Notes under the pieces: model-generated | The model's input: only the letters and a program-made list of their open reading frames with translations | What the model was told of the DNA's origin: nothing | Databases searched by the model: none | Shown here: piece after piece, positions 1-61,132 of the stretch | Numbering within the stretch: the stretch's first letter is position 1 | How the letters are laid out: each line of letters begins with the position of its first letter | IMG/VR virus record: IMGVR_UViG_3300014157_000001 | Location: 1 to 61,132 of that record | Origin: a virus | Taxonomy: Duplodnaviria; Caudoviricetes | Length of the DNA stretch: 61,132 nucleotides | Reading direction: 5' to 3' (one strand) | Made by a program: the position numbers and the translations under genes

Positions 1-89
1 AGGGCGGCGAACTCGCCGTCGGTGTAGCCCTGGTCGTACGAGTTGCCGGTCGGCTCGGTGGCGGCGGGGGCGATGGTCAGGATGCTCAT
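1..89 (-). CDS. hypothetical protein (5' part, runs off window)
   Basis: ATG at 89, MSILTIAPAATEPTGNSYDQGYTDGEFAA..., GC3-rich codons, follows the 112..414 gene. Confidence 0.55.
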   Translation of the reverse strand, partial: MSILTIAPAATEPTGNSYDQGYTDGEFAA

Positions 90-111
90 GGCGTCGGGTT
101 CCGTTCCGGGG

Positions 112-414
112 TTAGTGGGTGAGGGCGGGGCCGGTGGTCAGTTCGGCGGGCGCCAGCTCGTGGGCGAGTGCCGGGGCGTGGACGAAGATCGGGGCGCCGT
201 TGCCGTGGCTGGTGTCGGTGTGGAGGGTCCACATGCAGACGCCGGGCCCGGCCGGGAGGCAGGTAGCGTGGCCGCCGAGAGCGGTCCACCAGGCGGTGAG
301 CTGGTCGAGGCTGGTGGTGAAGACGTGGGCCTGGCCGGCGGTCTCGGTGATGCGGGTGAACGGCAGGGCGTTGAGGTCGGCGGCGGCCTCGGCGCGCTGG
401 GCGGTGGTGAGCAT
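112..414 (-). CDS. hypothetical protein
   Basis: GGAGA RBS upstream, typical codon bias. Confidence 0.7.
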   Translation of the reverse strand: MLTTAQRAEAAADLNALPFTRITETAGQAHVFTTSLDQLTAWWTALGGHATCLPAGPGVCMWTLHTDTSHGNGAPIFVHAPALAHELAPAELTTGPALTH

Positions 415-499
415 CGGGTCTCCCCCGGGTTGTACGGCCCGGCCACGCAGAGCCTGTTCGTCTTCGTCGTGCGTGGCCGGGCCTGGCTTGTGGGTGCCG

Positions 500-856
500 T
501 TAGTCGGTGATGGGGCGCGGGTGGTCGTGGCTGCAGTCCGGGCACTGGAGGGCGCTCAGGTTGCAGTCGGGGGCGTTGGGGGCGGTGACGACGACGCCGG
601 GCTCGTGGGCGTCGAAGATCGCTGCGCAGCCGCAGCCTTCGGTGAGGCAGTCGCAGACGGCGATGTCGTGGGAGGCGGGGGCGGCCATGCCCGCGGTGTG
701 GGCGGCGTTGTCCATGGCGTGGCGGTAGTCGTCGCCGGTGCCGGCGTGGTCGGCGCGCTTCATCCAGTGGTCGAAGGCGTCGCGCTGGGCCTGTGTCAGG
801 GACGTGTAGTCGCTGGCGGTCGGGAGGGTGATGGTGGGTATGGAGGCGTGCGTCAT
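500..856 (-). CDS. Cys-rich (zinc-binding) hypothetical protein
   Basis: MTHASIPT... with CDC-x4-CGC and C-x6-CPDC; first gene downstream of the promoter at 935-963. Confidence 0.65.
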   Translation of the reverse strand: MTHASIPTITLPTASDYTSLTQAQRDAFDHWMKRADHAGTGDDYRHAMDNAAHTAGMAAPASHDIAVCDCLTEGCGCAAIFDAHEPGVVVTAPNAPDCNLSALQCPDCSHDHPRPITD

Positions 857-934
857 CACGGCCACGGCTGGCTCCGGCTGTAACTGGGGGTGCCCTTCCG
901 CCGGTTGGGGCGGGGTGTGGGGCTTGATGGAACT

Positions 935-966
935 ATCGTAACCCATAACTCATTGCGCCGCAATGA
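935..966 (-). promoter_or_regulatory. sigma70/HrdB-like promoter whose -35 lies inside operator palindrome TCATTGCG-C-CGCAATGA (950-966)
   Basis: minus strand TTGCGG-N17-TACGAT; perfect 8+1+8 palindrome, same arms as at 15811-15827. Confidence 0.7.
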
Positions 967-989
967 CTTTCACGGGGTGTGCGGGCACG

Positions 990-1030
990 AAAAAGGCCCC
1001 TCCGCCCGGGGGCTCGGGGCGAGGGGCTTA
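990..1030 (-). terminator. intrinsic terminator
   Basis: minus strand GCCCCTCGCCC...GGGCGGAGGGGC followed by CTTTTT, just after the 1057 stop. Confidence 0.65.
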
Positions 1031-1056
1031 CCGGTGGTGCGGCGGGGCCGGCCCGG

Positions 1057-1305
1057 TTAACTGTCCGCAGCGCGCTGCTTCTTGATGACATGCTCGCGGT
1101 GCAGTACGAGGAGGTCACTCCACGAGTACCAGGTCGTTCCCCCGGAGCGCTCGGACTCCAGTCGGTCCAGCTTCGCCCACCGTCGGAGGTTGGACTCCTT
1201 GACCGGGAAGCCGGCCCGGTCGAACAGGGCGAGGGCCTCGCGGATGGTGACAAGGTCCCCGAAACGGTCGGCGTTCGTACTGGGGGCGGGTGCGGCGATG
1301 GCCAT
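1057..1305 (-). CDS. small MerR/excisionase-like HTH DNA-binding protein
   Basis: LVTIREALALF...VKESNLRRWAK...TWYSWSDLL pattern. Confidence 0.65.
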   Translation of the reverse strand: MAIAAPAPSTNADRFGDLVTIREALALFDRAGFPVKESNLRRWAKLDRLESERSGGTTWYSWSDLLVLHREHVIKKQRAADS

Positions 1306-1450
1306 GGTGCTGTGGCCTCCCATGATCGACGGCGTGCAGTTCGCAGCTGCTGCAGCCGATAACGGGTCCGGGCCGTGGGCCCGGTGGAGGGGGAATGTTC
1401 AGTTGTTGCGCATGGTGCGGGACTTACTGCTTAGACACCCGGTGTGGGGG

Positions 1451-2014
1451 TCAGGTTGCACGGGCGGCGCGCCTTTCCTCCTGGCCCTCGATGTGCCGGT
1501 GGGCCAGGTAGGCGAGCGTCCACGTGGACCGTCGCCCGTCGGGGGTTCGGCAGTGTCCGTTGCTGCACAGGGCCCGCCCGGTGCGGTGGTGCCAGAGCAG
1601 GCCCGCGCAGCCGCAGCCGGGGCACAGGTGGCGGCAGACGATGTTCGCGTTGCCGGTGAGGACGGCGTGCTCGAGGTACTGGCGGTAGACGAGGATGTCG
1701 CGGCGGCGTTGGACGGTGGCGTCGTCGAACTCGGTGTTGCGGATCATCCAGTCGTAGACGGCGGGCGCGTCTTTGGGGAGCGGCTCGATCGTGTCCGGTG
1801 ATTCGGTGGCCATGAAGGCGCGGATTTCGCGGACGGTGGCGTCGATGTGGGAGAGGGCGTCGACGTTGAGGGGGGCGGTGCGTTCGATGGAGCGGACGGG
1901 GGCGGTGCGGGCGCCGGTGTGTGATCGTCGGGGCAGTTCCACGAAGTGGTCGACGAGGTGCGCGAGTTGCGCGGCGGCTTGTTCTGCGTGGCTGTCCGTG
2001 GTCCCCATGGGCAT
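1451..2014 (-). CDS. hypothetical protein with C-terminal zinc ribbon (candidate regulator)
   Basis: CPGCGC...CSNGHC motifs, coding-type codon bias. Confidence 0.6.
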   Translation of the reverse strand: MPMGTTDSHAEQAAAQLAHLVDHFVELPRRSHTGARTAPVRSIERTAPLNVDALSHIDATVREIRAFMATESPDTIEPLPKDAPAVYDWMIRNTEFDDATVQRRRDILVYRQYLEHAVLTGNANIVCRHLCPGCGCAGLLWHHRTGRALCSNGHCRTPDGRRSTWTLAYLAHRHIEGQEERRAARAT

Positions 2015-2253
2015 ATCCCGTCCCCTGTGGGCCATCTCCGGGGTGCGCGGGGGCGTCCACACTGCCGAAGACGCGCGCACGGGGATGGTCCGGTTTCTGT
2101 CACTCCGGGTCAATCCGGACGCCCCATCATGGCACTGGTGTGGCGGGAGGTGAACCGATCGTGGCAATCGATCAGCAGTGTGTGGCGGGTCTTCACATTA
2201 GACACACGGGCAAACGGGAAGAACCCCCGGCATATGCCGCCGGGTGGGGGTGG

Positions 2254-2529
2254 TCAGTCGGTGGCGGCGATCCGGGCGGCGCGGCGTGCCCCCTCCAGGA
2301 GAGCGACCAGCTGGGCACGTTGCGCGTCGTCGACGATGCCCTTCGCGGCGGCGCCGCCCATCGTCTTGACCGCGGTGTCCATGGCGACGTCGAACGCCGC
2401 CCGCACGACCGGGTCGGCGAGCGTCGCATGGCGCTCCACCATGGCCTGCTCGAGCATGTCGGCGAGGGGCCGCAGGATCGCTTCCTCGCCGCCGCCGTCG
2501 GGTGCGGGGGGTGGTGCGGGCTGGGTCAT
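2254..2529 (-). CDS. hypothetical protein
   Basis: MTQPAPP... with GGAG RBS, helical Ala-rich ORF. Confidence 0.6.
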   Translation of the reverse strand: MTQPAPPPAPDGGGEEAILRPLADMLEQAMVERHATLADPVVRAAFDVAMDTAVKTMGGAAAKGIVDDAQRAQLVALLEGARRAARIAATD

Positions 2530-3364
2530 GGTGTCGGCTCCCCCACGGTGACGGTGGGCGGTGGCCGCGCCGTTGCGGCCGCGGGCGGTACGCGGGTTCA
2601 ACGGGATGATGCGGGCGTCACCGGTACCCGGTGGGCCGGCCGGGCTGTCGCCCGTGGGGGCGGGTTCTGCTGCGGGCATGGCGTCTCCGCTCGTCCGGCA
2701 GAGGTTCGGGAAGGAAGTGGGTTCGTACCCGGCGTCTGTGTGGCGCCGGCCCCGGTTCCGTGGGCGCGGCTGCCAGTCCACGCTCGCGGAAGGCCACTGT
2801 GGCAGCAGAAGAGTTGTGAGGGGTAGGGCGGTGGGGGTTTTCTGCCCAAATCGTTGGCCAATGGTGGTGGATTCAGGCCGGGTCTGTTACCGGTCTTTGG
2901 GGTGACGGGCTGTCACATGAAGAAGGCCGCGGCCCTCGGTGGGGCGCGGCGGGGGCGGGCATGCCCGTCTGATGCCGGTGATTGTAGGCCGGGGCGCCGC
3001 CACGGGGGAAGACTGTGGGGGGAGTTGCCCGCACGGGGTCTGGGTGCGGGTGGGGACACCGGGCTGCGAAGGCCCGTCGGGGTCCCGGCGTCCCCTGGAC
3101 CGCACTTTTTCGTTACCGCCAGTACGGCACACACAGCGTGTGCACCATTCGGCACAGAGTGAACCTGTGGGGCGCAGGTTCACTCCTCCGGGTGACTCAA
3201 AAACCCCGGCAACAGCCCCGCAATCAACCTAATTTGCCCTATGCAAAATAGGGAACGGCCCCGCTCCTTCGCAGGTCGGGAAGCGGATGAACTGGCCTTC
3301 GGTGACGCCCTCTCATCGGCGTGCCGTTCCCAACCCACCCGTCACTCCTGGTAATTTGCTCGCC

Positions 3365-4510
3365 ATGAGTACCCCAGGCGCCGGAGAAGCGCGCGAAAAA
3401 CTGCTCGTCAACCTGACCCCGGAGCTACGCCGCGACCTGCGGATCCGGGCCGCCGAGCGCGGCCTCAACATGCAGGACGCCGCCGCCTCCGCCCTCAACC
3501 ACTGGTATGACACGGCCGACACCGCCGACGCCGACACCAAGGGCGCCAAGTCCTGGGGGGTGTTCCTTCCCGCCGGCGGACCCGACCGCTTCACGCAGGA
3601 ATGCGAGACACGCAAGGTCACCAAGGTGCAGGGCATGGCGCAGGCCATCACCCTGTGGCTGCAGGCGCACCCCTCTCCGGCCGAGCGGCTCGTCAACCAG
3701 CCCGTCAAAAGGATCCTGGTGGGCAATCAGAAGGGCGGCGTCGGCAAGACGTTCGTCGCCTCCGGCCTCGCCCAGGCCATGGCGGAGATGGGGCTGCGGG
3801 TCCTCCTGGTCGACTACGACCCGCAGGCCCACCTCACCAGCCGCATGCAGATCCCCGGCCTGCCCGACGGTGCGGACAGTCTCCTCACGCACATGCTCGG
3901 CGAGGGCAAGAAGCACCTCGTCCGCTCTCTGGTCTCCCTCCCCCACGAGCGGTTCGGCGGACGTCTGCACGTCCTCCCGGCGAGCAAGGACGCGTTCCTC
4001 ATGGACGCCAAGCTGGCCCTGCTACAGGTCGGCCGCGACATCTGCCTGGCCGGTGCGCTGGCGCCGCTCGAGGTCTCCTACGACGTCATCATCCTGGACG
4101 GGCCGCCGAACCTCGGTCTGGCCATAGACCTCGCCATCAACTACGTGCAGCGCCGCCCCGGCGAGCTGATCGACCACTCCGGGATCCTGATGCCGGTCTG
4201 GTCGGACCGCTCGTCGTTCGACGCGTACGGGATGCTCAACGAGCAGATCAATGCGCACACCCGGATGACCGGTTCGGTCGTCGACCAGCTCGGGTTCGTC
4301 GTCAATGCCTACGACTCCCGCAAGGGTGTCGTCACCCGCAGCTTCTACGACGGCTGGAACGAGCTGACCACGCCCGGTGTGCTGGCCACGCTGAAGGATG
4401 CCATCGAGGGCCGGGAGGCCTCCGACTATCAGGTGCCGCTGCTGGAGCACGCGCCCGAGTCGGGTCAGGCGGAGGTCATGCGGTCGCTGGCGAAGGAGCT
4501 CGCCGCGTGA
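3365..4510 (+). CDS. parA: ParA/Soj family partition ATPase with N-terminal RHH-like repeats
   Basis: deviant Walker A NQKGGVGKT, VDYDPQA, ILDGPPNLG; N-term LLVNLTPELRRDLRIRAAERGLNMQDAAASALNHW. Confidence 0.92.
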   Translation: MSTPGAGEAREKLLVNLTPELRRDLRIRAAERGLNMQDAAASALNHWYDTADTADADTKGAKSWGVFLPAGGPDRFTQECETRKVTKVQGMAQAITLWLQAHPSPAERLVNQPVKRILVGNQKGGVGKTFVASGLAQAMAEMGLRVLLVDYDPQAHLTSRMQIPGLPDGADSLLTHMLGEGKKHLVRSLVSLPHERFGGRLHVLPASKDAFLMDAKLALLQVGRDICLAGALAPLEVSYDVIILDGPPNLGLAIDLAINYVQRRPGELIDHSGILMPVWSDRSSFDAYGMLNEQINAHTRMTGSVVDQLGFVVNAYDSRKGVVTRSFYDGWNELTTPGVLATLKDAIEGREASDYQVPLLEHAPESGQAEVMRSLAKELAA

Positions 4511-5415
4511 GCTCGAAGAAGGCGCCCCCGGTCATTCCGGTGGTCGGCGGCGACAGCACGGATACCGCCCGTGAGGACGAGTTGCGGCAGTGGGAGGAGC
4601 AGCAGGCGCGGGCGCGGGCGGAGAAGGAGACCGCGGCGGCGCCCGTGGTCCCGGCTGCCGCGCCCGTGCCGGAGCAGGCCGCCCCCACGGCGACGACGGC
4701 CGAGCCGTCCGCTCCGGCGCCCGCACTCCCCGAACCCGCGGCGCCGGCTGCCTCCGGGTACCTGCCGATGCCGGAGTTCACCGAACCGGACAGCGAAGAC
4801 CCGCAGGAGCGCCTCGAGTTCTACTCCCGCGGCGTCCTTGCCGTGCAGTACGCGGCCCGCTCCAACCATGAGCGGGCCGAGCAGCAGCGCCTCATCGGGC
4901 TCGGTCTGCGACTGCGGGCCATGAACAAGGAGGAGCTACACCTGGAGGCCGGGTTCGACACGTTCGGCGAGTTGACCGAGGCCCGCTTCGGAATCAAGAA
5001 GCATCAGGCCAACAACATCATCCGCGTGCTGGGGGTGGCGCAGGCGCTCGAGGACATCACCACCCAGGAACTCAAGGAGCGTCCGCTGCGGGTCCTGGTG
5101 CCGATACTGAACACGCACGGCGCGGACGCGGTGCGCAACACGTGGCTGGAGGCGTCCCGGCACGGCAACGTCACGGACACCGCGCTGAAGGATGCCGCGA
5201 ACTTCCTCGGGGTGGGTGCGCCGGTCGATGCGACGCCGGCCGCCGAGAAGAGGGCGCCGTCGAAGACGGTGGCGAAGCCGAGCGAGTCGCTGCAGGCGGT
5301 GGAGCGTATCCGGTCGCTGGCTGCGCAGGATCCGGCGAAGGCGCGCCGTGAGGCCGAGCAGCTCGAGAGCGCGGTACGGGAACTCCTCGAGGAGTTGTCC
5401 GGCAGCGTGCAGTAG
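4507..5415 (+). CDS. ParA partner / centromere-binding protein (non-canonical ParB-like, HTH)
   Basis: GTGA overlap with parA stop; disordered N-term, then GFDTFGELTEARFGIKKHQANNII HTH-like motif; no GERRxRA box. Confidence 0.7.
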   Translation: MSSKKAPPVIPVVGGDSTDTAREDELRQWEEQQARARAEKETAAAPVVPAAAPVPEQAAPTATTAEPSAPAPALPEPAAPAASGYLPMPEFTEPDSEDPQERLEFYSRGVLAVQYAARSNHERAEQQRLIGLGLRLRAMNKEELHLEAGFDTFGELTEARFGIKKHQANNIIRVLGVAQALEDITTQELKERPLRVLVPILNTHGADAVRNTWLEASRHGNVTDTALKDAANFLGVGAPVDATPAAEKRAPSKTVAKPSESLQAVERIRSLAAQDPAKARREAEQLESAVRELLEELSGSVQ

Positions 5416-5425
5416 TCGCGGGGGG

Positions 5426-5496
5426 GGTGGTGACCAATGGTCACCACCTTGTCGTCAGTCTGACCCGAAGGTGGTGACCAAATGGTCACCACCTTC
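5426..5496. repeat. two near-identical palindromes, candidate parS/centromere
   Basis: GGTGGTGACCA-A-TGGTCACCACC (5426-5448) and GAAGGTGGTGACCA-AA-TGGTCACCACCTTC (5467-5496) right after the par operon. Confidence 0.7.
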
Positions 5497-5665
5497 AGTC
5501 GTCTCCGTCGTCGTCCTCGTCGTCCTCGTCGTCGGGTTGCGCGTATGTCTGCCCGTCCTCGTAGGCGGCTTCCTGGAACAGGCCTTGCCAGCGGACGCGC
5601 GGTAGTTCGGGGCGTGGGCCGCGGGTGGTGACGGGGCGTTGGGTGGGCATCGGGGGTGCGCTCAT
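5495..5665 (-). CDS. small acidic-tailed hypothetical protein (56 aa)
   Basis: MSAPPMPTQRPV...YAQPDDEDDEDDDGDD; end of the leftward operon. Confidence 0.5.
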   Translation of the reverse strand: MSAPPMPTQRPVTTRGPRPELPRVRWQGLFQEAAYEDGQTYAQPDDEDDEDDDGDD

Positions 5666-5681
5666 CGTCGGGTCCAGTTCG

Positions 5682-5864
5682 TCAGGCCGCGGGGGCGTAC
5701 AGGCGGCGGAGGGTGCGGATGTGGTGGTCGAGCCAGGCCCGTTCCTCGTCGGCCTGGGCGCGGTGCCAGCGTTCCCGTTCCTCGTCGGTGAGGAGGCGGG
5801 GGTCGGTGGTGAGGTCCTCGAGCACGGGCGGCTCCGATCGGTTGGCGCGGTGATCGTGGATCAC
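5682..5864 (-). CDS. hypothetical protein
   Basis: GTG start VIHDHRANRSEPP..., operon context. Confidence 0.5.
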   Translation of the reverse strand: MIHDHRANRSEPPVLEDLTTDPRLLTDEERERWHRAQADEERAWLDHHIRTLRRLYAPAA

Positions 5865-5914
5865 AGTGCCGCAGATTCCGGGAGTCGTTCCCTCCGCTCC
5901 GGGGCCGCCAAGTT

Positions 5915-6349
5915 TCACGGTCGTAAAACAGCGTGGACGGGAATCCCGGCCTTCCGGGCGCGGCGCATGCAGTCCGCAGTCCCGCTCGAACCCGCACGCT
6001 GGAATGCGGCGCACACGTCGGCGCCGAGGTCGACCATGAGCTGGTTGCGGCGGTGCCCGGCGAACGGACAGAACTCGATACCGCGGCGGTTCCGGCGCCG
6101 GTGCCCCGGCGGGCAGTTGGCATCGCACGGGTCATCCCAGTCCGCGGCGTGCTCCTCTACGGGCACCTGGTGCTCGAGCGCCCACTGGCCGGCCATCTGG
6201 TCGGCGCCCTCGGCGGTGCCGTGGACGATGACGATGCCGTCGTGGCCGTCCTGGAGGGCGTCGTGCCACAGGTCCGCGAGGGTCTGCCGGAGGGCGGCCT
6301 CGTCGGGCCACGCGCGTGATCCGGTGATCAGGATGCGGGCCGTGGTCAC
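5915..6349 (-). CDS. SLOG-family protein (DUF2493/YspA-like)
   Basis: RILITGSRAW, IVHGTAEGADQMA, AGHRRNQLMVD, SSGTADCMRRARKAGIPV. Confidence 0.85.
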   Translation of the reverse strand: MTTARILITGSRAWPDEAALRQTLADLWHDALQDGHDGIVIVHGTAEGADQMAGQWALEHQVPVEEHAADWDDPCDANCPPGHRRRNRRGIEFCPFAGHRRNQLMVDLGADVCAAFQRAGSSGTADCMRRARKAGIPVHAVLRP

Positions 6350-6660
6350 TCGGGCACGCCCTGAGCGAAGTACGGCAGTTCGCTCTCCCACAGGCCGTCG
6401 GCACGGCGTACGAGGTGACCGAACGACACGTCGTTGAACAGGATCTCGGAGAGCTCACCGGGCTCAAGTGGCGGTTCGCCCTTGCTCGAGTACTCGATCT
6501 CGTGCCACTCGCGGACGTCGTCCACGGTGATCTTCCAGGTCTGCCCGCCGGCACCCCTCATGGTGAGCACGCCCTCGGCGAAGATGCTGTCGCGTGCGGC
6601 ACGGGCTCCGGCAGGACTGACGACGAGTCGCAAGGGCTTTGGGGCGGTCTTCTTCGGCAC
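6346..6660 (-). CDS. hypothetical protein
   Basis: AGGAG RBS, GTG start, overlaps the next gene by GTGA. Confidence 0.65.
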   Translation of the reverse strand: MPKKTAPKPLRLVVSPAGARAARDSIFAEGVLTMRGAGGQTWKITVDDVREWHEIEYSSKGEPPLEPGELSEILFNDVSFGHLVRRADGLWESELPYFAQGVPE

Positions 6661-6671
6661 GGGGTCTCCTG

Positions 6672-8165
6672 TCAGAAGGCGGGGGTGAGTGGGGTGTCGC
6701 GGGCAGCGATGGCTTCCAGGGCGAGGGCCTGGTCGACGATCCGGTTGCTGTAGATGCGGCGGGTCTCGCGCTCGCCGAGTCCTTCGATGGCGAAGCGGAT
6801 CAGGGCGGGGTTCTGCATGGCGGCGCAGCGCAGGTCGATGATCTCGTCCCGGGTGAGGTCTTCGGGCCGGAGTTCGGGCTGCTCGTCGGCGGCCGGGGTG
6901 GTCTCGATGGCGGGGGCCTGCCGCTGCTGCTGGATGGTGGCGACGGCCTCGGCCATGGCCTGCCGCGCCTCCGGGCTCTGCGGGCCGCTGCTGTAGACCT
7001 CGGCGTCCTCGGCGTGGCGGGCGCGTTCGGCGGCCCGGGAGTCCTGCCACTCCTCGACCATGGCGCGCCGCTGGGCCGGGGTCGCCGTGCGCAGGGCCTT
7101 CGGAGACAGCCGGTAGGCGAGCACCCCGGACGGGCGGCGGACATCGGCAGCAGGGCCACGGGAGAGCTCAGCGGCAGCCCACACCTCGAGCGCGGTCCAG
7201 CCGGCGTCGGCGAAGTCCCGCACGATCCATGCGATCCGTGCACGGGAGGCCTTGGCGAGCCACGGCACCGTGGCGATGAGTTCGGCGGCGAGCTGGTAGC
7301 GGCGGCCGATCTTGTTGAGCTTTCGGGGGCCGCGGTTCTTCTGCTGCTTGGGGGTGGGGGAGGTCTTCTTCCCGCTTGCGAGCTTGCTCTCAGAGGGGGG
7401 GATAGAACTAGCTGCAGGAGAGGACGCTGAAGTACCACCCTCCATTGGGGTGCAACGAGACCCCGCCGAAAACGCGGTTTTGGAGCGGCGGCGGCGTACC
7501 TTCCGGGCGGCCTTCTTCGCGAGCTTCCCGAGGAGCTTCCGGGTCTCCTGGGCGGCACCGACCGGGCGGCGCGTTGCACCCTCGCCGACGGTACGGATAC
7601 CGAGCGCCTTGTCGAATGCGGCGGGGATGGTCCGCTCGAACTCGGAAGCGCGGCCGCCGACTCCGGAGATGCGGGTGCCCTTGGAGCGGTACACGAGGAG
7701 CCCGGCCTCCCGCAGCATCCCGAGGTGGTACTGCACGGTGCGCTCGGCGACCTTCAGTTTGCGGGCGAGGTAGTCGACGGAGGGGCGGCACTCCGTCAGT
7801 CCGGCGATCTCCTGGGCGATCTGAAGGGTCGTCGGCCCGAACTTCGGCCCGTGCGTCCGTGCGGGCTTGTAGAGGCCCTTGTGGGCGAGGCCGGCGACCC
7901 AGTGGACGGCGGTCATCCAGGAGTGGGCGCAGGTGGCGATGCGGCCGGTCGTGGCGTGCAGCCACTGGCTAGCTGCGATCACCGTGGGGAGCGCGCCACG
8001 ACCGTGCCGATCACTGTATTCGTTCGGGCGTTCGAATTCGGTGACGGAGGTGCGTGTTCCGTGGGTGGGTTCGGTGCCGTCAACGTCACCCGCGTGGGCG
8101 GAGATTCGGGATGTTTCGGGCGCTGCGGGGTGCTCGACCTGACAAGAGGGGGTGCGGTGCTGCAC
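6672..8165 (-). CDS. plasmid replication initiator (winged-HTH Rep)
   Basis: PSVDYLARKLKVAERTVQYHLGMLREAGLL wHTH; RRPSGVLAYRL C-terminal motif; near par locus; start uncertain. Confidence 0.7.
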   Translation of the reverse strand: MQHRTPSCQVEHPAAPETSRISAHAGDVDGTEPTHGTRTSVTEFERPNEYSDRHGRGALPTVIAASQWLHATTGRIATCAHSWMTAVHWVAGLAHKGLYKPARTHGPKFGPTTLQIAQEIAGLTECRPSVDYLARKLKVAERTVQYHLGMLREAGLLVYRSKGTRISGVGGRASEFERTIPAAFDKALGIRTVGEGATRRPVGAAQETRKLLGKLAKKAARKVRRRRSKTAFSAGSRCTPMEGGTSASSPAASSIPPSESKLASGKKTSPTPKQQKNRGPRKLNKIGRRYQLAAELIATVPWLAKASRARIAWIVRDFADAGWTALEVWAAAELSRGPAADVRRPSGVLAYRLSPKALRTATPAQRRAMVEEWQDSRAAERARHAEDAEVYSSGPQSPEARQAMAEAVATIQQQRQAPAIETTPAADEQPELRPEDLTRDEIIDLRCAAMQNPALIRFAIEGLGERETRRIYSNRIVDQALALEAIAARDTPLTPAF

Positions 8166-8190
8166 TATGTACCTGCCGTCCTCCGGACAT

Positions 8191-8383
8191 GAAAAAGCCC
8201 GGTCGGTGGTGAATGTGGTTCCGTCCAGAACCTGAAGTTCGCTCGAATCGACCGGCTGCCAACCGGAAGAGACGGGCCTTAGCTCGAAGCAGCCACTTCG
8301 AGCCGTGGAAGTCGGCCGTGGATCGGTGAGCCAACACCGAACAAGCGGCCAGCGGTTGAGGATGAGAGCTCCCTGCCAAGGGG
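8191..8383 (-). promoter_or_regulatory. structured rep leader: four UGGC-loop hairpins plus alternative terminator (candidate antisense-controlled attenuator)
   Basis: hairpins at 8252-8266, 8282-8303, 8323-8340, 8371-8382; U-tract at 8192-8196 on minus strand. Confidence 0.6.
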
Positions 8384-8416
8384 CACCCAAGACCTCCCGC
8401 TCAGGAAGTCACTACG

Positions 8417-9067
8417 TCATCTCTGATCTCCCTTAATGGGTGAGGTCTGCCCTACGCGGATAACGCGCGGGTGGTCTATGTCGGCACGGCGCTCCAACTC
8501 CTGCTGCCATGCCTCGTCAGTGGTACGGCGAGCGATCTCGCGCTCGACCGCCGCCAGTTCGGCCGCGTCGGCTGCTGCCTCCCGGCGCCTGTCGGCGGCC
8601 GTCTGTAGCCCGACCATGCGGTCGTGTGCCGCCAGCAGGTCGGCGGGGAGGGGGACGGCCTTGTAGTGCCGGCGGATCCGGCCCAGTTCCCAGCAGACGG
8701 TGCCCCATTGCTGCTTGCGGCGCGCCCGGTCTACGTCGCGGCGCATCTCCTCAAGGGCGCCGAGGTTGCACGCGTCCTCATACGCCTGGCCATCGAGGGC
8801 GACGAACCACTTGATGCGGGCACGGGACTTCGGAGGCCGGTCGGGAAGCAGGGCGCGAAGCCGCTCGATCTCCGGGGCGAGGAGCGCCCGGATCTGTACG
8901 GCGGCCGGGGCGGCGAGGTCTTCGAACTCCTGGTCCTCGGCGAGGGACGACCACACCGTGTCGGGCTGGAGTCGGTCCAGGCGCTCGTACTTCGTGCAGA
9001 AGGTGCGTACGGCGCGCTCGGCGTCCGCCTGCCACTCCTCGCGGGAGGGCCAGGCGCGGGCGCTCAT
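8417..9067 (-). CDS. hypothetical protein
   Basis: 216-aa helical ORF, ATGA coupling to the upstream gene. Confidence 0.7.
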   Translation of the reverse strand: MSARAWPSREEWQADAERAVRTFCTKYERLDRLQPDTVWSSLAEDQEFEDLAAPAAVQIRALLAPEIERLRALLPDRPPKSRARIKWFVALDGQAYEDACNLGALEEMRRDVDRARRKQQWGTVCWELGRIRRHYKAVPLPADLLAAHDRMVGLQTAADRRREAAADAAELAAVEREIARRTTDEAWQQELERRADIDHPRVIRVGQTSPIKGDQR

Positions 9068-9363
9068 CGCTCAACTCCCGCATTGAGCAGGACCTGGTAG
9101 CGCATCTCAGCCTCGGGCGAGCGATCAAACAACCAGCCCTCGCCGTGCTGGTCGCAGTACTTCGAGTCGTCTTCGCTTCCGGGGCCGAGGAGGCAGTTGC
9201 CGTGCTCGTCGACGCGGGGGCAGCAGCCGCAGGTGGCCTCGCAGCAGTCGGTCTCGCCGTACGGGTCCTCGGGCCCAGGCTTCTCACAGTCGGCACAGCG
9301 GTCGCCGGTGCAGTACGGCACGGTCTCCACGGAGACGGCGACAACGCCGTCCTGGCCGCTCAC
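9064..9363 (-). CDS. Cys-rich hypothetical protein
   Basis: C-x4-CADC...CCEATCGCC...C...CDQH; GTGA coupling. Confidence 0.6.
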   Translation of the reverse strand: MSGQDGVVAVSVETVPYCTGDRCADCEKPGPEDPYGETDCCEATCGCCPRVDEHGNCLLGPGSEDDSKYCDQHGEGWLFDRSPEAEMRYQVLLNAGVER

Positions 9364-9479
9364 GCGACGGTGCGGGTAGTGGTGACAGGGCCCGTGCCGA
9401 GCGACGCCGGTGTGATGTTCACGGCGGTGGCTGGGGTTCCACTGTCTGATCGCCCGGTTGTCCGGGTACTCTCGTGCAT
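9360..9479 (-). CDS. small hypothetical peptide (39 aa)
   Basis: GAAGG RBS, stop overlaps next start. Confidence 0.4.
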   Translation of the reverse strand: MHESTRTTGRSDSGTPATAVNITPASLGTGPVTTTRTVA

Positions 9480-9723
9480 GTTGGCACCTTCTACTCGATG
9501 ACGTGCCGACGGGTCGACACCTTCTTCTGACCGAGAGGGCTCGACCACGCCCCCGCTCCCAGGTATCCGGCAAGAGCCTGGGAATCCAGCGGGGGCTTCA
9601 ATCTGCCCTCGTGCACCAGCCATCTGACGAGACGTCTGGCGCATACCGCAGTCTATCGGTTCACACTGACAATGTGCCCCCGGCTTCCCCTTCGTGTCGC
9701 AGTTCCCGCGCGGCACCCTTGAC

Positions 9724-10173
9724 TCACGCATCGTCGTGCCCCCGACCACCCGACTCGGCGTCAGCCGGGTGCGCAGGGACGGTCATTGCCAAGGACCGGC
9801 GCACCATGCCCGCCATCGCCGCATAGCCGGCCGCGTCCAACACCCCGCGGATTTCCTCGATCCCGGCGCGATAGCGGTCCGGGTTCTTCATCATCCGCTC
9901 CAGGTGGACGCCGACCACGAGCGCCCGGTCCCACACCGCCTGGATCAGTGCCGGGTCCGCGTCCGGCCATGCCGGGAACAGATCCCGCGGCAGCTTGACC
10001 GGCGAGCCGACCGAGGCGACCTGCGCGGCAGCAGACAGGCCCGCCAGATACTGGCCCGCCAGCGTCGCCCGGCCGCCGAACGTCGTGTCCCGCTGCACGA
10101 GTGCGAACTGGGCGTCGTCCACGCCCTCGCTGGTGGCTGCGGACTCGATCGGGGCGTTGGGGTGAGTGGTCAT
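9724..10173 (-). CDS. hypothetical protein
   Basis: ATGA coupling to the whiB-like gene, GGAGG RBS. Confidence 0.7.
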   Translation of the reverse strand: MTTHPNAPIESAATSEGVDDAQFALVQRDTTFGGRATLAGQYLAGLSAAAQVASVGSPVKLPRDLFPAWPDADPALIQAVWDRALVVGVHLERMMKNPDRYRAGIEEIRGVLDAAGYAAMAGMVRRSLAMTVPAHPADAESGGRGHDDA

Positions 10174-11120
10174 GCGGCAGCCTCCAGGCGCTTAGCAGGG
10201 ATCAGGGTGTGCACGGTCGCCTCCGGAGAGTCGAGGAGTTCGGCGAGCTCGGCGTCCAGGTCGAGTTGGCCGGGGATCGCCAACGGCAGCGGCTCCGAAG
10301 CAGCCGGCCGCACAGGGGGCTCCGGGCGCGTACGGCGCTGCTCCACATCGACATCGACGACGAGCTGCCCGGCGATCGCCGTGAACTTCGTACGGGACGG
10401 ACGCCGCCCGACGGTGCGCCGCGGCCCCGAAACGGTCTCCTCGCGGGCCTTCATCGACGTGACGACCGCGGGCACCGACCCGTCGTCCTCACGCACCCAC
10501 GCCGCATCGATCAGACCGCGCGCCTGTGCAGCCTCGAGGAGCTGCATCCGCGTCGCGTCCTTCGACAACCCCAGCAGGTTCGCCAGATGCGAGCGCTGCC
10601 AGTTCGCCGTCCGAATGTTCATCAACGCGACCTGCGCGATCTCACGGGCATCCCACCGCAACGCGAGCGCCTTCAGGATCGCCTTCTTCTGCTCGGTCGC
10701 GAACCGGTCGTCCGGTGCAGCCTCCGGCACCATCCCCGACCGGGCCTCGACCAGCCTCCGCGTCCGCGCCTGCCACCGCTCACCGCCGAGCACGGCGAAC
10801 TCCTCGACCAGCTTCCCGTCCGGGCCAAGAGTGTTGGCGTACGTGTGGCAGGCCACCATCACCGGGCACTCCACGCACACGCCGATCGCAGCCGTCTCCC
10901 GGGCGATCCGTACGTCCCGGTCCTCCCCGCCGTCGACGTCCGGCGCCTGCCACGAGGTAACCGGGACGCGCACACGCCGGCCGTCGTCCAATTCGTGGCT
11001 GCCCGCCGCCAGGTGTGGCGCGTCAGGGTCGGGCGCGCAGCCCCTGTACTTGAAGCGAGGGTCTTCGGTGAATGCGTTGTACGCGGCATGCGACGACAGC
11101 GCGGTTCGGTTCGGGCTCAT
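10170..11120 (-). CDS. WhiB-like Fe-S regulator fused to LuxR-like HTH
   Basis: RGC...AIGVCVECPVMVAC...FAVLGG (Wbl Cys pattern and G-turn), then TEQKKAILKALA...AREIAQVALMNIRTANWQRSHLANLLGL. Confidence 0.8.
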   Translation of the reverse strand: MSPNRTALSSHAAYNAFTEDPRFKYRGCAPDPDAPHLAAGSHELDDGRRVRVPVTSWQAPDVDGGEDRDVRIARETAAIGVCVECPVMVACHTYANTLGPDGKLVEEFAVLGGERWQARTRRLVEARSGMVPEAAPDDRFATEQKKAILKALALRWDAREIAQVALMNIRTANWQRSHLANLLGLSKDATRMQLLEAAQARGLIDAAWVREDDGSVPAVVTSMKAREETVSGPRRTVGRRPSRTKFTAIAGQLVVDVDVEQRRTRPEPPVRPAASEPLPLAIPGQLDLDAELAELLDSPEATVHTLIPAKRLEAAA

Positions 11121-11407
11121 CAGTGGCCCCCTTCCTTCGGGTTGGGTCGGCTTGTAGACGGGGACGGCTCGGGCGCGGGGTCGGAGAGAACGGCGACGGC
11201 GGCCGCCAACTTCGACAGCCGCCGCTCCAACCCCTCCGCCACCACCTGCTGGTCGGCGTGCACCACGTGGTCGACGAGCCGGGACCCGGCCCGCTCCGCC
11301 GTCAACTCGCGCTCCGCACGCTTGAGACGCTGCTCGCGGCGCACCGCCAGGACAGCAGCCACACCCGCGGCGAGGACCGCGAGGCCGGCACGTATTCGGT
11401 GGGACAC
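11120..11407 (-). CDS. small membrane-anchored hypothetical protein
   Basis: N-terminal hydrophobic helix plus coiled coil; GAGGA RBS. Confidence 0.65.
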   Translation of the reverse strand: MSHRIRAGLAVLAAGVAAVLAVRREQRLKRAERELTAERAGSRLVDHVVHADQQVVAEGLERRLSKLAAAVAVLSDPAPEPSPSTSRPNPKEGGH

Positions 11408-11448
11408 GGGTCCTCACCTCCGTTCTGTCAGGGGAAGGGATAGGGGTC

Positions 11449-11721
11449 TCACTGCTGGGCGTTGCCGAGCCGCAGCCACTCCGCGACGAGGATCTGCTCG
11501 GTCGCCTTCAGTACGGCTTTGTCCTGCAGCTCCCGCTCACGGGCCCGCATCAGCTCGATGGCGTGCTCAAGGCTGTCCGCATACACCTCGGTCGACAGCA
11601 CCCCGCGGGCACGGGCCCGGCGCCGGCGGCGGCACTCGATCGCTCCGGCCACCCCCGTTCCGGCCAGGACGACGACGGGGGCGAGGGTGAGCAGCAGGGT
11701 GTCGATGGTGTTCGCGTCCAC
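11449..11721 (-). CDS. small membrane-anchored hypothetical protein
   Basis: LLLTLAPVVVLAGTGVAGAI TM segment followed by a basic stretch. Confidence 0.6.
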   Translation of the reverse strand: MDANTIDTLLLTLAPVVVLAGTGVAGAIECRRRRRARARGVLSTEVYADSLEHAIELMRARERELQDKAVLKATEQILVAEWLRLGNAQQ

Positions 11722-11832
11722 AACGGACCTCATTTCGGCAAGGCGGTAGCCAGGGTTGGCTGTTGAGGTGGGGTGAAACCAGGTCCGGTGGGGCGGACGG
11801 GCGGGGCATCCAGACGACCCCGCCAAGGGGTG

Positions 11833-13458
11833 TTACGCGGCGGCCGTCAGGTCGGCCGCGGGGGCGTGGCGCTCGAGCTCCTCGCCGGTGATGGCCTCCA
11901 CGAGCGCGCACACCAGGATCTCGGCGGCGTTCGGCGTGACGGCGTTGCCGTACTGGCGGACCTTCTCGCGCTTGCTGCCGAGCACGATGTACTCGTCGGC
12001 GAACGACATGGCCCGCCCGATCTCGTGCGGCTCCAGCATTCGGAACAACACGTCGTCGATGTCGACGTCGCCCTTCACCAGCGCGTACCGGTCCCGCGTC
12101 GTCAGCGCGCCGATCGGCTGCCGGACACTGCGCGCGGTCCCGTTCCCGTAGTACGGGATCAGCAGGTGCTCCTGCACTCCCGCAGGGGCGACGAGCCCGT
12201 GATGGTTACCGGACGCGGTCACCGTCGCCAGAGCATCAGTCACCGGCCGGGCCACGCTTCCGCCGCCGCGCAGCTCCGCGATGAACGGCAGCCACGCCAG
12301 CCCGGTCTCGTTCCGAGCGGTCTGCGTGCGCAGCGGCAGATGCGCCGAGCCGGCCTCCTTCCCGTCCCGGCCCTCCACCGGAATCATCAGCGGCGGAACC
12401 GCCAGCGCATCGTTCTCCCGCGTCGTCCGCGTCGGCATCGGCTCCCACATCGGCGACGCCGCATCCCGCCACGTGCCCCCGGCGGGCACCATCACCGGCT
12501 GAGAGAACTTCTCCAGCCCGGCACGGATCCGCGCCAACGTCTTCGCCGCCAACGGCCGGGCCCGGTCCCCGATCCGCTGACCCGGTATCGACCAGTCGAT
12601 CGCCGCGAGCGCGGGCAGCGCCTCCGGCTCCACCACCTGGCTCCGGCACGACGTACGCGGGCACCGGTACACGTAGTGCTGCCGGTATCGGCCCATGTCC
12701 CGGCCCGGGTTCTTGAACACCTGCACCGCCTGCACCGTCTCGTCGCACACCGGGCACCAGGCCTTCGGCCGCAGCCACTTGTCCCAGTCCGGCGTCCGCC
12801 CCAGGCTCTCGTGCCAGTACGCCACGTACAGGCGGTCCCGGGACTGCGGTGCCGCGTGCACACTCCGCGGGTTCGCATGCATCGAGTTCAGGGCGATCAG
12901 CCGGGTCCGGTACCCCATCTTGTGGAGCTCACCGATCCACCGGTCCCACTCATCCCACTGCCGCACGTCCACGACGTTCTCCACGACGCCGGCCTTCACC
13001 AGCCCGCCCCGCTCGATCACGCCGCGCAGGTACAGCGGCACCTCCTCCATCAGCGCCCGCGACTCCTCCTCCGACGTCGGCTCCTCCGGGTCCTCGTCGG
13101 CACCGACGTTGCGGAACTTCGACGCCTCGATCTCCGCGTACAGCTCCAGGAGATCGCCCTGCATCGCCTTGTCGAAGTCGCGCTGCTTCCCCTTGGCGAT
13201 CGACCAGTTCGTGCACTCCGGCGACGCCCAGAAGATGTCGGTGACGGGCCACGCCCACACCGGCGCCTGCCGGATGTCGCCGCGGTAGTGGGAGGCGTCT
13301 GGGAAGTTCGCCTCGTGGGACTCGATGGCCCGCTCCCAATGGTTCGCCGCGCGCTCCACCCGCAGGTTCGGGACGGAGTGCATGCCCTGGCTCGAGCCCC
13401 CGGCGCCACAAAACCAGTCCATAACCGACAAAGCGTTGCCGTCGTTTCGGTACCCCAT
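11833..13458 (-). CDS. DNA (cytosine-5)-methyltransferase
   Basis: motif I DWFCGAGG, IV ASPEC, VI ENV, VIII PQSRDR, X QYGNAVTP. Confidence 0.92.
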   Translation of the reverse strand: MGYRNDGNALSVMDWFCGAGGSSQGMHSVPNLRVERAANHWERAIESHEANFPDASHYRGDIRQAPVWAWPVTDIFWASPECTNWSIAKGKQRDFDKAMQGDLLELYAEIEASKFRNVGADEDPEEPTSEEESRALMEEVPLYLRGVIERGGLVKAGVVENVVDVRQWDEWDRWIGELHKMGYRTRLIALNSMHANPRSVHAAPQSRDRLYVAYWHESLGRTPDWDKWLRPKAWCPVCDETVQAVQVFKNPGRDMGRYRQHYVYRCPRTSCRSQVVEPEALPALAAIDWSIPGQRIGDRARPLAAKTLARIRAGLEKFSQPVMVPAGGTWRDAASPMWEPMPTRTTRENDALAVPPLMIPVEGRDGKEAGSAHLPLRTQTARNETGLAWLPFIAELRGGGSVARPVTDALATVTASGNHHGLVAPAGVQEHLLIPYYGNGTARSVRQPIGALTTRDRYALVKGDVDIDDVLFRMLEPHEIGRAMSFADEYIVLGSKREKVRQYGNAVTPNAAEILVCALVEAITGEELERHAPAADLTAAA

Positions 13459-14060
13459 CAGTTGTCCCCCTTGGAGGTCTTGATTGCGCGTCGTGCACGG
13501 TCTCGTTGGCGGCTGCACGCGCGGCAGTGGCGGCGGCCGTTGTGCAGGTAGGTGTTCTCGTCGTCGTAGGGGTGACCTTGTGGGCAGTGCGTCCGGTCGG
13601 ACTGGGCTCCCTGGAAGGGCAGACCGGCCTTCTCCGTGTGGCGTCGTCGCTGGGCTTCGCGCTCGCAGACTGCGCAGTACCGGGATCCGTTCGGCCGGGA
13701 GCGGACGTTCTTCGGGTCGGTCCAGTCGTGGCCGGCGCGGCGGCAAGAGGTCTGCCTGGCGCGAATACGGCGCTGGTTCTCCGCGTGGGTCACAACTTCG
13801 ACGTGCGCCGGATTCACACAAGGCGGGTTCACGCACAGGTGGTCCAGCTCAAGGCCCTCCGGTATGGGGCTGACGAGTGCCTCGTAGGCGGCTCGATGCG
13901 CGCAACGGTCACGTCCGTCGACATGTACGTAGCCGTAGTTGGCGCTGTTCCTCCAGCCCTGCCATTCCCAGCAGTCCGTAGAGGTGACGACCACTCGCGT
14001 CCGGATCCGCACCGGCAGTTGCTCTACCGTGAGCGCGTTGTCGTCGCTGCGGTATCCCAT
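13458..14060 (-). CDS. HNH homing endonuclease with Zn-binding DNA-binding repeats
   Basis: CWEWQG, AHRAAYE, LDHLCVNPPCVNPAHVEVVTHAEN, THCPQGH...RHCRAC. Confidence 0.9.
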   Translation of the reverse strand: MGYRSDDNALTVEQLPVRIRTRVVVTSTDCWEWQGWRNSANYGYVHVDGRDRCAHRAAYEALVSPIPEGLELDHLCVNPPCVNPAHVEVVTHAENQRRIRARQTSCRRAGHDWTDPKNVRSRPNGSRYCAVCEREAQRRRHTEKAGLPFQGAQSDRTHCPQGHPYDDENTYLHNGRRHCRACSRQRDRARRAIKTSKGDN

Positions 14061-15115
14061 CAGGCGGCGCTCCTCGCGTCGGCGGCCTTCAACTCGTTCA
14101 GCCGGGCCTCAAGGAGCTCGTCGAACGTGCTCCACGACTTGTCCGGGCCCTGCACGCTCCGATCCGATACCCCGCCCTTCTTACCCGCCAGGCGGATCTG
14201 CAGCAGCGCGTCCGGGTTGGCCCACACGTTCGGGTCCTGGCACTGCCCGAGCAGCCGCTGCAACGGGTCGTCACCGCCGGTACCGGTGTCCTGCGAGCGG
14301 CCCGGCTCCGGCGACGCATGCTCCTCCGGGACGGCCGTGCTGTGCTCCGCCGCCGCGGTGCCGCTACCCGTCTCGGCAGCGACCTGCGCCGCCACCGCCG
14401 GAGCCTCCACCGCCTGCCGCTGCTCCCTCTCCGCCGCGACCGCCTTCAACTCCGTGCCACGGCCCACGATCAACTCACCCAGCGTCGTCGGCCCGTTCGG
14501 ACCCTGCACCGAAGCACCGAGCAGCCCGTCGCCCTTCGCCTCCGCATGCATCACCTGCAACGCCGCCACGTTGTTCCACACCGCCGGCTTCCGCAGCCGC
14601 GACAGATAACCGTCCGCAGGCGACGTCTGCCCCACCGGGTGATCGCGGTCCCCGTCGTCCAACGACCCCTCATCCACCGGGATCATGAACGTGTGGATCA
14701 GCGCGTACTTCAGCGCCGCCGACATCGCCTTGTTCGACGCCTTGTCCGCCGTGTCCGACGCCTCGCCCATCGTGATCGCGGTGACCTTGTCACCCGCCGG
14801 GCCATAGAAGTGGAAAGCGACCCGCATCCGGATCGCGTTCATCTTCCCGCGGACCTCGGTCTCACTGTCCAGGACCTCCGGCGTCATGAACACGCCGTGG
14901 TCGCGCAGCGGTTGGGCGAGCGCACCGATGGCGCCGTCGACGCCGCGGAACTTGTACTTCTGGTGGTCGTTGAAGCCCTCCTTGCCGAGGTTGCGGACGT
15001 CCCGCATGACCAGCGCCATGAGCTGGTAGATGGTCGGCTGGTCGGGGTTCGGGGTGTGCGAGGTCAGACCCTCCGCGGTCGTGCCCGATGCGGGGGCCTC
15101 AATGGCAGTCGCCAT
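14060..15115 (-). CDS. Erf-family single-strand annealing protein
   Basis: YKFRGVDGAIGALAQPLRDHG, GEASDTADKASNKAMSAALKYAL. Confidence 0.85.
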   Translation of the reverse strand: MATAIEAPASGTTAEGLTSHTPNPDQPTIYQLMALVMRDVRNLGKEGFNDHQKYKFRGVDGAIGALAQPLRDHGVFMTPEVLDSETEVRGKMNAIRMRVAFHFYGPAGDKVTAITMGEASDTADKASNKAMSAALKYALIHTFMIPVDEGSLDDGDRDHPVGQTSPADGYLSRLRKPAVWNNVAALQVMHAEAKGDGLLGASVQGPNGPTTLGELIVGRGTELKAVAAEREQRQAVEAPAVAAQVAAETGSGTAAAEHSTAVPEEHASPEPGRSQDTGTGGDDPLQRLLGQCQDPNVWANPDALLQIRLAGKKGGVSDRSVQGPDKSWSTFDELLEARLNELKAADARSAA

Positions 15116-15184
15116 GAGGTGGTTTCTCCTTGTGTTCTACGGTGCGGGGCGGCCCACGATCCCGGGCCGGCATCCCGCCCCGGA

Positions 15185-15733
15185 TCAGTCGTCTGTCGGT
15201 ACGTCGTGCAGGTCGAACTCACTGACCAGCCACGACTGGATCACCCACGCCACCTTCAACTGGTAGCCCAGGCGCTCACTGTCAGCAGCAGCCTTCACCG
15301 CCGCCCGGTCCACCAGCGAACCAGGCACCCGCAGGCTCATGTTGACCTTCTTCACGCCGCGGGTACGGGTGGGCCGCTCCGGCTCCCACTCGCCCTTCAC
15401 GAACCGGTCCAGGCCGTCCGTGGCGACCGCGCCGAGCGTCGTGTCCGTACGCTCCGCCGCCGCCTTCAACGCGTCCCGCAAAGCGGGGGTGACGTAGATG
15501 CCCATCGTGCGCGCCAGGTCCGTACCGTCCTCGGTGGGCTCGCTGTCGCGCAGCACCACCCAGCCGCGGGGGGCGAGCAGCGCCCGGATCGCGGAGTCGT
15601 CGTGTCCGTGCTCGGCGAGCTGGCGGGCGGAGACTTCCAGACGGGCTCGGATGTCGCGGGGCACGCGAGGTCCTTTCGGCGGGCGCCGCCTGGACCGGGG
15701 CGCGGCCGGCGGGCGCGAGGGGGTGTTGGCCAC
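15185..15733 (-). CDS. tandem ribbon-helix-helix DNA-binding protein (candidate repressor)
   Basis: TMGIYVTPALRDALKAAAERTDTTLGAVATDGLDRF and VNMSLRVPGSLVDRAAVKAAADSE...VAWVIQSWL; GGAGG RBS. Confidence 0.65.
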   Translation of the reverse strand: MANTPSRPPAAPRSRRRPPKGPRVPRDIRARLEVSARQLAEHGHDDSAIRALLAPRGWVVLRDSEPTEDGTDLARTMGIYVTPALRDALKAAAERTDTTLGAVATDGLDRFVKGEWEPERPTRTRGVKKVNMSLRVPGSLVDRAAVKAAADSERLGYQLKVAWVIQSWLVSEFDLHDVPTDD

Positions 15734-15751
15734 GCCAGTGTCCTCCATTTC

Positions 15752-15842
15752 TCTTTGCGCCGCCATGAGCAGCGGCGTCGGTGGGTGATGCCCCAACCGT
15801 ACCCGCTAAGTCATTGCGACGCAATGAATAACTGGGTAGAGT
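15752..15842. promoter_or_regulatory. divergent promoters sharing operator palindrome TCATTGCG-A-CGCAATGA (15811-15827) plus degenerate copy (15752-15768)
   Basis: plus: TTGCGA-N17-TAGAGT; minus: TTGCGT-N17-TACGGT; 15752 copy TCTTTGCG-C-CGCCATGA. Confidence 0.75.
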
Positions 15843-15877
15843 GGCAACCACACCAACCAGCAAGCGGGGGACCGGAC

Positions 15878-16174
15878 ATGAAGAACAGCCGCAGCAGCCG
15901 CATCCGAGCCGCACTCACCAACACCGCCCTCGCCGCGCTCGCACTCGGGACCCGCGCCTACTACCGCCACCTCCTCAACCAGGCCGCCACCACCGCCGGA
16001 CAGGTCGTCATCGGCTACACCAAGGAGAACGGCGAGCACAGCCAACGCCTCATCCGCCCCGAGGAAGTCCGCCGATCCAAGGCCGGCGACTACTACGTCC
16101 GCGCCTTCGACGCCCTCCGCGACGCCAACCGGTCCTTCCGCCTCGACCGCATCACCACCCTGGAGACGGCCTGA
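15878..16174 (+). CDS. stand-alone WYL-domain protein
   Basis: VIGYTKENGEHSQRLIRP...YYVRAFDALRDANRSFRLDRI. Confidence 0.85.
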   Translation: MKNSRSSRIRAALTNTALAALALGTRAYYRHLLNQAATTAGQVVIGYTKENGEHSQRLIRPEEVRRSKAGDYYVRAFDALRDANRSFRLDRITTLETA

Positions 16175-16234
16175 CGGGCAACAGGCGAGCCCACCGCACG
16201 ACATCATCAAATCCCAGACCGAGACGAGGGGCCC

Positions 16235-16519
16235 ATGAACGAGCTGATGCTGCAGGACCTGGCAACCACGTCCGTCACGCAGCGGACGAGTCACTGCATC
16301 CACATTGCCTTCCCCAACGGATATGGCGCATCAGTCATCAACGACGGGTACGGATCCGAAGACGGCCTGTACGAACTGGCCGTGCTCGACTCGAAGGGGC
16401 ACGTTACCTACGAGAGCCCCATCACCGGCTACGTGCTTGGCCATCTGACGCAATCCGCCCTGCTGGATGCCCTCAAGCGCGTCGCGGAGCTGCCCGCAGT
16501 CCCCACCGGGGATGCCTGA
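16235..16519 (+). CDS. conserved phage hypothetical protein
   Basis: FPNGYGASVI...GLYELAVL...TPI-like pattern typical of small phage proteins; GAGGGG RBS. Confidence 0.75.
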   Translation: MNELMLQDLATTSVTQRTSHCIHIAFPNGYGASVINDGYGSEDGLYELAVLDSKGHVTYESPITGYVLGHLTQSALLDALKRVAELPAVPTGDA

Positions 16520-16525
16520 AACACC

Positions 16526-16558
16526 GAAGGCCACCTCCTGAACCGGGGGGTGGCCTTT
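16526..16558 (+). terminator. intrinsic terminator
   Basis: GAAGGCCACCTCC-TGAACC-GGGGGGTGGCCTTT. Confidence 0.7.
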
Positions 16559-16644
16559 GATCACTCTGATCGCGCACGCGAAGAGTAGCCCAGACCCACA
16601 CCACGGCGGAAGCCCTTCACCCGGATCACGCGAGAATCGATGCC

Positions 16645-16854
16645 ATGGACCGTCAGGAAGCCCTGCCAGACGCCCCCGTGACGCGGCGTGAACGCGTCTT
16701 CTGCACCGGCATCCGATCCGACGGCCGACGCTGCGGCCAGGAACTCTTCGACAAAGTCTCCCGCGCCCGCCAACGGGGAGATGAGTGCGACCCCGAGACC
16801 CGCGCCGGCCACGAACGGCGTGACGCCGACCAAGACCCCATCCCCGGACTCTGA
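16645..16854 (+). CDS. hypothetical protein
   Basis: 69-aa ORF filling the gap before the 16868 gene. Confidence 0.4.
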   Translation: MDRQEALPDAPVTRRERVFCTGIRSDGRRCGQELFDKVSRARQRGDECDPETRAGHERRDADQDPIPGL

Positions 16855-16867
16855 CAAGGACTCTTCC

Positions 16868-17284
16868 GTGACCACCACGAGCATCGCCAGTACGACCACT
16901 ACCGTTCACGTCGCCGTATCCGACGCGCCGCCCCTGAAGGTGAGCTTCGTCTACCACGACGTCACCGAGCTCGTCCTTACCTACACCGGTAACAGGCTGA
17001 CCGAACTGCGGGTCCTGGGTGTCGAGGAGGACACCGGCGTCGCCGAGTGGCTGGAGACGGACCTGAACGCCTACGAGGCCGTGCAGCCGTGGATCCGCGG
17101 CGAGGTGGAGAAGCACCGGCCGTCCACACGGGCGCGAGCCCGCCAGCAGAGCGTTCTCGACCGGGCGGCAGAAGCCATCGACGGTGAAGCGTGGCCGCAC
17201 GAGAAGCCCGAGCGGGAGAACCAGGAGCTGTACCGCCTGGCCGACAAGGTCCGTGCGCTTCCGATCTCCGACATCGACGGCTGA
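16868..17284 (+). CDS. hypothetical protein
   Basis: AAGGA RBS and GTG start, GC3-rich codons. Confidence 0.65.
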   Translation: MTTTSIASTTTTVHVAVSDAPPLKVSFVYHDVTELVLTYTGNRLTELRVLGVEEDTGVAEWLETDLNAYEAVQPWIRGEVEKHRPSTRARARQQSVLDRAAEAIDGEAWPHEKPERENQELYRLADKVRALPISDIDG

Positions 17285-17420
17285 CGCGGCTTCGCCCAGA
17301 TCGATTCTGCGGGCGCCGCGCCGGGGGATACCGCTCCAGCGAACCCGCCCGATCCGTCATACGGTGCTTGCAGGATCAGGGGAAACCCGCAGACCAGCCA
17401 CCCCGCCACAAGATCGAAGA

Positions 17421-17542
17421 CCCTACAAAACTTCGATCACCACCACCCTCTCAACTGCCCTGCGCGCGACCCCATCCCGCACCGCGCCGCTTTGGGTGAC
17501 CACACGCCGGTTACGGTGTACGCCCCTTGAAGTTTTGTAGGG
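17421..17542. repeat. 14-bp perfect inverted repeat 94 bp apart
   Basis: CCCTACAAAACTTC (17421-17434) / GAAGTTTTGTAGGG (17529-17542), upstream of a recombinase-like gene. Confidence 0.75.
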
Positions 17543-17570
17543 CCAAGATCATGCGGGCATGATGGTGGTC

Positions 17571-18446
17571 ATGGATGCCGAAACCCTGCTCGAGCAGTGG
17601 CTCACCACGTCCACGCTGCGGCCCTCCACCCAGGCCGAATACCAGCGCGAGCTCGCAGGCCCCAAAGGCTTCCTCACCTGGTGCGCCGCCCAGCACCCCC
17701 CGATCGACGCGCTCGCCGCACGCCCCATAGACGTCGCCACCTGGGCCCACGACCTCTTCCTGCGCGACGACCTCGCAGGCCGCCCCTTCGACGGACCCGA
17801 CGCGCTGGCCTGGCTCGCCGCACAGCATCCCGACACCGCCCGCAGCCACGACCGCCGCATCAGCGCCCTCACCATGTACTACAAGGCCGCCACCGACCGC
17901 GGCGTCATCACCATCCCACCGAACCTCGCCGCCCTGCGCTCCGGCGTCCTCCGCCCCGCCGGCGCCAAGAACAAACTCGACCGCGGCGAGCGCGCCGCCC
18001 TGTTCATGGCCATCGGCTCCTGGAGCCCCGCCAACTCCCGGCACTGGCAGCGCGACCGCCTGTGCGTGATGCTCCTCCTCGAAGGCCTGCGCCCCGCCCA
18101 AGTCGTCCGCGTCGACCGCCGCCACCTCTACCCCCAACCCGATGGCACCACCGAAGTCCGCGCCCCCGACTACGACTTCGAAGCCCTCGGCAAACCCTTC
18201 ACCCTCGACCCCATCACCGGCGCCGCCCTCAACCTCTACTTGGCCGTACGCCCCGAACCCGGACCCGACGTCCACACCCTCCTGCTCTCCGACCGCGGCG
18301 GGCCCCTCCACACGCGCTGGCCCAACGAACTCGTCGGAAACATGACCGCCGGCGACCCGGCCCTTGCGAACGTCACCGCCGACGCCATCGCCCACACGGG
18401 GCTGTGGGACACGCCCGACGAACCGCCCCCGACTCCCCAGCCGTAG
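17571..18446 (+). CDS. tyrosine recombinase-like protein lacking catalytic HxxR and Tyr
   Basis: core-binding domain (STQAEYQREL, RRISALTMYY), RDRLCVMLLLEGLRPAQV; box II is TADAIAHT; no C-terminal Tyr. Confidence 0.7.
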   Translation: MDAETLLEQWLTTSTLRPSTQAEYQRELAGPKGFLTWCAAQHPPIDALAARPIDVATWAHDLFLRDDLAGRPFDGPDALAWLAAQHPDTARSHDRRISALTMYYKAATDRGVITIPPNLAALRSGVLRPAGAKNKLDRGERAALFMAIGSWSPANSRHWQRDRLCVMLLLEGLRPAQVVRVDRRHLYPQPDGTTEVRAPDYDFEALGKPFTLDPITGAALNLYLAVRPEPGPDVHTLLLSDRGGPLHTRWPNELVGNMTAGDPALANVTADAIAHTGLWDTPDEPPPTPQP

Positions 18447-18645
18447 GGGGTGTTCAGCCCGGGGCCGCGCTACCGTCGGCCGTGCTGAAGTTGCGCCCCG
18501 GTGGGTCCGGCTCCAGGTCGTTGTGGCCCTCCCGGGGTGGTGCCCGCAGGGCCACAACGCGCACCGGCGAACAGCGCCCGTACCGGACTGTGGGACTCCC
18601 CGGAAGGCGGCTAGCATGCCGGCCACGCCTACCGAAGGACTCGCC

Positions 18646-18882
18646 ATGCCGCACACCGAGATCACCGAGCAGGACCCGCCGGAGCCCCAACCCGCCGTGG
18701 ATCCCGGCCTGCAGAAGATGGTGGTGATGTTCGGTATGGCCCTCTTCAGCACGGTGGTCTGCACCGCCCTGTACGGGCCCGACAAGAACAGCGAGCGGGC
18801 GTTCCGGCTGCTGCCGTGGTTGAGGCGGAAGCCGGAGGCCGAGGACGACGAGCAGCCCGCCGTGCGGGCCAAGCGCCGCTGA
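18646..18882 (+). CDS. small membrane protein
   Basis: GAAGGA RBS; MVVMFGMALFSTVVCTALY TM segment. Confidence 0.6.
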   Translation: MPHTEITEQDPPEPQPAVDPGLQKMVVMFGMALFSTVVCTALYGPDKNSERAFRLLPWLRRKPEAEDDEQPAVRAKRR

Positions 18883-18888
18883 GCCGCC

Positions 18889-19980
18889 TCAGACGAACTT
18901 GTCGACGAGGTGGTCGTACACCTTCACCGCGGCCGCCGCGTGTGCCGCCTTCCGGGCGGTGGAGTCGCGCCGGCGGACGTAGCGCAGCGTCGTCTCGATC
19001 GCGGCGTGGTCGGCGTATTCCTGGATCTCCTCCATCGGCACCTTCGCGTCGTGCATGTGGGTGAGCTTGGAGGCGCGCAGCACGTGCGGAGTGAGGTCGC
19101 GGCCGGTCAGGACGCCGGCCTTCTTGCCGAGCCGGGTCAGCAGGTAGTCGACGTCGTGACGGGACATCGGCTTGTCGTCGTCGGTGAGCAGCAGTTCTCC
19201 GTCGGTGCGGCCGGCGGTGGCGACGTCGACGAGCTGGGCGAGACGCTCCGGGAGGGTCCACACGCGGCCCTTGCCGCCCTTACGCCGGAGGTCCAAGAGG
19301 CGTACGCCGTCATAGGACTTGAGGTGGGCGAGGGTGGCGGTGCAGCACTCGGAGACGCGGCCGGCGAGCGTGTAGATGAGCACGGGCACGAGGGCCTGGC
19401 GGGCGGTGTCGGCGGCCTCGATGACGCGCTGCAGCTCGTCGACTTCGAGGATCGGTGTGGCGGTGGTTTCGTCGCGGGGGTCGACCTTGGGCCGGTCGTG
19501 CTTGGTGACCGGGGAGGCGATCGTGTGGTCCTTCGTCTTCCACTTGGCGTACTCGGACAGCGCGGTGAGGACCGACAGGCGCCGGTTGATGGAGCGCGGT
19601 GCGGCGCCCTTGGCCTTCTGCACCTTCGTCCAGGTCTCGATGATGCCGGGGGTGATGGCGCCGATGAAGAAGCGGTCGTGGCCGCCCAACTCGCGTGCCA
19701 CGCCTGCCCAGAGGCGGATGTCGTCGGCGTAGCCCTGCTTGCTGGTGGTGGCGGGGACGGCTTCGGAGCCGAGCCAGGAGGTGACGAGGAGGAAGGTGTC
19801 GCGGTCGCAGAGTTCGGCGAGGAGTTCGAGGCGCCAGCGTCGTTCGCCGAGGCGGCGGGTGCGGGGGTCGCGGGGTGCGACGGTGCCGAGGGTGTCGCGG
19901 AGGTAGTAGAAGGCTTCCTCGGCGGCGCCGGGGGTGGTGAGTTCGGCGCGGGGTCTCGCGGCCAGGTCGTGCTCGGTCAT
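18889..19980 (-). CDS. XerC/D-like tyrosine recombinase (intact catalytic residues)
   Basis: AGRVSE, RRKGGK, TPHVLRAS, YADH, TTLRY. Confidence 0.92.
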   Translation of the reverse strand: MTEHDLAARPRAELTTPGAAEEAFYYLRDTLGTVAPRDPRTRRLGERRWRLELLAELCDRDTFLLVTSWLGSEAVPATTSKQGYADDIRLWAGVARELGGHDRFFIGAITPGIIETWTKVQKAKGAAPRSINRRLSVLTALSEYAKWKTKDHTIASPVTKHDRPKVDPRDETTATPILEVDELQRVIEAADTARQALVPVLIYTLAGRVSECCTATLAHLKSYDGVRLLDLRRKGGKGRVWTLPERLAQLVDVATAGRTDGELLLTDDDKPMSRHDVDYLLTRLGKKAGVLTGRDLTPHVLRASKLTHMHDAKVPMEEIQEYADHAAIETTLRYVRRRDSTARKAAHAAAAVKVYDHLVDKFV

Positions 19981-20126
19981 GCGTCGGCCGCCTGCTCGCG
20001 GTAGATGCGCTCCGCCTCGTCGTCAAGCCAGGCCGTGTCGTGGTCGATGCACTCGCCGTACTGCTCGCACACCTCGCATCCTTCTGCATCGGCGCGGATC
20101 TCGGCCAGGGGCTTGGGCTCAGTCAC
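19977..20126 (-). CDS. small hypothetical protein (CxxC-x5-CxxH)
   Basis: GTG start coupled to neighbours; CEVCEQYGECIDH. Confidence 0.55.
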   Translation of the reverse strand: MTEPKPLAEIRADAEGCEVCEQYGECIDHDTAWLDDEAERIYREQAADA

Positions 20127-20359
20127 GACTGCTCGGGATCGATGAGGTTGATGGCGTCGTGCACCTTGTCCCAGGCATTCCCGGCGAGGGCGCCCTGGTT
20201 CTCTTGCGCCCATGCGCGCTGCCGGTCGGCCAGTTCGTGGGCGAAGGCGTTGAGGTTGGCGTCGATGACCCACTCCTCGCCGGGCTTGAGCATGCCTCGT
20301 GAGCGGAGGACGCCGATGAAGCGATCGCGGGCGCTCTGTTGCTGCGGCTCCGTTGTCAT
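20123..20359 (-). CDS. hypothetical protein, probably leaderless
   Basis: TAGGAT -10 six nt before ATG. Confidence 0.65.
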   Translation of the reverse strand: MTTEPQQQSARDRFIGVLRSRGMLKPGEEWVIDANLNAFAHELADRQRAWAQENQGALAGNAWDKVHDAINLIDPEQS

Positions 20360-20365
20360 GATCCC

Positions 20366-20393
20366 ATCCTAGTTGTTCTTAACCCACGTTAAG
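20366..20393 (-). promoter_or_regulatory. promoter of the recombinase operon with palindrome CTTAAC-CCAC-GTTAAG
   Basis: AT-rich palindrome 20378-20393 over the -35/spacer; TAGGAT -10. Confidence 0.5.
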
Positions 20394-20775
20394 CGGAATC
20401 CTCAGAGCGATCCTGCGGGGTGGGCTGCTCCTGGGTGTCGCACGGTCGGCACGTGGGGTGGATGCAGCCGGGACACGACGTGCCATCGCACGGACAGTCC
20501 TCGGGGCAGCATCTCCGCGTCACCTTCCGGCGCGGCGCGGTGCCGTCCTGAAGGCGCTGCCGGAGTACGGCGCAGGCCTCGGCGCTCGGCGGCGTGTTGA
20601 TCGCGCGCTCGTAGGCGTTGGCGCCCGCGCGTTCCTCGATCGCCTCATGTGCCGCCTCGGGAGTCGGACACTCGACCAGGGAGCAGGTGATGTAGCCGCC
20701 GTCGCCGAGGAAGAGCGTGCCAGAGCTTCCGCATGCCGGGCAACGCGCTTGTACGGACGGGAAGTTGTCGCTCAT
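20389..20775 (-). CDS. DUF6085-like zinc-ribbon protein
   Basis: RCPACGSSGTLFLGDGGYITCSLVECPTP; Cys-rich tail. Confidence 0.65.
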   Translation of the reverse strand: MSDNFPSVQARCPACGSSGTLFLGDGGYITCSLVECPTPEAAHEAIEERAGANAYERAINTPPSAEACAVLRQRLQDGTAPRRKVTRRCCPEDCPCDGTSCPGCIHPTCRPCDTQEQPTPQDRSEDSA

Positions 20776-20830
20776 GCGTCCATCGTCTCGCGTGGCCCGC
20801 CGGACGTTCCCCGTTCCACCGGCCGACGTG

Positions 20831-21664
20831 TCACTGAGCGGGGTACAGGACATCGAAGACCGGCGGCTCCCATAGGCCGAAGGTCGACACGTCACCTTCG
20901 GTGAAGTCCGCCGCGCCACGAACGGCCACTCCGCCCACCCGAAGGCTCCGGAAGCTGATCCCCGCCGTATCTATGCCCGCCCCCTTGGCCCGACTCCGCA
21001 CGACGACATCAATCCCACACGTCGTCAGTGCCTTTCCTGCGATGTGCCCCCAACGGTCGATCTGACGAAACAGAGGGCCTTCGGGTTCTCCGAGTCCGCC
21101 CAGAGTCCTCAACCACCCGCCGGTGAACCTCAGTACGCTGGTTGCCTTGTCGCCGCTGTCCCAGACAAAGACGCTGGTGCGCGCTTCAGGCAGCTGGACA
21201 CGGACACCGTTCTCCATCAGACGAACCGCGTCGGCCGTGGAACGCGACAGTTCCCCGGCCCGGTTTGCTGTCCCCCACGCCAACGTGAGCAGGCAACCAT
21301 CACGCAAGCCAGCAGGATCGTCGCCGCAAGTGGCAAGCATCGCCCGGAGGTCAGCCTCGTCGAAGGGCACCGTCTTCTGGCCGCGCCGTACGGGAGACGA
21401 CTCCCATTCCATCTTCCAGCGCGTGCACATCTCACGCGGCAACGTGGTCTCGAACCAGTGCCCGTGGGGCTGCCAAGTTCGTATCGCAGACCATGCGAAC
21501 TCCACCGTATTGGGAGACACCTTGCACTCTTTGATCAGGTATCCGATGTAGGCGGCGAACGTCTCCTCCGTACAGGGGCGAGGGTCTACCCCTCTGCCCT
21601 CGCACCACTCCTGGAACTTGCGACGCTGTATTCCGTAGGCACGTTGCGTATCAGCGGCGGTCAT
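20831..21664 (-). CDS. degenerate Cre-like tyrosine recombinase
   Basis: TQRAYGIQRRKFQEWC, GLRDGCLLTLAWGTANRAGEL, GPLFRQIDRWG, FRSLRVGG, GLW; His of HxxR and the SKT loop missing. Confidence 0.75.
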   Translation of the reverse strand: MTAADTQRAYGIQRRKFQEWCEGRGVDPRPCTEETFAAYIGYLIKECKVSPNTVEFAWSAIRTWQPHGHWFETTLPREMCTRWKMEWESSPVRRGQKTVPFDEADLRAMLATCGDDPAGLRDGCLLTLAWGTANRAGELSRSTADAVRLMENGVRVQLPEARTSVFVWDSGDKATSVLRFTGGWLRTLGGLGEPEGPLFRQIDRWGHIAGKALTTCGIDVVVRSRAKGAGIDTAGISFRSLRVGGVAVRGAADFTEGDVSTFGLWEPPVFDVLYPAQ

Positions 21665-22287
21665 GCGATCCCTCCGAACTGGGTGTTCCACAACAGGGCG
21701 ACGATGGTTGATTCGTACGGCCAGCGCGCCACTCCGCCGTGCTTGACCAGGTGCAGCAGGGTCCGACTGGGGTGGGTCAGCCCGACCTCCAAGGGGACGC
21801 AGCCGGGAGGGATTTTGCAGTCCTGCACCGTGGGCCGAGTACGCCCGTCTATCCCTTCGGTGGAGGCCGGATCCGCTGAGCGCTGCGCCAGAACGGGCTG
21901 ATCCCAGCACAGTTCCCCGTCGGAATCCGCTCCCATTTGATCGATGTTCAACCGTGCGGTGAAGGCGGGATGTAGTCGTGTCAGCCGTTCTGCGTTCGTC
22001 TCTCGTGCGACGTCGGCTACCGGTATCTCCCCTACCTCCAGCAGTGTTACGGCGAACTCTCCCGACATCAGGCCGGTGTGTACGCGCAGGAAGGCGGCAG
22101 CCTGCACCGGGGTCCAGCAGGACGCTCGGCGCTGTGTCTGCCCGATGCGATCTCTGTAGGCGGCGGGTATTCGGTCGCTGTGCAGATCCTGGCGAATCTG
22201 CACCAGGGCCTGTGCGGCACTTGGGCTGTAGAGCACCTGGTCCAGCAGGCTGCCGGCCATTCGTTCGTGCAGTGTCCTCATGCCCAT
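21661..22287 (-). CDS. hypothetical protein, possible PD-(D/E)xK-like fold
   Basis: ATGA coupling to the Cre-like gene; DSDGEL...PLEVG motif; atypical codon usage. Confidence 0.6.
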   Translation of the reverse strand: MGMRTLHERMAGSLLDQVLYSPSAAQALVQIRQDLHSDRIPAAYRDRIGQTQRRASCWTPVQAAAFLRVHTGLMSGEFAVTLLEVGEIPVADVARETNAERLTRLHPAFTARLNIDQMGADSDGELCWDQPVLAQRSADPASTEGIDGRTRPTVQDCKIPPGCVPLEVGLTHPSRTLLHLVKHGGVARWPYESTIVALLWNTQFGGIA

Positions 22288-22298
22288 CCTCTCGGAAC

Positions 22299-22377
22299 GG
22301 AGACCTTACGGAGACCTTGACGAGTAGCTGAACTACTCTAAGCTTAGCAGTATCCGAGCTACTCCACCCCGGATACG
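22299..22377. promoter_or_regulatory. divergent promoter region with repeats
   Basis: GGAGACCTT x2, TTGACG-N16-TAAGCT on plus, IR GAGTAG-N5-CTACTC in the spacer, hairpin GTATCCG...CGGATAC. Confidence 0.5.
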
Positions 22378-22385
22378 CTGACCCC

Positions 22386-22583
22386 ATGGACCTGACCGGC
22401 TACCTGACCTCCGATGAGGCAGCAGAACGGCTCGGCATCGCCCGCCAGAGCCTCTACAACCTGGCCAACCGCTCCCCGGACTTCCCGAAGCCGAAGAAGA
22501 TCGGGCGGACGTCACTCTGGCCGGAGGAGGGGATCGACGCGTGGCGGGCGGAACATCCGAAGCGACAAAAAACTGAGAAGTGA
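22386..22583 (+). CDS. AlpA/excisionase-family HTH protein
   Basis: YLTSDEAAERLGIARQSLYNL...DFPKPKKIGRTSLWPEEGIDAW. Confidence 0.88.
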   Translation: MDLTGYLTSDEAAERLGIARQSLYNLANRSPDFPKPKKIGRTSLWPEEGIDAWRAEHPKRQKTEK

Positions 22584-22594
22584 GGGCACCGCCC

Positions 22595-22939
22595 ATGGAT
22601 TACGCACCCAGCATCACCATCACTGCCGCCCCGGTCGCGGTCGGACTCGGCGCATTCGCCGCAATCCTCCTGGCTGACGGGACTGAGGACCTGAGCTGGG
22701 TCCGCTTCACCATCGCTGCGATCGTCTTCCTCGCCATTTCGGGAGGCGGCGCCTACGTTGCGGCGCGATGGAATCTCGCTCGGTTCGAGCGGCGGCTGGC
22801 GGATGATGACGCAGCGTTCCGGCAGCGGCTGGCCGCCGAGGACGCGGCACACCGTAAAGCGGTCGTGGCCGCGTTCGAGGCTGACGTGGAACGCATCACC
22901 GGCCGCCCCTTCCCCACCGACCCCGCCACCGAGAAGTGA
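22595..22939 (+). CDS. two-TM membrane protein
   Basis: two hydrophobic helices then coiled coil. Confidence 0.65.
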   Translation: MDYAPSITITAAPVAVGLGAFAAILLADGTEDLSWVRFTIAAIVFLAISGGGAYVAARWNLARFERRLADDDAAFRQRLAAEDAAHRKAVVAAFEADVERITGRPFPTDPATEK

Positions 22940-22946
22940 GGACGCC

Positions 22947-23165
22947 ATGCTGGCCGTACCCGAGCGCGTGCACGGCGCCACCGTCTTCGACGAGTCGATC
23001 CTCTGGCACAAGCCCGTCGGCGCCGTGACCGAGGAGTTCCAGGCAATCGCCTGCTCCGACGCCGAGGGCATCGTCTTCCCGTCGGGGAAGCGAGACGTGC
23101 CGCTGCGCCTGGACAAGCCGGGCGAGCGCTGGTGCCCGGACTGCCTCGCAATGATCCGCGCCTGA
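22947..23165 (+). CDS. small zinc-binding hypothetical protein
   Basis: GAGGA RBS; WH...IACS...WCPDC. Confidence 0.6.
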   Translation: MLAVPERVHGATVFDESILWHKPVGAVTEEFQAIACSDAEGIVFPSGKRDVPLRLDKPGERWCPDCLAMIRA

Positions 23166-23173
23166 CAGACGCA

Positions 23174-23210
23174 GCGATGCCCCGCCTGAGTGAAGCAGGC
23201 GGGGCGTCGT
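23174..23210. terminator. bidirectional terminator between convergent operons
   Basis: GCGATGCCCCGCCTG-AGTGAAG-CAGGCGGGGCGTCGT. Confidence 0.7.
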
Positions 23211-23218
23211 CATGCAGC

Positions 23219-23410
23219 CTACGCGGCGCCGCGCTGGCGAGCCTTCTCGCCCTCCGCCCACGCGTTGAACGCCTGCTGGCAGGACACGCACAGCGGGCAG
23301 CCGCCGTCCCCGTACCGGTGGCACGGCTCCTGGCAGCGCGTACACGGGCCGACCTGCGAGGGTGAGCAGTCGAGGAGGCGGGATCTACCAGGGGACGAGG
23401 GAGTAGCCAT
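23219..23410 (-). CDS. small zinc-finger protein
   Basis: GPCTRCQEPCHRYGDGGCPLCVSC. Confidence 0.55.
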   Translation of the reverse strand: MATPSSPGRSRLLDCSPSQVGPCTRCQEPCHRYGDGGCPLCVSCQQAFNAWAEGEKARQRGAA

Positions 23411-23448
23411 GCCGTCCATCGTACGTACGGCCCGGCCACACCCCGGGA

Positions 23449-23709
23449 TCAGGCTTCGGGCGCGGGTTCCGGGGCGGGCTCCGGCCAGTGCCAGGTGCCG
23501 CCCTGATGCACAGCCTCGTCCTGGACGACCCGCCTGATCGTCAGGATGTTGCCGTCGGGGTTGAACACGTTGAGGCTGGCGATGCCCTGGCCGTCCGGCT
23601 GTGCTCCCTCGGGCAGGGCGGTGACGAGCGCGCACCGGCACTGGGCCGGGTCGTCGACCGGGGCGCCGTAGTTGACGTAGTGCACGGCGGCGGCCACGTA
23701 AGGCAGCAT
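23449..23709 (-). CDS. conserved phage hypothetical protein
   Basis: AAGGAGA RBS; VHYV...CALVT...LNVFNPDG...GGTWHWPE. Confidence 0.75.
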   Translation of the reverse strand: MLPYVAAAVHYVNYGAPVDDPAQCRCALVTALPEGAQPDGQGIASLNVFNPDGNILTIRRVVQDEAVHQGGTWHWPEPAPEPAPEA

Positions 23710-23790
23710 GCAGTTTCTCCTTGATCGGGATGTACGGAAGGGCTTGAGGGGGCCGCGCGCGGCGGCCGTGAAAGGGGCCGGGGTGCGGGG

Positions 23791-25179
23791 TCAGGGGCCG
23801 ACGGCCACCCACGGGCCCGCGAAGTCCGTCGCGACGTTGGCCGACGGAGTGATCGTGGCGGGCATGCTGGTGCGGCCGGAGCCGTTGACCGCGAACCGGT
23901 AGGCGGCCGGAGACAGGCCGACGCTCGCGGCCTCCCCCACCCCCGTCCACCCCGACGCGCGCGTCAGGTTGGGCGGCACCGGCCCGTTGAACAGCAGGCC
24001 GACCCAGTAGAAGGAGCCCCCGGCGAGCGACTGCGCGGGGATCGTAGTGGTCTTCAGCCCCGCCGACCCCTGCACCCCGTCGATACCCGCCGACGCGAGC
24101 AGCGTTCCCGCACTGTCGTACAGGCCCACCCAGTTCTGCCCTGCGGTCGGCGAGGACGCCGTGTTCGCGATCCACCAGTACAGGCGCGTGGCCGTCACGT
24201 TGGCGGCCACATTGATGCGGACCAGGTACAAGGTTCCGGCGGCCATACCGGTCGAGTTGACGGCCAAGGCGGGGTCGTAGGCCCATCCGGCGATGCCGTG
24301 CGCGGCCGGGGTGTCCTGGCCGAGCGCGTGCCCGGTCACGTTGAGGCTGCCGGTGACGGTGCCGCCGGCCGCGGGGAGGGCGCTGATGTCCGCCGGGGTG
24401 AGGGCGTCGCTGCCGCCGGCGGCGTGGGAGGCCTTGTGGCCGGTCGGGGTACGCGCGTTGGTGAGGGTGGGATCGGTGGAGCGCAGTGCGATCGTGGCCC
24501 CGGCTCCGGCGTCGCCGAGCGGCGTCGCGGTCGCCGGGTCCCCGACGGGCCCTTGTGGGCCGGTGTCGCCCGGGTCGCCCTTGGGTCCGGCCGGTCCTTG
24601 TGCTCCGTCGGCTCCCGCAGCGCCTTGGGGGCCGGCGGGTCCTTCCGGGCCCGGCTCCCCCGGTGCTCCCGGCGCTCCGGTGTCGCCCTGCGGGCCTTCG
24701 AGGGAGGCCAGCCACTCCTCCCGGGTGCCAAGGAACCCGGCGTCCTGGGCGACCTCGTACGCGGACCGTCCGTCGGCGCCGTCCTGGCCGTCGGTGCCGG
24801 GTGCGGCGGCCACGTAGACGACGGTGCCCTGCCCGGTCTGCGTATCCGACAGGTCGACACGGATGCCGCCCACCCAGTACGGGCCACCCGAGGCGGGGAC
24901 CGCGATGTAGGTGAGGTTGGGGGCGCCAGTCAGCGAGCGGCCTTCCTGGATCGCCCACAGCGTGTCCCCCACCAGCGAGTTGACTGACGCGTTGGGTACG
25001 AGGTCGACGGACCATGTGCCGTCCGCGGCCGGGGTGATGGGGCGCGCGGTGACGAGCTCGCCTTCCTGGTCGGCGACATAGCCGATCGCGGGCCGGCCGG
25101 TGACGTCGACGAGCGTCGCGGTCATCTCCACCCGGGTCGGGTTCGCGGTGCCGAGCAGCGCGCCGTTCACAGTGGTCAT
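23791..25179 (-). CDS. tail fibre-like protein with collagen (Gly-X-Y) segment
   Basis: GRSAYEVA...[18 protein letters not shown] repeats, [11 protein letters not shown], beta-rich C-domain. Confidence 0.75.
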
Positions 25180-25188
25180 CAAGGTCTC

Positions 25189-25914
25189 CTAGCTGCGGCG
25201 GCGCTCGAGCAGGTTCAGCGGCAGCAGGCCCGTGGAGGCGGTGCCGTCGCCGGACGGCTTCTGCTGCTGTTGCTGCTGATCAGGGGTGGGGGACGGTGGA
25301 GGGTCTTCGGTGGGGGTGGCCGGGTCGGTGAGGGTGCAGGTGTAGCGCGGGTTGTCCGGGTCGAAGTCGTCGACGGGCACGCACCGGTACTTGTTGCCGT
25401 CGGGGTCGGTGTACGTCCACTCGGCGGGCGGTGAACCGTTCGTGCCGTCGGCCCCGTTGGCGCCGTCCGCACCGTTCTGGCCGGGCGCCCCGGTGGCGTC
25501 CTGCCCTGCGGGCCCGGTCGCCCCGGCCGGCCCGGGGATCGTGGAGTCGGCGCCCGGCTCCCCCGACGGACCTACAGGACCAGGCGGACCCGGGCTCGGG
25601 GTGATGGTCGGCGCGTCCTTGCCGTCCGCACCGTCCTTCCCCGCCTTGCCCGTCGCCCCCGGCTTCCCGACGATCGTCTTCCCGGCCTCGCCCCTGCTGC
25701 CGGGTGGGCCGGCCACCGGCTTCCCGCCCAGTGCCTGGACTTGCTTCGCCAAGGCGTCGCGGGCCTCGTTCGCCTGGTCCAAGTCCCGGTACAGGACCAG
25801 GAACCCCGTCAGCAGCGCAGCCAGAGCCCCGGCGACCACCAGGGCGGCCGCCACCCCGAGCGCATTGCCGACACGGCGCCGCTTCCGCACCTGCGCACGC
25901 GTCGGGCTGCCCAT
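25189..25914 (-). CDS. membrane-anchored collagen-like protein of the lysis cassette
   Basis: N-terminal TM, coiled coil, long G-X-Y repeat, C-terminal YRC...YTC. Confidence 0.75.
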   Translation of the reverse strand: MGSPTRAQVRKRRRVGNALGVAAALVVAGALAALLTGFLVLYRDLDQANEARDALAKQVQALGGKPVAGPPGSRGEAGKTIVGKPGATGKAGKDGADGKDAPTITPSPGPPGPVGPSGEPGADSTIPGPAGATGPAGQDATGAPGQNGADGANGADGTNGSPPAEWTYTDPDGNKYRCVPVDDFDPDNPRYTCTLTDPATPTEDPPPSPTPDQQQQQQKPSGDGTASTGLLPLNLLERRRS

Positions 25915-26225
25915 CACTTACCTCCGGCCAGGAACAGCACCACGGGCAGCACGAGGCCGACGAGCGGGATGATGACGGACGCGACAACCCAGCGGCGGGT
26001 CTGGGTGACCCGTTCCGCGTCCTGGTCCCGCTGCCGCTGGATGCCCTTCACTGCCTCTCCGAGTTCGTTGATGTCCTTTGTCATGGCGGCCTTTTCCACG
26101 GCGTACACGTCCGCGGATACCAGCCGGTCAAGGCGGGCGTTGATGAGGCCCATGTCGTCGCGGACGTCGCCGCGCATGGCCTCGATGAGCCGCCACAGCT
26201 CGCCGTTCGACGGCTCGTCCGCCAT
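25914..26225 (-). CDS. lysis-associated membrane protein (coiled coil plus C-terminal TM)
   Basis: RRWVVASVIIPLVGLVLPVVLFLAG; position after holin. Confidence 0.75.
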   Translation of the reverse strand: MADEPSNGELWRLIEAMRGDVRDDMGLINARLDRLVSADVYAVEKAAMTKDINELGEAVKGIQRQRDQDAERVTQTRRWVVASVIIPLVGLVLPVVLFLAGGK

Positions 26226-26256
26226 GGGTGCTCCGGAAAGGTGGTGTCGGGGAGCG

Positions 26257-26619
26257 TCAGACGCTCGTCACGGCCGGCCGTACGACCGGGGCGGGGGCGG
26301 TGACCTGGGTGCGGACGAAGGCCTGCGCGACAACGGTCACGAACGCCATGGCGGCGGCCTGCCGGTCGGCGGACCAGTCGAGGCCGAGGTTCATGCCGAG
26401 GGCGAGACCCGCCTGCGCGAAGCCGGTGAGGGCGGCAACAACGCCGTCCTGCACCTTGAGGGCGACGAGCAGGCCGAGGAGGGCTGCGGCGACGGCGTTG
26501 ACGGCGGTCTGGACGTCGGCGTTGACGTCGACGACGAACGCGGCGACGAACTGAACGACGACGGCGACGAGGCCCGCCCAAACAGCCGGTTCACGCCCGA
26601 ACAGGGTGGTGGTCTTCAC
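26257..26619 (-). CDS. holin
   Basis: FGREPA...four hydrophobic segments...FVRTQVTAP; immediately after endolysin. Confidence 0.8.
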   Translation of the reverse strand: MKTTTLFGREPAVWAGLVAVVVQFVAAFVVDVNADVQTAVNAVAAALLGLLVALKVQDGVVAALTGFAQAGLALGMNLGLDWSADRQAAAMAFVTVVAQAFVRTQVTAPAPVVRPAVTSV

Positions 26620-26653
26620 GAGATTCTCCAGAGGAGGTGGTGGATGGGGTGGG

Positions 26654-27916
26654 TCAGACCTTCGGAATCTTGAGCGCCGCCCAGGTCTTGGGGCCGGGGA
26701 TACCGTCGGCATCCCCCTTGAGGTCGGCGCGCGACAGCTGGAACGCACGGACCGCGGCCTTGTCGGCATTGGTCCAGTTCGGGCCCGGCCCCTGCTTGTA
26801 ACTCGCGCCGAAACCGAGCGCGACGAGCCGCCTGCCGAGCGCGGTGATGACCGGGGAGTTGCGGCCGCCGTGGAAGAACGCGGCACCAGGGAACGGCTCG
26901 TACGTCACCTTCGCGGCAGGCTTCTTCGGGAGCGTGCCGAGCAGCTTCTTCAGCGTCGTCGCACCCGGAACGCCGTCGGCGTCCTGGCCGGCCGCCGTCC
27001 CCTTCAGGCCGAGCGATTTCTGGAACTCGGAGTAGTTCTTGGTGTCGGCGTCAGACCAGGTCGGGCCCGGCCCGTCCGTGTACGCCTTGCCGAACCCGGC
27101 CTTCACGAGGGCCTTGCCGACCGCGGTCACGTGCGTGCCCTTGGCGCCGTATCCGTAGGCGAGGCCGTTGATGGTGACCTGGTAGCGGGCCGTCGTCGAT
27201 GCCGTCGTGCCGCCGCCGGACGCCTTCGGGTAGGCGGGGCGGCCGTAGCCGGCGATGTCGTGGACGACGCGGACGCGGCGCGCGCACACGTTCGCCGTGT
27301 TGCCTTCGATCGTGTACACGTACTTGCCGTCGCCGGACACGCTGGTGACGACGCCGACATGGTCGATCGCGCCGATGCTCGAGGAGCCGTTCCAGTCGAA
27401 GAAGATGACGTCGCCGCGCCGGATCCCGGACTTGGCGATGCCGTTGGTCATCGCCGTCCACTGGCCCTTGGCCTGGAAGCGTGCAGCGTGGGCGACGGTG
27501 TAGGCGTAGTCGGTGCCGAAACAGGCCGCCTCGTAGTTGTCCGAGGTGTAGGCGGCCTCGGTGACCGTTGCGTCGCACCACGCGAAGTTCCCCGCGTAGG
27601 CATTGCCGTTGCGGCCGCGGTACCAGGCTTGGATCGCGTTCGGTTCCCCGGTGCCGAGCCAGTGCTCCATGCGCCGGATCATCGCCTCGACGCCGCCGGT
27701 GTTCTTGCCGAGCGTCCGCGGCCCGGCGCCGTCGCCTGGCTCCGCATCCTCAACGTCGTCGGCGGGCAGGCCGTAGACGCCGCCCTCGGGGTCGCCGAAC
27801 TCGGCGGCGAGCAGGGCCTCCTCGTCGGTGACGGTGGGCCCGTTCCCGGATGAGGTGAGCAGTTCGGCCTGCCGGTCCTGCGTGAGGTCCTCTTCGATGG
27901 GGCGGGTCTCGCCCAT
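26654..27916 (-). CDS. endolysin: CHAP domain plus two peptidoglycan-binding domains, acidic N-terminal extension
   Basis: FAWCDATV, IDHVGVV, TIEGNT; DADGVPGATT and DADGIPGPKTW. Confidence 0.9.
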   Translation of the reverse strand: MGETRPIEEDLTQDRQAELLTSSGNGPTVTDEEALLAAEFGDPEGGVYGLPADDVEDAEPGDGAGPRTLGKNTGGVEAMIRRMEHWLGTGEPNAIQAWYRGRNGNAYAGNFAWCDATVTEAAYTSDNYEAACFGTDYAYTVAHAARFQAKGQWTAMTNGIAKSGIRRGDVIFFDWNGSSSIGAIDHVGVVTSVSGDGKYVYTIEGNTANVCARRVRVVHDIAGYGRPAYPKASGGGTTASTTARYQVTINGLAYGYGAKGTHVTAVGKALVKAGFGKAYTDGPGPTWSDADTKNYSEFQKSLGLKGTAAGQDADGVPGATTLKKLLGTLPKKPAAKVTYEPFPGAAFFHGGRNSPVITALGRRLVALGFGASYKQGPGPNWTNADKAAVRAFQLSRADLKGDADGIPGPKTWAALKIPKV

Positions 27917-27943
27917 GGTGGGTCTCCTTGGGGTGGGGCGGGG

Positions 27944-28768
27944 TCAGGTAGTGGGCGCGAGGCGCGGGGCCACGACGTCGATCTGGTCGCGGAGCGCCTG
28001 GTAGACGGCGAGGGACATGCGGAAGTGGCCGGTGTCGCCCCAGGAGGCGCCCCAGCTCTGGGTCACGCGGAGGATCGTGTGGGCGGGGATGAGGCGGCCC
28101 GCGGTCTCGTCGACGGCCACGCTCTCGAGCGCCGTGACGCACACCTCGTGGCCGCCCGCGATGGGCGCCTGCCGCCAGTTGGGGATGTCGTCCAGGAGCG
28201 CCATGGGGCCGACCGGGTCCGAGAAACTCTCCAGCCAGGGCATGCCCATGAGGACGGGCCCGTCCTGGAGGAGGAGGCAGAGTTCCTCGGCGCTGGTGGC
28301 GGGCTTGTAGGAGTCGATGAGTCCGCGCGCCCTCAGTGCTTTGGCGACGCCGAGGCCGGAGGAGCCGCAGTCGTCCGAGGGCCACGTGTACTCGTGCCAT
28401 TCGTCGCGGGTGGTGGCGTCGGCGTACAGGCGGATCGCGAAGGCTTCGGCCTCGGCCGGGTGCGTGAGGTCGAGGCCCGCCTTGCGGCACTCCTTCGCCG
28501 GCAGGAGCACGGACAGGGCGGCGGTGGCGGCGTTGGCCGTGCAGGAACCGAGGGCGTCCACGTCGTCGACGCCGGGGAAGAGGCGGGACGTGCGGATGCC
28601 CTGGGAGATGAGGTCCTGCTGGTTGAGGACCGGGATCTTCGGTGCCCATTCGCGGGCGCGGAGCGTCTGCCCGGTGTACGGGGTGCGGTGAGCGAGGCTC
28701 CGCGGGTCCAGCACCATGTGACGCCCGAGCGCAGGCTGGACGTCGTACTGGCGGACGTTGATGGGCAC
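27944..28768 (-). CDS. papain-like (C1) cysteine peptidase
   Basis: LGSCTANA, GGHEVCV, QSWGASWGDTGHF. Confidence 0.85.
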   Translation of the reverse strand: MPINVRQYDVQPALGRHMVLDPRSLAHRTPYTGQTLRAREWAPKIPVLNQQDLISQGIRTSRLFPGVDDVDALGSCTANAATAALSVLLPAKECRKAGLDLTHPAEAEAFAIRLYADATTRDEWHEYTWPSDDCGSSGLGVAKALRARGLIDSYKPATSAEELCLLLQDGPVLMGMPWLESFSDPVGPMALLDDIPNWRQAPIAGGHEVCVTALESVAVDETAGRLIPAHTILRVTQSWGASWGDTGHFRMSLAVYQALRDQIDVVAPRLAPTT

Positions 28769-28919
28769 TCGCCCGTGCTCCCTGACTCCCCGCGCCCAAG
28801 AGCTGATGTGTCTGTGGCGGACCGCTGCGTGCGGTCGTCCCTCGGGGGATAGAGCAGCGGGCGGAGGGTCGCCCAGAGATCAGCGTACGGGCCCCACGCC
28901 CGCGTGTTGCCCCCGCTCG

Positions 28920-29279
28920 TCACTCCTCAATGGGCTGCGGGTCCAGCTTCGTCGCCGTGAGGATCGGCGAGTACGTCCTGCACGTGGAGTCGAACACGCG
29001 CAGGTAGATGGCGGCGCCATTGTTGGAGTAGAAGCGGGGCGCCGATCTGATTTGATTCTGGTTGGGGCAGCCTGCGGTGAGGCACGCGTAGGTGATCGCA
29101 TACCAGGTCTGCGGCTCCCACGCGATTGTGTCCGGGGGCGGCGGGGCGTCGGGGACCGGGTCCGGCTCGGGCGGCGGCGCCTCCTCCGGGGTCGGGGACG
29201 GAGGCGGAACATCGCCGCCGATTCCGCCGGGAAGCGTTCCGTCGTCGACGGATGTGGACGTGTCGGGGATGTCACTCAT
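28920..29279 (-). CDS. small tail-associated protein
   Basis: ATGA coupling; Pro-rich N-term, CLTAGC...C C-domain. Confidence 0.65.
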   Translation of the reverse strand: MSDIPDTSTSVDDGTLPGGIGGDVPPPSPTPEEAPPPEPDPVPDAPPPPDTIAWEPQTWYAITYACLTAGCPNQNQIRSAPRFYSNNGAAIYLRVFDSTCRTYSPILTATKLDPQPIEE

Positions 29280-32230
29280 GAGCTGATGACCTGCCAATTC
29301 ACGATCGTGCTGGTGGTGTTCTGCCTGTTGACCCAGACGAGGGCGCTGGTGGCGGTGACGTCGGAGATACCGACGCCGGTCACACCAGCGTTGCCGGTCG
29401 GGGTGCGGTCGCCGGGCACGGTGGTCTGCGCGGACACGAACCCGCGGAAGGTGGTGCCGGGCAGGGCGGAGAAGTTGATGATGGCGCTGGTCGGGACGCC
29501 CGCCGCGCTCGGGGTGATCGACACGGTGCCCGTCACCATGTTCCCCGCGGTCAGGGTGCCCGCGATTGCCGTGTTGCCGTCCTTGTCGACCTTGAACTTT
29601 TCGGTGCCGCCGCGCACCAGGCGGGCCAGCGGCCCGGTGTGGGCCGTTGCGGCTTCCCCGTACAGGACGCTGAACGCGGATGCCGGGGCGATTGCCTGGA
29701 AGCGTGCCTGGTCGGCGGTGGCGACCCCGGACTCGAGGTTGAGCGCGCTCTGGGTGGTGGGGGCATCGGTGTTGGAGTAGGCGAGCTGCGCGTACGTGGG
29801 CGTCGCCCAGAAGGCGCCGCCGATCTTTGTTCCCGGGGCGCTGCCGCGCAGACGGCCGAGGTTGATGGCGTCGTTCGCGAGGTACAGGCGCCACCGCATG
29901 TCCGAGTAGCCGCTGCCCGAGAACTGGCCTGAGGTGAGTTCGAGGTTGGCGTCTCCGACTGCGGATTCGATGATCTGCGCGTATGCCCAGTTGGTTTGTG
30001 CGGCGTTGGACCAGCGCACGTTCGGGACGGTCGCGTCCGGGTCGACGAATATGAGGGAGCCGTTGTCGCCCTGGACGCGCAGGCCTCGCCAGGACAACTC
30101 GCCGACTGGGGTCCCGGCACTGTCGTAGACGAGGACCATGTTCTGGTTGGCCTCGTTGATCGTGACACGCTGCCCGGTTGCGGCGGTTCGTACGACGGCG
30201 CCGGTGATGGTCTTGCCGTCGATGGCGGTCGCCGACAGCGCGGTCGCCGTGATCGATCCGGCGAGAATCTTGTCGGCGGTGATCGCGTTCGCCGCGATCT
30301 TGTCTGCGGTGACGGCGAGGGCGTCCAATTTCGCGGTGGTCACCGCCGCCGAGGCGATCTTGTCGGCCAGGACCGAACCCGCGGCGATCTGAGTCGCCTG
30401 CACCGCCCCCGCAACCAGCTTGGGTGTGGTGATCGCGCCGTCGGCAATGTTCACGGTCTGCACCGAGCCCGTCTCCACCACCTCCACCGTCACCATGTCG
30501 AGCTCGGCCGTACCTGTACCGCCCGAATAGTTGGCGTAGAAAACCGGGGAGATGTAGCGGGCGTTGGCGTGCAGCACACCCGGCGCGGTCGGCGACGGTG
30601 CCGCCGTCCCCGACCCGTTCCCACCGGAAGCCGCATAGCCCTTCAGGTAGCCGGTGAACCGCTGGAACCCGGCGCCCGCCGTCAACGGCTGCTGTGCGGC
30701 CGCCACATAGTGCTGGGCGCTCGCCGCCGCGGCCCCGGTGAAGTTGACGAGGGTCGTGCCGTCCGCCGCGACGCCTGCAACGCCCCCGTAGAACCTTTGC
30801 TGTGCGGTGTCGCTGCCCGCCACCGCCTGCCGCACCGTGAAGCTGATCCGGTACAGCACGTTCGGGTCGAAGGGGATCAGGATGTCGGGGCGCCATACCG
30901 CGCTGACGCCGCCGACTGCCCGCATCACATAGCCGCCGGACTGGGCGTCGGTGACGGCCACCGACGTCAGGCCGGGCACGGCGGCGGTCGTGGTGGTACT
31001 CGACCCTCCCGCACGCCACTTGGCGGCTTCGCCTCCGGCGTCGTACATCTTCTGCAGGATGGACGAGGCGGTCGTCACGGTCAGCTTGTCCGTGGAGATG
31101 GAACCGGCTGCGATGGCTGTCGCGGTGACGGACCCGGCCGCCAACTCGGCTGCGGTCACCGAGTTCACCGCGAGTTCCCGCGCGGTGATCGCATCGGCGG
31201 CGATCTTCCCGGCGGCGACCGCGTCCGCTGCCAGCGCGGCGGTCTGGACGGATCCGGCGGCGATCGCGGCGGCGGTCACCGATGAGGCGGCGAGTTTCCC
31301 CGACGTGATGGTGTTCGCGGCGATCTCGTTCGCGGTGACCGCCCCGGCGGCCATCTTCCCGGTCGTGACCGCCCCGGCGGAGAGCTGGCCGGTGGTGACG
31401 GCACCGTTGGCGAGCGCGGTCGTGGTGATGGCCTGCGCGCCGACCTTCGCCGCGTTCACGGCGCCGTCCGCGAGGGCGGTCGTGTCGACGGCGCCGGCCG
31501 CGATTTTGGCCTGGGTGACGGCGTCGGCGGCAAGGGCCAGGTCGGTGACGGCCCCGGCGGCGATCTTCCCGACCTTGACGGCGTTGTCGGCGAGCTTCTC
31601 GGCGAGGATGGCGGCGTCGGCGATCGCAGTTGTGTTGACGGCCCCGGCCGCGATCTTCGCCTCGGTGACCGCACCCGTAGCGAGTTTCACGTCGGTGACG
31701 ATGCCGTCGAGGATGTCGTTGGCGACGACGGGCGCCTTGCTGACGGGGCCGACGGCCGCGGAGGGGATGGAGGCGGTGCCGGAGGTGTTGCGGGCCACCA
31801 GGCGCACGTACACGGGATCGTCGGTGGGGACGACGACGGTGGCGCCCTGTGCGGTCTCGATGGTGGAGCGCAGCGTCTCGGGGATCGGCTCGAAGACGGC
31901 GGCGACGGAGGCGTGGACTTCGATGCGCGCCCAGTCCATCGGCAGGATGGCACCGTTGGCGAACAGTCCGTCCCAGCCCGCGGAGACGCCCCCCAGGACG
32001 GAGGCGACGACGGGTGCGGACGGCTGCGGCGGGGGCGGCCCGTTGACGGCCTGGACGCCGACCGTGCCGTCCCCTTGTACGCCGACGATGGTGCGCAGGC
32101 TGCCGTTGCCGTCGTTGACCTCGAGCGCCGCGTTCTCGATGCTGGCGCCGTGGGACAGCCGCTGCCCCTTCTTCACCTGCTGGAGCTGCTTCTCCAGGGA
32201 AGCAATCTTGTACGGAAGCGAGTTGGTCAT
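29276..32230 (-). CDS. central tail fibre / host-specificity minor tail protein
   Basis: FN3-like N-part, many 10-aa AVTxAKIAAG repeats, carbohydrate-binding-like insert. Confidence 0.85.
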   Translation of the reverse strand: MTNSLPYKIASLEKQLQQVKKGQRLSHGASIENAALEVNDGNGSLRTIVGVQGDGTVGVQAVNGPPPPQPSAPVVASVLGGVSAGWDGLFANGAILPMDWARIEVHASVAAVFEPIPETLRSTIETAQGATVVVPTDDPVYVRLVARNTSGTASIPSAAVGPVSKAPVVANDILDGIVTDVKLATGAVTEAKIAAGAVNTTAIADAAILAEKLADNAVKVGKIAAGAVTDLALAADAVTQAKIAAGAVDTTALADGAVNAAKVGAQAITTTALANGAVTTGQLSAGAVTTGKMAAGAVTANEIAANTITSGKLAASSVTAAAIAAGSVQTAALAADAVAAGKIAADAITARELAVNSVTAAELAAGSVTATAIAAGSISTDKLTVTTASSILQKMYDAGGEAAKWRAGGSSTTTTAAVPGLTSVAVTDAQSGGYVMRAVGGVSAVWRPDILIPFDPNVLYRISFTVRQAVAGSDTAQQRFYGGVAGVAADGTTLVNFTGAAAASAQHYVAAAQQPLTAGAGFQRFTGYLKGYAASGGNGSGTAAPSPTAPGVLHANARYISPVFYANYSGGTGTAELDMVTVEVVETGSVQTVNIADGAITTPKLVAGAVQATQIAAGSVLADKIASAAVTTAKLDALAVTADKIAANAITADKILAGSITATALSATAIDGKTITGAVVRTAATGQRVTINEANQNMVLVYDSAGTPVGELSWRGLRVQGDNGSLIFVDPDATVPNVRWSNAAQTNWAYAQIIESAVGDANLELTSGQFSGSGYSDMRWRLYLANDAINLGRLRGSAPGTKIGGAFWATPTYAQLAYSNTDAPTTQSALNLESGVATADQARFQAIAPASAFSVLYGEAATAHTGPLARLVRGGTEKFKVDKDGNTAIAGTLTAGNMVTGTVSITPSAAGVPTSAIINFSALPGTTFRGFVSAQTTVPGDRTPTGNAGVTGVGISDVTATSALVWVNRQNTTSTIVNWQVISS

Positions 32231-32232
32231 GG

Positions 32233-33333
32233 TCAGGCCACCTCCGCGGAGCCGTAATGGAAGCTGTCGGCGCGCTTCAACGTGAGCGTCGCCTGGTCGG
32301 GGCTGTCGGACGGCTTGTAGGAGTCGGCGGTGATCCGGCACCAGCCCGACCAGGACACCCACTGGTTGTTGACGGTGACGCGGACGTCATCGCCGATCTG
32401 CCAGCTTGCGAGCGGCGCCGCGGGATGGTCGCGGATGGTGATCTGCTCGACCTGCCCCATGATCTGGCGGCGCTTGCGTTCGGCGGCAGCGCGCCGGCCG
32501 AGGGTGTCCGTGCCGTTCACGGTGGGCAGGGCGAGGACGGATTCGAGGCGCAGGCGGCCGTCGCGGGTGGGGTCGACGGCGAAACGGGTGGCGGTGCCCT
32601 CCCCCGACCCGGTGGCCAGGATGACGTTGGCGTAGTCGTCGCCGGAGTACTTCACCGGCGGCGCGTCCACGATGTTGATCCCCGACGTGAAGGAGATGTC
32701 CGTACGGCGGGTGCCGAGGCGCGGGTAGCCGAGCCGGAGGCGGCGTTCGATCGTCTTGTTGGCCTGGTAGGAGCAGGTGTTGGTGTACTGCGGGGCGCCG
32801 TCCTCGGACACGAGGTCGTCCAGCATGTCGCCGAGGACCGGCGTCTCGTACCAGTACGAGTGGACCGGTTCCGCCGGTGTGCCGGCGGTGGCATTGGAGT
32901 TGGTGTCGTCGACGATCACGGTGAGGTCGCCGTCGGCCTTGGACTGCGCGTACGCCCAGATGTCGCGGATGATGACGCACGGGTCCTGGTAGACGTAGGG
33001 GCCGCGGCCGCCGAGCTCGCCGTCCTCGTCGTGGCGCTTGGTCAGGTAGGACGACCAGCCGGCGGCCTCGAGCTGGTATTCGCCGTCTTCGGGGGTGGCG
33101 TCCCAGATGAGGCCGCCCCAGCGCAGGAGCCCGTCGGCTTCGGCGTAGATGAGTGCGGTGCCCGGCATCAGGCTGCTGATGGTGGCTTTCGCCCAGCGGG
33201 GTGCGATCTTCGCGGAGAAGCTGCCGGGCCCGTTGAGTTCGTTGCCGAACTCGACGTCCGTCAGGGGCAGCGCCGCATGGAGGATGTCGCCGGTCAGGGC
33301 GTGCTGGGTGAAGTACCGCCACCGGGAGCCCAT
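32233..33333 (-). CDS. minor tail (baseplate hub-like) protein
   Basis: LNGPGSFS, LRWGGLIW, LRLGYPRLG, WQIGDDVRV; synteny. Confidence 0.8.
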   Translation of the reverse strand: MGSRWRYFTQHALTGDILHAALPLTDVEFGNELNGPGSFSAKIAPRWAKATISSLMPGTALIYAEADGLLRWGGLIWDATPEDGEYQLEAAGWSSYLTKRHDEDGELGGRGPYVYQDPCVIIRDIWAYAQSKADGDLTVIVDDTNSNATAGTPAEPVHSYWYETPVLGDMLDDLVSEDGAPQYTNTCSYQANKTIERRLRLGYPRLGTRRTDISFTSGINIVDAPPVKYSGDDYANVILATGSGEGTATRFAVDPTRDGRLRLESVLALPTVNGTDTLGRRAAAERKRRQIMGQVEQITIRDHPAAPLASWQIGDDVRVTVNNQWVSWSGWCRITADSYKPSDSPDQATLTLKRADSFHYGSAEVA

Positions 33334-34281
33334 TTAGAGGGCGCCTTCGGTGAACTCGATGTCGATGTTGAATGTGGTGGTGGCGTCGACGCCGATTTGT
33401 GCGGCGTTGGAGGCGCGGGTCCGCATGCGGGACTTGAAGGCCTGCGTGGTGCCGCGCATCGCCGCGCCGGTGGTGGTGGTCAGGTCGATCGTCTCGACCA
33501 TCTGCACCGTATTGCGGCGGGCCGCCGTGCCCTGGTTGTCGTCGATACCGACCCACTGCGCGGCCTCGTAAGAACCCAGCAGGAACCGGAAGTTGCCCCA
33601 CGCGTTGCCGGTCGCGAGCCTAAGCCCGGAGATCGTGAACACGACCTTCGCGGACGCCGCCCAGGAGGGGACGGGAATGTTCGCCATGGTCAGGTTGGGG
33701 AACGTCTTCCACGTCTCGTCCGTGCCGGAGATGTACACGTACGGGTCCTGCGCGTAGTACGGGTACAGGGTGCGTTCGCGGCGCGGGTTGGCGACCTTCC
33801 GCAAATCCTTGATCATGCTGTTGGTGATGGTGGCCGTGGACGCCGGAATGTCGATGCGGGCCAGCGGGATCGCCGAATACCCGGACGGCACGGTCGTCGC
33901 CGTATTCGACACGTTGGGCACGACGTAGAAGAACGCGGCCGTGTCCGGTGTCCTGTTGCCCTCGTACTCAGGGTCCTGGACGCGCAGGCACACCATGTCG
34001 GAGCGGCCCGTACCGCTGGTCGCGGGGATCTGCACCGACGTGTCGACGCCGATGTTGTACACGTTGTAGGCGCCCTGCCCGGCCTGGTAGACGCCGTTGA
34101 TGACCGCGGAGCCGTCCGCGATCTGCACGCCGCCGCCCGGCGTGGACAGCGCCGACACCTTCAGGTCGGGGCCCTCGGTGATGCCCTGGTTGCCCTGCGC
34201 CAGGTCCCGGATCATCTGCCGGAACTGCTGCGCGGTGTGGGTGCCGCCGGTGACGACGAACGGGGTGGTCTTCAGTGCCAT
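33334..34281 (-). CDS. minor tail protein
   Basis: DLKVSA...GRSDMVCLRVQDPEY, IPLARIDIPAS...IKDLRKVA. Confidence 0.8.
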   Translation of the reverse strand: MALKTTPFVVTGGTHTAQQFRQMIRDLAQGNQGITEGPDLKVSALSTPGGGVQIADGSAVINGVYQAGQGAYNVYNIGVDTSVQIPATSGTGRSDMVCLRVQDPEYEGNRTPDTAAFFYVVPNVSNTATTVPSGYSAIPLARIDIPASTATITNSMIKDLRKVANPRRERTLYPYYAQDPYVYISGTDETWKTFPNLTMANIPVPSWAASAKVVFTISGLRLATGNAWGNFRFLLGSYEAAQWVGIDDNQGTAARRNTVQMVETIDLTTTTGAAMRGTTQAFKSRMRTRASNAAQIGVDATTTFNIDIEFTEGAL

Positions 34282-34294
34282 GGCGTGGGGCCTC

Positions 34295-35182
34295 CTAGAG
34301 CGCCTTGTAGGCGGGCCACCAGGTGACGGCCAGCGTGGACGTGAGGGTCTGGTCGGTCGCCGACCAGCGGATTTCGTTGTTGCCCGGCGGCAGGACGAAC
34401 TGATCGAGACGCCCGGACAGCGGGACGGAGCCGCCGTTCTCGCGGAGCACCGTCCGCCAGCCCGGCCGGGTGTCGATCTCCACCCACTCCCCCGCCGCGA
34501 GCGTCGCCGTGACGGTCAGCGAACGTCCGCTGGTGACATGCGTGATCGTCGGGTTGGCGCACGGCCCCGCCACCCGGATCACCGGCCACGTCGGCGCTGT
34601 GCCCGACACGGTGAGATAGCCGGGCCGCCCGATCGCGGACGCGTCACCGGCGATCAGGAACGGCATCTGCAGCGGGAACGTGACCCCGCCCTGCGTGAGG
34701 CTCCCGAGCGGCATCGACGTCGAGTCCGGCGTGTCGTCGTAGTACAGGTGGTCCTGGGCCTGGAACTCGATGTCCAGCGGGGAGAAACCGTGCTTCATCG
34801 TCTCGAGGTCGGGCTCGAACTTCCGCAGCCGGCCACGCACCACCCGGGCCGGGCGGCCGGGGAACTTGAGCCGCAGGTCCATGGTGGTGCCGCCCTGGCC
34901 GCGCACCGCGGGAGTGTCGGCCCGGTCCTGCAGGGCCGCCGACGCATCGAGTACGGCGGCCGCCGAACTGACCTTGATGGCGGCGTCGATGCGGATGGTG
35001 CGCCCGGAGTAGTACTCGGCGCCGAGCCACAGGCCGTCCTCGCCGGGCGGCTCCACGTCACTGTCCCGGGACTCGGGCTTGCCGAGCCCCTCGATGGCGC
35101 GGATCTGCACGCCGGTGCCGGCGCCGATGAGGACGCCGCCCAGCTCGTGCTGGTAGTCGGCCAGGTTGATGGGTGTACTCAT
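34295..35182 (-). CDS. distal tail (Dit) protein
   Basis: follows tape measure; GTAPTWPVIRVAGPCANP, LPPGNNEIRW. Confidence 0.85.
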   Translation of the reverse strand: MSTPINLADYQHELGGVLIGAGTGVQIRAIEGLGKPESRDSDVEPPGEDGLWLGAEYYSGRTIRIDAAIKVSSAAAVLDASAALQDRADTPAVRGQGGTTMDLRLKFPGRPARVVRGRLRKFEPDLETMKHGFSPLDIEFQAQDHLYYDDTPDSTSMPLGSLTQGGVTFPLQMPFLIAGDASAIGRPGYLTVSGTAPTWPVIRVAGPCANPTITHVTSGRSLTVTATLAAGEWVEIDTRPGWRTVLRENGGSVPLSGRLDQFVLPPGNNEIRWSATDQTLTSTLAVTWWPAYKAL

Positions 35183-38100
35183 CCGCGTGCTCCCACTCCC
35201 CCGCGCGCCAGGCGCCTGAGTTGGTAGGCGTTGTCGGCGTCGATACGGCGGGCGGTCGCGGCCGCGTTGTCGCCGGACGTGACGTGCCAGGTCTGGTTGC
35301 CGACGAGCGGGCCCTGCTCGCGGATGATGACGACCCGGCCCGAGTTGGCGTCGGTGAGCCCGAGGCCGAAGCGTCCGGCGACATCGCCCAACACGGCGGT
35401 CGCGCTGCCGCGTTTGTTGGCTCCGAGCGGGATGTAGGCCTCGCCCCCAGTGCTCGGTTCCGCAAAGGTCACCGCCCCGGCCTTGGTGGCGTAGATCCCG
35501 GAGCGGATGCCGCCGTTGGCGTAGGAGAGGTGCTGGTTGGCGCGGGCCAGGTCGGCAAGGAACTGCGTGGAGCGGTCCCCCAGGCTGGACTTGATCTGGG
35601 AGGACGCCTTGGTGGCGATGGTGATGATGTCGTCCTCGCCCAGCCCGGTCGACGCGGCGACCGTGTGGATGCCCGTCTGGGACGTTTTGATCGCCGCAAT
35701 GATCTGCACCAGGTCGGCGAGCTCGTCCGAGCTGAGCGTCTTCGCCTGGGTGGCCGCAGCCGTGTTCGCGGAGGAGGCGGCCGACTTCGACTTCACGGCC
35801 TCCGCGGCGAGCTGCTGCGCGGCCGCGTCGTTCTGCCCGGCGAGCTGGGAGGCGAGCGCCCCGTACCCCTGCCCCGCCAAGGTGATCAGGTTCTTCTGGA
35901 AGGTGGCGTCAGTCTTGTTCGCGGCGTTGAGCTGCGTCGTGTAGTCCTTCAGCGTCGCGTTCGCGACACCGGCGACCTTCTTCAGGTTGGCGACGATCTC
36001 CGTGAAGTGCGCGTTGGAGGCGGTCGCGAGCCGGTTGACGAGGTTGTAGCCGTCCTCGCCCATCGACTCCAGCAGGTCGGCGACGTCCTGCCCGCCACGG
36101 GATGCGATCTTCGACAGGCTGGAGCGCCACTTCTGTGTCGCCGCGACGCTTGAGCGCAACTGCTTCATGTAGTTGGTCAGGTCGAAATGCGCGGGCGCCT
36201 TCGCGTACTTCGACTGCCCCAGGGACGCGTTGATCTCCGCGATGTCGGCCTTCTCCTTGGCGACCTTCCTGCGCGCGGACGCCTTCGCCTTCGACGACTT
36301 GGCCTTACCCAGTTCCTTGACGGCGTCGTCGTACTGCTTCCACGCATCCCTGAGGGAGGAGACCAGCTTGTCGACGCGCTCCTTGGCGTCCCCGAGCCCG
36401 CCCAATGTCTGGCCGCTGGGCTTGTAGGTGAACCCGCCGGACGCGAACGACTGCACGCCCGGCTGCTGGTCGAGGACGGAGCCGTCGGCGTTCCAGGCGA
36501 TGCCCTTGCCGCCGAGACGGCGCACGGCCTCCTCGGCTACCTTCCGGGAGCGGCGCCGCTTGGCCGGGGACAGCGGAATGTAGGCCTCGCCACCGGTCTC
36601 CGGCTCCGCCCACACCCGCCACGTTCCGGCGGGAGCGAACTGGGCGACATGGTTCTCGGCGCCGCCTGCGAAGCGGCGGACTCCGCCGCGCTGGATGCCT
36701 CCGTTCGCGTAGTAGTCGACGGTGCCGCCGTCCGCCTTGCCGAGCCCACCCGCCCAGGGGCCGGGGCCCTTCTTGCCCATGTTCACGTACTGGGTGCGGA
36801 TGAAATGGTTGGTGTAGGTGCTGGCGGTCTTGCCGTCCAGGGCGGCGAGCGCGGCCCGAACCGAGGCGATCGCCCCGAGCGCCTGCCCGTTCGCGGTGTA
36901 GACCCGTGTACGCCCGTCGGGGAGCTGCTTGGTCTTGACGCCGACCGCGTTCAGTGCGGCGATGGCCGTCGCGTTCAGCGTCTTCACCGTGATCGACTTG
37001 GCGCCCGGTGTCGCCCTGATCTTCGCTTGGACGGAGGTCAGGCCGTCCATGGCGCCATTCACGTTCGCGCCCAGCTTGAGCGTCTTGTCCTTCAGCCCGT
37101 CCCGGACCATCTTCAGGTCGCCCAGGTTGGATTTTGCGGTGCCGGTGTCCGCGGTCACCTGGAAGCGGCCGTCGGGGAGTTCCTTGACCGTGTAGCCCAG
37201 CGACTCGATGACCGACACCGCGTCGCCGGTGAGCGCGTCGACCGTCACCGACTTCTTGTCGGGTGTCTTCTTGATCTGCTCGATGACGCTGTTGAGGCCC
37301 GAGATGGCGTCCTCGGTGCGCATCTCCAGCGAGAAGGCCTTCTTGTCGGGGATCTGCAGGATGCGGTCGGCGAGCACGTTGGCTTGCTCGGCGGTCAGGC
37401 CCATCTGTTGCGCGGACGACACCAGCTGGGCGCGGCCGCGTTCGTAGATGCCGTTGACGGTTTCCCAGCTCGAACCGGACTGGCGGGCGGAGGCGGCGGC
37501 CTCGTCGGTCTTGGCCGCCAGGTCGTTCAGTGCGGTCGCCGCGGCCTGGGCTTTCGCGCTGTTCAGGTTGAGTTCGCCGTGCGACATCGACAGCGCGCCC
37601 GCGTTCTCCTTCGCGGCCTTCGACGCCGCGTCGATCGCCGCCTCGAAGCCGATCATCCCGCCGAGGCCAGTGCGCTGCGCGTCGTTGAGGGCCTGGATGG
37701 ACTGCCGCAGTCCGTCCGCGCTCGCCTTCTGCGCGGCGAGCTTGTTGCTGGTGTCAATCGCCTGCTGCCCGAACACACCCATGCCGCGCGCGGCGATCTC
37801 CTGCTCGACCTTCAGGTCGGCGACCGCCTTCTTGTAGTCGTCGAAGGTCGCCGCGATCTCCTTGGGAGATGCCCCGCCCTTGCGCAGCGCGTCCTTGACG
37901 AGGTCGAATCCGGCCGCCGCGTCCTTCGCGTTGCCGGACGCCGCCATCTTGGCGAGCGCCTTGTCGACGGAGTCGAACTCGCTCCTGAGTGCCTTGAGGG
38001 AGTCCTTGCCCTTGACGATGTCTTCGACGTCACCAGCGAGCCAGTCCGCGATGTTGTCCAGGCCGGGGATCCGGAAGCCGAACGCGCCCTCTTGTGCCTT

Positions 38101-39816
38101 CGCGGTTTCCTTCGAGGCCTGCTGGAGTTTCTTGTAGCGGGCGATCAGCCCGTCCATGTCACCGAATGTCGACTTCAACTCGCCGGTGAACTTTCCGGTT
38201 TCGCTGAGCTGTTTGAGGCTGGTGGTGAGCCGGTCGATGTCCGGGGGCACCCCGCGCGCCTTCTCCGCGAAATGATCCAAAGCCAGCGCGGCGATACCGA
38301 GGACGCCGAGCCCGGCACCGACCTTCGACATCCTGCTCATCGAGGTCGCCGTGGCCCGCATGTTCGTGGCGGCTGTGCCCAGCTTCCCCATGCCCTTGCT
38401 GGCCAGCGACACCAGCTTCAGCGCGGTGGCGAGGCCGATGATGGCCGTCAGGGCGCCCTGGGGGACGGCGTTGACGAGCTGCGCCAACCCGTTGACGATC
38501 TTCAGGATGGATACGCCCGCGTCCCCGGAGGCGGCGAGGATGTGGACGAGCGCGTCGACCAGGTTGTGGAGGGCTTCCGCGGCGAGCGGGCCGTTGGCCT
38601 TGGCGTAGGCCATGAAGTCCTGCAGTGCTCCGCCGCCGAAACTGCTGTCGGCGTTGGCCAACTTGACGATGTCGGTGACCAGCCGGTTCAGGGCGCCGGT
38701 GGAGGCGTTCGACAGCTTCTCCATGAGCCGGTCGAAGCCGGGTGTGGCGAAGGCGCCGGCGGCGACGGTGACGAGCCGGTCGAACGCGCCGGCCGCCCCC
38801 GTCACCATCGGCGTCAACGAGGGCAGCAGCGCGCGAGTGAGCTGCATGCCGTGGATGACCGGCTCCATCGTCGCCCCGGACAGGGAGTCCGACCAGCCGC
38901 GGTATTCGTCCTTCAGCGTGGAGAACTCGGCGGCCGCGCGCCGGGTCGCCGGCGGCAGCTTCTCGAGCGCCTTCTGGTAGGCGACCTGCGCCTGCGCGGC
39001 CTCCTCCGAGCCGACCCCGTGCTCGGCGACCGCGTCCTTGTAGGCGGTCTCGGCTTCGGTGGCCCTGGCCATGGCGGAGACCTGGCCGAGGACGGCGACA
39101 CCGAACGCGCCCGCTCCCGCGGCTCCGGCGGCGAATCCGGCGGTGACCTGTGCGGTGAGGCCGACGATCGGGCCGAGAGCCTGCGCCAACAACAGGAGGT
39201 CCTTCTTGTTGAAGGCGCTGCTGTCCGACGACGAACTCGAGGCCGGGGTGGGCGTAGGCGTCGGGGTCGGTGTGGGCGTGTTGTTGCGGGTGTCATTGTC
39301 GCCGGTGACCGGGATACGGATCCGCTGCCCCCGGGACGCGGCGCGCACCGCACGGTCGACGTCGCGGCGCAGCGAGCCGGGGTTTTGCAGGCCGATGGGG
39401 ATACGGATGCGTTGCCCTGCGGTCGCCGAGCGGATCGCGGCCCGCACCTCCGAGCGCAGCCGGGCCCGATCCACACGCAGCCGTACGTCGACGCCGCGGC
39501 CGCTGGCGCCGGTCAGCGCGCGGCGGACTTCGGAGCGCAGGCCGCGCGAGTTGACGTGCAGCGGCACCTCGATCCGATTCCCGGCCCCCGCCTCCCGGAC
39601 GGCGTCGCGGACCTGCCGGCGCAGGTGCTGCCCGTCGACGGTGACCTTGAGGCGGATGTCGCGGCGGGCCTCGTCACGCAGCTGACGGATGTCCCGATTC
39701 AGGGCGTTGACGTCGCGGGATGCGGCTCGGGCGTCGCGGGAGAGGTCCTTGAGGGTGCGGGACAGGCCGGAGCCCTGGCCGGTGAGCCGAACGGAAATGT
39801 TCCACTGCGCGGACAT
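35179..39816 (-). CDS. tape measure protein
   Basis: 1545-aa Ala-rich helical protein after the chaperones; AEPETGGEAYIPL repeated. Confidence 0.92.
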   Translation of the reverse strand: MSAQWNISVRLTGQGSGLSRTLKDLSRDARAASRDVNALNRDIRQLRDEARRDIRLKVTVDGQHLRRQVRDAVREAGAGNRIEVPLHVNSRGLRSEVRRALTGASGRGVDVRLRVDRARLRSEVRAAIRSATAGQRIRIPIGLQNPGSLRRDVDRAVRAASRGQRIRIPVTGDNDTRNNTPTPTPTPTPTPASSSSSDSSAFNKKDLLLLAQALGPIVGLTAQVTAGFAAGAAGAGAFGVAVLGQVSAMARATEAETAYKDAVAEHGVGSEEAAQAQVAYQKALEKLPPATRRAAAEFSTLKDEYRGWSDSLSGATMEPVIHGMQLTRALLPSLTPMVTGAAGAFDRLVTVAAGAFATPGFDRLMEKLSNASTGALNRLVTDIVKLANADSSFGGGALQDFMAYAKANGPLAAEALHNLVDALVHILAASGDAGVSILKIVNGLAQLVNAVPQGALTAIIGLATALKLVSLASKGMGKLGTAATNMRATATSMSRMSKVGAGLGVLGIAALALDHFAEKARGVPPDIDRLTTSLKQLSETGKFTGELKSTFGDMDGLIARYKKLQQASKETAKAQEGAFGFRIPGLDNIADWLAGDVEDIVKGKDSLKALRSEFDSVDKALAKMAASGNAKDAAAGFDLVKDALRKGGASPKEIAATFDDYKKAVADLKVEQEIAARGMGVFGQQAIDTSNKLAAQKASADGLRQSIQALNDAQRTGLGGMIGFEAAIDAASKAAKENAGALSMSHGELNLNSAKAQAAATALNDLAAKTDEAAASARQSGSSWETVNGIYERGRAQLVSSAQQMGLTAEQANVLADRILQIPDKKAFSLEMRTEDAISGLNSVIEQIKKTPDKKSVTVDALTGDAVSVIESLGYTVKELPDGRFQVTADTGTAKSNLGDLKMVRDGLKDKTLKLGANVNGAMDGLTSVQAKIRATPGAKSITVKTLNATAIAALNAVGVKTKQLPDGRTRVYTANGQALGAIASVRAALAALDGKTASTYTNHFIRTQYVNMGKKGPGPWAGGLGKADGGTVDYYANGGIQRGGVRRFAGGAENHVAQFAPAGTWRVWAEPETGGEAYIPLSPAKRRRSRKVAEEAVRRLGGKGIAWNADGSVLDQQPGVQSFASGGFTYKPSGQTLGGLGDAKERVDKLVSSLRDAWKQYDDAVKELGKAKSSKAKASARRKVAKEKADIAEINASLGQSKYAKAPAHFDLTNYMKQLRSSVAATQKWRSSLSKIASRGGQDVADLLESMGEDGYNLVNRLATASNAHFTEIVANLKKVAGVANATLKDYTTQLNAANKTDATFQKNLITLAGQGYGALASQLAGQNDAAAQQLAAEAVKSKSAASSANTAAATQAKTLSSDELADLVQIIAAIKTSQTGIHTVAASTGLGEDDIITIATKASSQIKSSLGDRSTQFLADLARANQHLSYANGGIRSGIYATKAGAVTFAEPSTGGEAYIPLGANKRGSATAVLGDVAGRFGLGLTDANSGRVVIIREQGPLVGNQTWHVTSGDNAAATARRIDADNAYQLRRLARGGVGARG

Positions 39817-39834
39817 ACGGCGGGCTCCTTCCTG

Positions 39835-40745
39835 TCAGCGGGTCGTGGTGGTGCGGGCGACGTTGAGGGCGGCGTGCACGGAGGTCGGCAGCAGGAGGAC
39901 CTTCACGCCGTGCCCCTCGTCGCCGTCCGGGACGCTCTTTTGCTTGTCGGCGAGGAGCTGGCAGCCGATACAGCGGTGCGTGATGGGCGTGTAGGCGTCC
40001 TCGGCGCCGCCCGCCTGTTCGTCCCACTCGTCGTGCCGGGTGCCGCAGCCGGGGCAGATCTGCTTGGCGTACGCGGCGTAGGCGAGGGCCTTGCGGCGGT
40101 CGAGGTCGTTCCAGGTGCCGTCGCCGTGCCCGCGGAACTGGCTGTGGGGGATGCCCCAGCGGTCGCAGAGTTCGAGCTCGGCGCGCAGCCTCTGGTCATC
40201 GATCAGCCTTTTCCCAGGTCGGTCCGCTGGGCGCGCTGCACGGAGACGGCCGCGTTGTACAGGTCGGTCGAATCGCCCAGCGACCAGGTGTCGAGGCAGT
40301 GGCGGGCGTACTCGAGCGGCATACCGTCCACCGAGGAGGCCGAGACGAGGGCGGGCGCGAAGCTGGACGCGTGCTCGGCGCCGTTGGCTTCCTCCTCCTC
40401 GGACGCCGGATGCTCCTTCTCCAGGTCGATGAGCTTCTGCCGCTCGAGGGCCTGGAAGGTGAGCGTGATGGCGGTCTTGTCGAAGGCCTTCTGCGCGGCG
40501 GTGAGTTCGCTCTTGGCGGCCTTCACGCGGGTCTCGGCGGCGGCCTTCTCGGCGTTCAGCGCCTCGAGATTGTCGCCCTCCGCGGGGTCGGCGAGGGAAG
40601 CCAGGTACTCCTCGGCGCCCTGCAGCTCGGCCTTGGCGACGTTGAGGCGCTGCCGGGCGTCGTCGTCGGGGCAGATGGTGAGGGTGGCCGTCGGCCGCTT
40701 CAGGCCGTCGAGGCGCGCCTGCAGCGCATCCCAGGTGGTGCTCAT
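39835..40745 (-). CDS. tail assembly chaperone, long form via -1 frameshift
   Basis: slippery GGGAAAA at 40209-40215 (CTG GGA AAA GGC TGA); -1 frame continues RLIDDQRLRAELELC... to 39835. Confidence 0.8.
40203..40745 (-). CDS. tail assembly chaperone, short form
   Basis: between major tail and TMP; GGAGAG RBS. Confidence 0.85.
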   Translation of the reverse strand: MSTTWDALQARLDGLKRPTATLTICPDDDARQRLNVAKAELQGAEEYLASLADPAEGDNLEALNAEKAAAETRVKAAKSELTAAQKAFDKTAITLTFQALERQKLIDLEKEHPASEEEEANGAEHASSFAPALVSASSVDGMPLEYARHCLDTWSLGDSTDLYNAAVSVQRAQRTDLGKG

Positions 40746-40839
40746 ATCGGGTCTCTCCTTGCGGGAAGGCCCGGCCGGGCGCTCGGCGCCCTTCCCGTGA
40801 CACACCGGGGCCCGGCCGGGGGCTCAAGGTGGGGAAGGG

Positions 40840-41310
40840 TCAGGTGGCGGCGGGAACAACCTGGTTGAACACCGGACGGTCCGTGATCACGAACTGGACC
40901 TGGATCTTCGCGGCCTCGTTGTCGGTGCTGTACGTCTTCGAGTTCGAGGCGACCTTCACGGGGAACACATCGAGGCCCTTCCCTGCGGGCACGTCGCCCT
41001 TGGAGAAGATGCACATGAAGCCGGTGGTGCCCTTGGCGAGGTCGGTCTCGATGTCGTCGAGGGTGTTGTCCTCGTAGAACGTCAGCGAGCTGTCTGCGGC
41101 CGAGTCGTCGCCGTCGATCTTCGAGACGAACGTGGACGCCATGTCTGGCGTCTCGATCGGCTGGTTTTCCAGGCTCCAACCGTCAATGGCGTTGATGCCC
41201 TCGGTCAGGTCATTGCCTGCGGTGATCTCGGTGCGCGTCGGAAGCAGATCCGTCGATGCGATCACCGGCAGAAACTTGATCTTCGTGATGCCCTTGCGGT
41301 TGAACCTCAT
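40840..41310 (-). CDS. major tail tube protein
   Basis: PTRTEITAGNDLT, ETPDMASTF, LDVFPVKV; position. Confidence 0.85.
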   Translation of the reverse strand: MRFNRKGITKIKFLPVIASTDLLPTRTEITAGNDLTEGINAIDGWSLENQPIETPDMASTFVSKIDGDDSAADSSLTFYEDNTLDDIETDLAKGTTGFMCIFSKGDVPAGKGLDVFPVKVASNSKTYSTDNEAAKIQVQFVITDRPVFNQVVPAAT

Positions 41311-41428
41311 GAAGTGGCCCCTTCGGACGGGGCCGGTTCAGTGGGCCCCTGCTACACGGGTGTGTGGCGGCCACCTGCCTGGTGGCGTCCGCGTGGGGTC
41401 CCGCCGCGGTGCGGTCGTACGTCGTGCC

Positions 41429-41899
41429 TCAGATGCTCGGCGTCTCCTCGAGGAAGAGCCGGTACCTGATCACACTGGTGATGATTGCATCGTTTGCCTC
41501 GGACGTTCCCCCCGCCTCCGTCGCCTCCCGCCTCCAGCAGTTGATGCCGGGCACGTTGAGGGCGTGTGCGTAGCCGGGACTGCCGTCGGCGGGCCGGGCG
41601 ATGACCCTGCGGCCCCGGTCGGCCATCCACTGCGCCTGCTCGTCGCCGCCACGGGAGTCGGGGTGGCCGGGCAGGGGGCCGGACACGAACGTCGCCTGGT
41701 ACTCGGACATGGCGGTCGTGTGCCGGTCGGCGAGGGTGGCGTCGTCGACGATGTGGTCGAGGGGGTAGAGCAGCGTGTACGGCGGCGCCACCTGCGCGCC
41801 CGTCGCATCGAGCGGGACGGTGCGCACGCCGACGGGACGCCCGGTCAGTTCGGCCAGCAGCGCCTTCAACCCGGCGGTCACCACACGACGTTCAATCAC
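41429..41899 (-). CDS. tail terminator-like protein
   Basis: PPYTLLYP; AGGAG RBS; position before major tail. Confidence 0.7.
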   Translation of the reverse strand: MIERRVVTAGLKALLAELTGRPVGVRTVPLDATGAQVAPPYTLLYPLDHIVDDATLADRHTTAMSEYQATFVSGPLPGHPDSRGGDEQAQWMADRGRRVIARPADGSPGYAHALNVPGINCWRREATEAGGTSEANDAIITSVIRYRLFLEETPSI

Positions 41900-41901
41900 G
41901 G

Positions 41902-42297
41902 TCAGCTCCTGAAGATCCTGGCGCAGGCATCCTTGAACGCGGACTCCATCTCGCCCGACAGCTCGTTCACCGACGGCCCGACGTGCGGCCGCGGCACCTG
42001 CCAGAAGTGACGGCCGATGGAGTCCGTCATGTCGAAGAATCCGAACTCCAGGCGCCTGCCCTGGGGGGCGTGGGTGCCGATGATGGCGCCTCCGCCGTCC
42101 GGCACCGGGAACGACTGGATCCGCCACGACGCCACATACTGGCCAGTGATGATGTTCGGGCCCGGCCGCCCGGACGCATGCTCCCGGATCAGCGCACGGG
42201 CAAGGCGGGCCTGCTGCTGCACCGTCCGATCGACCTCGTCGCCCACCCGGTCCGCCGCACTCTCCAGGCGGTCCGCGAGCCCCTCCAGGTCCGTCAC
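41902..42297 (-). CDS. HK97 gp10-like tail completion protein
   Basis: SGRPGPNIITGQY, GRRLEFG, PRPHVGPS. Confidence 0.8.
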   Translation of the reverse strand: MTDLEGLADRLESAADRVGDEVDRTVQQQARLARALIREHASGRPGPNIITGQYVASWRIQSFPVPDGGGAIIGTHAPQGRRLEFGFFDMTDSIGRHFWQVPRPHVGPSVNELSGEMESAFKDACARIFRS

Positions 42298-42731
42298 GCG
42301 ATCTCCCCGGCGATCTGGTCGAGCATCGTGATGCGGACGACGCCCAACGTGCCGCCGATCGACGGGTCCTGGACCCGCCACTTCCGGCCCAGCAGCGTCA
42401 CGTCACCGCCCGTATGAACCTGGACGACGGTGACGATGGTGTCCTTCTCCGCGACCGGCACAGCCAGCGGCGTGAACATCCGATACCGGCTCCGCGTCTC
42501 GGAGACCCACGGCAGGTTGCTGTTGGGGGTGGAGGCCGTCACGTCAGCGGTGTACGCGGACTGCACCGCGCCACGGCCCTCATAGACGATGTCGCCCCCG
42601 GGAACGGTGTACTCGCCGGTGGCCGGGTCGAAGACAGGCTCACCGCCCGCGGGCAGAGTGATCCGCACGACGTCCTGCAGCAGCAGGTCTTCGACGATCG
42701 GGACAAGCCCGGACAGGTCAAGGCCAGCCAT
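42294..42731 (-). CDS. head-closure/adaptor protein (DUF6093-like)
   Basis: FDPATGEY...VYEGRGAVQ...LLGRKWRV. Confidence 0.75.
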   Translation of the reverse strand: MAGLDLSGLVPIVEDLLLQDVVRITLPAGGEPVFDPATGEYTVPGGDIVYEGRGAVQSAYTADVTASTPNSNLPWVSETRSRYRMFTPLAVPVAEKDTIVTVVQVHTGGDVTLLGRKWRVQDPSIGGTLGVVRITMLDQIAGEIA

Positions 42732-43114
42732 CAGTTGCCGCCCTTCGCCCAGTCGGTGAGGGTGGCAAGCATGGCGCGCGCGGTCGCGGCCTCGCCGCCG
42801 CCGTAGTCGGCCCGGTTCAGCGCCTCCTGGTCGAGGAGCTTCGGGTCGACGGACGCGAGGAAGTCGGAGACGATCTGGGCGGGCGACCGGGAGACCCCGA
42901 CTGCGACGCGGGCGAGCCCGTCGAAGACCGTATTCTCGGGCTGCCGGGTATGCAGGACCAGGGTGGGTAGTGCGTCGGCCACGGAGTGCTCGAGGACGTA
43001 GCCCGTCACCGTGCCCGCCGGGAGCGGGGTGCCGTCGATGGCGATGACGGCGTGGCCGGGCTGCGCGTCGATGTGCACGCCGTGCGCCTGCGGCTCTGCG
43101 GGCTGCTCGCTCAC
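42731..43114 (-). CDS. hypothetical virion-region protein
   Basis: AGGAG RBS, coupled to next gene. Confidence 0.7.
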   Translation of the reverse strand: MSEQPAEPQAHGVHIDAQPGHAVIAIDGTPLPAGTVTGYVLEHSVADALPTLVLHTRQPENTVFDGLARVAVGVSRSPAQIVSDFLASVDPKLLDQEALNRADYGGGEAATARAMLATLTDWAKGGN

Positions 43115-43121
43115 TGGTCTC

Positions 43122-43385
43122 CTACCGCTTCTTCCGGCTGCCGCCGGTCTTCTTCAGGCTCGGGTACTTGGCCACCACTGCACGCCTTACGGCCTTCTTC
43201 TGTGCTGGCGATCCGTGTTGTGCGACTCGTGCGAGTGCATTGCGGGCGTGAGCAAGATCATCCACGCGATACTTCTTGGCCTTGGGCAAGGCGAACTGCT
43301 TGCTGCTCATCTTCTTGCGGCCGCCCTTGGTGTTGCGGCGGGCGTTGGTCTTCTTGGACAGGCTGGACTTCCGGCTCTTGGCCAT
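43122..43385 (-). CDS. very basic small protein (DUF6582-like)
   Basis: FALPKAKKYRVDDLAHARNALARVAQ; Lys/Arg-rich; GAAGGA RBS. Confidence 0.75.
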   Translation of the reverse strand: MAKSRKSSLSKKTNARRNTKGGRKKMSSKQFALPKAKKYRVDDLAHARNALARVAQHGSPAQKKAVRRAVVAKYPSLKKTGGSRKKR

Positions 43386-43722
43386 GAGCTGTTCCTTCAT
43401 CGCCGGGGGCAGGGGGCGGGAAGGGGACTTGGAGTGGCACGGTGCGCTCGAACGTGACGGGCTTGCGTGAGATGAAGTGAAGTTCCTTCTTCCCGTCGGG
43501 ACCTACGAAGTACTGGCGGAAGACGATGACGTGGATCTGCCATGGCTGCTTGCCGGGGGCTGCCACAGCGCACGGCATGGGGAGAATGGTGATCGTGGAA
43601 TCCGAGCAGACGTGAGCTGGGTCGATGCCGTTCGCGCGGAGCCAGTCAGCTACGAGCTCGCGCTGCCAGGGTCGGGTGCTGGAGTCGCCTGCATGAACGA
43701 GTCGGGGGATGCGGTTATTCAT
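43258..43722 (-). CDS. hypothetical protein (3' end overlaps the next gene by 128 nt)
   Basis: ATGA coupling to minor capsid gene; WLRANGIDP motif. Confidence 0.65.
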   Translation of the reverse strand: MNNRIPRLVHAGDSSTRPWQRELVADWLRANGIDPAHVCSDSTITILPMPCAVAAPGKQPWQIHVIVFRQYFVGPDGKKELHFISRKPVTFERTVPLQVPFPPPAPGDEGTAHGQEPEVQPVQEDQRPPQHQGRPQEDEQQAVRLAQGQEVSRG

Positions 43723-44549
43723 AGGGCGGTTCCGGAGATGATGTTGTCGCGGCCGATGAGGTCCATGCGAGGCAGCAGCTCGCGTACACAGTTGGGATGG
43801 GCCGAGGGGTGCGCGAGAGCGTCCTGCACAGTGCGCAGCGTCCGGTTGGCTTTGTCCGGGTCGGAGTGCTCGGTCCATCCGCAGTCGGCACCGTCGCGGA
43901 CCTCGAGGTAGTTCACGCCGAGGTCGTCCAGCGAGGTACGGGCGGCGGCCGTGTTGGCGGTGGTGACGGTCTGCCAGGTGATCGCGGCGGTCGCCCATGA
44001 GGCGACCGGGTGCCGGGAGTTGTTGGCGTAGATGACGGTGTCGAGGGGATGGTCGCGGCGCAGCGCGGCAAGGTCGATCCGGCCGGTGGTGACGGCGTCC
44101 TGGGCGGCACGCAGGAACGTACGCGCGCGGCGGATGGCCTCGGTGATGCGGCCGGTGAAGTCGGCGTAGAACTGCGCGGACAGGCTGGTGATCTGGGCGC
44201 GGTGCCGGTCCGTCCATTCGAAGACGTTGAGGGGGCGGTCGGCGTTGTCGAGGAGCGTGTGGGCGCCCTCGCGGTAGATGAGCGGCAGGTCGCTGGATGC
44301 CCATCGTTCGGCGAACGCCATGGCGGCCCGATTGAACGCGGCCAGCGAGGTGTTGAACGCGGCGATGGCTGTACGCAGTGAGCGGCTGATGCCCTGCCGG
44401 GACGGCGGCACCGTCGCCAACGCGTTCAGCAGCCTGTTCTGGGCGTTGGTGAGGAGCAGCCACGCCTGCCGCAGCCGGTCCACTCCCCCGGTGATGAACG
44501 CAAGCAGTCTCGAGCGGAGGGTGCGGCCGCGGCGTACGGGGGTGCTCAT
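43719..44549 (-). CDS. minor capsid / MuF-like head morphogenesis protein
   Basis: VRDGADCGW...AHPNCVRELLP. Confidence 0.8.
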   Translation of the reverse strand: MSTPVRRGRTLRSRLLAFITGGVDRLRQAWLLLTNAQNRLLNALATVPPSRQGISRSLRTAIAAFNTSLAAFNRAAMAFAERWASSDLPLIYREGAHTLLDNADRPLNVFEWTDRHRAQITSLSAQFYADFTGRITEAIRRARTFLRAAQDAVTTGRIDLAALRRDHPLDTVIYANNSRHPVASWATAAITWQTVTTANTAAARTSLDDLGVNYLEVRDGADCGWTEHSDPDKANRTLRTVQDALAHPSAHPNCVRELLPRMDLIGRDNIISGTAL

Positions 44550-44878
44550 CGGCGGGGCCTCGCGACGAGTTGGATGATGCCGAGCGCGTCGGTGCCGGTG
44601 GCCTCGTCGGCGGGGTCGTCGGGTGCGGGCGGGTCTCCGGCCTCCAGGCTCGCGATCTGGCGTTCGTAGGACTTGATGTTCTCGGTGAAGGCGACGGACA
44701 CCACGGAGGACACGTTGACGGTGGCGGGCTGCGAGCGCAGTGCGGCGAGGCGCTCCCGCAGGATTTCGAGGGCGACGGCGCGGGCGGTGCCGAGGCGGGT
44801 GTAGCGGGTCTCGAGGTCGGCCTGGTCAGTGGTGGTGCCGAGTTGGGCGAGGAGCCAGGCGCGTACAGCGGTGTCCAC
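44546..44878 (-). CDS. head-tail connector-like protein
   Basis: GGAGG RBS, small helical protein after capsid genes. Confidence 0.65.
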   Translation of the reverse strand: MDTAVRAWLLAQLGTTTDQADLETRYTRLGTARAVALEILRERLAALRSQPATVNVSSVVSVAFTENIKSYERQIASLEAGDPPAPDDPADEATGTDALGIIQLVARPRR

Positions 44879-44967
44879 GGCTGTCCTCCTTGGGGGTCTG
44901 AGAGGGGAAGGGGTGCGGGTGCGGGCCCGCCGGGTGGCGCCCCACCACGGGGCGGGCCCGCACGCCG

Positions 44968-45219
44968 CTATTCGTCGCCGCTGCTGTCGCCCTCGTCAGC
45001 GGCGTCCCGGCCCCGGGCCGGCTTCTTGGCCGCGGGCTTGCGCGCGGCCGGCTTGTCGGACTCGGCCGCATCGGTGGACGGCAGCTTGCCGCCCTCCCAG
45101 GCGTCCGGGTTCTTCACGAGCGCCGCGTACTGTGCGGACGGCTCTTCTCCGGCCCGCAGGTGCACCATCAGGCGCGTCTGCGGGTCCTTCACGTGGACGT
45201 CCGATACCAGGCGAGCCAT
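44968..45219 (-). CDS. small protein downstream of major capsid
   Basis: LVKNPDAWEGG plus Lys/Ala-rich tail. Confidence 0.7.
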   Translation of the reverse strand: MARLVSDVHVKDPQTRLMVHLRAGEEPSAQYAALVKNPDAWEGGKLPSTDAAESDKPAARKPAAKKPARGRDAADEGDSSGDE

Positions 45220-45225
45220 AGCCGA

Positions 45226-46284
45226 TCAGCTCGCCGGGAAGACGGTCGCGGAGATGTGGATGTCCGGCACGTACAGGACCGGCATCGCGACGGCGGCGCC
45301 CTTCGTCCACACCTGGACCGGGTCGTCCTGGAAGCCGTGCGTGACGATGATGCCGGGCGCCTCTTCCAGCTCGATGGCCGGGTTGTCGCCGGTCGTCAGG
45401 GCGATGGATTCGGCGGTGATGCCGTACTGGGTCTCCGCCCACGTGGTGCGGTTCGGGGGAACCATCACCCACTTGTTCTCCGGGAGGGGGCGGGCCATCG
45501 TGCCGTCGTCCTTGGGGATCTGCACGTCGTAGATCTCGATCGGCGGCAGGTTGTAGCGGGCGCGCACGGTGTCGACCTCGTTGGGTGCCAGCGTCGCGGT
45601 CGGCGTGTTCGACGGGTTCACCGACCCGTAGTAGGCCGACCGGTAGGCGTCGTTCCCGGCGAGCAGGGCGCGCGCCTTGTAGGAGGTGACGACCTTCTCC
45701 GGCATCGGAGCGCCGGACGCGCGCAGGACCTCGAGCCACGCCATCTCATCCGAGATCGGGTCGGAGGTCGGGTCGGTCCACGGGGTGCCCGCGGTCGGCA
45801 TGTTCGCCGTCGGGACCTGCGCGTCGTACTCGATGGTCAGCCCGTTCTCGCCGGCGAGGGTGAACTTGCCGTCGGTGACGAGGTCGCCGACCGCGAGTTC
45901 GAGGCGGGAGCGGATGGACAGGGTGTGGGCGGCGGTGTCGTCGTAGAGCATCTCCACGAGCTCGGAGGCGTCCGCGCCGCGCCGGGCGGCGAGGAGGATC
46001 GTCTCGAGTTCGGCGACGAGGAACTTCTGGCCGAGCGGGGGCAGCATGCCCTCGGTCTCGATCCGCTTGACCTCGCGGGAGGCGATCGGGGTCTGCGCGT
46101 CGTAGGCGCGGTACTTCGCCGCGTTGACCCGTCGGCTCGTGCGGCGGGTCTTGAACTTGACGCCGTTGATCTGGCGTTCCGGCATGACGTTCGCGGTCAG
46201 CGCGTAGTCGGCAGGGGTCTGCACGGCGCGCGCGAACGCGATGATGTCGGTGGGGGTGATGTCCCTGAGCAGGGCCTCAAGCAT
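45226..46284 (-). CDS. major capsid protein (lambda gpE-like)
   Basis: AKYRAYDAQTPI, LPPLGQKFLVAE, SDPISDEMAW, AVAMPVL; position. Confidence 0.9.
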   Translation of the reverse strand: MLEALLRDITPTDIIAFARAVQTPADYALTANVMPERQINGVKFKTRRTSRRVNAAKYRAYDAQTPIASREVKRIETEGMLPPLGQKFLVAELETILLAARRGADASELVEMLYDDTAAHTLSIRSRLELAVGDLVTDGKFTLAGENGLTIEYDAQVPTANMPTAGTPWTDPTSDPISDEMAWLEVLRASGAPMPEKVVTSYKARALLAGNDAYRSAYYGSVNPSNTPTATLAPNEVDTVRARYNLPPIEIYDVQIPKDDGTMARPLPENKWVMVPPNRTTWAETQYGITAESIALTTGDNPAIELEEAPGIIVTHGFQDDPVQVWTKGAAVAMPVLYVPDIHISATVFPAS

Positions 46285-46302
46285 CAGAATTCACAGCCCT
46301 TC

Positions 46303-46710
46303 TCAGTTGAAGCGGATGTTGTCGGTGCGGTTCGCGGCCGCCGGGACGGTGAGCGCGACGGGCAGCTTCGCGGTCTCCACGTCGCCGTGGACGCGCAGGG
46401 CGGCGCCGGCCTTGGTGGAGCCGGTGTTGAACGCGGTCTCCGTGTCGAGCAGGCCCGCGAGGGTCTGAGTGCCGTCGGAGGCGCCGGACGCGTACGGCGC
46501 GTACAGCCCCGATGCGGTGATCTTCGCGAGGGGGAGGCCGGACTTGAGCCGGTTCGGCAGTCCGTTCGCGGCGGCGGTGTAGTGGGTGTTGGCCGTGAAC
46601 TTGGACAGGTCCAGGGTCACGGTCTTGTTCATGTCGGAGCCGTGCAGGGACAGCAGCCAGCGGCGGTCTGCGGTCAGGGTCTCCGTGGTGGTGATCGGCT
46701 GGATGTCCAC
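46303..46710 (-). CDS. head decoration protein
   Basis: LKSGLPLAKITASGLYAPY...DGTQTLAGLL...HGDV...KLP. Confidence 0.85.
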   Translation of the reverse strand: MDIQPITTTETLTADRRWLLSLHGSDMNKTVTLDLSKFTANTHYTAAANGLPNRLKSGLPLAKITASGLYAPYASGASDGTQTLAGLLDTETAFNTGSTKAGAALRVHGDVETAKLPVALTVPAAANRTDNIRFN

Positions 46711-46823
46711 GCCGACTCTCCTCCCGTGGCGGGTGAGCACTCTTAGGGGTGCGGACACCTGCGGTGTCGTCCACGGGGGTGGTGCGAGAGGGCGTGGTCC
46801 CTCAGTCTGCGGGCGCTGCCTGG

Positions 46824-47600
46824 TCAGGCGGCGTCGGGTCGGGCGTAGCCCATCTTTTCGGCGAGCTTGCGGGCGCGGGCCTTCGCGTCGTCCTTCGACG
46901 GCGTCTGACGGCCCGGTGTGCCGCCTGCTGGGGCACCGCCGGGGGCCGGGGGCAGCGTGGACGGTGCGGCCGGGGGCTTGGCGCCGAAGAGTTCGGGGCG
47001 GCGTTCCTTCAGCTTGGCCGCAGCCTCGCTGACCGCCTGCTCGTCGGCGTCGGGCTGGTTGCGGAGGTCGCGGTCCAGCATGGCAAGCGCGTCCTGAAGG
47101 TTCGGGGCGTCGTCGCTGTCGACCGCGCCGAGACGGCCCAGGGTGCGCTCGCGGACCAGCGCGCGCTGCGCCTCGGCCATCTGCGCCTTCTCCTGGTCCA
47201 GCTTGCGGCGGTCCTCTTCCAGCTCCTGGCGGCGCTTCTCCTCCTCCGACAGGGCGTCCTGCTTCGCCTTGCGGGCCTCGGCGATGAACGCCTTCGCGTC
47301 GTCGACGTTGGTGAAGCCGTGCTCGGCGGCGAACTCCTCGAGGGCCTTGCGGGCGCCGGCGCGTTCGCCCTGCGCCTTCTCCTTCGCGGCGATCCGCTCG
47401 AGGTCGTCCTGCGTGAATGACCCGGCCGGGGGCGTGGACGGCGGGGGGCCTGGCTTGGGCGGGGTGGGGGCGGGAGGCTGTGCCGGGTCGTCGCCGCCGT
47501 CGGCGTGGAACACGGCCAGTGCTCCGACACCCGCATACGGGTGGGCCCAGGCGCCGTGCGCGGCGGTACGGAGGGGGTGGTGCTGCGTGGGGCGACGCAT
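46824..47600 (-). CDS. capsid scaffolding protein
   Basis: FTQDDLERI, coiled coil, LKERRPELFG. Confidence 0.8.
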   Translation of the reverse strand: MRRPTQHHPLRTAAHGAWAHPYAGVGALAVFHADGGDDPAQPPAPTPPKPGPPPSTPPAGSFTQDDLERIAAKEKAQGERAGARKALEEFAAEHGFTNVDDAKAFIAEARKAKQDALSEEEKRRQELEEDRRKLDQEKAQMAEAQRALVRERTLGRLGAVDSDDAPNLQDALAMLDRDLRNQPDADEQAVSEAAAKLKERRPELFGAKPPAAPSTLPPAPGGAPAGGTPGRQTPSKDDAKARARKLAEKMGYARPDAA

Positions 47601-47622
47601 CTGCTCAAGTCCTCCCAGACTC

Positions 47623-47646
47623 GATCGACTTCCAGGCCCCGCGCCT
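47623..47646 (-). promoter_or_regulatory. late-transcript 5' motif copy (scaffold)
   Basis: AGGCGCGGGGCCTGGAAGTCGATC, identical to 49595-49618. Confidence 0.7.
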
Positions 47647-47668
47647 GAGATCAAGTGCAGCACAGAAA

Positions 47669-49579
47669 TCACGGAGTGTTCCCCCCGCTCCCCTGCGCCG
47701 GGTCTTCGCCGTCCGGGTTCTGTGCCGGGTCGCTGCCGTTGTCGAGGGCGAGTTGCTGCCCCGCGGGCGGGAGAACCACGGGCGGGGTGTCCGGCTCGTC
47801 GGGGGCCTCACGACCGAGGAAGCCGGCGACCTCGTCGACGTTGCCGAGCGCGTCCGCAAGGTTCCGGGCGGCGGCGAAGGCGCGGGACTGGATGCGTTCG
47901 ATCTCTTCGGCAACGTCGTCGATGGGGAACCCGGCCTCCATCAGCATCTTCACCGCGGTCTCCAGGGAGAGGACGCCATCGCCTCCGTCGTAGCCGGTGG
48001 AGACCTGCTCCAGGACCGCGGCCTTGTCCGTCGGCGTGTACGGGCCGAAGACGAGCTGCGCGGGCAGGACCTGGATGCCCGTCCAGTCGGGATGCTGTCC
48101 GGCGAGGTGGAGGCGCTGCACCATCTTCAGCAGCAGGCTGTACTTGTGGGCGCGGGCCAGCCGCATCGAGGAGACGAGCGCGTCGAGGGGGCCGAGCGTG
48201 AGCTCCATCGCGTACCCGGACGGCACCTTGGAGGGGTCCAGCGTGCCGAGGGTGACGGCGGGCAGGCGGGCGTTGGTGGAGGCCCGGTCGGCGAGGTCGT
48301 GACGCTGCTCGCGCAGTTCCCGCAGCGCGGCCGACGTGTCGATGGTGGTCAGCTTGCCGTTCTCGGGGAGCTTCCATATCTGGCCGGGGCCGACGTCGTA
48401 CTGGGTGCGGGCGTCGGCCCCGGAGATCCCGACCATGGGCAGGCCGGTCGTCGCGGCGGCGCGCGCCGAGTCGGTGTCGGCGCCTTGGAGTTCGTCGAAG
48501 ACCTGCAGCACCTTCGCCAAGGACGATTGGCCCCAGTGTTCTTCGGCGCCGGGGACGGTGTTGGGTACGTGGACGACCGGGATGAAGTCGAGCATCAAAT
48601 CGAGGCGGTCGAGGACTTCGCCGTCGGAGCGGGTCGCGAACTGCGCCTTGGCGAGCGGCAGATCATCAACGTCGACGGGGCCCTTGAGGTCGCCCAACTC
48701 CCAGGTGGCGTCCGTCAGGTAGCAGGTGTACGCGGACGGCTGGTCGTTCCACGAATACACGCGGGTGACGGCCCCGGACTCCACGTTGACAGTGTCACCA
48801 GATCCGAGGGTGGGCTCGAGCTGCCCGTCGGGGCCCTCCACGGTGACGGGAGCCCGTACAGCCCTCCCCTGCTCGTCGACGCCGGCCGCGGTCGCCGGGC
48901 CGATCGGCGCGAGCTCGTAGGTGATGCGGCGCAGCCGTGCCTTCAGCTGCCGCTTGGGGTCCTCGGGGAGCTCCCACGCGAAGTGGACGCGGTCAGGGAA
49001 CTCGCCGTCGCCGTCCTCGGGCAGGACGGGGAAGTAGAAGCCGGGGTCGACGGCGCGGACGGTGGCGCGCTGCTTGGCGGGATCCCAGGCAAGCCGGTAC
49101 ACACCGTCCCCGAGGGAGACGGCCTTGCGCTCGGTCTGCTGCACCCTCATGGGCAGCAGTTCGGTCTCCGCCCACTCCCGCAACAGGTCCTGCACCCGTG
49201 CCGCGGCCACCGTGTCGGGACTGTTCCCCTGGCCGCCGCTGTCGTCGTCCGCACCCGTGACGGTGATGTGCTGCTCGCGGCCCAGGACGTGCGCCATCAC
49301 GGTGTCGATGAACATGGCGGGGTCGCCGAACTCACGCCGCTCGCGGGCCTGCGAGTCGAGGATCCCGGCGAGCTCGGCGGACTGGTTCTGGTCGTAGGCG
49401 GCGAGCAGCTTGTACGCGGCGAGGCGGCGTTCGTCGGCGGCGGGCACCCAGGAGGCGGCGGCCTCGGGGAACGCGCGCCGGTTCGGCATGCCGCGTGCCT
49501 CGTCGGCGAACACCGGCTTGTAGTTCAGCCAGCTCCAGCCGTCGATGACGACGCGGCGCATACCGGCGATGAGGCCCAC
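47669..49579 (-). CDS. portal protein
   Basis: 636 aa after terL; LGDGVYRLAWD, FIPVVHVPN, WGQSSL, PSGYAMEL. Confidence 0.88.
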   Translation of the reverse strand: MGLIAGMRRVVIDGWSWLNYKPVFADEARGMPNRRAFPEAAASWVPAADERRLAAYKLLAAYDQNQSAELAGILDSQARERREFGDPAMFIDTVMAHVLGREQHITVTGADDDSGGQGNSPDTVAAARVQDLLREWAETELLPMRVQQTERKAVSLGDGVYRLAWDPAKQRATVRAVDPGFYFPVLPEDGDGEFPDRVHFAWELPEDPKRQLKARLRRITYELAPIGPATAAGVDEQGRAVRAPVTVEGPDGQLEPTLGSGDTVNVESGAVTRVYSWNDQPSAYTCYLTDATWELGDLKGPVDVDDLPLAKAQFATRSDGEVLDRLDLMLDFIPVVHVPNTVPGAEEHWGQSSLAKVLQVFDELQGADTDSARAAATTGLPMVGISGADARTQYDVGPGQIWKLPENGKLTTIDTSAALRELREQRHDLADRASTNARLPAVTLGTLDPSKVPSGYAMELTLGPLDALVSSMRLARAHKYSLLLKMVQRLHLAGQHPDWTGIQVLPAQLVFGPYTPTDKAAVLEQVSTGYDGGDGVLSLETAVKMLMEAGFPIDDVAEEIERIQSRAFAAARNLADALGNVDEVAGFLGREAPDEPDTPPVVLPPAGQQLALDNGSDPAQNPDGEDPAQGSGGNTP

Positions 49580-49594
49580 AGCAGTCCTTCCGCT

Positions 49595-49618
49595 GATCGA
49601 CTTCCAGGCCCCGCGCCT
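49595..49618 (-). promoter_or_regulatory. late-transcript 5' motif copy (portal)
   Basis: TACGCT-N7-AGGCGCGGGGCCTGGAAGTCGATC. Confidence 0.7.
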
Positions 49619-49666
49619 AACGATCAGCGTACGGGCGTAGAGCCTGGCCGTTCCCCCTGCCCGGGG

Positions 49667-51235
49667 TCAGCGGCGGCCGCGGAGCCGGTTGTCGGCATAC
49701 GACGTGACGCCGGTGCCCATGGCGGACGGGTCGGCGAGCTCAGTGAGCGCGTGCACAGCGGCGTCCATTCTGTCGGGGCTGTCCATGCCGGGCAGCCACG
49801 TCACCATCTGGGTTTCCAGCTGCGGGAACTCTGCTGTGTGGTGGACGAGACCCACTTCGTAAAGTTGGGCGATCGGCTCCGCGCGGAGCCTCTTGCCCTT
49901 CTTCGCGGTGACCTCCACGATCCGCGGCATCACCGCGCCCTTCGTCTCCCCGTTGCGCTCCAGTTCGGCCCACGCCTGCACGACTGTCTGTTTGGCCATG
50001 TCGCCGCCGTAGTTGCTCTCCACGACGATCGCGTCCGCATCCAGTTGCAGCGCGAGGAGGCAGGTCTCGCGGCCGCGACCCTCCGCGGAATGCTTGGCGG
50101 TGCGGTCGGCGAGGACGTAGTACTGCCCGTCGGACGAGCGGCCTGCGGCGACGATGCCGGATTCGTCGTGGCCGGGGGTGTCGCCGCCGGCGGGGTCGAG
50201 GGCGACGACAACGCGGGTGAGGTCGACGGCGCGGAACGCGATCGGGTCGATGCGGTTCTTGGTGATCCAGTCCCATTCCCAGACGCCGCCTGCGAGCGGT
50301 CGGGGCTGCTGCTGGTAGAGGGCCCACCAGACGCGTTCACCGACGGCGCGGTGGGTGCGGGCGAGTTCGTCTGCGTCGTACTGCTCGGGCCACAGGGCTT
50401 CGCCGACCTGCCGGCCGAGGGGGTCGTCGTCGGACAGGGCGAGGGCGGGGAGATCGATGAGTGTCCAGTTCTCCGGTTCGGTCGCAAGGATGCGGCCGGA
50501 AAGATCATCTTCGTGCCACCTCGTGTTGATCAAGATAATCGAGGCGCCCGGAGCACGGCGGGTGTAGAAGACGGACTGGTACCAGTTCCACACGCGTTCG
50601 CGCTGCGTCGGGGAGTTGGCGTCGTCGGAGCCCTTGAACGGGTCGTCGATAATGCCGAGCGAAAATCCCTTTCCATTCAAAGATCCACCGACGCCGGCGG
50701 TGACCATGCCGCCGCGTACGGACGAGCCGCGGGGCTGCTCGAGGTCGAAGCGGTTCGCGGCGCGGGACCCGTCGTCGAGACGGACCCCGAGAGTCGGGGC
50801 GTACTCCCGAAGTTGGTCACGGACCCAGCGGCCGTGGTCGTCGGCGAGTTCAGCGCCGTACGAGGCGAGCATGACGCGCGCCGTCGGATGACGGCGCAAA
50901 TACCACAAAGGCCCCCATCTAGAGGCTCTTTGGGACTTTCCGTGACGAGGTGGGCAAGTAATCATCACCTGCATGCGCTCACCTGCGGCGATACGCATGA
51001 ACACGTCGTCGATCATGTCGAGGTGGCGGGCCTGCTTCTCCCGACCCTCGGTCAGCACGGCGGCGAGCGCCCCCGGGGAGCGGTCCATCGCCATCTGCCG
51101 TTCCACCCAGGCGAGACGCAGCCGGAGTTCAGGGCTGGCCTGGGCGGCGATGTGGCGCCGCTCGCTGGCGGGGAGGGTGCGGTAGTGGGCGAGCAGCGCG
51201 TCCTCGACAGGAGCGTCACTGATCGCTGTGGCCAC
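49667..51235 (-). CDS. terL: terminase large subunit
   Basis: CPPRHGKS, IIDDPFK, NTRWHEDDL, ALDPAG...DESGIV, PDRMDA. Confidence 0.95.
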   Translation of the reverse strand: MATAISDAPVEDALLAHYRTLPASERRHIAAQASPELRLRLAWVERQMAMDRSPGALAAVLTEGREKQARHLDMIDDVFMRIAAGERMQVMITCPPRHGKSQRASRWGPLWYLRRHPTARVMLASYGAELADDHGRWVRDQLREYAPTLGVRLDDGSRAANRFDLEQPRGSSVRGGMVTAGVGGSLNGKGFSLGIIDDPFKGSDDANSPTQRERVWNWYQSVFYTRRAPGASIILINTRWHEDDLSGRILATEPENWTLIDLPALALSDDDPLGRQVGEALWPEQYDADELARTHRAVGERVWWALYQQQPRPLAGGVWEWDWITKNRIDPIAFRAVDLTRVVVALDPAGGDTPGHDESGIVAAGRSSDGQYYVLADRTAKHSAEGRGRETCLLALQLDADAIVVESNYGGDMAKQTVVQAWAELERNGETKGAVMPRIVEVTAKKGKRLRAEPIAQLYEVGLVHHTAEFPQLETQMVTWLPGMDSPDRMDAAVHALTELADPSAMGTGVTSYADNRLRGRR

Positions 51236-51761
51236 CGGCGTCCTCTCCCCCGGTCTCTGCGGGGAGCGTGCCGTCCGCCCCGGCCGGCCCCGCGAATCCG
51301 ATGAGGGCGTTCAGCTCGTTGAGGGTGCCTGTGCCGAGGGGGACGGCGCCGCCGTCGGGTCCGGACACTTCGGTCTTCACGGGGCTGTCGAGGCCGTTGA
51401 GTTTGGCGCGGCGGTCCATCAACCGGAGGACGGTGTCGACGGCCCGCATGTCGAGCTCCTCGCCGATGACCTGCCCGTCCTTGGAGAACACGGGGCTGGG
51501 GGTGGTGGCGCGGGGCCATGCGGCTTCGAGGAGCGCGTCCAGGCGCTCGTTTTCCTGCTGACGGTAGACGGAGACTTCGGCTGCCTCTTCGTCGCGGTGG
51601 AGTTCGAGGGCGCGGGCGACGTCTTTGCGGGCGGCGTTGGTGCTGGCGTAGCCGAGGTTGAGGATGCGTTCGTCGTCGTAGCGGATGCCTTGGCGGCGTA
51701 GGCGGAGGAGTTCGGTGCGGCGGACTCGGGTTTGGTCCATTTTGAGGCGGTTCGCTGGCAT
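51216..51761 (-). CDS. terS: terminase small subunit
   Basis: LRLRRQGIRY HTH, ERLDALL, MDRRAKLNGLDSPVKTEVSGPDGG. Confidence 0.85.
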   Translation of the reverse strand: MPANRLKMDQTRVRRTELLRLRRQGIRYDDERILNLGYASTNAARKDVARALELHRDEEAAEVSVYRQQENERLDALLEAAWPRATTPSPVFSKDGQVIGEELDMRAVDTVLRLMDRRAKLNGLDSPVKTEVSGPDGGAVPLGTGTLNELNALIGFAGPAGADGTLPAETGGEDAGGHSDQ

Positions 51762-51790
51762 GGCGGTGGGGCTCCCGCTGTGTCGTCGTG

Positions 51791-51807
51791 TTCCAGGCCC
51801 CGCGCCT
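51791..51807 (-). promoter_or_regulatory. late-transcript 5' motif copy (terS)
   Basis: GATCAT-N7-AGGCGCGGGGCCTGGAA. Confidence 0.65.
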
Positions 51808-51890
51808 ATCTCTGATGATCGCCGATTGTCGTGCGGGTGTTCCCCCTGCCCGCGCCGGGTTGGGCATCCCGACGGTGCGGTGACGGCATG

Positions 51891-51931
51891 AAGTAGCCCC
51901 ACCGTCGGGGGGGGTGACGGTGGGGCTACTT
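51891..51931. terminator. strong hairpin separating tra region from late genes
   Basis: perfect 16-bp IR AAGTAGCCCCACCGTC / GACGGTGGGGCTACTT. Confidence 0.7.
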
Positions 51932-52115
51932 GGGCTCGGGCGTGGCCCTGGGGGTGGATGCCGGGGCCCGAGCGGTTCTGGGTGGGTAACGAGTGGGGGT
52001 GGGGTTGTGGCACGGCCCGCGACGATGGGGGCGCGGGGGTTGCTCCCTCGTCGCGGGCTGTGCCTGTTCAGGATGGGGCACGATCGCGTGTTTGTCCGAG
52101 GCGCTATCCCCCGGG

Positions 52116-52784
52116 CTACTGCCAGGGGGCGCGGCCGCCGTTCATCCACTGCGCGGTGTCGTTGCCGTCGAAGAGGACGACGCCGAGCTGCCCGGCCTGC
52201 TCGACGGCTTCCTTCGTGTAGCCGCTGCTGGTGACGATGGCGGCGCCCGTGCAGCCGGCCAGGTGGGCGGCGCCGACGGTCGCGCGGACGGTTTCGCCGT
52301 CGACGTTGTTCTTGGCCTTGTACCGCTTGAACTGCAGGAGCCAGCGCTGGCCGTTGACGAGGCGGACCCGGCCGTCGCATCCGCGGTCGCCGCTCTTGCC
52401 GGTGGGTACGGCTTCGACGACGCCGGGGGTCTTGCGGGCGGCCTGGATGCCGGCTTCCTCGAAGCGGGTCCAGTGCAGGTTCTGGAGCTTGGCGGCGGTG
52501 GCGTGTCGGGGTATCGCGGCCTGTTTGGGCAGGTGGGCGGCGGCCTTGTCGAGGCGTCGGAAGAGGGTGTTGAGGCGCTGCGGGTGGGTCTAGTTGAGGA
52601 TGGCGGCCAGGATCGGCAGCAGGATCAGTAAGGCGAGTACGGCGATGGTCTGGCCGGGCCAGGTGACGAAGGCGAAGTAGCCGATGAGGAGGCTGATGCC
52701 GAGTCCGCTCCAGGTGATGCGGGGCAGGCGGCTGCGCCGGGCACGGACGGGGGCGGGGCGGCGTACGGGCTGCTGGATGGCCAT
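52116..52784 (-). pseudogene. membrane-anchored Mrr-family nuclease interrupted by in-frame TAG at 52590-52592
   Basis: two TMs, AAC TAG ACC, then same frame RFEE...GKSGDRGCDG...LQFKRY...AIVTSSGYTKEA...LFDG. Confidence 0.8.
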
Positions 52785-52793
52785 GCGGGGTCC

Positions 52794-53348
52794 TTAGAGG
52801 TTGGTGGAGTGGTCGTGGTCGTTGCGGACCCACACGCCGCTGCTCTTGTGCTCGTGGGTGGAGTGGTCCTGGTGGACGACGGCACCGTCGAAGTGCTGGT
52901 GGATCGTCGGCGGGGCGGCTTCGACGACATCTCTCGCGGAGCCGAGGAGGGACTTGACGGCGAGTGCGATGCCGATGACGCCGCCGGCAATGGCGCCGAT
53001 GACTTTGAAGTTGGCGAGGCTGGTCCCCCACATGGCGAGGGCGAAGCCGCCGCCGATGAGGGGGGCGGCGATGCCGACGGCGAGGATGAGGCCGGTGGCG
53101 TCGGCGGCTTTCTGGCTCATGGGGGCGCGGCCCGGCTGCATGACGGGCGGGGCGGTTCCGATCTGCGGCGTCTCGGTGGGGTCTTTGTAGAAGGTGGGGA
53201 TGCGCGGGGTCTGTTCTGCGGCGATGCGCTGGGCGGCGTCCTGCATGGCGGTTTCGATGGAGTGCAAGAGGTCGTTGGCGGTGGTGTCGACGTGGGGCTG
53301 CCCGGCCTTGGGGGCGGTGGGCTGTGTCGGGTCGGGCAGGCGGTTCAC
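52794..53348 (-). CDS. Spd-like membrane protein
   Basis: two TM segments, downstream of traB; PPTIHQHFDG. Confidence 0.65.
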   Translation of the reverse strand: MNRLPDPTQPTAPKAGQPHVDTTANDLLHSIETAMQDAAQRIAAEQTPRIPTFYKDPTETPQIGTAPPVMQPGRAPMSQKAADATGLILAVGIAAPLIGGGFALAMWGTSLANFKVIGAIAGGVIGIALAVKSLLGSARDVVEAAPPTIHQHFDGAVVHQDHSTHEHKSSGVWVRNDHDHSTNL

Positions 53349-53374
53349 GGGCGGGTGTCTCCTTCAGGGGTGGG

Positions 53375-55699
53375 CTAGTTGGCGATTCGGTAGGTGCCGC
53401 GGCGGCCTCCGGGGGCGACGGCGCCCTCGTCGTGGAGTTCGCCCATGGCGTTGTTGACGCTGCCTGCGGCGACGTCGTGGAGGCGGTGGCGGACGTCCTT
53501 GAGGGCCCAGATCTGGCCGTCGGCGAGGAGGTCGAGGATGCGGTCCTTGATGGTGCCCGTGGACGGCTCGTCGTCGTCTTCGTCGTCTTCATCGAGGTCG
53601 ATCCCGAGGCGGGCGAGTTCGTCCTTGGCGACGGTCTGCGCGGCGTCGGCCGCGTTGTCGATGCCCTCCGCGGTGTCTCCGCCGGCGAGGAGTTCCTCGG
53701 CGAAGGCGAGCCACTTCGCGTAGGACATCTGGAAGACGGCGTCTTCCTCGGGGGTCAGACGCGGGATGGGCCGGGACTCCATGAGCGCGATGAGACCGGG
53801 GTAGGTCTTGTTCTCCTTGCGGGCGAACCAGGTCCGGCTAAGGAACACGCTGCCGCCCTGAATGATGTTGGCCATGCCCGCAGTGATCGGGCCGTTCTTG
53901 GCTTCCTTGCCTTCGAACGCAGCGTCAAGAGCGTTACCGCTCCCGGTGTTGAAGTACCGCGGGATCGGCTCGGGGTAGACGCCGGGCGGGAGGACTCCAT
54001 CGGTGGCCATGTGCTTGGTCGTGGAGGAGTTGGTGCGGCCGAGCCACACGGTGCCGTTCTTGCCGTTGGCGCGGATGCGGTCCTTGTCGCCGAGGTCGGC
54101 GAGGTGGATGGACTGGGCGGCGAAGCGGATGCCCTTGCCGAGCTTGCGGCCGGTGGACTGGTTGTCGCCAACGAGGCCGGTGACCCACTTCCTAAAGGGG
54201 CGGGGCACGGTGGCGTCGGCGGACAGGATGCGGTTGAGCTCGTCGAGGGTGTCGTTGGCGATCCGCCACGGCTTGCCGGGTTCGAAGGATCCCCAGCCGT
54301 TGGCGGCGCTGATCTTCTCTCGGTACTTGCCGAGGTCGTTGGAGGCGGCGAGCGTCGCAGCGGTCGCGGCGATGCCCTTTCCGAAGTGGTAGATACGGCC
54401 ATCGGCCTCAGGCAGGCTCATGCCGTCCTGCGCGTCCGCGGCGATGGACACGATGCCGTTGATGCGTTCGGCGGCAAGCAGGGTGAGGAGGCTGACGGAC
54501 TTGCCGCCGCCGGGTGCGGCGACGTACAGGTCCGTGACGGCGCCCATGTCAGGGTCGTACAGGGGGACGCGGGCCTGTCGGCCGTCGGGGCGCAGACCGA
54601 TGGCGATGGTGCCCGCCTCGTCCATCGTGAGGTCTTCGATGGTGGCCTCGCGGAGCGCCACCAGCGGGTGCGTCTTGTAGATGGAGATGAGGCCGTCGCC
54701 GAGGCCGTCGGTTTCGACCATGACGAGGGAGGCGTCGGCCATCTCGAGGGCGCGGGCGATGAGTTTCTGGTTGAGCTGGATGAGTTGCCCCTCGGGGGCG
54801 CTGGTGCGGTAGGCGACGCGGTTCTCGTCGGCGCGGTAGCCGCGCAGGATCATTCCTTCGGTGGGGCCGCCCTTGCGGGCGAGCTTCTCGTTCCACCAGC
54901 GTTCGGCGGGGTGGACGGCCTGCTGCTCCAGGCGCGGGAGGCCCGGCTTGGCGGTGAGGAGTTTGCGGCCGGTGCCGGAGCCCTGGATGTTCTGGAGTTC
55001 GACGGTGCCCGGGGGCAGGTCGAAGATGGCGGCGAGCGCGTCGGCGTTCAGGGTGGGGGCTTCGTCGCCGGCTTCGGCGATGACGATGCCCCAAAAGTCG
55101 GGCAGGAGTTCGCCGGTGGCGGGGTGGGCGTACTGGGTGACGCCGGTCAGCAGACTGTTGCCGGTCTTCTTGGAGATGGCCCACTGGTGGCTGCGGTAGT
55201 CGGCGTAGGTCTGCGGGACCGGCGTGGGCGCCGCCTCGAGCGCCGGGGCGGCGGTGGGGAGCTGTTCGGGGATGAGGTCGGCGGCGTGGGTGATCGGGGT
55301 TGTGTAGGCCATGACGCCGCCCCAGGCGGGGCCGAGGAGGTACTCCCACCAGGCGCTGCCGGGGGTGAGGAGGGCTCCCAGGTAGGCGCCCGATGCGGTG
55401 AGGGAAGGAGTAATGATCTCTGCGGTCTTCAGGAGGCGCCAGCCGATCGGCTCGGTCTCCCATGCCCCCCACAGCAGCCAGGAGGCGAGTCCACCCAGCG
55501 CTGCCGCGCCAACGTGGGCGGGCCAATAGTCGGTCTGCGGGCCGATGGTCACGCCGAGCGCCATCACGCCGTAGGTGAGGCGTTCCAGGCGCTTGCGGCG
55601 GCGCAGGGTGCGGGCGGACACGATCCGCGGCGTACGGGCGTCCGGCTGGGGCAGGGGGGCGATGAGTGGCGTCTGGGTGGGCTTGGTCAGGGAGGCCAC
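53375..55699 (-). CDS. traB: TraB-type FtsK/SpoIIIE-like conjugative DNA translocase
   Basis: N-terminal TMs, Walker A AAPGGGKS, LDELN, GRKLGKGIRFAAQ, C-terminal wHTH. Confidence 0.85.
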   Translation of the reverse strand: MASLTKPTQTPLIAPLPQPDARTPRIVSARTLRRRKRLERLTYGVMALGVTIGPQTDYWPAHVGAAALGGLASWLLWGAWETEPIGWRLLKTAEIITPSLTASGAYLGALLTPGSAWWEYLLGPAWGGVMAYTTPITHAADLIPEQLPTAAPALEAAPTPVPQTYADYRSHQWAISKKTGNSLLTGVTQYAHPATGELLPDFWGIVIAEAGDEAPTLNADALAAIFDLPPGTVELQNIQGSGTGRKLLTAKPGLPRLEQQAVHPAERWWNEKLARKGGPTEGMILRGYRADENRVAYRTSAPEGQLIQLNQKLIARALEMADASLVMVETDGLGDGLISIYKTHPLVALREATIEDLTMDEAGTIAIGLRPDGRQARVPLYDPDMGAVTDLYVAAPGGGKSVSLLTLLAAERINGIVSIAADAQDGMSLPEADGRIYHFGKGIAATAATLAASNDLGKYREKISAANGWGSFEPGKPWRIANDTLDELNRILSADATVPRPFRKWVTGLVGDNQSTGRKLGKGIRFAAQSIHLADLGDKDRIRANGKNGTVWLGRTNSSTTKHMATDGVLPPGVYPEPIPRYFNTGSGNALDAAFEGKEAKNGPITAGMANIIQGGSVFLSRTWFARKENKTYPGLIALMESRPIPRLTPEEDAVFQMSYAKWLAFAEELLAGGDTAEGIDNAADAAQTVAKDELARLGIDLDEDDEDDDEPSTGTIKDRILDLLADGQIWALKDVRHRLHDVAAGSVNNAMGELHDEGAVAPGGRRGTYRIAN

Positions 55700-55729
55700 G
55701 GGCCGTGTCCTTTCCGTGAGTCGGGTGGG

Positions 55730-56203
55730 TTAGGGAACCTTGTTGAAGCCGGGCTTGGGCTGCTCGTACGGGGACGCCTGGACGGCCTCGTAGATGCCGC
55801 CGTACTCGCTGTCGTGGGCGTCCTTGACGAACTGGGCGTTCATTTCCATCTGGTCGGCGGCGTCGGCGAGTTCACCGGAGGCCTGCGCGACGCGTTCGAA
55901 CGCGGCGGCGACCTCGAGGGCCTGGACCTGAAAGACGGGGTCGACGCCGGCCTGGCCAAGCTGTTCGGCGAGGTGCCGGGCCCGGGTCGCGTCCTGGTGC
56001 ATGCGGGCCTTGAGAAGGTGCAGTTGCTCCTTCAGCAGGGCGGCGGCGGTCACGAGTGCCGTAATGCGGGCGGCGAGGGTGATGAAGTTGAGGACGCCGT
56101 CGACGGCGTCGCGCCAGCCCATCCTGGCGGGCTGATGCTGCTGTTCCATATCGGATCCGCTGTGCACGGAGGTCGGCTCGATCGCCTTGCTGTCGTCGCT
56201 CAT
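55730..56203 (-). CDS. transfer-region helical protein
   Basis: helical hairpin, HDSEYGGIYEAVQAS...PKPGF; immediately upstream of traB. Confidence 0.7.
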   Translation of the reverse strand: MSDDSKAIEPTSVHSGSDMEQQHQPARMGWRDAVDGVLNFITLAARITALVTAAALLKEQLHLLKARMHQDATRARHLAEQLGQAGVDPVFQVQALEVAAAFERVAQASGELADAADQMEMNAQFVKDAHDSEYGGIYEAVQASPYEQPKPGFNKVP

Positions 56204-56214
56204 AGCGGGCCGCC

Positions 56215-58590
56215 TCAGGTCTTGTTGTGGATCGGTGCGGACGGGGTGGTCAGGCCTGCGTCGGCGGTGGCGTCGGTGATGGGCCGGTAGGCGTCGTTGA
56301 GGTCGTTGTCGGCCTGTTCCGCCATCTCCGCGGCTTGCAGCGAGGAGGTCTCCATCTCCTCGGCCATGCGGGCGAGGAGGTCCATGGATTCGGCGAGGCG
56401 GGCCATGGCGAGGGAGAACAGGGCGCCGATGAGGTTGTGGCGGTGGGCGAGGTCGATGGCGAAGGTGATGAGGGTGTCGCGGAGTTTGATCGCGCGTTCG
56501 GCGAGTTTCGCGCTCTGCCGGTGCGTCTTGAAGGCGTCGTCCTTGAACTCGCCGTACTGGTCGAGGGCGTCGTCGAGGGTGATTTCGGTGGCGTGCATCG
56601 GGTCCATGTGGCCTGCGGTGTCGGCGATGGCGGAGCCTTGCCGGTGGGCCGCGTGGTGGATCTCCTGCATGCGCTTTTCTGCGGGGACGGGGGCGGGTGC
56701 GGGTGGCATGGCGTGGGGCTCCTTCGGGCGGGTGGTGCCGGGGCGTTTCGTGTGCGGTTCGGGGGCGGGCGGGAGTGCGGACAGGTCGCGGGTGAGGGCG
56801 CCGGCCGGACCGTCGGTGGTGTGCGGGGTGGGCTGGTCGTCGCGTTCGACGGTCCGGGTGGTGGCGTTGGTTTTGCTGGCGGAGGCGGCGTTGCCGTAGG
56901 GGCTGCGCCGCGGCCCTGCGGTGCTTCCGGGTGTGCCGGTGCCGCCCGCGGCCCCTGTGCTGCCGGGGTTGCTGGTGGGCGGGGTGGTGCCGGTGGCGGC
57001 GTCGCCCTTGGCGGCGTCGTAGCCGTCCCGGGCGTCGCGGGCGCGGTCGCGGGCCTTGCGCCGCTTGTCCTTGCGGCCGGGCCCGGTCGTGTCCTTCGGC
57101 GGCTTGGGCGTCTTGGCCTTCTTCTCCCGCTTCTTGTCGTTCTTCCACAGCCGCCATCCGGCGCTGTCGCCCTTGGCGTGCTTCTTCTGCTCCTTCTTGA
57201 GGCGGCCCTCGGCCTTCTTCAGCCGCTTCGCCGCTGTCCGCTCGGCCCGCTGGGACTGCTTGGCGTCGAACTTGCCCTGGCGGACCTGCTCGCGGCGGGC
57301 TTCCTTCGCGTCGGCGCGGGCGTCACGAATGCGGTTACGGCGGTCCTGGCGGGCCTGCTTGGGCGCGGACTTGAGGTCGCGGGCCGCCTTACGGTCCTTG
57401 GCCTTCTCGCCGAGCCGGGCGGCCTGCCGGTCGGCTCGGCGCTGGAGGCGGCCGTCCTGACGTGCGGCGGCCCGCTCCTTGCGGGTACGTCCGCCGGTGC
57501 CTGTGTGGCCGGAGCCGGTCGTGCCGGACTTGCCGAGGCTGTGGCCGGCACCCTGGGAGGTGCGGTGCGGGGACTTCTTGCCGCCCTTGTCCTTCGCGCC
57601 GCCCGTGCTGCTCGAGCCGCCGCCGTTGGTCTTGCTGTTCTTCTTGGACGTGCCGCCGCCCAGGCCGAGCCCGCTGCCGGTCCCCCGGTTCTTCTTCGAC
57701 GACGTGCTGCCGGAGCCGTTGCCGGTGGAGGTCTTCTTCGACCCACCACCGAGCCCGGACGATCCGGAGCCGGTGCGGTTCTTCTTCGCTCCACCGCCGA
57801 GGCTGCCGCCCGAGCCGGTGCCGCGGGACGACTTCGAACCGCCGCCCGAACCCAGGCCACCGGAGCCCGACTTACTGCCGCCCCGACCGGCGCCACCGCC
57901 GGGTCCGGACTTGCTGCCACCCCGGCCCGCCCCGGATCCCAGGCCGCCGCTCCGGCTGCCCGTCGACGACGAGCCACCGCGGCCGCCGCCGAGCGTCTTG
58001 CGCCCGAACTCGGTACCCGGCGGCACCTTGTTCTTCGCGTTCTTCTCCGCGGCCTTCTCACGCGCCTTCGTCACGTCGGTGCGGCCCTTCGCGACCGCCT
58101 CGTCGACGTCCCATCCGTGCTGCGCCATCGCCAGCTGGTGCTTGAGCTGGGCCTCGCGCATCGGCGCGCTCTCGGCGCGCTTCTCCATGGCGCGCTGGCG
58201 GCGGTCCTCGAGGAGGATCGCCGACCCACGCAGCGCGGCGACGGCAACGGCGAGGACGGCGGCCATGGACAGCGCGCCGAGCCGCGGCCCGACCGGCTGC
58301 TCCCCCGTATCGCCGTTGCGGAAGGTGGCGGGCAGGCCCGGCTCGGGGCTCGTGGTGGCGGGCACCGGGGACGCGAGCAGTGCCGGGGAGGGCAGCGCGC
58401 CCACCAGGTCCAGAGGGCTGCGGCGGGCCCGCTCCCCCGTTCCGGTTCCGGGCTCTCCGGACGGGAGTTCGGGGATGGCCGGCTCGAGGTCGCCAGCATC
58501 CTGCGAGGGCGCAACCGGAGTGATGTTGAAGCCGATCCGCGGGAAGTTGTAAACCTGGGCGTCGCCATCCGGGGTCTGGTCGTTGCTCAT
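56215..58590 (-). CDS. large Gly/Lys-rich transfer-region protein with C-terminal helical domain
   Basis: single TM, long G/S/K low-complexity segment, basic coiled coil, HATEITLDD helical domain. Confidence 0.75.
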   Translation of the reverse strand: MSNDQTPDGDAQVYNFPRIGFNITPVAPSQDAGDLEPAIPELPSGEPGTGTGERARRSPLDLVGALPSPALLASPVPATTSPEPGLPATFRNGDTGEQPVGPRLGALSMAAVLAVAVAALRGSAILLEDRRQRAMEKRAESAPMREAQLKHQLAMAQHGWDVDEAVAKGRTDVTKAREKAAEKNAKNKVPPGTEFGRKTLGGGRGGSSSTGSRSGGLGSGAGRGGSKSGPGGGAGRGGSKSGSGGLGSGGGSKSSRGTGSGGSLGGGAKKNRTGSGSSGLGGGSKKTSTGNGSGSTSSKKNRGTGSGLGLGGGTSKKNSKTNGGGSSSTGGAKDKGGKKSPHRTSQGAGHSLGKSGTTGSGHTGTGGRTRKERAAARQDGRLQRRADRQAARLGEKAKDRKAARDLKSAPKQARQDRRNRIRDARADAKEARREQVRQGKFDAKQSQRAERTAAKRLKKAEGRLKKEQKKHAKGDSAGWRLWKNDKKREKKAKTPKPPKDTTGPGRKDKRRKARDRARDARDGYDAAKGDAATGTTPPTSNPGSTGAAGGTGTPGSTAGPRRSPYGNAASASKTNATTRTVERDDQPTPHTTDGPAGALTRDLSALPPAPEPHTKRPGTTRPKEPHAMPPAPAPVPAEKRMQEIHHAAHRQGSAIADTAGHMDPMHATEITLDDALDQYGEFKDDAFKTHRQSAKLAERAIKLRDTLITFAIDLAHRHNLIGALFSLAMARLAESMDLLARMAEEMETSSLQAAEMAEQADNDLNDAYRPITDATADAGLTTPSAPIHNKT

Positions 58591-58722
58591 GAAACCCCCT
58601 CTCAGGGTTGACAGGCTGTAGTCGATTCGAGGACTATCGCGCGCGCACGTACGCGTACGACGTGCGCGCAGGTTGGGGTCTTCATCACCACGTGTTCGTG
58701 GAGGTGATGATGATGACGACGG

Positions 58723-58935
58723 TCACGGCGTGTGAGCCTTGAAGAAGTCATGGAGGTGGGACGCCAGCTTGTTCCAGGTGTCCGCGTCACCAAGCTTCTG
58801 GTTCTGGCGGGCCACCATGCGGCAGGCGTCGAACCAGACGGCGGCGACCGCGTCCGGGCCCAAGAGGGCGGCGGCCTTCTGCCGCTGGTTCCAGTACTCC
58901 GCTTGGTTCTTCTGACGGTTCTGGGCGGTGGTCAT
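58723..58935 (-). CDS. hypothetical protein
   Basis: GAGGAG RBS, ATGA coupling. Confidence 0.7.
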   Translation of the reverse strand: MTTAQNRQKNQAEYWNQRQKAAALLGPDAVAAVWFDACRMVARQNQKLGDADTWNKLASHLHDFFKAHTP

Positions 58936-59480
58936 CCGGTCTCCTCGAAGACGGTGCCGAAGTCGGGCAGCGGTGTGGTGTTGGCCTGGCTGGTGGCGTA
59001 GGCCTGCGGGTGCGGGCTGTTGTAGACGACTGGCGGTGCGGCGGCCGGCGGCTGCTGGCCTGCGATGCGCGGGTCAGGCGCGAGGTGCTGCGCCGACTCG
59101 GTCAGCGACCGCTGGGTGAGCGCCTGCGCCTTCTGCCTGGTCAGCGCCCTGGCCTCGCGGCGCTTCTGCTTCTGGTCGAGGGCCTTGGCGCGGCGTTCGG
59201 GCAGTTCGAGGACCCGACGGTTGTAGGTGGCGTCGATGGCTTCGACCTCGGCGGCGGCCTTCTCCAGGAGCTTGGCGACCCGGTTGAACCGGCCGCGGAC
59301 CTGGGCGGCGCGGCGCTTCGCTGACCAGGGCTTGTCGCCGTCGATCTCGGTCTGGGCGATACGGGCGTAGATGATGCGGCCCATCTGCCGGAGCTCGGTG
59401 GCGTCGTTGACGAACGTGTCGCGCTGTTCGTCCTTGAAGCCGCTCATGCCCTTCTTGGTCATCAGCTCGGTCATGTCCAT
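58932..59480 (-). CDS. TraA-like plasmid transfer protein
   Basis: AAGGAG RBS; GDKPWSAKRRAAQV...LEKAAAEVEA helical pattern in tra cluster. Confidence 0.6.
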   Translation of the reverse strand: MDMTELMTKKGMSGFKDEQRDTFVNDATELRQMGRIIYARIAQTEIDGDKPWSAKRRAAQVRGRFNRVAKLLEKAAAEVEAIDATYNRRVLELPERRAKALDQKQKRREARALTRQKAQALTQRSLTESAQHLAPDPRIAGQQPPAAAPPVVYNSPHPQAYATSQANTTPLPDFGTVFEETG

Positions 59481-59494
59481 CGGTCACGTTCTCC

Positions 59495-60967
59495 TTACGC
59501 GGACTTCGTGTTGCGGGCTTCGGCCTGGGCCGCGGTGAAGAGGTCCTGGGCGGTCTTGAGGCGGTCGTAGGCGGTGGTCTGCTTCAGGTCGAAGTCCCGC
59601 ATCACGTCCTCGAGCGGGTACGACTTCGGGTCGTTCGCTTCGACGAGGCGGGCGAGGACCTTCTCGACTTCGGCCTGCTTCTTGGCGCGGGGGCCGGTGA
59701 TGGGTGAAACCGAAGTCGAAGTGCGGGCCGAACCGGTGGCCGGCTTCGGGGCTCGGTCCGAAGTGGTCGAAGCGGTGCGGGCGATCCGCTCGGCACGCTC
59801 TTGGGCCTCCTGCTCCTTTCGGGCGCGGGCCTCGTCGGCGGCCTGCTGGCGGGCGGCTGCCTGCGCCTTGGCCTGGCGCTGCTGCTGCTCCCATCGGGCT
59901 TCGGCTTCGGCCTGCTGCTGCTCGCGGGCGATGGCGGCGAGCTTCGCTTCGGTTTCGGCGGCGAGCAGGCGGGCGGCTTCGGCGTCCTGGCGGCGCTTCG
60001 CTTCGACTTCGAGGCGGGCGACTTCGGCAGCGACTTCGGCGCGGTGCTTCGCTTCGGCTTCGACTGCTTCGGTTCCGGCGATTTCGGCGCGCTTCGCCGC
60101 TTCGGCTTCGAGCCTGCGGAGTTCGGCCTGGTGCTTCGCTTCGGCTTCGGCTTCGGCCTTGGTACGGGCTTCGGCTTCGCGTTCTGCTTCGGCCTCGGCG
60201 AGCTTCTGCGCTTCGCGCTCGGGGAGGTCGATGGCGTCCTCGATGCTCATTCCGTCCCGGGCGAGGGACAGGACGAGCATCTGCTCGGCGCTGGCCTTGC
60301 GGCGCCATCCGCGGCGTCCGTACTCCTTGCGGAGTTGGGCGACGTAGATGCGGCGGCCGCGCTCGAGGGTGAGGACCTGGTCCCAGGTGCGGATGCCCCA
60401 CAGGCGTTGGCGGCGCCACAGGATGAACGTGCCGATGGGGTTGAGGAGCCAGCGGGAGGGGGGCGGGCCTTCGAGGTGCTTGTCTGCGGTGATGTCGGCG
60501 ATGCGGCCGATGGCGTGGCGGGCGGCTTCGACGGCGATGACGAACAGGACGGGGATGACGCCGTGCATGGAGACGCCGACGGGGTCGGGCCAGGAGACGA
60601 CGGCGTTGAAGGCGATGGTGGCGGCGGTAAGCGTCCAGGCGGTGTAGCGCAGGAGGGGGAAGCCGATGCGCCGCCAGGTGAGGAGGAGGTCGAGGGCGAG
60701 GAAGGCGACGATGCCGGCGTCGACGGCGATGGGGAAGGCGTGGGCGAAGTCGCCGAAGCCCTTGGTGAGGGCGAGGTCGGTGACGGCGCTGTAGGAGCCG
60801 ATGAAGCCGAGGGCGGCGATGATGAGGACGGCGCCGACGACGATCCCGGTGAGGAGTTTCTGGGTGCGGGTGGGGGGCTGTTGGGCGTTCCCCGGCGCGG
60901 TGGGCGCGAGGGTGCCGTCCGTGTGGGGGCGGTGCGGCTCGTTGCCGGGGGCCGGGGTGGTGGTCAC
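59495..60967 (-). CDS. DUF2637 / SpdB-like membrane spreading protein
   Basis: GFIGSYSAV, FPIAVDAGI, ATIAFNA, MHGVIPVLF; four TMs plus long coiled coil plus C-terminal HTH. Confidence 0.85.
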   Translation of the reverse strand: MTTTPAPGNEPHRPHTDGTLAPTAPGNAQQPPTRTQKLLTGIVVGAVLIIAALGFIGSYSAVTDLALTKGFGDFAHAFPIAVDAGIVAFLALDLLLTWRRIGFPLLRYTAWTLTAATIAFNAVVSWPDPVGVSMHGVIPVLFVIAVEAARHAIGRIADITADKHLEGPPPSRWLLNPIGTFILWRRQRLWGIRTWDQVLTLERGRRIYVAQLRKEYGRRGWRRKASAEQMLVLSLARDGMSIEDAIDLPEREAQKLAEAEAEREAEARTKAEAEAEAKHQAELRRLEAEAAKRAEIAGTEAVEAEAKHRAEVAAEVARLEVEAKRRQDAEAARLLAAETEAKLAAIAREQQQAEAEARWEQQQRQAKAQAAARQQAADEARARKEQEAQERAERIARTASTTSDRAPKPATGSARTSTSVSPITGPRAKKQAEVEKVLARLVEANDPKSYPLEDVMRDFDLKQTTAYDRLKTAQDLFTAAQAEARNTKSA

Positions 60968-60990
60968 GGGGGTCGGGTCCTTTCGCGTCG

Positions 60991-61131
60991 TCAGGCGCTG
61001 TGGTGGATGGCGGTGTTGGTGGTCGGGCGGGGTAGGGCCATGCAGTCGCGGGCGTGTGCGGAGGCGTCGGCGAGGGCCTTGTTTCCGAGGCCGCTGTGGT
61101 TCTTCCATCCGCAGGTCCGGCATTCGGCGTG
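60991..61131 (-). CDS. 3' end of small zinc-finger protein (starts beyond window)
   Basis: ...HAECRTCGW...ASAHARDCMALPRP...stop. Confidence 0.55.
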   Translation of the reverse strand, partial: HAECRTCGWKNHSGLGNKALADASAHARDCMALPRPTTNTAIHHSA

Positions 61132-61132
61132 G

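Follow-up and report, generated by a model that had tools for sequence, protein, structure and literature searches.

A covarying hairpin array upstream of rep in Streptomyces plasmids and phage-plasmids, and its candidate role as the target of a countertranscript

In ColE1, stem-loops kiss through loops of 6–7 nt, and single-base changes in those loops give rise to new compatibility groups. The plasmids pT181, pIP501 and pAMbeta1 rely instead on transcription attenuation driven by a countertranscript. Among the enterobacterial systems, 5'-rUUGGCG-3' is reportedly the named target-loop motif in control by the ColIb-P9 Inc RNA, and CGCCAA is said to occur in IncK RNAI primers. For large Streptomyces plasmids and phage-plasmids, replication control is described in the literature as "rep plus a non-coding sequence", and a full-text search of that literature for an antisense RNA system acting in their replication found none. 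Streptomyces theta replicons are reported to need rep together with the non-coding sequence next to it in cis, a long inverted repeat being bound by RepA (PMC3583192), and the RepA-less plasmid prophages of cluster A mycobacteriophages carry a transcribed non-coding stretch of 400–500 bp within their maintenance module (Wetzel et al. 2020, PMC7157519).

Here we describe a locus from a Streptomyces phage-plasmid, a virus record (IMGVR_UViG_3300014157_000001) analysed as one stretch of 61,132 nucleotides, hereafter the window. As in the IncI-alpha ColIb-P9 Inc RNA, IncB/IncK RNAI and IncFII R1 CopA-CopT systems, a UUGGCG loop is matched by a CGCCAA complement; the element likewise lies upstream of rep, and its loop sequence would be expected to set incompatibility. 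Unlike the single target loop of those systems, the array has four to five tandem hairpins. With the cluster A prophages it shares a temperate actinobacteriophage maintained as a plasmid and a transcribed non-coding stretch; unlike those prophages, which have no Rep gene and carry the RNA beside parABS, it adjoins rep, and the likeness is one of description only.

The rep locus and its hairpins

Positions 8139–8383 lie inside a non-coding gap of ~435 nt between a small ORF, which ends at 8417, and rep. The landmarks of the gap are as follows.

6672..7982, minus strand: rep, encoding a helix-turn-helix initiator-like protein of 436 aa, start GTG 7982
8018-8013, minus strand: -10-like TACAGT, kept in the homologue alignment, about 24 nt before the rep start
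8139..8168, plus strand: promoter-like motif, -35 CTGACA at 8139-8144, 18-nt spacer, -10 CACTAT at 8163-8168
8401..8450, minus strand: conserved 5' block, GCAGACCUCACCC-AUUAAGGGAGAUC...GACGUAG...CUGA
8417..9067, minus strand: upstream ORF of 216 aa, no Pfam family, its last codons entering the conserved block

GC3 gives no coding signal from about 7990 to 8420, the signal in the rep frame being confined to below about 7990. We place the rep start at GTG 7982 because the annotated starts of homologues put it there: a protein of pSLE1, whose gene is annotated ahead of one of the DciA family, shares the same start and is 66% identical to the rep product, which itself has weak HTH matches in Pfam. 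ATG 8190 opens merely a 34-codon out-of-frame ORF, and the 572-aa ORF at 6672-8390 is over-extended across the array. In all homologues examined the array is flanked by a small ORF and a rep-like gene, and rep and the DciA-family gene are adjacent in every case examined. The TACAGT motif suggests a separate promoter for rep, downstream of the array, and the distance from array to rep start is about 210 nt, so the array is not the immediate rep leader that a preliminary description of this DNA had made of it. That distance and the actinobacterial host are further differences from the IncI-alpha, IncB and IncFII systems.

On the other side of the array, the 5' block closes all three sense-strand frames, with stops at TAA 8435-8433, TGA 8419-8417, TAG 8414-8412 and TGA 8403-8401. 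Within the block, too, an SD-like GGGAG precedes a minimal frame made up of a start, a single codon and a stop. Closure of the three frames ahead of the array is found in 44 of the 47 unique elements, as against 6 of 723 control windows of 52 nt within the element, and in 22 of 22 BLAST-derived loci that had not been fished with this motif. Unrelated upstream ORFs all end within the block and share the tail ...KGDQVT. Stops in three frames imply that a sense-strand mRNA enters the array. Unlike the IncI-alpha, IncB and IncFII systems, the array has no rep-coupled leader peptide, its sole start-stop pair being a 2-codon frame at the 5' end, and no CGCC pseudoknot partner near the rep start; a search of 34 homologues for an IncI-type pseudoknot found no conserved GCCAA/UUGGC partner within 320 nt toward rep. 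These features also bear on annotation, as public records, along with the longest ORF here, carry rep over the array, and the conserved block gives unrelated upstream ORFs a common false tail.

The opposite-strand motif CTGACA-N18-CACTAT has exactly the position and spacer reported earlier, and its predicted start, about 8175, points into the array. All 47 unique homologues carry it, always with an 18-nt spacer of variable sequence; the -35 is CTGACA in 46 and GTGACA in one, and the -10 is CACTAT in 42 and CAAGAT in five. A strict consensus scan for promoters and terminators called none. At the level of a motif, then, a putative promoter runs opposite to rep into the region upstream of it, where pT181, pIP501 and pAMbeta1 likewise carry the promoter of their countertranscript.

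The hairpins, numbered on the minus (rep-sense) strand, are these.

8352..8400, minus strand: P1 stem, GCGG-GAGG 8400-8393 with CCUC-AA-CCGC 8361-8352, H1 at its tip
8383-8371, minus strand: H1, CCC/GGG, loop C-UUGGCA
8314..8350, minus strand: P2 outer stem, GGCCGC 8350-8345 with ACGGCC 8319-8314, enclosing H2
8340-8323, minus strand: H2, UCGGUG/CACCGA, loop UUGGCU
8303-8282, minus strand: H3, GCUCGAAG/CUUCGAGC, 8-bp stem, loop UGGCUG, identical to inverted repeat I17
8266-8252, minus strand: H4, CCGG/CCGG, loop UUGGCAG
8232-8217, minus strand: H5, GGUUC-UGGACG-GAACC, stem conserved and loop sequence free

In the window sequence, H1 to H4 stand where the preliminary description had placed them; H5 had been overlooked. 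The H4 of the window is a shortened form, the hairpin reaching about 15 bp in most homologues, with a basal stem CCCGA/UCGAG. Folded on its own, the single array sequence does no better than its shuffles (MFE -90.7 versus -86.9 ± 5.4, z -0.71), 50 of 200 of which fold as well; the single-sequence fold is at chance level, and the case therefore rests on comparison. The 6-mer TTGGCR is in excess across the window (92 versus 56 expected), but the surplus is distributed through coding DNA, and the count was set aside as uninformative on the element. Rfam covariance models run over the whole window gave no match at the gathering score, CopA, RNAI, ctRNA_pGA1 and ctRNA_pT181 being among the families without one; relaxing the threshold to E 10 brought up SNORA57 (18.4 bits) and sok (12.2 bits) alone, both far below their cut-offs. 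As part of the explanation preferred below, we lean toward regarding the array as a new RNA family, one without an Rfam match.

Covariation across homologues

In 50 Streptomyces plasmid records the element is 67–79% identical at full length, and 23 cover at least 80% of the query; a megablast search of a phage collection gave no match. A pattern search of genome contigs returned 121 matches, mostly chance occurrences in unrelated taxa, of which the nhmmer-confirmed ones were kept. Plasmids and phage-plasmids of Streptomyces supplied the 47 unique homologues compared. Linear plasmids of 210–892 kb also carry the same array, and nothing supports the link to a plasmid-to-lytic replication switch that had been envisaged. 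The array is also better conserved than Rep, at about 75% nucleotide identity as against 25–31% amino-acid identity between Rep clades.

Stems covary across these homologues while the loops remain UUGGCG-like, which is the structural conservation that the preliminary description had named as its check. Alignments A3 and A4 take the structure as their guide, which inflates the pairing percentages: 96.3% of cells in the H3–H5 region are paired, compared with 86.6% in shuffles (model-fitted alignments) and 15–44% in slid controls, and 99.0% in the 5' half from P1 to H2, P1 itself pairing in 99% of cells. Double-sided changes affect 15 of the 28 pairs in H3–H5, where shuffles average 6.2 and none of 500 reaches the observed value, and 73 cells, compared with 16.0; in P1–H2 they affect 5 of 24 pairs, compared with 0.4. 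Both sides change in 6 of 8 pairs of H3 (39 distinct rows) and in 8 of 15 pairs of H4 (helices 2 and 3). In H1, GCCCC/GGGGC becomes GCUCCC/GGGAGC; in H2, a G-C pair becomes A-U (L032 and L031); in three rows of H5, GGUUC/GAACC becomes GCUUC/GAAGC.

The helices are formable on either strand, with 1717 Watson-Crick cells, nine mismatches other than wobbles, and G-U cells numbering 47 on the sense strand and 35 on the plus strand. Evidence for the plus strand comes from H3, which has no sense G-U but 17 sense C-A cells at five positions, and from the H4 core; one invariant C-A becomes U-A or C-G in 7 of 39 rows. Evidence for the sense strand comes from P6 (a hairpin of the 3' domain, below), from H1 and from the end pair of H2, and the wobble-pair test is a draw overall. 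Folding energy is lower for the plus strand in 26 of 34 homologues, in a comparison uncontrolled for composition.

Wobble-type mismatches on both strands would also be seen if the hairpins acted as DNA, that is, as extruded or single-stranded origin hairpins bound by Rep or primase (iteron/long-IR or ssi-type), with the loop as recognition site. We consider this improbable. A precedent exists in the rep and cis non-coding sequence of Streptomyces theta replicons (PMC3583192), and the gap is the sole large non-coding stretch beside rep, but 7900–8520 holds no iteron-like direct repeats, just 2-copy families of 8–12 nt, and in this respect departs from the iteron/long-IR origins proposed for pWTY27, pFP11 and SCP2. 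Moreover, the four stems of each element are unrelated in sequence and therefore offer no common half-site to a duplex-binding protein.

RNA over the array and the 3' domain

Contigs from four runs of one soil metatranscriptome study are 100% identical to the window over 8184–8498 only; 7600–8183 and 8499–8734 are uncovered, as is rep.

8184-8498, 8192-8425, 8191-8410 and 8257-8425, strand not given: RNA contigs, 100% identical
8183..8205, minus strand: 3' domain, CGACCGG 8205-8199, GC, U5 8196-8192, the site of contig ends
8202-8183, minus strand: P6 hairpin, CCGGGC-UUUUUCAU-GUCCGG, overlapping the CGACCGG/U5 segment

Contigs end at 8184, 8191 and 8192, at the U-run of the 3' domain; the end at 8425, seen in two runs, lies within the last codons of the upstream ORF. 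Of the earlier expectation, the stop near 8192 is seen, in RNA over the array that ends at 8184–8192, but the contigs carry no strand by which to recognise the plus-strand RNA. In ending before rep (in strandless contigs) and in having an alternative stem with U5 in the window, the locus resembles pT181, pIP501 and pAMbeta1. That this stretch is present as RNA and its flanks are not speaks against hairpins acting as DNA, which would also leave the promoter motif and the three-frame stops unexplained.

The alternative stem had been proposed as a terminator that excludes H4. Its pairing, CCGGUCG (8255-8249) with CGACCGG (8205-8199), exists in the window together with U5, but both are absent in most homologues, and the choice between H4 and terminator is limited to the window's sub-lineage. 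The U-rich stretch of most homologues is instead the loop of the covarying P6, whose stem takes several forms across homologues and includes sense-strand G-U. The proposed terminator is also about 210 nt from the rep start (GTG 7982) rather than just before it. The locus departs from pT181, pIP501 and pAMbeta1 in that neither U5 nor the terminator alternative is kept among homologues and a rep promoter-like motif lies beyond the stop site; judged on sequence, it does not appear to combine mutually exclusive structures with a terminator placed directly ahead of the rep ribosome-binding site. The conserved closing helix GCCCG...CGGGC shows no compensating changes and was rejected as a terminator, and a UUGGCG-like motif in the P6 loop was dropped, occurring in only 5 of 47.

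A discrete RNA exactly over the array, with sharp ends found in two runs each (8425 twice; 8191 and 8192), could also be a single structured non-coding RNA with another job, such as a stable fragment from the 3' UTR of the upstream operon, or an RNA with a direct part in initiation (primer or origin transcript) of the kind that RepA-less cluster A prophages need for replication or that ColE1 has in RNA II, the opposite strand being an inhibitor or unused. A processed 3' UTR would account for the stop block and for contigs ending at 8425, still within the final codons of the upstream ORF; rep apparently has its own promoter, the array is more conserved than Rep, and RNA-based origins are known in actinobacteriophage plasmid prophages (PMC7157519). 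We nevertheless judge this reading unlikely: it does not account for an unvarying promoter motif on the plus strand that points into the array, or for the tolerance of wobbles on both strands with nearly no other mismatch, and it has to accommodate a Rep gene and a DciA-family gene that are adjacent every time. The stop at 8184–8192 with rep uncovered, the covariation of P6 with sense-strand G-U, and the -10-like motif of rep would suit a structured element whose only job is to insulate rep from the upstream operon, or to terminate transcription between the two, with convergent transcription stopping read-through and no role in copy number. Four hairpins with a conserved hexaloop would be superfluous for a terminator, however, and the concerted loop changes and co-resident loop differences described below would go unexplained, making an insulator a very remote prospect.

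Loop types and a candidate countertranscript

Among the 47 unique elements, 34 have loops of UUGGCG type and six of UUGACG type, and in seven the reverse complement (CGCCAA/UGCCAA) stands on the sense strand, a flip to the other strand that also differs from the IncI-alpha, IncB and IncFII arrangement. UUGGCG-like loops fit YUNR (UUGG) and stay constant, so that the U-turn-type UUGG(C) motif attributed to these hairpins is borne out by covariation and loop census alike. Loops change in concert, the whole set can be flipped, and the intermediates L125 and L155 have three of four loops changed.

In strains with two replicons, the loops differ between the element-bearing plasmids in five of five cases: four pairs oppose UUGGCG to UUGACG in three to four of four loops, and one opposes UUGGCG to the flipped type, the rest of the element being 60–85% identical. 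The four UUGACG plasmids are related replicons of ~88–92 kb from one strain collection, with two pairs near-duplicate, and this evidence is correlative, with few independent events. One UUGACG strain showed no second element (one match; 150 of about 14,000 candidates scored), and eight further plasmids examined for co-resident pairs all came from different strains. Loop type thus appears to track co-residence, as expected for a copy-control or incompatibility determinant. The separation of co-resident replicons by UUGGCG and UUGACG recalls ColE1 RNA I/RNA II; unlike ColE1, which is Rep-free and uses RNA as primer, the array adjoins Rep and DciA-family genes and has no Rfam RNAI match. Loops that change in concert and flip as a set would also serve as recognition sites of DNA hairpins, but identical loops occur with Rep clades only 25–31% identical, and intermediates with three of four loops changed exist; finding one loop type with such divergent Rep proteins argues against Rep-loop co-evolution.

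On balance, we favour a system in which a countertranscript and its target RNA govern rep and incompatibility. In pZL12-like Streptomyces replicons, the array (~270 nt, 8450–8183) would belong to the replication module as an RNA element, with both strands transcribed. Sense RNA would arrive from the upstream genes, the three-frame stop block halting ribosomes, and would fold into H5 and into H1–H4, whose loops are UUGGC(N); the bulk of it would end at the 3' domain (8192–8184), short of rep. The countertranscript, initiated from the plus-strand promoter at about 8175, would present complementary (N)GCCAA loops and bind the sense RNA by kissing interactions between loops, for which there are up to four equivalent sites. 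We infer that such pairing would lead to termination or decay, limiting the transcription or usable RNA that passes toward rep and the origin region, with rep dependent on read-through; copy number would thereby be set, with the loops as incompatibility determinant. Against this countertranscript reading, the detected RNA could be a single species, known from strandless contigs of one study, and if rep has a separate promoter at TACAGT downstream, the mRNA made from it would share no sequence with a countertranscript started at about 8175. Of the copy control first proposed, the promoter motif, the covarying stems with their constant loops and the co-residence pattern speak for the countertranscript; the conserved terminator and the immediate leader have fallen away.

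A more sweeping proposal is tentative and, to our minds, rather doubtful: that a multivalent kissing-loop array (four to five hairpins, one hexaloop), forming an RNA family not described before, is the master determinant of incompatibility and copy number in a wide class of Streptomyces replicons, from ~85–95 kb phage-plasmids to ~900 kb linear plasmids, swapping between unrelated Reps and founding new groups through concerted one-base loop changes or flipping of the whole set. In a bolder variant, the array RNA itself might be the initiation transcript of a Rep-assisted, RNA-gated origin.

Should the countertranscript system prove true, loop type (UUGGCG, UUGACG or flipped) would predict which replicons share a cell, opening a path to compatible sets of Streptomyces vectors. 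It would also mean that the U-turn hexaloop of enterobacterial IncI, IncB and IncFII plasmids recurs, multiplied, in Actinobacteria.

Paired structure and loop types of the array

The features listed in the preliminary description of the rep leader, including four hairpins with UUGGC-type loops (H1–H4), were all found where they had been placed, and the array extends beyond them to a fifth hairpin (H5, 8232-8217), an outer stem enclosing H2, and a stem, P1, bearing H1. Folded as a single sequence, the array is ordinary (MFE -90.7 kcal/mol versus -86.9 ± 5.4 in shuffles, z -0.71), and consensus promoter and terminator scans of the window sequence called nothing. Covariation among homologous leaders had been proposed as a check, and across 52 loci the stems do carry compensating changes. 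Two covariance models were prepared from hand-checked structures and all loci re-aligned to both. For H3, the long H4 and H5 together, 96.3% of 947 cells are paired versus 86.6% in shuffles, percentages biased toward structure because the alignments were fitted to the model; two-sided changes occur in 15 of 28 pairs and 73 cells (6.2 and 16.0 in shuffles), and the covariation score is 0.183 versus 0.048. These pairing and covariation values were reached by none of 500 shuffles, and sliding the partner by 1–3 columns drops pairing to 15–44%. The stems P1/H1 and P2/H2 are more conserved, with 99.0% of cells paired, on the same model-fitted footing, and two-sided changes in 5 of 24 pairs versus 0.4. 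The same compensating changes are also seen in plain MAFFT alignments.

After H5 lies an apparently unpaired, C/A-rich and G-poor tract, ACCACAUUCACCACC (8217-8200), longer in many homologues, for which we infer a resemblance to a Rho-loading site. The array closes with one further hairpin:

8202-8183, minus strand: hairpin P6, recurring with several different stems among homologues

P6 has a U-rich loop, which in the window is the U5 run earlier assigned to a mutually exclusive terminator, an alternative pairing that is not conserved among homologues.

Wobble pairs over 52 pairs do not decide which strand folds: alongside 1717 Watson-Crick cells and nine other mismatches, 47 cells have a sense-strand G-U (31 of these at a single terminal pair) and 35 can be read as G-U on the plus strand alone. 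In 32 of 39 rows one further pair reads C-A in the sense orientation, and in the remaining 7 it is U-A or C-G, a pattern that would suit plus-strand G-U; several stem types of P6 show sense-strand G-U. Foldability seems to be preserved for both strands, which a sense/antisense pair would predict, and a mutational transition bias would look similar.

Within one element the four hairpin stems are mutually unrelated, and the loops are the common part. Sense-strand UUGGCG-like loops occur in 34 of 47 unique elements (UUGGCA, UUGGCU, (G)UGGCU and UUGGCA in the window), UUGACG fills three or four of the four loops in 6/47, and the reverse complement (CGCCAA, UGCCAA, CUGCCA) stands on the sense strand in 7/47, placing the UUGGC loops on the opposite strand. 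R1, IncB and IncK also use a UUGGCG loop motif, for which there is a U-turn explanation. The array has the same type of loop as ColIb-P9, where 5'-rUUGGCG-3' is named in a paper title as the loop motif of the Inc RNA target. A protein that reads the loops could be envisaged instead, but RNA–RNA pairing would fit the pattern better, because two Rep clades with only 25–31% identity occur with one and the same loop type and because some elements are intermediates in which three of the four loops have changed.

The rep gene and its upstream interval

The longest minus-strand ORF (6672-8390) spans the array and is over-extended. Third-position G+C exceeds 0.9 in the rep frame only below ~7990, the corresponding signal of the upstream ORF fades at ~8500-8420, and translation from GTG 7982 gives a protein with 66% identity to a pSLE1 helix-turn-helix protein, its first residues matching pSLE1's annotated start. 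The agreement of third-position G+C with the pSLE1 start places rep as below, leaving a non-coding gap at 7983-8416 and the array 210–470 nt upstream of rep.

6672-7982, minus strand: rep, 436 aa, start GTG 7982
8018-8013, minus strand: -10-like TACAGT within the motif TTCGAAC...TACAGTG, from sequence comparison
3287-4510, plus strand: ParA/MinD-type ATPase gene (AAA_31, E 6e-24)

The TTCGAAC...TACAGTG motif just before the rep start is kept in 6 of 7 compared sequences spanning the stretch, degenerate in two of those six; it may give rep a promoter of its own, downstream of the array. A 14-nt inverted repeat (7946-7959/7991-8004, 93% complementary) flanks GTG 7982, would enclose the start in rep mRNA, and may control rep translation; comparable pairing in pSLE1 joins CGGTCGTGGCG with CGCCACGACCG. 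Hairpins acting at the DNA level in an origin (cf. the available text of PMC3583192) are a rival reading of the array, but a repeat search of the array–rep region found no iterons. Between the plus-strand promoter motif and rep, the 8-mer TTCGGGCG (plus strand) occurs twice without mismatch in direct orientation (8023-8030 and 8115-8122, 92 nt apart), and this interval may contain the real origin or an operator.

Over-extension of rep ORFs recurs in public annotation (pCQ3, 1606-3027; L154-L156) as in the mechanical ORF list. The annotated pCQ3 start is a TTG that falls within the plus-strand promoter motif, in its -10, and several annotated 'transcriptional regulator' genes begin within the element. 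The ATPase gene, on the strand opposite rep, is consistent with a plasmid maintenance module.

Distribution and co-resident replicons

The window, a 61-kb virus record, has ~70% G+C, and its rep region matched only Streptomyces plasmids of ~85–100 kb, including pSLE1 and pCQ3; no match came from the phage collection. In the available text of PMC4487206, pSLE1 is annotated after the plasmid-phage pZL12, with homology and synteny common to both. Distant BLAST with 8080-8470 retrieved 50 plasmid records, Streptomyces throughout, 23 of them with at least 80% query coverage. Scanning for conserved motifs brought in a further 24 loci on viral contigs and 121 stretches on genome contigs (the latter mostly chance matches), and profile search retained 52 loci, or 47 unique elements. 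BLAST matches occur in 6 of 401 Streptomyces genomes (a centre genome plus 400 drawn evenly across the genus).

In every case the element is flanked by a small ORF on one side and a rep-like gene on the other, both on linear plasmids of 210–892 kb and on phage-plasmid-sized circles. The two Rep clades, in one of which the protein is annotated as 'cell wall protein' or 'hypothetical', stand behind arrays ~75% identical in DNA (L004, L008, L157 and L161 versus the window, L001 and L005-L007). Judged by these identities, conservation is far stronger in the non-coding element than in the initiator, and the element seems to move between replicon types. Three plasmids (BLAST matches H67-H69, including the 89,658-bp plasmid of S. 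ambofaciens ATCC 23877) match only a 3' module at 82–93% identity, equivalent to window ~8086-8245 with H5, P6 and the promoter motif, and other records match only the 5' part, which suggests modular recombination inside the element.

In the plasmid collection, two element-bearing plasmids share a strain in five cases, and the loops differ in all five, the paired elements being 60–85% identical outside the loops.

Loop types of co-resident elements
NBC_01240: UUGGCG in four loops versus UUGACG in four
NBC_00842: UUGGCG in four loops versus UUGACG in four
NBC_01369: UUGGCG in four loops versus UUGACG in four
NBC_00873: UUGGCG versus UUGACG in three of four loops
NBC_01238: UUGGCG versus the flipped (reverse-complement) type

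At type frequencies of 34:6:7, random pairing gives a discordance of ~0.44 and a chance of 5/5 of ~0.02, for events that are non-independent (two pairs are near-duplicates and the UUGACG plasmids are related). As a natural compatibility test this is suggestive only. More weight attaches to the concerted G-to-A change that runs through every loop in one lineage; the doubly occupied strains supply four of the six UUGACG elements.

Signals, transcripts and a putative countertranscript

The possible opposite-strand promoter of the preliminary description fares well: CTGACA, an 18-nt spacer, and CACTAT (42) or CAAGAT (5) are present on the plus strand in 47/47 unique elements. The spacer, invariant in length and variable in sequence, makes a pattern typical of a promoter, with a predicted start at ~8175 reading into the array.

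On the sense strand, a conserved block before P1 closes all three reading frames in 44/47 elements versus 6/723 control windows; the block was partly the fishing pattern, and the unique elements found by BLAST alone, checked separately, give 22/22. Read on the plus strand, the segment has all frames closed in 5/47. Upstream ORFs of at least five unrelated families run into this conserved non-coding block and hence share end residues (...SPSKGDQVT). We read the block as a putative device removing ribosomes from incoming sense mRNA ahead of the structured part. The block (8401-8450) also carries an SD-like GGGAG and, after it, a start codon separated from a stop by one codon.

Contigs 100% identical to the array (8184-8498, 8192-8425, 8191-8410 and 8257-8425) come from four soil metatranscriptome runs of one study, strandless and at depth 2.2–5. 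The same runs gave no contig coverage of 7600-8183 (rep) or 8499-8734, and this silence on both sides speaks against carry-over of DNA. Two contig ends (8191 and 8192) fall where the U5 run stops, one (8184) at the foot of P6, and the end at 8425, which occurs twice, is within the conserved block. Such ends fit sense RNA stopping at the 3' domain; plus-strand RNA from ~8175 also fits, less exactly. Alternatively, one functional RNA may be all that the array makes, derived from a 3' UTR or acting in initiation as in RepA-less mycobacteriophage prophages (available text of PMC7157519); a plain insulator is another rival reading of the array.

No Rfam family matches the element, and full-text searches on pZL12, phage-plasmids and antisense copy control of Streptomyces plasmids gave no description of it, although the pZL12 authors may have noted inverted repeats. 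Nothing was found in support of the lytic-switch role once suggested for the leader. The connection to rep is the weak link of a countertranscript model because rep has its own promoter-like motif, the terminator alternative is not conserved, and a complementary site near the rep start, looked for among homologues, is absent. On balance we lean towards such a system, in which the array would serve as target RNA and its complementary strand as effector countertranscript; the countertranscript would limit passage of RNA toward rep and the origin, and the pair would define the incompatibility of these replicons.
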